Shown: positions 1 to 32,000, counted from the stretch's first letter. The stretch is 32,000 bases of DNA from Candidatus Iainarchaeum sp. (GCA_043808785.1 JAZDEL010000008.1:1-32000); one strand, 5' to 3'. Numbers and translations: made by a program. Notes: generated from the sequence alone by a model not told the origin.

Positions 1-224
1 ATTGCGTTCCTCTTGCTGAGGTCCGCGATGTTGAGCAGGATTATGTTCCCCTTCTTGAGTTCGCTTATCGCCGCGTCCCTGTCCTGCTCGTTGTGCAGTG
101 AAATGGGCTTGACGAACGCATCCGCGTCCTCGTACATTGTCTCCTCCTCTACATCCAGGTTATTGAGGAAATCCTCTATGTCTATGTTATCGCTTTTTTT
201 GAATACTTTCTCCAAAAATGCCAC
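1..224 (-). CDS. sepF: SepF-like cell-division protein (DUF552-like), N-terminal part; the gene runs off the left edge
   Basis: Absent from the ORF track because it is open at the window edge. Minus-strand translation from GTG at 224 (alternative GTG at 233) gives MAFLEKVFKKSDNIDIEDFLNNLDVEEETMYEDADAFVKPISLHNEQDRDAAISELKKGNIILLNIADLSKRNA with no stop to position 1. It has a short N-terminal amphipathic peptide, an acidic linker, then a 'VKP..L....D...I..LK.G.IiLLNi..L' core, as in SepF. The + ORF 13..432 is its antisense shadow. Confidence 0.55.
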   Translation of the reverse strand, partial: MAFLEKVFKKSDNIDIEDFLNNLDVEEETMYEDADAFVKPISLHNEQDRDAAISELKKGNIILLNIADLSKRNA

Positions 225-323
225 ACCAATCACCCCTTCCTCTCGAAAATTTTTGCTCGTGGAGAGTAATAAAACAATTTCTCCTGCGGACTGTTATTTA
301 ATTATAATTCCCTGCGAAAACTA

Positions 324-335
324 CATAACAAAAAC
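324..335 (+). promoter_or_regulatory. Exact 12-mer CATAACAAAAAC (copy 1 of 3), candidate promoter or operator motif
   Basis: The identical 12-mer recurs at 10221-10232 and 20256-20267. Near copies lie at 428-437 and 2533-2544, and CTACATAAC variants at 9719-9727 and 23114-23122. All copies are intergenic and on the same strand. Confidence 0.35.
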
Positions 336-426
336 CGTCCGCGGGTTAATATGGGCGGTTTTCCGTGCAGGGTTCGCCGCTGCGCGGCGGAAAAAGGCGG
401 GTGCGCCGGGGCAGATGCCCCCTGCG

Positions 427-573
427 ACATAACAAACTCCCGTGCGAAGACAATAAAAACCAAAAAAACAAAAAACGCGGTTCGTGCGTTCGTGGTTTTT
501 TGGGTTTTTGGGATTCGAACCCTCCGCCCGAAAACGAACCCGCATCAAACCCGCCCTGCGGCGGGTTTTTATA
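427..573 (+). repeat. Intergenic repeat family R1, copy A (GC-rich hairpin-forming body ending in hairpin+T5+ATA)
   Basis: Hand alignment to copy B: 478-511 vs 2554-2587 is 30/34 identical, and 517-573 vs 2633-2689 is 54/57 identical. Copy A lacks the 45-nt segment that copy B carries at 2588-2632. Confidence 0.8.
547..570 (+). terminator. Perfect hairpin AAACCCGCC-CTGC-GGCGGGTTT followed by T5 (3' end of R1-A)
   Basis: Stem cccgcc (550-555) pairs with ggcggg (560-565), extended by AAA/TTT, with a T-run at 566-570. There is no co-directional CDS upstream, so it is not terminating a protein gene. The T-run merges into TTTTTATA (566-573), 23 nt before the ATG at 596. Confidence 0.4.
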
Positions 574-595
574 GTGCCTCGGGCGTATTGTTGTA

Positions 596-1876
596 ATGCC
601 GCCGCCGTTGGTTAAGGAAGTTGATGTGCTTGCCGGGAGCAGGCAGGTAATGTCCGAGCTGGACCAGTTGGCAAAGTTCAAGCAGAAGCTGAACATGGAG
701 GACGCGGTTTCATACCTTAAGCGCTTTTCAGTGCTCTTTATTCAGGCGGCGCAGCACCCGGGAAAGGACTTGGAAAAGACGAGCGACAATCTGTTCACTT
801 CCCTGCAAACATTTGCAAGGGTTTGCCCTGATGAAATTGAGGGCTTTTTAGGGGGAGAACACGGCGTTGTTGTATTAGGGAGGAAGGCACTATCAATCGG
901 GAAAGAACGCGGCGACAATGCGCTTAGGGCGTATTTTTTCCATAATGCGGTGCATTGGGGGGGGTTTGCGGAGTGCATAGACCCAAGGCCGGCAATAAGG
1001 AATGTTTCGGTCAGGTTCGGGGAGTTCAGTGCCGCTTTCACTCCGCGGGGCGAACTGGTTTGCAATGAAAAACTTCTGGTTGAACTTATAAAGAGCCTGC
1101 CCCATGCCGTGCCGGGTTTTGTCCCGGAAATTAAAATTAAGGGGCAGGCAAGGCTCACACTTGCGCAGGCATTTGTCCTGCTCAGGAATGCGAGCGATTC
1201 AGCGCATGCACTAACATTGCGCAGGACATTTTCAGGATTTGGCAGGGCGCTTTCAAACAAAAGGGGGATAGAGAGGGCGCTTACAAGGCTTACCGACCGC
1301 GGAACGTTCAAGAAGCGCAGGGCGGAGTTCCTTAAAAATTACCATAAGGAAGAGGGGCTCCGCATGGACAAGAAGAAATTCGTTAAAATATTCAGGGACA
1401 ATGTGAAAAATGAATGGTACTGGGCGGGCAGGGGGCTCATTCACCCCTCTAAAAAGGAAAAAATCCTCAAAGATTTGCTAAACAAGGATTATGCAAAATT
1501 CGGCTACGACCACATAATGGTGATAAGCAGGGTTGCGGGAGTGCCGCTTGATTACGCCGAAAATGTTTGGCATAAATATGTTGAGCGCGGGGTAATTTAC
1601 GGAAAGGAGAGGGCACGGATTGTGAACGAGCTTTTTTCATTCGGCAAGCCGATGGCACCGTACACTCTTGAAATAGACATGTCCAAGGCGCCGAGGGTTG
1701 CGGAGGTAAAGACAATAGGCGGGCTTGGAGTGCCATGGTCGAAGATGTTCCCTGGCCTGATGAAGGGCACAAGCGCGAAGTTCAGGGGAATGGTTGCAAA
1801 AGAAACCCTGCAGTTCCCGGGAAAGGATGCTGCGCACGCAACAGTCAGGTTTAAGAAAATCAGGCGTGCGGCGTAG
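596..1876 (+). CDS. Hypothetical protein, 426 aa (no family recognised)
   Basis: Long ORF whose ATG lies 23 nt downstream of TTTTTATA (566-573). ORFs 742..1311 and 1597..2007 on the other strand look like antisense shadows. The stop codon sits inside the 12-nt palindrome TAGTGCGCACTA (1874-1885). Confidence 0.7.
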   Translation: MPPPLVKEVDVLAGSRQVMSELDQLAKFKQKLNMEDAVSYLKRFSVLFIQAAQHPGKDLEKTSDNLFTSLQTFARVCPDEIEGFLGGEHGVVVLGRKALSIGKERGDNALRAYFFHNAVHWGGFAECIDPRPAIRNVSVRFGEFSAAFTPRGELVCNEKLLVELIKSLPHAVPGFVPEIKIKGQARLTLAQAFVLLRNASDSAHALTLRRTFSGFGRALSNKRGIERALTRLTDRGTFKKRRAEFLKNYHKEEGLRMDKKKFVKIFRDNVKNEWYWAGRGLIHPSKKEKILKDLLNKDYAKFGYDHIMVISRVAGVPLDYAENVWHKYVERGVIYGKERARIVNELFSFGKPMAPYTLEIDMSKAPRVAEVKTIGGLGVPWSKMFPGLMKGTSAKFRGMVAKETLQFPGKDAAHATVRFKKIRRAA

Positions 1877-1947
1877 TGCGCACTATTTAGCAACACCAAA
1901 TTATTAAATGATATTACTTTATATACGAGAAGGCGCACTATAATATT

Positions 1948-2208
1948 ATGCTTGTCAGATGGAGTTTGCACGCAAAACACAGGTTTGCGGAGCGTGCGGC
2001 AGGGCACGGGATAAATTACGGGGAGATTGAATTAGCAATTAAGAAACAGGAAGTGAGGATTAAGGAAGGCGGGAACAAGTTCCGCGCGGTTTTCGAGGCG
2101 GGCGGGGAACTGCTCACAGCGGTTAAAATAGAGACGAAAAAATTCATCCACGTGCTGACGCTTTGGGAGGCGAACGAACAGGAGGCTGAAAAATGGGGAA
2201 GGAGATAG
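1948..2208 (+). CDS. DUF4258-like small toxin candidate (RelE/barnase-fold type), 86 aa
   Basis: The ATG is 22-31 nt downstream of CTTTATATAC (1917-1926). The 'HAKHRFAERAAGHGINYGEIELAI' N-terminus followed by a beta-rich core ending 'IHVLTLWE' resembles DUF4258 proteins. It overlaps the next ORF by 16 nt. Confidence 0.55.
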   Translation: MLVRWSLHAKHRFAERAAGHGINYGEIELAIKKQEVRIKEGGNKFRAVFEAGGELLTAVKIETKKFIHVLTLWEANEQEAEKWGRR

Positions 2209-2525
2209 AGTGCCACCTTTGCGCAGGGAAGGCGGCGCTGAAGAGCGAGAATTTGGAGCTTGACAACGGCAAGATTGTGGTAAAGGGCTCGCCTTATTAC
2301 AGGTGTGTTAAATGTGGCGAGGAATTCGCCACGAGCGAACAGATGCACGAATTGAGCGAAAGGATAAACGGCAAGTTCGTTTTCAGCAGGCCGATAATCA
2401 ACGCAGGCAGGAGCCTTGCCGTAACCCTTCCCGCTGACTTGGTGCAGTACTACGGTTTGAAGAAGGGCGGCAGGATAAAAATAATTCCCGAAAGCAGGAA
2501 GGAACTGAGGATTACTGTGGGGTAA
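2193..2525 (+). CDS. Antitoxin-like fusion: MqsA/YgiT-type zinc ribbon + SpoVT/AbrB domain, 110 aa
   Basis: CHLC (res 7-10) and CVKC (res 38-41) form a zinc-ribbon signature. The C-terminal 'SRPIINAGRSLAVTLPADLVQYYGLKKGGRIKIIPES' is an AbrB/SpoVT-type motif. The ORF is translationally overlapped with 1948..2208. Confidence 0.65.
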   Translation: MGKEIECHLCAGKAALKSENLELDNGKIVVKGSPYYRCVKCGEEFATSEQMHELSERINGKFVFSRPIINAGRSLAVTLPADLVQYYGLKKGGRIKIIPESRKELRITVG

Positions 2526-2594
2526 GCGGCACTATAACAAAACCCCGAACGCACGGTTCGTGCGTTTGTGGTTTGGGGGGTTTTTGGCAGAGTT

Positions 2595-2630
2595 CTGCGC
2601 TTGCGGCAGGTTCGAATCCTGCCCCGTGCA
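2595..2630 (+). other. tRNA 3'-half-like fragment (anticodon-stem 3' strand / variable / T-arm / acceptor 3' strand / discriminator)
   Basis: GCAGG-TTCGAAT-CCTGC (2606-2622) is a perfect 5-bp T-stem with a canonical TTCGAAT loop. It is followed by CCCGTGC+A. GCACGGT at 2551-2557 could pair 6/7 with that acceptor strand. No D-arm or 7-nt anticodon loop can be drawn in between, so this is not a functional canonical tRNA. Confidence 0.45.
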
Positions 2631-2662
2631 AAGAACCCTCCGCCCCGAAACAAACCCGCATC

Positions 2663-2686
2663 AAACCCGCCCTGCGGCGGGTTTTT
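2663..2686 (+). terminator. Hairpin + T5 (3' end of R1-B), downstream of the ZnF-AbrB gene
   Basis: Same AAACCCGCC-CTGC-GGCGGGTTT hairpin and T5 run (2682-2686) as at 547-570. Confidence 0.45.
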
Positions 2687-2703
2687 ATATATGGAAAACG
2701 TCA

Positions 2704-2772
2704 GTTATTGGGCACGATAGGCGCCTGTTATCGGGCAGGACGGGCGCAGGTTATCGGGCGTTACAGGGCGCG
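2704..2772 (+). repeat. Three tandem 23-nt repeats upstream of mgtE
   Basis: Units are at 2704-2726 (gttattgggcacgataggcgcct), 2727-2749 (gttatcgggcaggacgggcgcag) and 2750-2772 (gttatcgggcgttacagggcgcg). Each starts GTTATYGGGC and ends (G)GGCGC. The block ends 28 nt before the mgtE ATG. Confidence 0.75.
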
Positions 2773-2799
2773 GCGGATAAAAGAAACGGGGCGGCAAAA

Positions 2800-3786
2800 A
2801 TGGACGGGCAGAAAGGCAATGGTTTGCATAACCATCTGAAAAAATGGCTTGTCACAGAAGTGCCTGTGATAGAAAAAAGCAAAACTATAGACGAGGCATT
2901 TTCAATTATCAGGAAACATGAAAAGGAACTGAAAAGCATCGAGGAAATATATGTCATAGATGAAAGCCAAAAACTTGTCGGCACATTGCCGATAAAGGAA
3001 CTGTTCGGCCATGCGGGCGGCACAACCCTGGAAAAGGCGATGCACACAAAATTCTTCTCGGTTTCCCCGAAAACATGCCCCGAAAGAATCGCCCACCTTG
3101 CATTGAAGCACGGCATTGCCGCAGCGCCGGTTGTCGAATCGGGAAAACTGCTCGGGGCAATTCCGTCCGGCAGCATTGCATCCATCCTTAACCGCGCATT
3201 GAGAAAGGACCTTTTCCATTTTGCGGGAATACACAAATCGCACCTGGAATATGAAAACAGCATGGCTGTGCCGCTGTCGAAGAGCATTGCCCACAGGGTG
3301 CCGTGGCTGATTATCGGGCTTCTCGGGGCGCTTCTGGTTGCCGCATCCATGGGGGTTTTTGAGGGAACGCTGGAAAAATACATTATTCTGGTTTTCTTCA
3401 TGCCCGCCATAGTTTACCTGAGCGATGCGCTCGGCACCCAGCTCCAGACAATTTTTATCAGGGACCTTGCGATTATGGGGGAGGAGCTGAAAATGAGGCA
3501 ATATGTTTTCAGGCAGATGGCGATAGCCCTTCTAATTGCGCTCATAATAAGCGGCCTGCTGCTCGGCGCGGTTTCGCTCTTTTGGGGACAGCCGCACATC
3601 GCGGCGGTTATTTCAATCTCCGCGTTCGCGGCACTCATAATTACAAGCTTTACCGCTCTCGCGATAACCGCCATAATCAGGAAGATTGGGCATGACCCCG
3701 CGCTCGGCGGCGGGCCTTTTGCGACGATAATTTCCGATGCGACCTCGATAATGGTTTATTTTGCTGTGGCGACGCTGCTGCTCTGA
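2800..3786 (+). CDS. mgtE: Magnesium transporter MgtE (CBS pair + MgtE membrane domain, short form)
   Basis: CBS-like segments are 'IYVIDESQKLVGTLPIKELF' and 'AAPVVESGKLLGAIPSGSI'. The membrane-domain hallmarks are 'RVPWLIIGLLG', 'DALGTQ' and 'GHDPALGGGPFATIISDATS'. The start is set at ATG 2800 (MDGQKG...) because the ORF-track start at 2560 lies in repeat R1-B and the tandem repeats. Confidence 0.85.
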   Translation: MDGQKGNGLHNHLKKWLVTEVPVIEKSKTIDEAFSIIRKHEKELKSIEEIYVIDESQKLVGTLPIKELFGHAGGTTLEKAMHTKFFSVSPKTCPERIAHLALKHGIAAAPVVESGKLLGAIPSGSIASILNRALRKDLFHFAGIHKSHLEYENSMAVPLSKSIAHRVPWLIIGLLGALLVAASMGVFEGTLEKYIILVFFMPAIVYLSDALGTQLQTIFIRDLAIMGEELKMRQYVFRQMAIALLIALIISGLLLGAVSLFWGQPHIAAVISISAFAALIITSFTALAITAIIRKIGHDPALGGGPFATIISDATSIMVYFAVATLLL

Positions 3787-3813
3787 CCATTAAGGGGGGC
3801 GCGGCTGTTCAAA

Positions 3814-4008
3814 AACCGAAGCGGATTAGTGGAAGTGGTTCGGTTCCACAAATGGCTATTGTTATAACCGCTTCGCGCCGTAATGGTTGCGGTGTGAACT
3901 TGGGCGCTGTGGGGCAAACCGCAATACACGCTTTTCCGCACGGTGCGGGTGAGCAAACAATTCCGCACGCTGCATCTGCGCGGGCCGCAACGCAGACAAT
4001 CCCGCAGG
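3814..4008. promoter_or_regulatory. Dyad symmetries and 9-mer direct repeats at the orc1 5' end (candidate ORB-like or regulatory sites)
   Basis: GTGGAA (3829-3834) and TTCCAC (3844-3849) form a dyad nested in CCGAAGCGG (3816-3824) / CCGCTTCG (3868-3875). TTCCGCACG occurs twice (3934-3942, 3961-3969), with a degenerate third copy TCCCGCAGG (4000-4008). Confidence 0.3.
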
Positions 4009-5201
4009 GAATTTTCGAGAGGGAGTTTGCTAAGGAAACCGTGTTTGCGGACAGGAACCTTGTGACGCCGCACTACACACCCGATACCTTGCCCTTCAGG
4101 GAGAATGAGATAAGGGCGATAAGCGAAAATGTCGCGCTCGCTCTGGGGAAGAAGAAGCCCGACAATTTATTTTTGTACGGGAAAACAGGCACGGGAAAAA
4201 CTTCGGTTGCGCGCAGGGTTGTGCAGGAACTCCTCGAATATTCGGGAAAGAAAAACGCTTCCGTGGACGCGGCGTACGTGAACTGCAGGAACCACAACAG
4301 CAAGTACAGGGTGCTGACGAAAATGGTCAAGGATTTTTACCCCGAGGAGAATTTTCTGGGGTTCAGCGCGGCGTTCATACATGAGAAGATGCTGGATTAT
4401 GTGGGCGCGGGAAAAAATTTGATTGTGGTGCTTGATGAAATCGACAAGACAAAGGACCTGGATGATTTGGTTTACGCGCTCACGCGCGCGAACGATGAAC
4501 TGAAGAAAGGGAGCATTTCCGTAATCGGGATTTCGAACAACCTTGTTTTCAAGGACAGGCTTGACCCGCGCACGAAAAGTTCTTTGTGCGAGAGGGAGAT
4601 GGTCTTTGCTCCCTACAATGCGGATGAATTGCGCGAGATACTGAGGCAGCGCGTGGAACTCGCGTTCAAGCGCGGCGTTGTGAATGAGTCCGCGATAAAC
4701 TTCGCGGCGGCAATCGCCGCACAAGAAAGTGGCGACGCAAGAACTGCAGTAATGCTACTCCTCCGCGCGGGGGAGATTGCGGATGCGCGCGGCAACGGAA
4801 GCGTGACGGATGAGGAAGTGAAGAAGGCGAAGAAAAAGGTCGAGGAGGAAATTGTTTACAACATGGTGAGCACTTTGCCCGAGCAGCAGCAATTGGTTTT
4901 GTATTCCATCGCGGACCTTACGCTGGATAAAAAACCAGTGAGAAAAATCACGGGCGAAATCGAGGAGGGTTTGCTGTATTCAGGCAGCGTGTATGAGAGG
5001 TACTGCAAAATCGCGAAAAAATACGACAAGGGCTGCGTAAGCGCGCGCTGGTACAGGGATTACATAAAGGAACTTGAAATGTACGGGCTTGTTCTAACAA
5101 GCGCCTCGGGCAAGGGAGTGAAGGGGCAGACGACGCTGATAAAACTTGCCACGGATGCGGAAAGGATTAAGGAAATGCTTGGGAAGGAATTTGCCGCATA
5201 A
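3852..5201 (+). CDS. orc1: Orc1/Cdc6 replication initiator (AAA+ with C-terminal winged helix)
   Basis: 'TPDTLPFRENEIRAI', Walker A 'LYGKTGTGKTS', Walker B 'IVVLDEID' and sensor region 'GDARTAVMLL'. The start is uncertain. The first 63 codons are repeat-derived low-complexity sequence. GTG 4041, preceded by AAGGA, would give MFADRNLV... and a more typical 386-aa protein. Confidence 0.9.
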   Translation: MAIVITASRRNGCGVNLGAVGQTAIHAFPHGAGEQTIPHAASARAATQTIPQGIFEREFAKETVFADRNLVTPHYTPDTLPFRENEIRAISENVALALGKKKPDNLFLYGKTGTGKTSVARRVVQELLEYSGKKNASVDAAYVNCRNHNSKYRVLTKMVKDFYPEENFLGFSAAFIHEKMLDYVGAGKNLIVVLDEIDKTKDLDDLVYALTRANDELKKGSISVIGISNNLVFKDRLDPRTKSSLCEREMVFAPYNADELREILRQRVELAFKRGVVNESAINFAAAIAAQESGDARTAVMLLLRAGEIADARGNGSVTDEEVKKAKKKVEEEIVYNMVSTLPEQQQLVLYSIADLTLDKKPVRKITGEIEEGLLYSGSVYERYCKIAKKYDKGCVSARWYRDYIKELEMYGLVLTSASGKGVKGQTTLIKLATDAERIKEMLGKEFAA

Positions 5202-5237
5202 GTCGGTGCGTGCCAGCGGAGGAATTTGCTGCGTGAG

Positions 5238-5792
5238 TCAACCTTTTTTCAGCAAACCCAATTTCTTAAGGTTGGCTAATGCCTCACCCTTGGCTTCGCC
5301 TAGGCTTGGCTTTGATACCTCGCCAACGATGCCAAGACCGCCCATCTGCAATTCGTGCGGGGCATGGGTTAATTCGTACAGCGCATAACGTGACTCCAGC
5401 GAATTAAACACCGCCCAAGTTTCGATTTCAACTATTTCAGCAATGTTTGAGCCTTTGCTTAAGCGGCTTTCGTAAAATGCCAGTTTTGCATCACCACTAT
5501 AACTGGAAAGTTCACGACCAAGTGCTTCAAAAAGTTTAGCCTTGGGCAAATTTGAATTTGCCAAGATACTGTATTTTTTGCCCAAGTCATTCAATGCTGC
5601 AGCAGTACTCTTTCCTAAATTATCTCCCAGACTTTGAAATCTGCCATAGACGCGCTGCTTGTTAGTTTCATTGTGCCCCAAGCACTTCGTAAACCACGCC
5701 GCTCGGGCAGAGGACTCCCTACGCTCAGTGAACTCACTGAAGGGAATTATGTTACATTTTTTGGACTTTTTAAGCCTCATCAAACCAAGCAT
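5238..5792 (-). CDS. Hypothetical protein, 184 aa, compositionally atypical (low GC)
   Basis: ORF 5238..5927 trimmed to ATG 5792 (MLGLMRLKKSKK...). This avoids overlap with hel308 and sits about 25 nt downstream of a TTAATAAATT box on the minus strand. Hand GC counts are 22/60 (5401-5460) and 20/60 (5521-5580), against 37/60 in orc1 (4621-4680) and 33/60 in hel308 (6001-6060). Confidence 0.55.
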   Translation of the reverse strand: MLGLMRLKKSKKCNIIPFSEFTERRESSARAAWFTKCLGHNETNKQRVYGRFQSLGDNLGKSTAAALNDLGKKYSILANSNLPKAKLFEALGRELSSYSGDAKLAFYESRLSKGSNIAEIVEIETWAVFNSLESRYALYELTHAPHELQMGGLGIVGEVSKPSLGEAKGEALANLKKLGLLKKG

Positions 5793-5862
5793 AAGTACGA
5801 TTTTTGAATTTATTAACGTTACTGTTGGTGCTGCCGTCTTCGCCCGCCCAATAACCTTTTGC

Positions 5863-8049
5863 TCAGCCAACCTGTGCCTTAATTTGCTGCGCAACCTTCG
5901 GCCCGAGAATCCTGCCGAGGTCGGCAATGTCGATTTTTTTCAGTTCCGCAACAGTGCGCACGTTGCTGCGCCACAATCTGCGGGCACGCACGCGCCCGAT
6001 TCCACGAACTTCAACAAGCGCGAGCAGTTCCTCCTTTATCCCGTACTTGAGGCGCTTGCGCAGCCTGCCCAAGGGAACTGCATGGGTTTCAAGCGCAAGG
6101 AGGCGGCTTAATTCAGCAGCGGAGTAGGACAGCCAGTCCAAAATCTGCAGCTTGTTGTGCAGAATTCCTGGTTGCACATTGTACTCTTTCAGCAGGTCCT
6201 GCTCGCTGATTTCCTCCAGCCAGTCGCGCAGGAGTAAGGAAGAGTTGAACTTATTCAGCAGGGAATTGTCCGCGTACATCTCGATGTCAAGGTTGATTGG
6301 GAGTTCCTGCTTGTGCCCCTGCAGAAGTTCCCACAATTCCGCCTCCTTCTTCTTCGGCACGCTTAACCAGGGCATAAACTCGTAGCAACTAACCAAAGTG
6401 AAGATGTATGACATGGTTGCGGTTTTTCCCGCGCGCAGTGCCTCGACCATTTTGTGCGCGGAAAGCGGGTCAAGGTATAATTCTGAAACCCTTGCGCCCA
6501 GCGGGGTTGCGGAAACCCGCTTCCCGCCGTAATTTATGAAATCCCACTCCGCGAGTTCCTCGAGTATGCCGGTAAGTTTTGTGAAGAGGCTTGAGGTATC
6601 GCCGTACTGCTTCGCGTAAAAGGTTTTTGAGAAGAATTTTTCCAAACTCTCGAGGTCGGAAACGAAATTTGTCGCCACTGCGCCTAGGAGGTGCATGCGC
6701 AACACCGGCTCGATGCCGAGACGGGAGGAAACGGCTTCAATTTCCCCTTCTACATAATGCTCCATCAGCTCTTCTGCGTCCAAATCCGAGCGGGCGATGA
6801 GCACTGCCCTGCCCTCGCTGTCGAATTTCGGCCTTCCCGCACGCCCGGACATCTGCTTGTACTCCGAAACAGGTATGCGCTCCGAACCCTGCATGCCGTA
6901 GCGGTAAACCGAGGGGATAATTACCGTGTGGGCGGGAAGGTTTATGCCTGCTGCAAGGGTGGGGGTTGCTGAAATAACCTTCAAATGCCTGTTGCGGAAC
7001 AATTCCTCAATAAGTTCGCGCTGTTTCTGCATTAACCCTGCGTTGTGGAATGAAACCCCGCTTTTCACAACCTCGGAGAGGAGCCTGCACTGTTCTGTGG
7101 GGCTTTCAAGCACCTGCTCGATTTCGGAGGATTTTTTGAGCAAATAATTTTTTTCCTTTTCCAAAAGAGTTTTTTCAACGAGGCGGGAGAGGCGTTTTGC
7201 AATGCTCGAGGATTGCTTGCGCGTGGACGCAAACACCAGTGCCTGCTTGCCTTTTTTCAGGGTGTCCTGCACGAGGGAAGTTAGGGCGTCGAAATCCTGC
7301 GGTATTTCCTCCGCCAGGTATTTGCCTGCGGGAACCCCTGCGGGAACCAATCCTGAACCCGCTGCAGAACCCGCTTCGCGCTTGTGTTTTTTTTCCGGCG
7401 GATATTTTATTTCGTCATTGAAATAAACCCCCTCCAAAAGTTTAACCGGGCGGTATTCCGAATGCACGAGTTCCGCACCCAACCACTCCGACAGCTCGGA
7501 AGCGTTGGGTATGGTTGCGGAGAGGGCGAGAACCTGCATTTTCGGGTTCATGGAACGGAGCTTTGTTATCACGATTTCCAAAGTGGGGCCGCGGTCCGTG
7601 CCTAAGGAATGAACCTCATCAACAATCAGCAGGCCTATGCTGCTTAACCAGTCCGCGTTATGCCGCAAAAGGGAATCCAGTTTTTCATAGGTTGTGAAAA
7701 TCAGGTCGAAGTTTGAAAGGTATTTGCTGCTTGAGTCGAAATCGCCTGTGCTGATTGTGAATTTCACCTTCAGCGCGCTCGAGTATTTGCGCCTGAAATC
7801 GGAATAATGCTCCCCCGCGAGCGCGCGCAATGGGCAGGTATAAACAACCTTCCTGCGGCTGTTGATTATGCTGTTCAGGGCGCAGAGTTCCGCAATAACG
7901 GTTTTGCCGCTTGCAGTGGGGGCGCTGACAACAAGGTTCTTTGAATAAGGCTGTTTTTCGAGCACGGAGCGCTGCATCGGGTTGAACTGGTCGAAGCCAT
8001 TGAGTTCCTTTACCTTGTTTTCTACATTTACCTGTTTTTCTATATCCAT
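5863..8049 (-). CDS. hel308: Hel308/Ski2-type DNA helicase (superfamily 2)
   Basis: 728 aa with 'APTASGKT' (motif I), 'DEVH' (motif II), 'SAT' and 'MSGRAGRP' (motif VI). It has a C-terminal winged-helix/ratchet region and a helix-hairpin-helix 'VRGIGRVRARRLW'. Confidence 0.9.
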   Translation of the reverse strand: MDIEKQVNVENKVKELNGFDQFNPMQRSVLEKQPYSKNLVVSAPTASGKTVIAELCALNSIINSRRKVVYTCPLRALAGEHYSDFRRKYSSALKVKFTISTGDFDSSSKYLSNFDLIFTTYEKLDSLLRHNADWLSSIGLLIVDEVHSLGTDRGPTLEIVITKLRSMNPKMQVLALSATIPNASELSEWLGAELVHSEYRPVKLLEGVYFNDEIKYPPEKKHKREAGSAAGSGLVPAGVPAGKYLAEEIPQDFDALTSLVQDTLKKGKQALVFASTRKQSSSIAKRLSRLVEKTLLEKEKNYLLKKSSEIEQVLESPTEQCRLLSEVVKSGVSFHNAGLMQKQRELIEELFRNRHLKVISATPTLAAGINLPAHTVIIPSVYRYGMQGSERIPVSEYKQMSGRAGRPKFDSEGRAVLIARSDLDAEELMEHYVEGEIEAVSSRLGIEPVLRMHLLGAVATNFVSDLESLEKFFSKTFYAKQYGDTSSLFTKLTGILEELAEWDFINYGGKRVSATPLGARVSELYLDPLSAHKMVEALRAGKTATMSYIFTLVSCYEFMPWLSVPKKKEAELWELLQGHKQELPINLDIEMYADNSLLNKFNSSLLLRDWLEEISEQDLLKEYNVQPGILHNKLQILDWLSYSAAELSRLLALETHAVPLGRLRKRLKYGIKEELLALVEVRGIGRVRARRLWRSNVRTVAELKKIDIADLGRILGPKVAQQIKAQVG

Positions 8050-8151
8050 GCAGCCACACAGAATTTTGCCTGAACAGGAATATAAATGATTGCAGGGTGG
8101 GTTTCCGGTGCGAAACTCCGCCCCAAGAAGGGTTAAATAGTTGGTTAGCCT

Positions 8152-8832
8152 ATGGTTATTCCGGTAATGAAAAGGGAATTTTCAATGAAGCCGGTCAGGA
8201 TGAAAAAAATAATCGGCTATTTTAGTGGGCTAAAAGACAAACTCCCTTGGGCAAAGAAGCGGCGTGCCAAGGAGAGGGCGCGGGAATCAACTGCCACAAT
8301 CGAAGCGCGCGAACAGGAAATATTGAAACAACATCTGAATCCTGAAAATATCGGCAGGATAATCGGGCTCTGCAAAAGCGGCGAAATGGGCAAAGTCGGC
8401 CAGGCTGGGATGACAGTTCTTGAGGAAGTTCTCAAGGGCAGGGACGCGGAGCTTTGGGGCAGCAAGGGATGGGGCAATACAGAAATACCTGAAAGATTAA
8501 AAGAATGCAAAGATGCCTACGGAAAAATGAAGTCCTATGCCCTTTCCAAGGGCTGGTTATTTGGCGAGAAGGGAGCCATAGTGGATTATATTGAATGGAA
8601 AACGTCCCCCTCTGCGGCTGATTTTGCCGTGATTGGCGACAACATAGCGTATGTGGCGAGGGATTTGAAGAACCTAGGCTACAGCAGGGAAGAGGTAGGC
8701 AAAATTCTCCATGAGGGGCTCTCAATCAGCGAGAGTTTCAAGAGGATGTTAGGCAAGGGGGGGAATGAAAAAATAAAGAAAATAAGGGATGAAATAGATT
8801 TGGCGCTCCATTACGTACCTTGGAAGAATTAA
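8152..8832 (+). CDS. Hypothetical protein (226 aa; alternative starts at 8167 and 8185)
   Basis: Long ORF divergent from hel308, with a TATA-like TTAAATAG at about 8134-8141. No family recognised. Confidence 0.6.
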   Translation: MVIPVMKREFSMKPVRMKKIIGYFSGLKDKLPWAKKRRAKERARESTATIEAREQEILKQHLNPENIGRIIGLCKSGEMGKVGQAGMTVLEEVLKGRDAELWGSKGWGNTEIPERLKECKDAYGKMKSYALSKGWLFGEKGAIVDYIEWKTSPSAADFAVIGDNIAYVARDLKNLGYSREEVGKILHEGLSISESFKRMLGKGGNEKIKKIRDEIDLALHYVPWKN

Positions 8833-8893
8833 CTAATCCGGGGCGGCAGCCGAACCCAATAATTTAATAACACATCGTGTTACAAAGTAACAC

Positions 8894-9196
8894 ATGGAAT
8901 ACGTAAGCCTCAAACTGGATGCGCAGGTGCTGAAGGAAGTCGAGAGGGGAATGAAGGAGTTCCACTACAACACAAGGTCTGACTTCCTCAGGGATGCGAT
9001 AAGGGAGAAACTGCTTGCCCTTGAGAAAAGGCGCGAGGAAAAGAAGGGTTGGGAGGCGCTGTTTGCCGCAAAGGGTGCGTTCAAAGGGCAGGGAAAGTTC
9101 AAGACTGATGAAGAATTTCATGCATGGAGGAGTGGGGAAGGGAGCGAGGAAATGAAGAAATGGCTTAATGAGAAGCACGGCTTTAACCTAAAGTGA
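8894..9196 (+). CDS. Ribbon-helix-helix (CopG/VapB-like) protein, 100 aa
   Basis: The N-terminal 'VSLKLDAQVLKEVERGMKEFHYNTRSDFLRDAIREKL' has a beta-strand/helix/helix RHH pattern. The C-terminal half is charged. Confidence 0.6.
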   Translation: MEYVSLKLDAQVLKEVERGMKEFHYNTRSDFLRDAIREKLLALEKRREEKKGWEALFAAKGAFKGQGKFKTDEEFHAWRSGEGSEEMKKWLNEKHGFNLK

Positions 9197-9599
9197 TTTC
9201 CTCAGGCGCCCTTGATTCGACAATGTCTGAAAGTTCCCCGAAGTGCCTGTCGCGCGTAACCATCAGCGCAAAGTTGTCCCTTGCTATTATCGCGTGGAAA
9301 GCATCGTTGAACGGCAATTGCCGTTCTTCTGAAATGCGTTCCGCCTCTTTTGCCTGTGCCTCGGAGAAAGCGACTTTCAGGATTATGCCGCGGAATGAGG
9401 AAAATGCCTCTTCCAGGCGCTCTTTTGGGACTCCCTTCAATTCCTTTAGGACAATATCGGAATAGAGAACCTTGCATTTGTGCTTTTCGCAATCCTTGAG
9501 GAACCTGAATGCCAAATCCCCGAGCGGCCTGATGCCGTTTCCGCGGGCGCCGAAATAATCCATCCAGATTGCGGTATCGAGGTAAAACCTGCGCTGCAT
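9183..9599 (-). CDS. PIN-domain nuclease (VapC-like), 138 aa
   Basis: ORF 9183..9695 trimmed to ATG 9599 (MQRRFYLDTAIW...). All four acidic PIN positions are visible: 'YLDT', 'LKEL', 'FNDAFH', 'TRDRHF'. Its 3' end overlaps the RHH gene by 14 nt on the opposite strand. Confidence 0.75.
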   Translation of the reverse strand: MQRRFYLDTAIWMDYFGARGNGIRPLGDLAFRFLKDCEKHKCKVLYSDIVLKELKGVPKERLEEAFSSFRGIILKVAFSEAQAKEAERISEERQLPFNDAFHAIIARDNFALMVTRDRHFGELSDIVESRAPEEITLG

Positions 9600-10302
9600 A
9601 AATAAGCCAACCAATGGCGGGTTTAAAAACGCGCCTAGGGTTGATTTCCGGTGCGGCGCACGAAAGGGTTCGCAGGCAGGGCAGAACCGCCTCATAACCG
9701 AAAGCCCCGAAAACCTGTCTACATAACTTTTTCGCTAAAATTGTTTTTGTTAAGAAAAAATACTTTTTGTTTTTCCCTTTTGCTGTTTTGGGCATAGTTA
9801 GGGGTGTTTGGGTCAGGTGAGGGAAAGATTTATTAATTTGGTTTGAAAATGTGTGTTTTTTGCGTGCTTTTTTTTCACATGGCGTATTGCCATTTATATT
9901 CAAAATTAGGAATCCGAATTCGGAAAAAATCCGCAAAAATCAGGGAAAGTTTGTGCGTGCGGGCTGCTTTCTGGGTTCATGCTATGCCCTAGGCAGTTAT
10001 TATGCCGCAAAAGCAAAAAAAACGCGGGAGGCGGGGTAGTTTGGGCGCCGGTGGGCGGGGCTTAACCAGCCCAAGGCCGGGCAAAGGGCAAAAATTGGTG
10101 CCAAGGGCGGATGCTGAAGGGCAAAAGCCGGCAAAAACCGCGGGGGAGGTTATACTGAAAAAAGAAAAAATGCGTATTTTGCCAGCATTAGGCAAATAGA
10201 CTTTGAATTTGCATAGTCTACATAACAAAAACAGTAAAAAAAGCCCTAAATAGGGGGCAATAGCGAGGCATAAGCCTCGAAAATCCTAAAACCCGGGCGC
10301 AA

Positions 10303-10953
10303 CTACTTCCTTGCCCAGAGAATCATGGAATTAATGGTCTTTATCTGCCCTTCAATCTCGCCGATTTTCTTCTCTATCTCCAAAACCTTGCCTTCGGAAA
10401 CCCCTGCCCTGAATTCCTGCAATTCGTTTGCATAGCGCGCCACTTTCCTGTCGTTGCCGTAAACTATGGAGTTTTCAACGGTTTCAACCAATTGCTTCCT
10501 GTATTCGATGTCATCAATGAACATCCTTACCATGGGTTTCCAGCGCGGGTCGTCAACCAAATGCACGGGCAGTTTAACGCTTTCCGCATCGGCCTTGTAA
10601 TCCGCGTCGGACATGGTTTTTGCAACGTGCTTCCAGTACAAAGGGTTTGAGAACCTGGTTATCTTATGCCGCAATTCATAAGTTTTTGCCTTTGCAAGCT
10701 GCCTGCGCCACTCGCCGCGCTTGGACTGGAAGCGGTCCTTAAGCGTGTTTATTTCCTTTAACTGTCTGTTAAGGCGCGCGGCATCGGGGTAAAGGAGCTT
10801 CGGCCAGGCGCCCTCCTTTTCCTTCAGGACATTTACGACTCCGCCGTGGGCGAAATAGGTTTTCAGCGCCGCGGCGCGCGCATCGTTCGGGTCCGCGACT
10901 GCCTCGGGGAACTTCTCCCCGAACTTTTCAAAGGATGAGATTATCAGCGCCAT
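10303..10953 (-). CDS. Hypothetical protein, 216 aa, helical/coiled-coil C-terminus
   Basis: ORF 10303..11019 trimmed to ATG 10953 (MALIISSFEKF...). No family recognised. Confidence 0.6.
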   Translation of the reverse strand: MALIISSFEKFGEKFPEAVADPNDARAAALKTYFAHGGVVNVLKEKEGAWPKLLYPDAARLNRQLKEINTLKDRFQSKRGEWRRQLAKAKTYELRHKITRFSNPLYWKHVAKTMSDADYKADAESVKLPVHLVDDPRWKPMVRMFIDDIEYRKQLVETVENSIVYGNDRKVARYANELQEFRAGVSEGKVLEIEKKIGEIEGQIKTINSMILWARK

Positions 10954-11074
10954 AGCACAGGAAAGATAAGGGGAAGGGGTTAATAAATGTTTTTCGGGCG
11001 GGTTTGCGTGGTTTGGCAAGGGGAGAATTATTTTCTGGCGGGTTTCGCGGGAAATGCCTCCCCCCTACGGAAGG

Positions 11075-11245
11075 CAAAAAACAAAAAACCGAACGCGCGC
11101 GGTTCGCGGCGCGGTTTGCGGGGTTTGCTGCAGCAAACCGCCCAACCTGCGGCGCGGCAATGCTGCAAGCAAACCCTTGCCGCGGGGGCGCAGCGGACGG
11201 CAAACCTGCCTTGCCCTATGCGAACCTGCGGTTTTTTATTTTTGG
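11075..11245 (+). repeat. Intergenic repeat family R1, diverged copy C
   Basis: The 5' part 'caaaaaacaaaaaaccgaacgcgcgcggttcgcggcgcggtttgcggggttt' parallels 'caaaaaaacaaaaaacgcggttcgtgcgttcgtggttttttgggttt' of copy A. It contains the perfect 18-nt palindrome GGTTTGCTGCAGCAAACC (11122-11139). It ends in GCGGTTTTTTATTTTT, 20-31 nt before the ATG at 11263. Confidence 0.55.
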
Positions 11246-11262
11246 AAGCGTTAATTATTGGC

Positions 11263-12288
11263 ATGAGCAATAGCAACAGCTTGGCAGCAAAGGTGCACGA
11301 CCCCGTAGAAATTTTGGACAATTATATAAAAAGCAGGGGAGTCAAGAAGGGCACTGGCGAGAAGGGCAACGAGGAAACGCTTAACAGGGTGCTGAAACGC
11401 TTGTCCAAGGAGCCAGGCAACATAAATGCCGAAGGTTTCAGGCAGGAACTTATCTCCGCCTGCGCCGTTTCCCTGACGGGTTTGCGGCACATTAAGGAAC
11501 CCGTAAGGCTGTTCAGGAACCTTACAGGTGCGTTTGAGGGAAGGGGCTACTGCATTTACACGCAGACAGTGATACGCGCATTTTCCAGGCTTGAGCGCGA
11601 TGCGGAAAGGCAGAAGAGGCTTGGGGAGATTATCGAAGTATGGAAAAGCCTCGGGAACCCGATGACAAAGGCGAACAGCATTTCCCGCATCCCGAACGAG
11701 TTGGCAATGACAATGCTGGGTGATGCTACGGCACATTATGAAGCGGCGGGAAATTTGGCGGCCAAACCCGATTATCCGTTAAAGGAGGTTGAGGGGCTGC
11801 TGAACCATAGTGATTCCGGAATACGTGAGTATGCGGCAAGAGGTTTGGCTTACAGGAAGGGGCTGAAGCTGGAATTCCTGAAGGGTTTGTTGAACAGCAG
11901 ATTTCAAGGGGTAAGGATAGGCGCATCATTTGCCCTGGCTTCAAGGGCTGACTTTCGGGTTAGCGAAATCGGGGAACTGCTGAATCGCGGCGACCCCTAC
12001 GAAACAAAAATCATAGAAGCGATAAAGGAGGGGCTGTCAAGGAGGAGGAAATTAACCCCAAGCGAACTTGACAGGCTGATGCAAATAATGCCTGGCAGGC
12101 GCCCAATCCCAAAGCAAACATCCACGCTGGCGCACATAAGCGGCCCGAGCAGAAAAAGAACGGAGAAAATGCACAATTTGACGCACGGCCTCAGGGCAAA
12201 GCCAGCCAGGTTTAAGCCCCTCAACACAGCCATAAATGCTTTTCGCAGGAGAGTTGGGTTATGGCGAAGGAAAATGCACGGAAGATAG
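11263..12288 (+). CDS. HEAT/PBS-lyase-like repeat protein, 341 aa
   Basis: ORF 10987..12288 trimmed to ATG 11263 because the upstream part is repeat R1-C. 'LLNHSDSGIREYAARGLAY', 'LLNSRFQGVRIGASFALAS' and 'LLNRGDPYETKIIEAI' are HEAT-like repeats. The basic C-terminal tail overlaps the next gene by 28 nt. Confidence 0.6.
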   Translation: MSNSNSLAAKVHDPVEILDNYIKSRGVKKGTGEKGNEETLNRVLKRLSKEPGNINAEGFRQELISACAVSLTGLRHIKEPVRLFRNLTGAFEGRGYCIYTQTVIRAFSRLERDAERQKRLGEIIEVWKSLGNPMTKANSISRIPNELAMTMLGDATAHYEAAGNLAAKPDYPLKEVEGLLNHSDSGIREYAARGLAYRKGLKLEFLKGLLNSRFQGVRIGASFALASRADFRVSEIGELLNRGDPYETKIIEAIKEGLSRRRKLTPSELDRLMQIMPGRRPIPKQTSTLAHISGPSRKRTEKMHNLTHGLRAKPARFKPLNTAINAFRRRVGLWRRKMHGR

Positions 12289-12848
12289 CGCAGTTCTTCC
12301 ACGAGGCAGGGCAATTGAAGCGCGTGAAGCGCTCGGGCTGGTGGTTAGCGGGCGTGCAGGAGCCCGAAAGCGTTGCGGAGCATTCATTCCGCGCCGCGAT
12401 TGTTGGGTACGCGCTTGCGAAGCAGGAGGGGGCAAACGCGGAGCGCGTGATGAAGATGCTTTTGTTCCACGATTTGCCTGAAACGCGCATAGGGGATATG
12501 CACAAGGTTACGGCGCGCTATGTTGATGTCGAGAAGGCGGAGCGCAGGGTTCTTGAGGAGCAGGGGGAAACCGTAAGCGCGTTCGATGCCGCGCTTGGGA
12601 AGGAGTATCTTGCACTCATGCGCGAGTTCCTTGCGCAGGAGAGCAAGGAAGCGGTTGTTGCGAAGGACGCTGATTTCCTCGAATGCGCGCTGCAGGCGCG
12701 CGAGTATTTGGACAGCGGGGCGAAAGATGCGGAAGACTGGCTGGAGCGCATCGGGAAAAGGCTGAAAACCAAAAGCGCGGGGGAAATTTTCGCGCATGTG
12801 AGGAAAAACCCCTCGCACGCATGGTGGAAAAACTTAAAGAAACTTTGA
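12261..12848 (+). CDS. HD-domain phosphohydrolase (YfbR/HDDC2-like 5'-deoxynucleotidase family)
   Basis: 'LKRVKRSGW', 'ESVAEHSFRAAIVGYALA', 'LLFHDLPETRIGD' and 'AKDADFLECALQA' match the H...HD...D arrangement of this family. GGAGAG lies 9 nt upstream of the ATG. Confidence 0.85.
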   Translation: MAKENARKIAQFFHEAGQLKRVKRSGWWLAGVQEPESVAEHSFRAAIVGYALAKQEGANAERVMKMLLFHDLPETRIGDMHKVTARYVDVEKAERRVLEEQGETVSAFDAALGKEYLALMREFLAQESKEAVVAKDADFLECALQAREYLDSGAKDAEDWLERIGKRLKTKSAGEIFAHVRKNPSHAWWKNLKKL

Positions 12849-13004
12849 AACTTGGGCCAATGAAGTCGAAGTTGACTACCTTGCCTAGCAGGTTCATAAA
12901 ACATCACCACTCATATCGGGGTGGATTTCCTTAATATTCACTCAAGTCAGTTTTTGGCGGTTTTTGCGAGGTAGTATATAAATACTTAAGAAGAAGGAGT
13001 CTAT

Positions 13005-13388
13005 TTGGCCCTTCCAGAAAGCGAACACCTGGGTGGAATGGCCCAGACCAGCGGGCAGTTAACATTAAATACTGTTGTATATCAATTGATATATAGTGAT
13101 TTGATGCAAAAGCAGGCGCAGATTTTCAGGAACGACGTGCTCCGCTACCCCAGGCTGGACACGGTGCTGATGATTGAGAAGGCGATAATGGATTCAAAGG
13201 GCGACCTGACAGTAAGGGAAATCTGGAAGAAACTCCCGAAGCAGGCGATGTGGCAGACCTACATGGCCGCGCTGGATTACCTTGAATACAGCGGCAAAAT
13301 ACTGGTTGATGATGAAAAGCGCCCGATATGGATTTGGGCGCCGAGGGATGTCGAGGAACTTAAGAGGAAGGGGCTTGTGGCGAGATGA
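13005..13388 (+). CDS. Small winged-helix-like DNA-binding protein candidate (start uncertain: TTG 13005, ATG 13038 or ATG 13104)
   Basis: The C-terminal 90 aa ('LDTVLMIEKAI..GDLTVREIWKKLPK...WQTYMAALDYLEYSGKILVDDEKRPIWIW') looks like a wHTH with a beta-wing. TATATAAATA (12975-12984) and AAGGAG (12993-12998) precede TTG 13005. A perfect AT-rich 16-bp palindrome at 13078-13093 argues that coding may only start at ATG 13104. Confidence 0.5.
   Translation: MALPESEHLGGMAQTSGQLTLNTVVYQLIYSDLMQKQAQIFRNDVLRYPRLDTVLMIEKAIMDSKGDLTVREIWKKLPKQAMWQTYMAALDYLEYSGKILVDDEKRPIWIWAPRDVEELKRKGLVAR
13078..13093. promoter_or_regulatory. Perfect 16-bp palindrome TATATCAATTGATATA
   Basis: TATATCAA is the exact reverse complement of TTGATATA. 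It ends 10 nt before ATG 13104 and shares the TCAATTGA core with the 20-bp palindrome at 29813-29832. Confidence 0.5.
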
Positions 13389-13446
13389 ACCCAAAAATAA
13401 AAGAAAGGTATAAATAGGGGCGGGAACATAATAATTGGTGGGAAAA

Positions 13447-13632
13447 ATGGACGACAGAAGCAAATTCTTAACCCTATTCGTAAATTTGCCCGCTCCCATG
13501 CGAAAGGAAATTGCAGTCATTGTTGACGGGCAACCGTTCTCGTGGGAGAGGGCATACAGGGAAATACAGGCAGAAACAAAGCTCGGAAAAAAAATGTTAA
13601 AAGAACTTAGTGCATTAAAGTTGTGGGGGTGA
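13447..13632 (+). CDS. Small protein, 61 aa (hypothetical)
   Basis: ATG 13447 is preceded by GGTGGG (13437-13442), with GGTATAAATAGG (13407-13418) upstream. The stop is 4 nt before the next start. Confidence 0.5.
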   Translation: MDDRSKFLTLFVNLPAPMRKEIAVIVDGQPFSWERAYREIQAETKLGKKMLKELSALKLWG

Positions 13633-13636
13633 GGGT

Positions 13637-13849
13637 GTGCCAGAGATTTCTAAACAGGCGCAGATGCTGGTGCTTGAGAGGCTAAAAAATCTTCCGAGGG
13701 ATGCCAAATTGTCGGCAGGGGGCGGCCCTTCAGTTACAAAAGAGGAATTGATACAGCATGTAGAGAATCTGGATTCCGTGGGGAAAGAATACATCGAGAT
13801 GGAATTATTTTATTTGAGAAGCATCGCAAGAAGGCACGGGTCCCCATGA
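13637..13849 (+). CDS. Small protein, 70 aa (hypothetical; weak resemblance to the preceding 61-aa protein)
   Basis: The GTG start is preceded by GGGGTGAGG. Both small proteins share '..L..L.NLP..(10-14)..P-x-S/T..E......(I/V)..E....GK....EL'. The stop overlaps the next start (ATGA at 13846-13849). Confidence 0.5.
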   Translation: MPEISKQAQMLVLERLKNLPRDAKLSAGGGPSVTKEELIQHVENLDSVGKEYIEMELFYLRSIARRHGSP

Positions 13850-14487
13850 CATTCCTAATAACCCGCCCAGAAGATGACGACACAACATTGTATTTATCAG
13901 AATACTCGAAGCCTATAATTGAACTGGCGGAAGATAGGGGAATCGATGTTTTCGATTGCTTCCATGAACGTGCCTCAAAACAGAGAGTTACCTCACTAAT
14001 AACCGAAAAAAATCCGAAACTAATCATGTTCAACGGCCACGGGTCGCCTGAAATCATATCCGGATACAAATTCGAGCCGATAATAAGGCTGGAGGAAAAT
14101 GCGGATTTAATAAAGGACACTATTGTTTACGCCAGGGCGTGCCATACTGCCAAGGAATTGGGCAAGTGGTGCGGAGAAAACGGCAACGGAGTATACTTGG
14201 GCTATGACGACAAATTCCGCTTTTGGACAAGTTCGAGCTATTCGCATACGCCTCAGAACGACCCCTACGCAAAGCCAATTCTTGATGCTTCAAATCACGC
14301 GGCAATGTGCCTTTTGAAGGGCGGCACTGCGGGTGACGCACTCAGGCGTTCCAAAGAGGCGTTTGACAGCGTAATAGAGAGGCTTGAACGCAGCAACTCA
14401 CCTCAAAACCTTAGGTTCCTGCTCTCAGCATTGTATTGGAACAGGGAGCATCTGATAGGCTATGGGGATGAAAAATTAAAAATGTAG
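13846..14487 (+). CDS. Clan-CD-like (caspase/gingipain fold) cysteine peptidase candidate, 213 aa, no signal peptide
   Basis: A hydrophobic strand + His-Gly ('KLIMFNGHGSP') is followed about 35 residues later by a hydrophobic strand + Ala-Cys ('DTIVYARACHTA'). Predicted beta/alpha elements alternate (FLITRP / YLSEYSKPIIELAE / IDVFDCF / ...). This is the catalytic-dyad layout of C25/C11/C14 peptidases. Confidence 0.6.
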   Translation: MTFLITRPEDDDTTLYLSEYSKPIIELAEDRGIDVFDCFHERASKQRVTSLITEKNPKLIMFNGHGSPEIISGYKFEPIIRLEENADLIKDTIVYARACHTAKELGKWCGENGNGVYLGYDDKFRFWTSSSYSHTPQNDPYAKPILDASNHAAMCLLKGGTAGDALRRSKEAFDSVIERLERSNSPQNLRFLLSALYWNREHLIGYGDEKLKM

Positions 14488-14505
14488 CCAACTGGAGGTT
14501 TTTGT

Positions 14506-14847
14506 ATGTTCCCCGGAATGCGCAACATAAATCCCGGCCAGATGAACAAGATGATGCAATCGCTCGGAATAAAGAGCGAAACCATTGAGGCGAAGCGCGT
14601 TATTTTCGAAATGGAGGGCAAGAGGCTGATAATTGATGAGCCGAATGTCAGCGCAATAGACATGCAGGGCCAGAAAACTTACACAGTCATGGGCAAGGCG
14701 AGGGAGGAGCAGGCTGGCGTGCCCGATGAAGATGTGGAAATGGTTGCGCAGAGCGCGGGCGTGGGAAAGGAAAAGGCGAAAAAGGCGCTCGAGGAAACGA
14801 AAGGGGATATTGCGGAAGCGATAAACTCGCTGAAAGGCGGAAAATAG
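14506..14847 (+). CDS. nac: Nascent polypeptide-associated complex protein (archaeal NAC, NAC + UBA domains)
   Basis: 'NPGQMNKMMQSLGIK', then the NAC beta-barrel region 'VIFEMEGKRLIIDEPNVSAIDMQGQKTYTV', then a C-terminal UBA-like 'DVEMVAQSAGVGKEKAKKALEETKGDIAEAINSL'. Confidence 0.85.
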   Translation: MFPGMRNINPGQMNKMMQSLGIKSETIEAKRVIFEMEGKRLIIDEPNVSAIDMQGQKTYTVMGKAREEQAGVPDEDVEMVAQSAGVGKEKAKKALEETKGDIAEAINSLKGGK

Positions 14848-14855
14848 GCTGCCGC

Positions 14856-16223
14856 TTATTCTTCCATCTCGTGTGCGGATATGCTCCCCGCATTATTCCT
14901 TGTTGCGAAGAAGAACAGGGAGAGTTCGACCTCATCCCCCGCAAGCCTGCCCGGAACCACGGTTGCTTCGAACATTCCGCCCTCGACCGAGTATTGCTTA
15001 CCCTCATTGTCCGCAACCGAGTTGTAATCGAAAACCGCTTTTCGGTATGGTTTGGCATCTATGGAGTATTTTGAGAGGATTGCGGCGATTCCTGACGCTG
15101 CAGCGGATGAATCAACGCCTTCAGAAAGGGAAATTTCCGCGCTTATGTTGATTTCCGGGATTTTCAGTTCCTTCACGGAGAAGCCCGCATCGGAAACGGC
15201 GGAGCGCAGTGCTTTTTCAACCTCTGAAACCGATGCGTCCCTGCCGTATTTCACCTTAAGTGTTGCCGGCTCCTGCACGGTTACGTTTAGGACGCCGCTT
15301 ATCGCAAAGAGCGCGGAATTGAAATCCGCCGAAATCTCCGAACCGATGTTCTGGTCCAGTTCAAGGTTTATTGTGTAATCGGGATTTGAGAATTCGAGGT
15401 TTGCGTCATTCACGCCCTGAACCGCGAGGAGTTCGGACTTAAGCGTACTGCTTTCCGGAGAAGAGGGGAGAGGAACTGTGCCGTTAAAGATAAGTGCGGG
15501 GAGAAGGGCAGAAACCTTGTAATTACCCACTGCGCTGACAAGCATCATTCCCGAATTCGGGTTGTAGGTTTCATAGGTGAGCATTTTCGAGACGATTCCC
15601 CCTACGAAGTCGGCAGTTATCTCGACCTGTATGCTGTCGCCCTTCATTGTTTCGGATGCGAGTATTGACTGGATCAGCGGGTTGGGGAAAGTGTAATTCT
15701 TGCTCATTTCGAGGTCGGCATTGTAGAATGCCACGGTTTTCGGTACGGAAACAAGGCCGTAGGGGTATGCCTCGATGTCGTACAGCGCATCGGATTTTTC
15801 GGTTATTGCTGAAATTATTTCGGAAGCGGAGCGCGCGGGGTCGAAGGTAACTTCGGCAATATACAAAAGCGCGCCTGTGGAGCCCTCGGGCGCGGAACCT
15901 GCGAAGTAGGAACTTATATTGCGCACTCCGCTTGCGGAGCGCACCTGCGAATCTATTGCCGAAAGTTCCGGCTTATCCGTGGTTGCGATAAGGCGCATGG
16001 AGGGGAATATTTCGACGACGTTTGCGTCCACATTCTCGGCCTTGAAGGCTATCGCAGTGGGCGCGGCGCCGTTGCCTGCGGGAGGCGCCTGCTCTGCGGG
16101 CTTATCGCCAAGGAACATCATGGCAAACCCTATGATGGAACCGACCATCACTATGATTATGAAGATGCTCATTGCCTGCTTTGAGTCCATAATAACCACT
16201 GCCTTCAGAACCGCTGCCTGCAA
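14856..16223 (-). CDS. N-terminally membrane-anchored extracellular protein, about 444-455 aa (hypothetical)
   Basis: There is one N-terminal TM segment ('MSIFIIIVMVGSIIGFAMMFL'), followed by a Pro/Ala linker and a long Ser/Ala/Val-rich beta-type region. The start is TTG 16223 or ATG 16190. The gene is convergent with nac. Confidence 0.7.
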   Translation of the reverse strand: MQAAVLKAVVIMDSKQAMSIFIIIVMVGSIIGFAMMFLGDKPAEQAPPAGNGAAPTAIAFKAENVDANVVEIFPSMRLIATTDKPELSAIDSQVRSASGVRNISSYFAGSAPEGSTGALLYIAEVTFDPARSASEIISAITEKSDALYDIEAYPYGLVSVPKTVAFYNADLEMSKNYTFPNPLIQSILASETMKGDSIQVEITADFVGGIVSKMLTYETYNPNSGMMLVSAVGNYKVSALLPALIFNGTVPLPSSPESSTLKSELLAVQGVNDANLEFSNPDYTINLELDQNIGSEISADFNSALFAISGVLNVTVQEPATLKVKYGRDASVSEVEKALRSAVSDAGFSVKELKIPEINISAEISLSEGVDSSAAASGIAAILSKYSIDAKPYRKAVFDYNSVADNEGKQYSVEGGMFEATVVPGRLAGDEVELSLFFFATRNNAGSISAHEMEE

Positions 16224-16273
16224 ATCCTTTTGCGTCGCAAGATTTATAACCCCCGCGCAGGCAAAATTGTTGC

Positions 16274-17119
16274 ATGAAGAAGGGGGATATACCCGTGGTT
16301 TCGTTTACAGGCCGCGAGCTGTCAAGCGGGCGCGTGTTTGACACCACAAGCGAGGCGGAGGCTAAAAAGGCGGGAATTTACAGGGAGGGGGCTATTTACC
16401 GCGCAATACCCGTTGTTGTCGGGAGCGGCGACCTCATAAAAGGGATGGAAAATGCGCTCGAAAACATGGGCGCAGGGGAGGAAAAGGTATTCAGGCTTTC
16501 CCCTGCCGAAGCTTTCGGCGAGAGGAGCGCGGAACTTATAAGGGTTATCCCTATGCGCGATTTCACGAAGAACAAGCTCACGCCTTTTCAGGGAATGGTT
16601 CTGGAGATAAACGGAATGGCGGGGAGGGTGCAAACCATTTCAGGGGGAAGGGTGCGCGTGGACTTTAACCCGGAACTTGCGGGAAAGGAAGTGGAGTACA
16701 AACTTAAGGTTGAACGCGTTCTCACGAAACCGCAGGAGATTGCGGATGCTTTCCTTGAAAAATTGTTCCCCATGAAGGACGAGGCGAAGAAGCCGAGGGC
16801 GAAGTTCTCCGCGGAAAGCGGGGTGCTGGAGGCGTGGTTCGATTCGGAAATGCCGAAGGAACTTGATGTTTTGAAGGATGTTTTCGCAAAGACAATGAAG
16901 GGGGGCATGCCTGCCGTTAAAGAGGTCAAGTTCCTTGAACTCGTTGGCGTGACCAGGAAGCCGGGCGCCGGGGAAGCGGAAAAGGGAGCTGCGAAGGAAG
17001 GCATGGCAAAGGCGGGGAAGGAGAAGGCAGCGGAAGGCGCCGCCAAGGCTGCGGGAAAGGAAATGGGCGCGGGGGCGGAAGGCGCGAAGGCTCCTGCCGC
17101 GGGCAAAAAGCAAAAATAA
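16274..17119 (+). CDS. FKBP-type peptidyl-prolyl cis-trans isomerase, long archaeal type, with Lys/Ala/Gly/Glu-rich tail
   Basis: 'GRVFDTT', 'VVVGSGDLIKGMENALENMGAGEEKVFRLSPAEAFGER', an IF-insert-like region and 'GGRVRVDFNPELAGKEVEYKLKV'. The tail reads 'AAKEGMAKAGKEKAAEGAAKAAGKEMGAGAEGAKAPAAGKKQK'. TATA-like GATTTATAA lies about 27-34 nt upstream. Confidence 0.85.
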   Translation: MKKGDIPVVSFTGRELSSGRVFDTTSEAEAKKAGIYREGAIYRAIPVVVGSGDLIKGMENALENMGAGEEKVFRLSPAEAFGERSAELIRVIPMRDFTKNKLTPFQGMVLEINGMAGRVQTISGGRVRVDFNPELAGKEVEYKLKVERVLTKPQEIADAFLEKLFPMKDEAKKPRAKFSAESGVLEAWFDSEMPKELDVLKDVFAKTMKGGMPAVKEVKFLELVGVTRKPGAGEAEKGAAKEGMAKAGKEKAAEGAAKAAGKEMGAGAEGAKAPAAGKKQK

Positions 17120-17228
17120 TTTTAAGCGGGGCGCGGCAAAGGCAATCTTAAGCAAGGCTGCGGGCAAAGATAACATTTAAGCAAAGTTGCAACTGAAGAT
17201 AATTTTAAGGCAAGTTGCAACATCTGGT
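17118..17228 (+). repeat. Four degenerate tandem repeats (26-29 nt) starting at the FKBP stop codon
   Basis: Units begin at 17118 (aattttaagcggggcgcggcaaaggc), 17144 (aatcttaagcaaggctgcgggcaaagat), 17172 (aacatttaagcaaagttgcaactgaagat) and 17201 (aattttaaggcaagttgcaacatctggt). Confidence 0.65.
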
Positions 17229-17368
17229 TTTTGGCACGGGGGTTTGCAGGGGTGGCGGTAGCGGTGAATCTCAAATTAATTCGGAGAATGGCGGGCAAAT
17301 TTAGGATTCGGCCACTAGAGGGCTATTTCCAGGAAAGAACCAACGGGAGGGAAACGACCGGGAAAAAA

Positions 17369-18067
17369 ATGACCCGGAGGGAAAAGAAAATACTGGACAG
17401 TGCGCTGGAGACAGCCTGCGACCTGTGGATGGAAGGGTTGCACAGCGGGAAAAAGAAGGAATTTGTGCTGAAATATTACAACATGCACAGCGGCAAAGAA
17501 AACATGCCCGAGCTCGTTTATGCCGAGTGCAAAAAACACTTTCTGGGCACGGGGTTTGACGAGAAACGGGCGCACATGCTTGCATGGTCGGTAGAAAGGG
17601 AGTGCAGGGAGTTTGAAAGGCGGAGGAGCGTTGCAACAGACCCGTCCAAGAACACGTACAGGTATTTTCTGGGCAGAGTGGAGTTGATTGCTGGGGACTA
17701 TTTCAAAAAGCACGAGGCAAAAATCGGCAGCCCTGGGTTTCTAAAAACAATACGCGATGATGCCTACAAAAGGCTTATCAAAACCGGGAAGTTTGACGAA
17801 AAGAGGGCAGGCATCTTTGCCAGCAATATTGAAGCGGAATGCGGCCGGATTTTGCGCATTCGCAATGAGGCGAAAAAATATCTCGAAAAATACGGTGAAA
17901 GGCTGGACGAGAGGCACATCCTGGAAACCATATTTAACGATGCCTACGAAAATTCAATTAAAATTGAAAAACGCCCGGAAAGGGGGGCTGAAACCATTGC
18001 AAGCAGAATCACGGATGAGTGCGCAAGGATGTTAAACAACGGGAAAATGGCGGCGCGCGAAAAGTAG
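17369..18067 (+). CDS. Hypothetical protein with three roughly 40-aa internal repeats, 232 aa
   Basis: ORF 17231..18067 trimmed to ATG 17369 (MTRREKK...). The repeats are 'VYAECKKHFLGTGFDEKRAHMLAWSVERECREF', 'IRDDAYKRLIKTGKFDEKRAGIFASNIEAECGRIL' and 'IFNDAYENSIKIEKRPERGAETIASRITDECARML'. Confidence 0.6.
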   Translation: MTRREKKILDSALETACDLWMEGLHSGKKKEFVLKYYNMHSGKENMPELVYAECKKHFLGTGFDEKRAHMLAWSVERECREFERRRSVATDPSKNTYRYFLGRVELIAGDYFKKHEAKIGSPGFLKTIRDDAYKRLIKTGKFDEKRAGIFASNIEAECGRILRIRNEAKKYLEKYGERLDERHILETIFNDAYENSIKIEKRPERGAETIASRITDECARMLNNGKMAAREK

Positions 18068-18215
18068 GCAAACAGCCGCAAGCAAACGGTTTAAGCCAAA
18101 CGGGCGCATGCCTGGTTTTCAGCCGGGCACAAAAAGCGCGCGGAAAAATCGGGCAGTAGCATGCCGGATTCCGGCGTGCCATCGGGAAAATATATAAAGG
18201 GCGGCGCACAATAAT

Positions 18216-18539
18216 ATGGAAGTTGTTGCGAGGAGGCTGTTGAATATGGGGGAAATTAGGAGGGTTGGCAAGCCAAATATTGCAAAAATAAACGTAAAAA
18301 TGCCCGTAGTTGAGTTCAAAAAAACCGGCAAATTCGGGTTTCTGATGAATGTTGCGCGCAAGGGCGGAAAGGGGGGGGCATTCGGCAGGGCGCTTGCGGA
18401 GGAGGGGGTTGAAAAAGGGCAGGCTGCTTTGGCGCTCCACCTGTTTTACAAGGGCGTGTGGAAAGAGGGCAGTGCTGAAGCGCGCAAGAAGTTCATAGTG
18501 CGCGAACTAAATGCTTACGCAAAGGCAAAGAAGGCATAA
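18216..18539 (+). CDS. Small basic hypothetical protein, 107 aa
   Basis: The ATG is exactly 25 nt downstream of the start of TATATAAA (18191-18198), which is leaderless-type spacing. No family recognised. Confidence 0.5.
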   Translation: MEVVARRLLNMGEIRRVGKPNIAKINVKMPVVEFKKTGKFGFLMNVARKGGKGGAFGRALAEEGVEKGQAALALHLFYKGVWKEGSAEARKKFIVRELNAYAKAKKA

Positions 18540-18593
18540 ATAACGGTTTAAAATAACATGCCTTACAAGTATTACTTGTAAGGAAATGGTGTT

Positions 18594-18911
18594 ATGGCTC
18601 TCTCCGAAATCAGGACTTCAACAATAACCGCAAAGGGGCAGATTGTGATCCCGGGGGCATTGCGCACGAAAGAGGGGTTCAGGAACGGGCAGAAGGTCGC
18701 AATTCTGGCGTTTGAGGACAGGCTGGAGGTAAGGCCTCTGAAGCCGCTGGCGGAAAGAATTGACTGGGAAAGCGAGGGGGCAAAAACAAGGCTTGCGGTA
18801 AAGGGGTTCGCGGAAAAGCACTGCCTGAAAGGGCGGAAAGTGAAGGAATTTTCAGCGGAAGAGAAGGACGCCCTAGCTAAGGGTTTCTTTGCACAAACTC
18901 GGCGGGAGTGA
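18594..18911 (+). CDS. SpoVT/AbrB-type (VapB/MazE-like) protein, 105 aa
   Basis: 'TSTITAKGQIVIPGALRTKEGFRNGQKVAILAFEDRLEVRPL' is a typical AbrB swapped-hairpin motif. The C-terminal extension is charged. Confidence 0.7.
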   Translation: MALSEIRTSTITAKGQIVIPGALRTKEGFRNGQKVAILAFEDRLEVRPLKPLAERIDWESEGAKTRLAVKGFAEKHCLKGRKVKEFSAEEKDALAKGFFAQTRRE

Positions 18912-19305
18912 AGCAGGGCATTATTGCCCGCGCCCTTGAAAAATCCTTCTTGTCCCAGGTTATTATTGCGTCGCAGCCGGCGGCAACCGCGGCGGAAACA
19001 TGCGCGGCATCGGCAAAGTGAATCCCGCAATCCCTTGAAATTTTGAGTACCCGATTTTTTTCAGGAACGGCTGCCCAAACAAAAGAAACGCCCGACATTC
19101 GGAAGAATTCTCCAATATCCTCCCTCTCAAGCGAAATTGCCTTTTTGATTTCATATGCGAAAAGGTCGGAAACCACAATCTCGAAACCGAGCGCCCTGCA
19201 GAAGGAAATGAAATCTTCGGCTTCCTGAAAACGCATGTTGAAAGCCCTGTCCATTTCGCTCCGCAGTATGGAGATAAGCACGTTGGAATCCATGTAAAGG
19301 CGCAT
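18877..19305 (-). CDS. PIN-domain nuclease (VapC-like), 142 aa
   Basis: ORF 18877..19353 trimmed to ATG 19305 (MRLYMDSNVLI...). PIN acidic positions are 'MDSN', 'AYEI', 'FADAAH' and 'TWDKKDF'. The 3' end overlaps the AbrB gene by 35 nt on the opposite strand. Confidence 0.75.
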   Translation of the reverse strand: MRLYMDSNVLISILRSEMDRAFNMRFQEAEDFISFCRALGFEIVVSDLFAYEIKKAISLEREDIGEFFRMSGVSFVWAAVPEKNRVLKISRDCGIHFADAAHVSAAVAAGCDAIITWDKKDFSRARAIMPCFTPAEFVQRNP

Positions 19306-19450
19306 ATTGAACAAGAGGTTCCAGCGGCTTTTAAACCGAACCAGGCAGTGCATTTCCTGTGCGCGGGGCTTTGCAGGGCAAACAACGGGTTTAAAAACTT
19401 TTACTTGAGCAATTAGTTTAGGCTTTTACATCGCTGATTTTGGCGGGCTT

Positions 19451-20113
19451 TTGATGACCGAAAAGGCTGAGTTAAAGACAGGCACAACCACTGTAGGGGT
19501 AAAAACCTCGGACGCAATCGTGCTTGCCGCGGATATGCGCACCTCTTTGGGGCACATAGCGTACGAGGACGAGAGCGAGAAGATTTACAAAATCACGGAC
19601 AGCCTTGCGGTGACAAACGCTGGCAATGTGGGGGACAGCCTCACAATTGTGCGCTTTTTGAGGAGCCAGGCGAAACTTTATGAAATGGAGCGCGAGGAAA
19701 AGATGAGCGCACGCGCAGCAACTACACTGCTCTCGAACATAATGAACGCTAACAGGTTTAACCCTTTCATAGTCCAGCTTGTGATAGGCGGAATGAACAA
19801 CGGCCCCGAGCTGTTTGAGCTTACCCCCGACGGCGGGGTAATAGAGAGGAGGAATTATGCTGTGAGCGGCTCTGGAACCGAGTTCGCGCTGAACACTTTG
19901 GACCTCGGATACAAGAACGGGATGCAGGAAGACGACGGGATAAGGCTTGCGATAAAGGCGATTGAATCGGGGAAGAGAAGGGATATTTTCTCGGGCGGGA
20001 AGTCGGTTACTGTGACTGTTATTGACAGGAAAGGGGTAAGGAAATTGACAGAGAGGGAGATAGAGAAGTACGCCTCTTCGCAGGGCGGCGAGGGAAAGAG
20101 GGGCGGGAACTGA
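19451..20113 (+). CDS. psmB: Proteasome subunit beta (Ntn hydrolase)
   Basis: A short propeptide is followed by 'G|TTTVGVKTSDAIVLAADMRTS' (catalytic Thr after the cleavage site). 'GSG' and 'AIKAIESGKRRDIFSG' are also present. The track start 19451 is TTG, and ATG follows at 19454. Confidence 0.9.
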   Translation: MMTEKAELKTGTTTVGVKTSDAIVLAADMRTSLGHIAYEDESEKIYKITDSLAVTNAGNVGDSLTIVRFLRSQAKLYEMEREEKMSARAATTLLSNIMNANRFNPFIVQLVIGGMNNGPELFELTPDGGVIERRNYAVSGSGTEFALNTLDLGYKNGMQEDDGIRLAIKAIESGKRRDIFSGGKSVTVTVIDRKGVRKLTEREIEKYASSQGGEGKRGGN

Positions 20114-20255
20114 ACAACTGCACGAAGGGCAAGCCAAAGAAACCCGACGGGCGGATTTTTATTTTTTTCAATATTTTTTAAATTTTTTTAATTTTAATTT
20201 TTTTGTTTTTTGCCGGATGGCACGCGATTTACACCGATGATTTTAGCGGGCATTG

Positions 20256-20267
20256 CATAACAAAAAC
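20256..20267 (+). promoter_or_regulatory. CATAACAAAAAC 12-mer (copy 3), 23-34 nt upstream of the aCPSF1 ATG
   Basis: The position matches that of an archaeal TATA/BRE relative to a (near-)leaderless start. An A/T-only tract lies upstream at 20163-20212. Confidence 0.35.
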
Positions 20268-20289
20268 ACCCGACAAGAGGGGCTAAAGG

Positions 20290-22191
20290 ATGGAACAGGA
20301 ATACATAAAGGAAATCAAGGAAAAGATAGCTGAAAGCGTGCCCAAGGAGGCGGGCATCACAAGCGTTGAAATGGAGGGGCCCGAGATAGCCATTTACACG
20401 CGCAATCCGAAGGCGTTTTTCGAGAATGAAAATTACGTTGCGAAACTTGCCTTTGAACTGAAGAAGCGCGTGAACATACGCACGGATAAATCATTGCTGA
20501 CCGAGCAGGAAGAGGCGAGGAAGAAGATAATTGAAATCATACCTCCAGATGCGCAGATAAAGGAGATTGCGTTCAACGATGTTTTCAGCGAGGTCGTGAT
20601 TGAGTCCATAAAGCCCGGGCTTGTTATAGGCAAGGGCGGGGAGACAAGCAAGCGCATAATCCTGGAAACGGGATGGACGCCGAACATTATACGCGCGCCC
20701 ACAAGCGAAAGTGAAATTCTCCGCGGGATAAGGAGGCATTTGTACAACAGCTCCAAAGAGAGGAAGAAGATACTGCAGGATGTTGCCGCGAAAATTTACG
20801 GTGAAAGCGCGGAGCAGAACGGCTGGATAAGGTTAACCGCGTTGGGCGGCTTCAGGGAGGTCGGAAGAAGCTGCATGATGGTTGAAACAAGGAAAACAAA
20901 GGTGCTTATGGACTGCGGGATTGATGTTGCCGCCCATGATGAGCCATACCCCTACCTTGATGCGATAAGGTTCCCGATTAACGAACTTGATGCCGTGATA
21001 ATAAGCCATGCACATTTGGACCACAGCGGGTTTTTGCCCTATCTTTTCAAACTGGGCTATAGGGGGCCTGTTTACTGCACGCTTCCCACGCGCGATTTGA
21101 TGACGCTTCTGCAGTTCGATTTCATAGATGTTTTGGTAAAGGAAGGGAAGGAGCCCCCGTATACGGAGCGCGATGTAAAGGAGATGGTTAAGTACTGCAT
21201 ACCCCGTGATTATCGTGAGGTTACCGATATTGCGCCTGACATGAGGCTTACTTTGCACAATGCGGCGCATATTCTTGGCTCAGCATCGGTGCACCTGCAC
21301 ATAGGGGACGGGGCGCACAATTTGGTTTACAGCGGCGATTTGAAGTACGGGTTCACCCGCTTGTTTAACCCTGTGGACAGCAATTACCCAAGGCTCGAAA
21401 CGCTTATAGTCGAGAGCACATATGGGGGGGCGAATGATATACAGCCGAGCAGGGAGGAGAGCGAGGCATTGCTGCTGAGGATAATCAAGGAGACAACGAG
21501 CGCGGGCGGGAATGTGCTTATTCCAGTTTTCGCCGTGGGAAGGGGGCAGGAAATAATGCTCGTGCTCGAGAACTTTTACAGGCGCGGCCTCTTGAGCAAG
21601 GAGACAAAATGCTATGTGGATGGGATGACAAAGGAGGCTTCCGCAATACACACAGCATACCCCGAATACCTGAGGAAGGAGGTGCAGAGGAGGATACTGC
21701 AGAACGATTCGCCGTTCACTACGGATTTTTTCCAGACCGCGAATTGGCAGGACAGGGAGGCGATTGTTGCCGAAAAAGGGAGCATAATTCTTGCTTCATC
21801 GGGAATGCTGACGGGCGGCGCGTCACTCTGGTATCTGTACAGGCTTGCGGAGGACCCGATGAATACTCTGCTGTTTGTCGGTTATCAAGGAGAGGGTTCA
21901 TTGGGAAGGAAACTGCAGGCGGGCGTGAAGGAAGTGCCTGTAACTGTCGAGGGGGGAAAGGCGAAGAGGTTAAAGGTGAGGCTGAGGGTTGAAAATATTG
22001 AGGGGTTCTCAGGGCACTCGGACAGGATACAGCTTTCGAATTACGTGAGGAATTTGAACCCGAAGCCGAGAAGGGTGCTTGTCGACCACGGGGATAAGGC
22101 GAAAACAATAGAGTTTGCGAAATACATATCCGCAAAGTTCAGGATAAGCAGCAGCGCACCGAGGAATTTGGATAGTGTCAGGCTTAAATAG
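20290..22191 (+). CDS. aCPSF1-type ribonuclease (N-terminal KH domains + metallo-beta-lactamase + beta-CASP)
   Basis: 633 aa with the KH GXXG motif 'VIGKGGETSKRI', the MBL motif 'ISHAHLDHSG', beta-CASP region motifs, and C-terminal 'GFSGHSD' and 'VLVDHGD'. Confidence 0.9.
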   Translation: MEQEYIKEIKEKIAESVPKEAGITSVEMEGPEIAIYTRNPKAFFENENYVAKLAFELKKRVNIRTDKSLLTEQEEARKKIIEIIPPDAQIKEIAFNDVFSEVVIESIKPGLVIGKGGETSKRIILETGWTPNIIRAPTSESEILRGIRRHLYNSSKERKKILQDVAAKIYGESAEQNGWIRLTALGGFREVGRSCMMVETRKTKVLMDCGIDVAAHDEPYPYLDAIRFPINELDAVIISHAHLDHSGFLPYLFKLGYRGPVYCTLPTRDLMTLLQFDFIDVLVKEGKEPPYTERDVKEMVKYCIPRDYREVTDIAPDMRLTLHNAAHILGSASVHLHIGDGAHNLVYSGDLKYGFTRLFNPVDSNYPRLETLIVESTYGGANDIQPSREESEALLLRIIKETTSAGGNVLIPVFAVGRGQEIMLVLENFYRRGLLSKETKCYVDGMTKEASAIHTAYPEYLRKEVQRRILQNDSPFTTDFFQTANWQDREAIVAEKGSIILASSGMLTGGASLWYLYRLAEDPMNTLLFVGYQGEGSLGRKLQAGVKEVPVTVEGGKAKRLKVRLRVENIEGFSGHSDRIQLSNYVRNLNPKPRRVLVDHGDKAKTIEFAKYISAKFRISSSAPRNLDSVRLK

Positions 22192-22211
22192 TTCGGGCTC
22201 GTTCTTTTTGC

Positions 22212-22880
22212 ATGGTGCAGAACTTGCAGAGACCGCTGGTTGTCGGCGTGGTTCACGACCCGCGGGGAGCAACTTCCAAGGAAAGGAAACAATTTTTTAT
22301 GCGGGAATGGAAAGGGATTCGGGAAGGAATAAGTGCTCTTCCTCACGGAGCAAAAATCGGCCTTGAATTAACTAAAGAGGACGTAGAATCTATTCAAAAT
22401 TTTTGCAAAAGAACCGAGTCGCCCGTTGCCGATTTAATGAGAAAGGCGAGGAAGACCGGCATACGGGACGTGTTTATCACGGGCGCCGTGGTTTCTATCT
22501 CAAAAAAATATGAAATTGTTGCATTGGACAATAGGACAATGCACCGTAGGGCGGGGGAGGTGAAAGGCAAAATTGGGGAAATAAACAAAAAGGTAAGGCG
22601 CGTGGAAGTTGAACTTTTGCGGAGGCAGCGGCAACAAAATTTTGAGGGATTAAACCTGCAAGAAATTGAGAGGGGCCTTGGAACACTCAATAGCAAACTT
22701 CAGGAACTTTATAAAAAGTTGGATTTGTATAATGTGCTGCGCTCAAAGCATATGGCTGAGACTATGCTTGCCGAGATGCCTGCAGTGTCATTTGTTGGAG
22801 ACGGTCACGCCAGGGAAATAAGCGAGGTATTTCCGAAAGAATTCAGGTTTTCCTTTAGCCCTGAGGCGGCAAAGAAGTAG
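22212..22880 (+). CDS. Hypothetical protein with central coiled coil, 222 aa (possible start at 22299)
   Basis: Long ORF 20 nt after the aCPSF1 stop. Two GxxH motifs near the ends ('VVGVVHD', 'FVGDGHA') are faintly reminiscent of the TIKI/TraB/ChaN superfamily. This is very tentative. Confidence 0.55.
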   Translation: MVQNLQRPLVVGVVHDPRGATSKERKQFFMREWKGIREGISALPHGAKIGLELTKEDVESIQNFCKRTESPVADLMRKARKTGIRDVFITGAVVSISKKYEIVALDNRTMHRRAGEVKGKIGEINKKVRRVEVELLRRQRQQNFEGLNLQEIERGLGTLNSKLQELYKKLDLYNVLRSKHMAETMLAEMPAVSFVGDGHAREISEVFPKEFRFSFSPEAAKK

Positions 22881-22970
22881 CCGCAATCGCTGGATAGGGA
22901 GAGGCAGGAACTGAACAAACTCAGGGTAAAACTCATGGAACACATGCGGAAACTGAAAACCCGCCCTAAA

Positions 22971-22986
22971 GCGGTTTCACAACCGC
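22971..22986 (+). terminator. Hairpin GCGGTT-TCAC-AACCGC downstream of 22212..22880
   Basis: 6-bp stem. A related hairpin with the same GGTT-TCAC..-AACC core lies at 23494-23515. Confidence 0.3.
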
Positions 22987-23310
22987 ACCGCCCTCGGCTC
23001 AAATAGGGGCACTTTTTGGCGCCTATGGCGTGTTCATGGCACGGCTAAGAATCTAACGCCAAAACAAAAACTCTCTTTGTTTTTAATCCAATCTCTTTCC
23101 GAAAAAGGTACATCTACATAACCGTTTTTTTAGCGATTTTTTTGAAAATTTTTTTTTGGCAAAAAAACATGAATATACATAAGAAATAAGCCCTAAATAG
23201 GCTTCTTTTTTGAAAAAACCCCCTATAAAACTGGAGGGCGTGAAAAGAAGCCTAAATTTTGCTCCTAAAAGCGAAAGGTATTTAAATGGGTATGGCATAA
23301 TATTAGTGAA

Positions 23311-23472
23311 ATGAAATCTGAAAGTGTTTGCATGGCAATGGTAAATCCTAGCACTAGGCTGGCGGCAGAACCGCAGGAAACGAGGATAAGCAGGCTGTGC
23401 GAGCACTTAGAGAAAGGCGGGATAAAGGTCACTGATTCTGCAATCGCGCTTGGAAAGCGCTGCAGAAAGTGA
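23311..23472 (+). CDS. Candidate small ORF, 53 aa (below the ORF-track cutoff)
   Basis: ATG 23311 is about 25-35 nt downstream of GTATTTAAATGG (23276-23287). Translation: MKSESVCMAMVNPSTRLAAEPQETRISRLCEHLEKGGIKVTDSAIALGKRCRK. It is followed by an 8-bp hairpin at 23494-23515. Confidence 0.3.
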   Translation: MKSESVCMAMVNPSTRLAAEPQETRISRLCEHLEKGGIKVTDSAIALGKRCRK

Positions 23473-23493
23473 TTTCGCTTTTCACCCAACCAA

Positions 23494-23515
23494 GGGCGGT
23501 TTCACGGAACCGCCC
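23494..23515 (+). terminator. Hairpin GGGCGGTT-TCACGG-AACCGCCC
   Basis: 8-bp perfect stem, 22 nt after the small-ORF stop. CCCTTTTG lies a few nt downstream. Confidence 0.35.
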
Positions 23516-23600
23516 TCCACCCCTTTTGAAGCCAGCCGAAAGGCTAACCTGAAAAGGGCAAAGTGTTGCTTTTTAACGCTTTTCAGGGGCTAATTTTTGC

Positions 23601-24152
23601 ATGGCATTGCAAAGAGTAGCGGGAAAAACGCAAAAGGGCGCAAAAACAAAAAAAATCACGCTCAGGGTTCTGGTTACAGGAACGCCTGGAGCAGGGAAAA
23701 GTTCGGTCAGCAGAGCACTCGCCAGGCTCCTCAAAATAAAGCGCGTCATAAATGAGAAAGAATTTGCGCTCTCGAAAGGCCTGGGGAAATGGGACAAGAG
23801 TAGGGATGAACTTGTCGTGCCTCTCGGGAAACTCGCTGCAGTGCTCAACACCGAACTCAAAAAACCCGCAGTGAAAATCGGCGGCGCAATCATAGAAGGG
23901 CACATGCTGTGCGAAACCAAACTCGGCGTCGATGCTGTGGTTCTCCTTCGCACGCACCCCGAACTGCTGCAGGCAGGCCTAGAGCGCAGGGGTTACGGTG
24001 CGGAAAAGGTGCAGGACAACGTGTTTTGCGAGGGGATAGACTACTGCAGGAAGCATGTGCTGAGGAGATATCCTAAAAAAAGGGTTGTAGAGTTATATGT
24101 AAAGCGAACCGCTGCGGAAACCGCGGCGGCGCTGGTGGAATTGCTTGGGTGA
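23601..24152 (+). CDS. Fap7/AK6-type adenylate kinase-like NTPase
   Basis: P-loop 'VLVTGTPGAGKSSV', 'IIEGHM' and 'VVLLRTHPELLQAGLERRGYGAEKVQDNVFCE' match the archaeal Fap7/AK6 pattern. Confidence 0.75.
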   Translation: MALQRVAGKTQKGAKTKKITLRVLVTGTPGAGKSSVSRALARLLKIKRVINEKEFALSKGLGKWDKSRDELVVPLGKLAAVLNTELKKPAVKIGGAIIEGHMLCETKLGVDAVVLLRTHPELLQAGLERRGYGAEKVQDNVFCEGIDYCRKHVLRRYPKKRVVELYVKRTAAETAAALVELLG

Positions 24153-24164
24153 GAGGGGGGTATT

Positions 24165-25424
24165 ATGAAAGTAAGGGGTGCGTTGGGGTTAATTTCAGTT
24201 TTGGTCTTTGTGCTTTCCGCGGGATTTGCTGCGGGGGCGACATTAAAGGAAAATGGTTTGGATTCATTGGGCTATTCGGATTTCATTGTAAGCGGCGCGG
24301 ACAGGAATGTGTGCACAGAGTATGCGTTCATAAAGCCCGCAGATTTGAACCGCATGGCATATCCGGTGCTCTCAATCCACGCGCAGTTCTCGCCTGTCGA
24401 AAGCGCGGGGGCGGATATTTCCGTTTACCTTAACAATGACGAGAACGCGGTTGCTGTTGTGCGCGCGGATAAATTCACTAACGGGTGGGCAAGGTTTGAT
24501 TTGCCCTGGGAATTGCTTGAGGAAAAAAACACTGCAAAGGTTTGCGCAAGGACCTCGTACACAACAACTGAAATAAAAGTGCTGAAGGATTCGCTGCTCG
24601 GATATTACTTCAAGCCCGATTTCGGCAGGGTTGGGGCGTTCACAAAAATGATCGTGCCGAAAACCCCGAAGCCCGGGCAGGAGTTCGAGGTAAGGGTAAG
24701 GCTTTTCAATTACGGCAGCGAGGGCGCAAAGGCGGAACTTAAATACGTGAGGAACGCGCTCGAGGACAGGCTGCCGGAGCTTATGTTCGTTAAGGGCGAC
24801 ACAGGCTTCAGCGGCGAGATAGGGCCATGCGTAACGAGGTCGGAAGACGCGAACTGCATTGTGCCTGCGGAAGCGGGATTTGGATACCTTGTCAGGGCGA
24901 AAAAGCCGCAGCAGATGACGCTGCTGCCAGCGATATTGAGGTATGAAAACGTTTTCGGCGAAACAGTAGAACGGGAATCGAACAGGCAGACGATCACGGT
25001 TGTGCAGCCGGAGATACGGGTAAGGGCGTTCCTGCTTGTGGACGGGGATGCGCAAAAGGCGGGGGCTGCAAGCAAGGCAACCCTTGGAGTGAAGAACGAG
25101 GGCATAGACACGCTGTACAATATTTCCGCTGTTGTCCTGCCGCAGCAGGGCCTGCAGGTAGAGGGCAACGGCAGGGCCGCAATTTCTTCAATCGCCCCGG
25201 GTGAAACCAAATACACTGACTTTTCGCTCACTGCCGGGCAGGCGGGGAATTACGGCCTGGGCTGCAGGCTGGGCTACCTGGATTACAATGCCGTTGAAAC
25301 AGAATGCAGCACAGCGAATGTGATTTATGAGGCCGTGGGCATCGACCCTGCGCTCATAGGCGCGGGCGTGCTCCTGCTGGTTGCGATAGGGGTTTACGCA
25401 TACTTTGTGAGGAAGAAGGAGTAG
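24165..25424 (+). CDS. Secreted, C-terminally anchored surface protein with CARDB/S-layer-domain-like modules, 419 aa
   Basis: It has a signal peptide 'MKVRGALGLISVLVFVLSAGFAAG' and a C-terminal TM + basic stop-transfer 'GAGVLLLVAIGVYAYFVRKKE'. 'GQEFEVRVRLFNYGSEGAKAELKY' and 'ATLGVKNEGIDTLYNISAVV' are CARDB-like strands. The SD GAGGGGGG precedes the ATG, 12 nt after the Fap7 stop. Confidence 0.7.
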   Translation: MKVRGALGLISVLVFVLSAGFAAGATLKENGLDSLGYSDFIVSGADRNVCTEYAFIKPADLNRMAYPVLSIHAQFSPVESAGADISVYLNNDENAVAVVRADKFTNGWARFDLPWELLEEKNTAKVCARTSYTTTEIKVLKDSLLGYYFKPDFGRVGAFTKMIVPKTPKPGQEFEVRVRLFNYGSEGAKAELKYVRNALEDRLPELMFVKGDTGFSGEIGPCVTRSEDANCIVPAEAGFGYLVRAKKPQQMTLLPAILRYENVFGETVERESNRQTITVVQPEIRVRAFLLVDGDAQKAGAASKATLGVKNEGIDTLYNISAVVLPQQGLQVEGNGRAAISSIAPGETKYTDFSLTAGQAGNYGLGCRLGYLDYNAVETECSTANVIYEAVGIDPALIGAGVLLLVAIGVYAYFVRKKE

Positions 25425-25520
25425 GGCAGGATAGGGGCAAGAATAGGGCAACTGTTTGCGCAAGCGGGACGGCACTCTGCAGCAGGCAGGGTTGGCAGGG
25501 CACAATCGCACCCGCTTACC

Positions 25521-28500
25521 CTACTCCTCATTCCTCTCCAGTTTTTTCAGCGCCGGCGGGTTTTTCGCGTTGCGCATTGCGCGCAGCCTGAAGATGCCCG
25601 CAATGACAACAACCGCCGCAAGGGGGTAAACAGCGAGCGGGATTTCGGGTATGCCCTGCAAAGCGGGCTGCATCGAGAGGAGCGCCGTTGCCCGGTTGGA
25701 GAGTGAGATTGCCTCAGGGTAATTTCCATTGGAGAGGTTTTGCTTCGCATCGGAAAGGAGCGCCTCGGCATCCGTGTTGCCCGCGCCTGAACCGTTGAAT
25801 TTCTTCACCACGGAATTGAAAATAACGGTTGCATCCTCCCTCACCTTGGCGAGGTTTGAGGAGAGTTCGGCATCTATGCGCTCCGCTTCCGCGAGCGCTG
25901 AGGAAAGTTCCGCGGAGGATTTTTCCGCGTCTTCAAGTGCGGATGGGCAGTTAGGGCTGTGCAGGGAGGAGGAAAGGGAGGAAGCAAGCTGCAGGAGTGC
26001 CTTCGGGAGCGCCTTTGCAAGTTTGGACTCAAGCTCCTGCAGGCGTTCCTCGGTTATGGGGAAAATGTAGGAGGAAACAACGGTTTTATTTTCCTGGGCG
26101 AGCATTTTCCGCAACTCGGAAATTTTTTTGGGAATCAAGGGGGAGAGCAAGAGCAAGCGTTCCGCATTCTCCGCTGAGGAAGCGCATTTGCCCATGAGGG
26201 AGGAGGCGAGCGCAAGGTTGTAATCATGCACCCCCTTCTCAAGCGCGGAGAGTTCGGCCTTTGCCCCCGCAATGTCCTCCATAACAATTGCACGCGCGAG
26301 GTTCTGCTCGTGCGCGGCAATCGCATCCCTGAGCGCGGCATCATCCATGCCGTATTTTTTGCCAGCGGTGAAAATTGCGGAAGATGAGGAGAGAAGCACA
26401 TCCTTCCTCTGCGATATGCTTTCCCACAAGGCCGGCACCTTCACGCCGGAAAGCACTGCCTTCGCATTCAGCAGGAAGGATATTGCCTCCTCATCCCTGC
26501 CAGAGGAATGCAGCGCTTCCGCCTGCGCAATCAGCGGCTCGGCATTGTGGAGTGCGGAGAGGAATGCGAGGGAGTTCTGGGAAAAGCCCAGTTCATCGAG
26601 TTTTGAAATGGTTTCCTTAACCGCGAGCGCTGCTTCCCCCGCATCGCGCAGGAGCAGGGAATACCTTGCCTCAATCGCTTCCTCACGCTCGGCGTTTGAA
26701 TCAAGGGCGTTCACGCGCGTGCCCAGGGAGAGGATGCTGTTAAGCTGTGCCGTGTTTTTGAGGTCGAGTGAGGAATGCAGGGAGGAAAGCTCGGCGAGGA
26801 GCGAGGAGGCTGCGGAGCTTATGCCCGCATCCTGCGAGGATGCGTAATTGCTTAACCTCGTTTCGTAAGCGGAGAGCACTGAACCCCAATAGGAGGCGTA
26901 GTCCTTAACCGCGAGGGCAAGCGTGAACTGCAGCCCCTGCTGGGGAGGCAGGCTTGAAACCGTGAACGCGATTGCCCCCGAAGGGAGAAGTTCCGCTGCA
27001 ATCTTCGCGCCATCGGAACCCCGCAAATCGATTGCGGAAACGTTTTCGCCGCGCTCAAGGACGGGGACGGATATTTTTGCGTTCTGCAAACTTGAAGGGA
27101 GCAGGTTCTTTATTGTTATGGAATATGCGTATGAAACCGTGTTTGCGTCCAACTGCGTTTGGGAAATCAGGGAAACGAAAACCGAGAGGGGCGTGAGCAG
27201 GGAGTAGTAGATTTTCACTGTTTCGGATTTCTCAATCGGGAGGGAAAACGCGAGTGCGCCGCCTGCAACAAATGATTCAACCGGCTTCCCCCCCGCATAA
27301 ACGGCAATGCTCCCTTCATCAACCCTGCTGCCGAAACCGGAAAGTGGCAAAGAAACCGCGAGTTCCGCTATTGCGGAATTTGATTTTATTTCGAGGGTTT
27401 TTTCCATCAGGGCTTTTTCCGCGTCAACCAAAATAACCTTCGTGGTTTCCGTTGCTGTTGCGGGAACTGAATTCGAATCGAAGATAAGCACCGTTGAACC
27501 GAGGGGCAGGGAGGAAAGGCTTACGGAAAGTTTGCCTTTTTCAGCGGAGGCTGATGAAACATTGGGTGTTGAGTAGGAGAGCGTGAGCGGGGCGGAATCG
27601 GAAAGGGGCAGGGGTGCCGCTCCGGCGAATGGGGGGGAAATTTCCAGCGCTCCTGCGAATTCCGCAAAAGGGTTTTTCATCTCCAGCCTGATGCTTGATG
27701 CATACTCCTTCCCGAGTTCGGGCGTGCCCGAGGAAAAATATTCGAAACGCGCGGTTTTTTCGAGGTAATTTTCAAGGGATTCGGCAAGGAGGGCATTGAG
27801 CGAGGAAAGCAATTGCGAGGATGCTGAATTTGCCCCGCCAAGTTCGGGGAGGAGTTTGGAGTAATCGATTTTGCCCCCGCTGAAAAAGGCGCCGAGTTCC
27901 GCAAACTTTTTCTCCGCGGAGAGGAGCGAACTGGCGTCAACAATGCCCTGCCCCGCACGGCTCATCAGCCGCAGGTTTTCGAGAAGGGCTTTTGCCGAGG
28001 AATAGTTCCCTGAAAATTCCGCAGCCTGCGGGTCCGAGGCAAGCACGTATTCCGCGTTCGCTTTCAAACCCAGGCAGGAATCCAAAACATACTGCGGGTT
28101 TTCATAGGGCTTTTCAAGCGTCTGCAGGCTGCGGAGAATAGGGGAATAGGATGCGAGGCTGTCCCGCGCCTGGGAGGAAAACAGGGCTGCAAGGTAGCGC
28201 ATGCATGCATCAATCCCCTCCTCCGTATCCGCGCTGTACTCGCTGAAATCACGGAGGGCTGCGGCATACTCCGAATAGGCTTCGACTGCGGGCCTGCAGA
28301 GCTGAAGTTTTTGCCGCGCGTCCTTTGCGGATTTGTACTGCCTTATCCTGTACTCGAGCCTTGCCTTCAGGTCCGCGGCCGTGGTTGCGGCATCCGCGGA
28401 AAATGGTTCCGGGGAAATTTTTTCGCCTATGAGTTCAATGCGCGAATCGCAGAGCACGGCAAGCCCTGAAACCGCCTCCGAGGAGATGAACTCGAGGCTT

Positions 28501-29780
28501 TCGGAAAGCAGGCGCGCGTCACGCACTATCGCCTTGAGCTTATCCCCCTCTTCCCCGATGGAAAGCCTTCCCAAAAATTTCATGTCCCGCGCTTCCTGAA
28601 GCGCTGAATTGAGACGCGAGAGTTCCGTCGATGCGGATGCGCGGGCGGTTGAAATATCCGAAAGGGAGTAATGCTGTGTCGAGATGCCCGTGCCCTGCCC
28701 GAGAAGGGAATAGAGTTCGGATATGAAGTTCTGGTCGAAGGAGGAGTAGGCGCTTGAATCCAGGGCTGCGGCTTTTGCGGAAGCCGCGGAGAGCAATGAT
28801 GCTGCCTCCTGCGCTAGTTCGGAATTCCTGCTTCCTAATTCCGCCCTGTGCGCGCTGTCGGAATTTATCAGTTCGGAAAATTTCCGTGCAACCGAATTCT
28901 CCGAACCCGCTATGCCGTTGTATGTGTTCAGGAGTTCGAATGCGGGGAAGCCTTTCAGGGAGGAGACGGATTCGTGCAGTCGGTAGCTTTCCGCTGCGGA
29001 GGTTATGAGCATGGAGAGCGCATTGGTAAGCAGCGGGACAACAAACGAGGTTTTCGGAATCTGCGCAAGCAGCGGCTGGTCGAGGTAATCCGCAAGGTCG
29101 AAGGGCGAGAATGTGCCCGCAGTGCCCGCCCCTCCCGCTCCGACGCCCTGTGCAGCGTTCTCGAACTCGCGCATGCGCGAAAGGTAAATGGAAACATAGC
29201 TGTCGCTGTTCTCGGGCTGGACGCCGGAAACCGAGGGCGTGCCGGAAGAGAGTTCGTTTATGTTAGTGTTCAGGAGGACGTAATCCGCGAAGAGCGGCTC
29301 CTCTTTCACGAGGTTCACGCCCTGTGCCTCAAGGGCGGAGCGCTCGAGGAAAATGATTGAGAAGGATTCCTTGTTAGCGCTGTCGGCTTCCGCAAATGCC
29401 TGCGTGAGGTTGTTTTTGAGTTCGTTCAATTGCGTTGATATTCCGGAAAAATCCCCCGAGGATTGGCAGATTGCATGCATCGAGTTCAGGTTTTTCATTG
29501 CCCTGTTGTAGTAAAGCCAGCTCAGCGCAAGGCGGTTCTTGTAGAGGTGCAGGGAATCCTGAACCTGTGGGCTCAGGTTTGGGGCGCGCAGGCCGAGTTT
29601 CTCCTCCAGCAGGGAGAAGCACTTTTCCTGTGTTTCGCATTTGGGGATTGAGGTTTGGGAATATGATGTGAGGTTCAGGCAGGCGAGCCTGTCAGCTTCG
29701 GTTGACTGGGTGCAGCCAGCAGTGAGGGTAAGAAGAAGCAGAAGCAGGATCGCAAAAGGCGCACTCTTCAGCCGAAGCAT
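25521..29780 (-). CDS. Giant surface protein, 1419 aa: lipobox-like signal, long Ala/Ser/Leu/Glu-rich helical regions, central beta-rich region, C-terminal TM anchor
   Basis: The N-terminus is 'MLRLKSAPFAILLLLLLTLTAGCTQS' and the C-terminus is 'IPLAVYPLAAVVVIAGIFRLRAMRNAKNPP'. The ORF is uninterrupted for 4.26 kb, and all overlapping ORFs on both strands are short shadows. Confidence 0.8.
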   Translation of the reverse strand: MLRLKSAPFAILLLLLLTLTAGCTQSTEADRLACLNLTSYSQTSIPKCETQEKCFSLLEEKLGLRAPNLSPQVQDSLHLYKNRLALSWLYYNRAMKNLNSMHAICQSSGDFSGISTQLNELKNNLTQAFAEADSANKESFSIIFLERSALEAQGVNLVKEEPLFADYVLLNTNINELSSGTPSVSGVQPENSDSYVSIYLSRMREFENAAQGVGAGGAGTAGTFSPFDLADYLDQPLLAQIPKTSFVVPLLTNALSMLITSAAESYRLHESVSSLKGFPAFELLNTYNGIAGSENSVARKFSELINSDSAHRAELGSRNSELAQEAASLLSAASAKAAALDSSAYSSFDQNFISELYSLLGQGTGISTQHYSLSDISTARASASTELSRLNSALQEARDMKFLGRLSIGEEGDKLKAIVRDARLLSESLEFISSEAVSGLAVLCDSRIELIGEKISPEPFSADAATTAADLKARLEYRIRQYKSAKDARQKLQLCRPAVEAYSEYAAALRDFSEYSADTEEGIDACMRYLAALFSSQARDSLASYSPILRSLQTLEKPYENPQYVLDSCLGLKANAEYVLASDPQAAEFSGNYSSAKALLENLRLMSRAGQGIVDASSLLSAEKKFAELGAFFSGGKIDYSKLLPELGGANSASSQLLSSLNALLAESLENYLEKTARFEYFSSGTPELGKEYASSIRLEMKNPFAEFAGALEISPPFAGAAPLPLSDSAPLTLSYSTPNVSSASAEKGKLSVSLSSLPLGSTVLIFDSNSVPATATETTKVILVDAEKALMEKTLEIKSNSAIAELAVSLPLSGFGSRVDEGSIAVYAGGKPVESFVAGGALAFSLPIEKSETVKIYYSLLTPLSVFVSLISQTQLDANTVSYAYSITIKNLLPSSLQNAKISVPVLERGENVSAIDLRGSDGAKIAAELLPSGAIAFTVSSLPPQQGLQFTLALAVKDYASYWGSVLSAYETRLSNYASSQDAGISSAASSLLAELSSLHSSLDLKNTAQLNSILSLGTRVNALDSNAEREEAIEARYSLLLRDAGEAALAVKETISKLDELGFSQNSLAFLSALHNAEPLIAQAEALHSSGRDEEAISFLLNAKAVLSGVKVPALWESISQRKDVLLSSSSAIFTAGKKYGMDDAALRDAIAAHEQNLARAIVMEDIAGAKAELSALEKGVHDYNLALASSLMGKCASSAENAERLLLLSPLIPKKISELRKMLAQENKTVVSSYIFPITEERLQELESKLAKALPKALLQLASSLSSSLHSPNCPSALEDAEKSSAELSSALAEAERIDAELSSNLAKVREDATVIFNSVVKKFNGSGAGNTDAEALLSDAKQNLSNGNYPEAISLSNRATALLSMQPALQGIPEIPLAVYPLAAVVVIAGIFRLRAMRNAKNPPALKKLERNEE

Positions 29781-29812
29781 AACCCCTACTCTGTTTGAAA
29801 GGGTTTTTAACT

Positions 29813-29832
29813 ATTTCGTCAATTGACGAAAT
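29813..29832. promoter_or_regulatory. Perfect 20-bp palindrome ATTTCGTCAATTGACGAAAT upstream of the giant gene
   Basis: ATTTCGTCAA is the exact reverse complement of TTGACGAAAT. It lies 33-52 nt upstream of the ATG at 29780 (minus strand), flanked by A/T-rich TATA-like segments (AAATATTA and AGTTAAAAAC on the minus strand). Confidence 0.55.
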
Positions 29833-29935
29833 AATATTTGGCTCCGTTCTGCACTGCAAACACGGGCATCTTCCGGATTTCGGCGCGCTGCCGCGGCCCG
29901 TGCATCGGGCACGGCTTCCGGCACTTTCCCGCAGC

Positions 29936-30046
29936 CTACTTCCCCTCAATCTTGTAGTGGTGTATCTTCGTCAGGCGCCAGAGTATGAGGATTACGACAA
30001 GCAGTGTCGCGACCTGCGCAACGAAGATGAGCATTTCCATCGCCAT
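29936..30046 (-). CDS. Candidate 36-aa single-pass membrane micro-protein
   Basis: The minus-strand reading is caAGGAGGTttcagATG: a near-consensus SD with a 5-6-nt spacer. Translation: MAMEMLIFVAQVATLLVVILILWRLTKIHHYKIEGK (hydrophobic helix + basic tail). It is too short for the ORF track. Confidence 0.45.
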   Translation of the reverse strand: MAMEMLIFVAQVATLLVVILILWRLTKIHHYKIEGK

Positions 30047-30110
30047 CTGAAACCTCCTTGGGTTCAGAGTATAACTGCGAGGGGGTATTTAATTGTTCTT
30101 CCGCGCGCAA

Positions 30111-30554
30111 TCAGAACAGCAGCGGCTTTTCCCCGAGGGTGTTGAGGAGCACGCAGGTTTCGCTCCTTTCAATTGATTCATACACGTGCAGATGTTTCAG
30201 GAAGGCGTCGAGCGCCTGCCGGTTCCTGAAGCGCGCCACAACAAGGACGTCGAACCTGCCTGTGATGTCGTGCACAGCAATAACGCTCGGGTGCTTTGCT
30301 ACTTCTATCCCGACCTTTGAAACCATCTCCTTGGGTATGCAGAGGTTCACAATCACAGGCAGGTCATAGCCGAGCTTGTCGTAATCTATGACTGCGGAGT
30401 AGCGCTTTATAATTCCGGAATCCTCGAGGCGCTTCAGGCGCGTCATAACCGTTGCCGGGGCGAGGCCTATTTTCTTTGCGATTTTTCTCAGGGAGAGGCG
30501 GGCGTTTTCAGTAACCGCGTTAAGGATATCGCTGTCGGCACGGTCGAGGTCCAT
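30111..30554 (-). CDS. Lrp/AsnC-family transcriptional regulator, 147 aa
   Basis: ORF 30111..30638 trimmed to ATG 30554 (MDLDRADSDILNAV...). The HTH is 'ARLSLRKIAKKIGLAPATVMTRLKRLEDSGII', followed by a RAM/ACT-like C-terminal domain. The discarded N-terminal extension lies in the upstream repeat. Confidence 0.85.
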   Translation of the reverse strand: MDLDRADSDILNAVTENARLSLRKIAKKIGLAPATVMTRLKRLEDSGIIKRYSAVIDYDKLGYDLPVIVNLCIPKEMVSKVGIEVAKHPSVIAVHDITGRFDVLVVARFRNRQALDAFLKHLHVYESIERSETCVLLNTLGEKPLLF

Positions 30555-30569
30555 ACGTTCCAGCCGCCT

Positions 30570-30758
30570 TTTGTGTTGTTCGTTTGATTTTGTTTGGTTT
30601 ATTCTAATATAACCGAACGAATATTTAATTTTATGCAATAATGTTGCCGTTTTGTTCTGAAGTAATTTGCACGCTTGTTTGCTTTTGTTTGGGTTATTCT
30701 AATATAACCAAACATATATTTAATTTTATGCCACGAAGGAGATGTTTTGTTCTGAAAA
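30570..30758 (+). repeat. Tandem duplication (period 95 nt) of an A/T-rich promoter/operator-like module upstream of lrp
   Basis: Hand alignment: 30588-30636 vs 30683-30731 is 45/49 identical. A divergent segment follows, then 30649-30661 vs 30744-30756 is 13/13 identical. Copy 2 contains the dyad GGTTAT-tctaat-ATAACC (30692-30709), and copy 1 has it with one extra T. Confidence 0.8.
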
Positions 30759-30799
30759 ACCAAAGAAAACTATATTTATGCCGGTGCGGATATATGTGC

Positions 30800-30895
30800 A
30801 TGGGCAGGAAACCGCCTATGAAGGTTGCCAAGAAAGTTCCGATATTCGTCGGGAAGAAGCGGTATCTCGTGGACGTGCGCGAGGAGAACGGATAA
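30800..30895 (+). CDS. Candidate 31-aa basic micro-protein
   Basis: ATG 30800 (or 30794) lies about 22-30 nt downstream of CTATATTTA (30770-30778). Translation: MGRKPPMKVAKKVPIFVGKKRYLVDVREENG. The longer track ORF 30641..30895 starts inside the duplicated module and is not credible. Confidence 0.3.
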   Translation: MGRKPPMKVAKKVPIFVGKKRYLVDVREENG

Positions 30896-31261
30896 GAAAG
30901 GCGCGATGTCGCGTTAACCGCGGTTTTTGTTAGGCGCTTTTGTTGTGTTTTTATTTTGGCGGAAAAACTTTTTTAACCCGGAAAAAACAGGCGTGATTGC
31001 CGCGCCGGCGGCAATGCGGAAATGAAAATTAAACCGCGCGCGGATTACGGCATCCTGCGGATTTTTGGGGTTGCTTTCTTCCGGAGAAAGAACCGGTCAA
31101 GAATGTCCAACTGCGTCCTTGCGAGGTTCTCGGAAATAGAAGTACGCGATTTGCGCCTTAGCTTTATTTTAGGTCTTAAAGGCCTAACCAGATAAACCAC
31201 CACTAATTAAATACAACGACGCCGTGATATTTAATGGTTTGGGTTTGTTTTCTGCGAAGGC

Positions 31262-31732
31262 TTACCCCAGTTGGGCGGTGTATTCCGCTCTCGCTCCCCT
31301 CACAAGTTTCCTGGCTTTTTCAATGTCGCGGCTTTTCTTAGCTTCATCCAGTTCTCGCCTAAATGCGGCGGGCAAATTGCTGAAATCGATATCCCGCGAA
31401 TTAAATTTCTCCAGGAATTTTTTGCCGTCGCCGACAAGAAACCGTTCGACATTCCCAACATCCCGCAGTACCCTTAAACAACTTCCCCCCCCCGGCGCCC
31501 CTAGTTTCAGCTCCCGCGCTCGCTGTCTTAATTCACCCAGCTCTTCATTGCCGCCGTAATAAGGGTGGTGCCCGTAGTCAGGCACGTCATGCTCGGGAAA
31601 CTTGTCAGCGGGAAATGCGGCACTGAAGCGCGATTCGCGGTTTTCTGAAAAGGGGTAATCCGCGCCTTTCCCGCCGCCTCTTTCCTTTCTGTCGGTTTTT
31701 TTCGGCTTGCACCGTTTCGGGAGCCAGGGCAT
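31262..31732 (-). CDS. Hypothetical protein, 156 aa
   Basis: ORF 31262..31975 trimmed to ATG 31732 (MPWLPKR...), because upstream codons would overlap the AMMECR1 gene on the other strand. GGTG lies about 8 nt upstream, with a TATA-like ATATAAA at 31770-31776 (minus strand). Confidence 0.5.
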   Translation of the reverse strand: MPWLPKRCKPKKTDRKERGGGKGADYPFSENRESRFSAAFPADKFPEHDVPDYGHHPYYGGNEELGELRQRARELKLGAPGGGSCLRVLRDVGNVERFLVGDGKKFLEKFNSRDIDFSNLPAAFRRELDEAKKSRDIEKARKLVRGARAEYTAQLG

Positions 31733-31787
31733 TGGAACACCAGTAACAAAATAAAAGGGCGCCGCTGTATTTATATGTTTGGTTTGC

Positions 31788-32000
31788 ATGGCAAAAAACG
31801 GCTTCGCTTTGGAGGAGGGCGAACTCCTTGTACGCGCCGCGCGCAGGAGCATCGAGTATGCAATGGCTTCCGGCAGGGTTATGCGAGAGAGCGCACCGAA
31901 AAGCGCGTTCACTGAGGAGCGCGGCGTGTTCGTAACTCTGCACACTTTTCCCGCGCGGGAGCTGAGGGGATGCATAGGATACCCCGAACCCGTGAGGCCG
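31788..32000 (+). CDS. AMMECR1-family protein, N-terminal part (runs off the right edge)
   Basis: Translation from ATG 31788 is MAKNGFALEEGELLVRAARRSIEYAMASGRVMRESAPKSAFTEERGVFVTLHTFPARELRGCIGYPEPVRP. 'GVFVTL...LRGCIGY' is the AMMECR1 signature. The frame is open to the window end. Confidence 0.8.
   Translation, partial: MAKNGFALEEGELLVRAARRSIEYAMASGRVMRESAPKSAFTEERGVFVTLHTFPARELRGCIGYPEPVRP

Follow-up and report, generated by a model that had tools for sequence, protein, structure and literature searches.

Three adjacent genes on the plus strand, at positions 13395..14493 of the 32,000-nucleotide window (the whole stretch of Candidatus Iainarchaeum DNA that we analysed), form a self-contained cassette in which a TATA-like element may serve as promoter, and the same trio occurs in DPANN archaea and in CPR/Patescibacteria bacteria. 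The largest product, ORF-C, is predicted from its structural model and its sequence to be a clan CD (caspase/gingipain-fold) cysteine peptidase, encoded behind two small proteins, ORF-A and ORF-B. We favour the reading that the trio is a horizontally mobile toxin-antitoxin (TA) or abortive-infection/defence-like module with the protease as its effector, to which we give a little less than an even chance of being right. Neither the ORF-C family nor the trio is described in the profile libraries and the literature that we searched.

ORF-C (13846..14487, plus strand) is a protein of 213 aa that we predict to be a minimal, cytoplasmic, C25/gingipain-like member of clan CD with a catalytic dyad of H65 and C99. 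An earlier note on this DNA had read in it a strand followed by His-Gly and a second strand followed by Ala-Cys, and both are present: the motif KLIMFNGHGSP carries His65, numbered H64 in that note, and DTIVYARACHTA carries Cys99, with a His-to-Cys spacing of 34 residues. The note was equally right that the protein has no signal peptide, transmembrane segment or extra domain, as the N-terminus is not hydrophobic, the maximum Kyte-Doolittle 19-residue mean is 0.56 and AlphaFold2 gives a single globular domain. Across 66 ORF-C homologues of 27-60% identity H65 and C99, the residues on which the peptidase call had been staked, are invariant together with G66, G73 and G119, and the triplet G64-H65-G66 is invariant or almost so. 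Position 11 is acidic (D/E) in 65 of the 66 sequences, and D139 is kept in as many. In these alignments the conservation of the motifs is well above chance. With 213 aa and no accessory domains, ORF-C is one of the smallest proteins of the clan CD fold.

The AlphaFold2 model of ORF-C reached a pLDDT of 98.3 and a pTM of 0.93 (a model built from 5 sequences, with a pLDDT of 59, was discarded). Its secondary structure runs b1-a1-b2-a2-b3-(His)-hairpin-a3-b4-(Cys)-a4-b5-...-b6. In clan CD enzymes the catalytic His ends beta-3 and the catalytic Cys ends beta-4, each on the C-terminal side of its strand (PMC4357240). The model fits this description in both the placement of the two residues and the order of elements: DSSP assigns beta-3 to residues 59-63, followed by G64-H65-G66, and beta-4 to residues 93-97, followed by A98-C99, with the hairpin at 70-72/78-81 as in the clan CD order. 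When the model was compared with the PDB using Foldseek, all 24 matches at E<=0.0031 were clan CD enzymes (probability 0.98-1.00), among them SAVED-CHAT, caspase-4/-11, legumains and gingipain R. The top matches were SAVED-CHAT (8tl0; E 1.3e-7, TM 0.56), caspase-11, legumains and RgpB (1cvr; TM 0.61), and from such matches we infer that the spatial strand order is also that of clan CD. The structure prediction and fold search that the earlier note had called for on the 213-aa protein therefore came out as a clan CD fold.

At the level of sequence it was only fold comparison that found clan CD in the PDB, as searches with ORF-C, its profiles and its relative P0028 (37% identity) gave no clan CD match there. 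The window ORF-C itself had no Pfam match at E<=1, and neither it nor any of the 66 relatives matched the Peptidase_C14 or CHAT models (E<=0.1). P0028, on the other hand, scored 29.2 bits on Pfam Peptidase_C25 (PF01364), the gathering cut-off being 23, over profile positions 215-374 of 374, which correspond to the His/Cys-bearing C-terminal subdomain. Weak matches to the same profile were obtained for 4 of the 66 members at E<=0.1 (14.9 bits for P0009). Judged by these profile scores C25, the gingipains, is the nearest sequence family, and the two RgpB structures 1cvr and 4ief gave a Foldseek TM of 0.61. The RgpB residues Gly210/Gly212 and Asp163 resemble the G-H-G triplet and the acidic helix alpha-1 N-cap residue 11 of the ORF-C family. 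Clan CD peptidases are characterised by hydrolysis with strict P1 specificity, and by analogy with Asp163, D/E11 and D139 suggest that ORF-C probably cleaves after Arg or Lys. Unlike the gingipains, the ORF-C family lacks a signal peptide, the 229-residue prodomain, the N-terminal four-strand subdomain, the IgSF domain and the type IX secretion C-terminal domain. In place of the secreted multidomain C25 architecture we find a single cytoplasmic domain of 213 aa with two small partner genes, and in CPR and DPANN rather than in Bacteroidota.

The best structural match, 8tl0, is to the CHAT enzymes (SAVED-CHAT, type III CRISPR Craspase-type and CBASS-like), which are clan CD proteases acting as effectors in prokaryotic conflict systems. 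ORF-C differs from them in having no sequence-level match, in a locus with no SAVED, TPR, CARF, cyclic-nucleotide synthase or CRISPR genes, and in its size, the CHAT target chains being more than twice as long. The legumain/asparaginyl endopeptidases (C13, with an LSAM prodomain) gave the highest query-normalised TM values (0.55-0.64) and share the topology of the dyad, but they have no sequence similarity to ORF-C (9-13% identity in the Foldseek alignments). Legumains are secretory or vacuolar enzymes with pH-dependent activation and Asn specificity, and their prodomain inhibits in cis and not as separate proteins.

The two small genes are tightly packed in front of ORF-C. ORF-A (13447..13632, plus strand) encodes 61 aa from the ATG at 13447, a start favoured by homologue alignments, and F7, R19 and W33 are invariant among its homologues. 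ORF-B (13637..13849, plus strand) encodes 70 aa from a GTG start. The layout described in the earlier note is present in the DNA: ORF-B begins 4 nt after the end of ORF-A, the ORF-C start overlaps the ORF-B stop in the ATGA at 13846-13849, a Shine-Dalgarno-like GGGGTGAGG at 13626..13634 (plus strand) overlaps the ORF-A stop and is a candidate ribosome-binding site for ORF-B, and a TATA-like box GGTATAAATAGG at 13407..13418 (plus strand) lies about 35 nt 5' of the ORF-A ATG, these last two elements being assigned by reading the sequence. Inspection by eye showed comparable elements 5' of ORF-A in most other loci, A/T-rich and TATA-like in the archaea and of the TATAAT-like -10 kind in CPR. Both proteins are of about 7-8 kDa with C-termini that vary in length and sequence. 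When profiles of 23 sequences each were aligned with hhalign, ORF-A and ORF-B matched over 46 columns (P 7e-5, probability 63%), a result that was not significant with 5-sequence profiles; this lends some support to the weak relatedness noted earlier, and the two are probably distant paralogues.

In all 23 distinct loci (19 archaeal and 4 bacterial, CPR) ORF-A, ORF-B and ORF-C follow one another in identical order and closely coupled, with intergenic gaps of -23 to +33 nt. ORF-B was found in each of the 23, and an ORF-A orthologue lies directly 5' of it every time (HMM E-values 1e-15 to 1e-39). The linkage of the protease to two small ORFs, on which the earlier note had made its idea depend, is thus borne out in archaea and bacteria alike. 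No further gene family recurs in at least three loci apart from a glycosyltransferase, found in three loci at 4-5 kb from the trio, and an antisense-ORF artefact. No conserved synteny surrounds the trio across the 23 loci, whose contexts are unrelated. The distance matrices of A, B and C correlate with each other (r 0.52-0.78). In an NJ tree the four CPR proteins form one cluster that is nested among the DPANN proteins, which suggests transfer between the two domains.

In the window genome the slot of the trio is exchangeable, and the codon composition of its genes is foreign. The cassette is a discrete segment of 1.1 kb that comprises the putative promoter, ORF-A, ORF-B and ORF-C, and was delimited by GC3 and by DNA comparison with the close relative L030. 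The GC3 of the trio is 0.50-0.52, compared with 0.60-0.72 in the 14 other window genes. Between the window and L030 the DNA is 90% similar over an upstream wHTH-like gene, similarity stops just past the stop codon of this gene and it returns, now at 80%, from the NAC ribosome-binding site on. In L030 the slot between these two points holds an unrelated pair of genes for proteins of 76 aa and 280 aa, and a PDB search and plasmid tblastn with the 280-aa protein gave no match. A search for direct or inverted repeats flanking the cassette as insertion scars returned only short chance-level matches. A, B and C each occur once in the window, and no relatives turned up when metagenomes were scanned with the 454-aa and HD-domain neighbours.

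The neighbours of the trio elsewhere suggest TA, defence or mobile elements, a pattern to be read against the general richness of CPR and DPANN genomes in TA and defence genes. They include PIN/VapC and a DDE transposase (L001), AbrB/MazE-like genes (L004, L007), an RHH DUF7557 gene, Fic and an rve integrase (L006), AbiEii and Fic (L025), AAA_14-DUF4143 ATPases (L013, L025), wHTH-nucleotidyltransferase genes (L016, L020) and a XerC-like recombinase (L014). Searches of PADLOC (PADLOC-DB 2.0), NCBIfam, Pfam and PHROG with the four window proteins returned no significant family; in PADLOC-DB 2.0 there was nothing for B or C, and A gave only a chance-level match to JetB (E 0.038). As the earlier note had said, the known partner genes are absent, with no CRISPR-associated, gasdermin or PADLOC defence family at the locus. 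No homologues were detected by tblastn with ORF-C in phage and plasmid collections or by a scan of IMG/VR, and a search of the window against Rfam gave no RNA family.

In type II TA systems one or more small genes come first and overlap the gene of a larger enzyme behind them. The trio has the same layout, a compact operon in which the small genes are upstream of the enzyme gene and coupled to it, with a mobile and patchy distribution. Its likeness to type II (ParDE/RelBE) and tripartite TA systems extends to the putative promoter element, the occurrence in two domains, the atypical composition, the exchangeable slot, the TA neighbours and the antitoxin-like wHTH gene upstream. In the window the trio takes the place that a ParE-like toxin fills, behind this wHTH gene, in orthologous loci. 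The earlier proposal of a self-contained TA- or defence-like module is supported for the trio, whose genomic behaviour (GC3 and swapped slot) fits it, and is not supported for the wHTH regulator that it had counted as a member.

As a TA or abortive-infection module the trio could work as follows. ORF-A and ORF-B would be made first and in stoichiometric amounts, and would restrain the protease as trans-acting, prodomain-like pseudo-substrates; by analogy, the S1 pocket of the protease might be filled by Arg19, which is invariant in ORF-A. A and B might perhaps also bind DNA and so provide autoregulation. Upon stress or infection A and B would be lost, displaced or cleaved, and the freed protease could cut cellular or invader proteins. 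A functional analogy for such a relation is separase-securin (C50), in which a small pseudo-substrate, the product of a separate gene, keeps a clan CD protease inactive, although separase is eukaryotic and very large and has no sequence relationship to ORF-C.

Several observations speak against the TA reading. No match was found in PADLOC, NCBIfam or PHROG and no homologue among phages, plasmids or IMG/VR, the region 5' of ORF-A has no conserved operator-like repeat, and housekeeping genes surround the trio at several loci (IleRS and ribosomal proteins in L027, a cell-envelope cluster in L026, NAC in the window). Antitoxins usually evolve faster than their cognate toxins, whereas ORF-A and ORF-B are at least as well conserved as ORF-C (mean column identity 45%, 39% and 35% for A, B and C). 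In contrast to established TA systems the trio matches no TA or defence profile, and we know of no described TA family with a clan CD protease toxin or with two paralogous winged-helix-like partners.

The nature of the small proteins bears on another reading, in which the trio is a regulated-proteolysis switch: an A/B winged-helix heterodimer would repress genes elsewhere or the cassette itself, and ORF-C would cleave both on a signal. ORF-A and ORF-B are probably winged-helix-like, and ORF-B weakly resembles, by its profile, the winged helix of OmpR/PhoB-type proteins. Against the PDB the ORF-B profile matched response-regulator DNA-binding domains (5vfa, E 0.007; CovR and ArlR, E 0.04-0.07) over helix 2 and the recognition helix, and Pfam Trans_reg_C is the top match of 3 of the 23 ORF-B members (best E 0.0035), all winged-helix matches being below family thresholds although they agree in direction. 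For ORF-A the only recurrent sub-threshold Pfam match is DUF7713 (5 of 23 members); lone members weakly match MksE, DUF2250 and an O-methyltransferase dimerisation domain, all three of them winged-helix-like. The apparent paralogy of A and B would suit a pseudo-symmetric dimer, the strict linkage of the trio is in keeping with a switch, and a small HTH-type protein beside a dedicated protease able to cleave it recalls ImmA/ImmR, PprI/DdrO and CapP/CapH. ImmA/PprI/CapP-type proteases are COG2856-type metallopeptidases found in front of the operon under their control, whereas the trio has a clan CD protease, two small proteins and no conserved cargo operon. The lack of a regulated cargo gene conserved beside the trio makes a switch unlikely in our view, as does the region 5' of ORF-A, where no palindrome, repeat or operator is shared across the 23 loci. 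ORF-B moreover ends about 8 residues past the putative recognition helix, so that the beta-hairpin wing of OmpR-type domains appears to be absent, and the two proteins show no consistent basic character (median pI 6.6 and 8.0 for A and B, net charge about 0), which does not indicate DNA binding.

The breadth of the family raises the question of whether ORF-C could instead be a lineage-specific housekeeping protease suited to the ultra-small, possibly episymbiotic life of CPR and DPANN organisms, with A and B as adaptor or chaperone subunits. The ORF-C family comprises at least 1500 clusters at 50% identity (1511 at E<=1e-3), and its named sources are, with one exception, CPR, DPANN or an unclassified archaeon. 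The strong purifying selection on A and B and the loci amid housekeeping genes (L027, L026 and, with NAC, the window) agree with such a role. A housekeeping gene is harder to reconcile with the lack of conserved synteny in the 23 loci, the foreign codon composition of the trio, the close relative L030, which has the same flanks and no cassette, and the nesting of CPR proteins among those of DPANN with its hint of inter-domain transfer. We regard this role as rather improbable.

The gene upstream of the cassette (13104..13388, plus strand) encodes a wHTH-like protein of 94 aa from the ATG at 13104. Its wHTH fold, for which there is no Pfam or PDB match, we infer from the sequence pattern. The earlier note had allowed it 94 to 127 aa, and of this range the 94 aa holds, most of its 279 homologues being of this length. 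The longer reading of 127 aa from a TTG is ruled out by the homologues; the extension looks conserved as a peptide in L029 because the DNA of a palindrome within it is conserved. This perfect 16-bp palindrome, TATATCAATTGATATA at 13078..13093, is present near the gene as the note had said and, with the start at 13104, lies at -26 to -11 of it. It is a candidate operator that would overlap the promoter, with TTAAATAC at 13065..13072 (plus strand), just 5' of it, as the candidate TATA box of the wHTH gene. Taken alone the palindrome is compatible with chance, as 51% of simulated windows hold at least one of 16 bp or longer. It is kept 5' of wHTH orthologues in three genomes (identical in L030, identical DNA in L029, TATATATCAtttGATATATA in L028), and TTAAATAC is invariant when the DNA of the window is aligned with that of L030 and L028.

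A four-gene module, with the wHTH protein as dedicated regulator of the trio acting through this palindrome, would be in line with the adjacency of the genes on one strand, with the conserved palindrome and with a woesearchaeal locus (L019) in which a wHTH homologue of 42% identity lies, in divergent orientation, 233 nt upstream of the trio. We nevertheless find such a module improbable. The wHTH gene is missing from 21 of the 23 trio loci, its GC3 of 0.72 is host-like and stands against 0.50-0.52 in the trio, it lies outside the swapped segment, and the palindrome precedes it and not ORF-A, for which a separate TATA-like box is present. The wHTH gene is usually partnered by a ParE-like toxin: a ParE/RelE-like toxin comes next in L028 and L029, and a different 2-gene cassette in L030. 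The wHTH gene is thus not part of the trio, contrary to what had been proposed. Its place ahead of variable cargo in four genomes, like that of generic defence-operon regulators, may make it a generic regulator or antitoxin, and the protein is probably an antitoxin or autorepressor. We also searched the window for a degraded remnant of a ParE-like toxin and found none.

There is, finally, a very slight chance that ORF-C is a transpeptidase or ligase that would cut A or B and couple the cleavage product to a different molecule to give a modified small protein or peptide, since clan CD includes several transamidases (PorU, which is C25-like, GPI8 and asparaginyl endopeptidase ligases serving as models), the asparaginyl endopeptidase/ligase structures 6l4w and 6l4y give the top query-normalised TM (0.63-0.64) and two dedicated small proteins are co-encoded, but fold similarity to ligases is generic within clan CD, no recognition or propeptide motif is conserved at the C-termini of A and B, and export, modification or immunity genes are not linked.

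Returning to the mobile protease module that we favour, a bolder version of it leads us to speculate that the trio represents a new class, a three-component protease-effector TA/abortive-infection system confined to and exchanged between CPR and DPANN. In it the paralogous winged-helix-like A and B would be a trans-encoded prodomain or sensor, and the 94-aa wHTH gene with its palindrome would be an integration hotspot or a generic regulator for interchangeable cassettes (the ParE-like toxin, the 76+280-aa pair and the trio). We hold this to be possible, if on balance doubtful.

Clan CD proteases are increasingly seen as executioners of prokaryotic immunity, as in CHAT/Craspase and the gasdermin-activating proteases, and the ORF-C family would add to them a minimal stand-alone version with dedicated small-protein partners. 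Its small size recommends ORF-C for structural and mechanistic studies of how such proteases can be restrained in trans. Little is known of defence and addiction systems in CPR and DPANN organisms, whose genomes are tiny and many of which live as obligate symbionts. The wHTH-anchored variable slot would offer a handle for finding more cargo modules in DPANN genomes, and a cassette common to both prokaryotic domains would be a clean marker of gene flow between these lineages.

The protease gene of the window, ORF-C, lies on the plus strand at 13846-14487 and encodes 213 aa that, read from the sequence, bear KLIMFNGHGSP and DTIVYARACHTA. Its start overlaps the stop codon of ORF-B (13637-13849, plus strand; GTG start, 70 aa) in an ATGA at 13846-13849, and 4 nt separate ORF-B from the stop codon of ORF-A (plus strand; 61 aa), whose ATG at 13447 was set by homologue alignments. 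The plus strand also carries GGGGTGAGG at 13626-13634 and the TATA-like GGTATAAATAGG at 13407-13418. All sequence features listed in an earlier note were found in place, apart from the number of the catalytic His, given there as 64, which is residue 65 of ORF-C with the Cys at residue 99. The protease had been described as free of TM segments, and indeed no TM-like hydrophobic stretch was seen in any of the proteins. The locus is flanked by an HD-domain phosphohydrolase gene upstream and a NAC subunit gene downstream, and an Rfam scan of the 32-kb window (1-32000) gave no family at gathering score. The source is a DPANN archaeon, and ORF-C matches a hypothetical protein from a Candidatus Diapherotrites MAG at 100% identity.

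Profile libraries gave no match to the window ORF-C itself. An exhaustive HMM search recovered 1511 family representatives at 50% identity (E<=1e-3), 205 of them with E<=1e-30 and nearly all 205-220 aa long. In an alignment of 66 sequences that share 27-60% identity with the query, H65, G66, G73, C99 and G119 are invariant and N63, G64, P8, D139, N150 and others nearly so. AlphaFold2 run on this alignment gave a model with a pLDDT of 98.3 and a pTM of 0.93 (the pLDDT was only 59 with 5 sequences) and the secondary-structure order b1-a1-b2-a2-b3-His-hairpin-a3-b4-Cys-a4-b5-long loop-three helices-b6. Clan CD enzymes accounted for all 24 PDB matches of the model with E<=0.0031 in Foldseek, including SAVED-CHAT 8tl0 (E 1.3e-7), gingipain R 1cvr/4ief (TM 0.61) as well as caspase-11, caspase-4, plant legumains and asparaginyl ligases (TM up to 0.64); a viral structure library yielded nothing beyond weak matches to giant-virus caspase and clostripain. 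ORF-C is a clan CD peptidase, and with H65 and C99 invariant the caspase/gingipain fold proposed earlier is upheld. By sequence its nearest family is C25: one homologue, P0028, scores 29.2 bits against Pfam Peptidase_C25 (gathering threshold 23) over the His/Cys-bearing C-terminal subdomain, and weak C25 matches occur in 4 of the 66 family members. Gingipains share the fold and are the nearest family, but the window ORF-C fails the C25 profile and has none of the accessory parts found in gingipains.

Gingipain R binds the P1 arginine through Asp163, which lies at the beginning of helix alpha-1, and through Gly210 and Gly212, which flank the catalytic His. Position 11 of the ORF-C family, the alpha-1 N-cap, is acidic in 65 of 66 sequences, G-H-G is nearly invariant and D139 is present in 65 of 66. 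From this parallel we infer a probable Arg/Lys specificity for the ORF-C family.

The order A-B-C, the genes spaced -23 to +33 nt apart, was kept in 23 of 23 distinct loci, the sample on which conservation of the trio is judged (the window, four close relatives, fourteen further GTDB archaeal genomes and four CPR/Patescibacteria bacteria), so that the suggested linkage of the protease to two small ORFs holds throughout. Going by the labels of the MAG records, the archaeal hosts are Micrarchaeota, Iainarchaeum, Woesearchaeota, Nanoarchaeota, unclassified archaea and one MAG labelled Thermoplasmatales, and the bacterial ones include Daviesbacteria and Microgenomates. The matrices of pairwise distance for A, B and C correlate with one another (r 0.52-0.78), and in an NJ tree the four CPR proteins form one cluster nested among the archaeal ones. 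No trio homologues were found in phage, plasmid and IMG/VR collections. On visual inspection a TATA-like (archaea) or TATAAT-like (CPR) element precedes ORF-A in each locus, but no operator-like repeat is shared 5' of ORF-A across the 23 loci. All-against-all ORF clustering revealed no fourth gene family in at least three of the 23 loci other than a glycosyltransferase (three loci) and an antisense-ORF artefact. The latter, a 128-aa minus-strand ORF at window 13734-14120 that overlaps ORF-B and ORF-C, recurs in two other loci only through conservation of the sense strand and is very probably not a gene.

Both ORF-A and ORF-B are real genes: F7, R19 and W33 of ORF-A are invariant across 23 orthologues and ORF-B is similarly conserved. 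Family-profile searches gave no significant match for either. Their supposed relatedness to each other was weakly borne out, hhalign of the 23-sequence profiles giving P 7e-5 and a probability of 63% over 46 columns (51% in a local run) and the ORF-A HMM, run on small databases, retrieving several ORF-B proteins (E 6e-5 to 0.04). Among the Pfam matches of ORF-A below threshold, DUF7713 alone recurred (5/23); MksE, DUF2250 and an O-methyltransferase dimerisation domain each came up in single members. The ORF-B profile matches OmpR/PhoB-type response-regulator DNA-binding domains in the PDB (E 0.007-0.07), with helix 2 and the recognition helix aligned, and Trans_reg_C is the commonest Pfam match among ORF-B members (3/23, best E 0.0035). 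Both proteins have a net charge near zero. We read A and B as possible small winged-helix-like paralogues; ORF-B has no room for a wing.

Our preferred explanation, put forward tentatively, is that the trio is a toxin-antitoxin- or abortive-infection-like module in which A and B would hold an Arg/Lys-directed protease in check in trans until a trigger frees it. In gingipains an Arg of the prodomain enters S1, and by analogy the invariant Arg19 of ORF-A would be the candidate residue for this site. What speaks against this model is that conservation is as strong in A and B as in C and that no defence or toxin-antitoxin profile match was obtained. An unlikely alternative is a switch working by repressor cleavage.

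The reading of the trio as a toxin-antitoxin- or abortive-infection-like module can be set beside its genomic surroundings. GC3 is 0.50, 0.52 and 0.52 for A, B and C, against 0.60 to 0.72 for fourteen other window genes (wHTH gene 0.72, NAC 0.67), and the closest relatives of the trio are in low-GC genomes; this fits acquisition from a low-GC donor. The contig of a close relative, L030, is decisive for the trio as an exchangeable cassette. Its wHTH protein is 93% identical to that of the window, and the DNA is 90% identical over the wHTH gene and 80% over NAC plus the gene after it. From the stop codon of the wHTH gene to the ribosome-binding site of NAC, the trio is replaced by an unrelated overlapping gene pair of 76 and 280 aa (L030:567-1636, GC3 about 0.50). 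The swap therefore delimits the cassette to about 13395-14493 of the window. The pair does not resemble A, B or C, and neither the PDB, searched by sequence, nor plasmids gave a match; it is possibly another two-gene conflict module.

Elsewhere the trio often stands beside toxin-antitoxin, defence or mobile genes, given here as individual cases: PIN/VapC and a DDE transposase (the latter 4 kb away) in L001, AbrB/MazE-like genes in L004 and L007, an RHH gene, Fic and, upstream of the trio, an rve integrase in L006 (L006/L009), AbiEii and Fic in the CPR locus L025, and AAA_14-DUF4143 ATPases both there and in the archaeal locus L013. The ATPase genes are at L013:4668-5834 and, on both sides of the trio, at L025:4262-5407 and 6710-7840. 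In two unrelated archaeal loci, winged-helix plus Pol-beta-type nucleotidyltransferase genes (MNT-antitoxin-like; L016:4857-5417, L020:4840-5370) lie ~200 nt 3' of the trio. A XerC-like tyrosine recombinase frame (L014:2595-3752; E 2e-6 to 4a8e) of a Micrarchaeia MAG enters ORF-A without a stop, so that an integrase directly adjoins the cassette. Several loci sit amid housekeeping genes, and a lineage-specific housekeeping protease with A and B as adaptors seems to us a rather improbable account.

The earlier note had counted the upstream wHTH gene as part of the module. Its 279 homologues, a highly conserved family (55-93% identity), are mostly 94 aa, and the gene is therefore 13104-13388; a 127-aa reading from a TTG start is over-extended and was ruled out. 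The 16-bp palindrome at 13078-13093 thus falls at positions -26 to -11 relative to the start codon. It is preceded by a conserved TTAAATAC (together 13065-13093), and both are kept in the relatives L030 and L028, the palindrome also in L029. A single 16-bp palindrome in the window is not improbable by chance; this one is a real cis element and plausibly an operator overlapping the promoter. The window holds four perfect palindromes of 16-22 bp (9309-9326, 11122-11139, 13078-13093 and 29812-29833) against 0.69 expected in Markov-1 simulations, and the three with a CAATTG core (GAACGGCAATTGCCGTTC, TATATCAATTGATATA and TATTTCGTCAATTGACGAAATA) may belong to one shared type of binding site. Downstream of the wHTH gene lies a ParE/RelE-like toxin gene in the regions L028:2930-3635 and L029:3001-3716 (its Pfam ParE_toxin match, E 2e-4, falls slightly short of threshold) and the 76-aa and 280-aa cassette in the region L030:64-1643. 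The wHTH gene is outside the trio, and a four-gene module is very unlikely; a woesearchaeal locus does have a divergent wHTH homologue, 42% identical, adjoining the trio. A winged-helix fold is predicted for the protein solely from its sequence pattern. It looks like an antitoxin or autorepressor/regulator fronting interchangeable cargo and marking a variable slot. We give hardly any credence to a transpeptidase acting on A or B.

No description of the ORF-C family or of the trio came up in profile libraries or in full-text searches of the literature, and we rate it as a new family of clan CD whose obligate partner architecture is likewise new. Its protease is a minimal, cytoplasmic member of clan CD, always co-encoded and translationally close with two small, probably paralogous proteins, in a mobile accessory cassette common to CPR and DPANN organisms.
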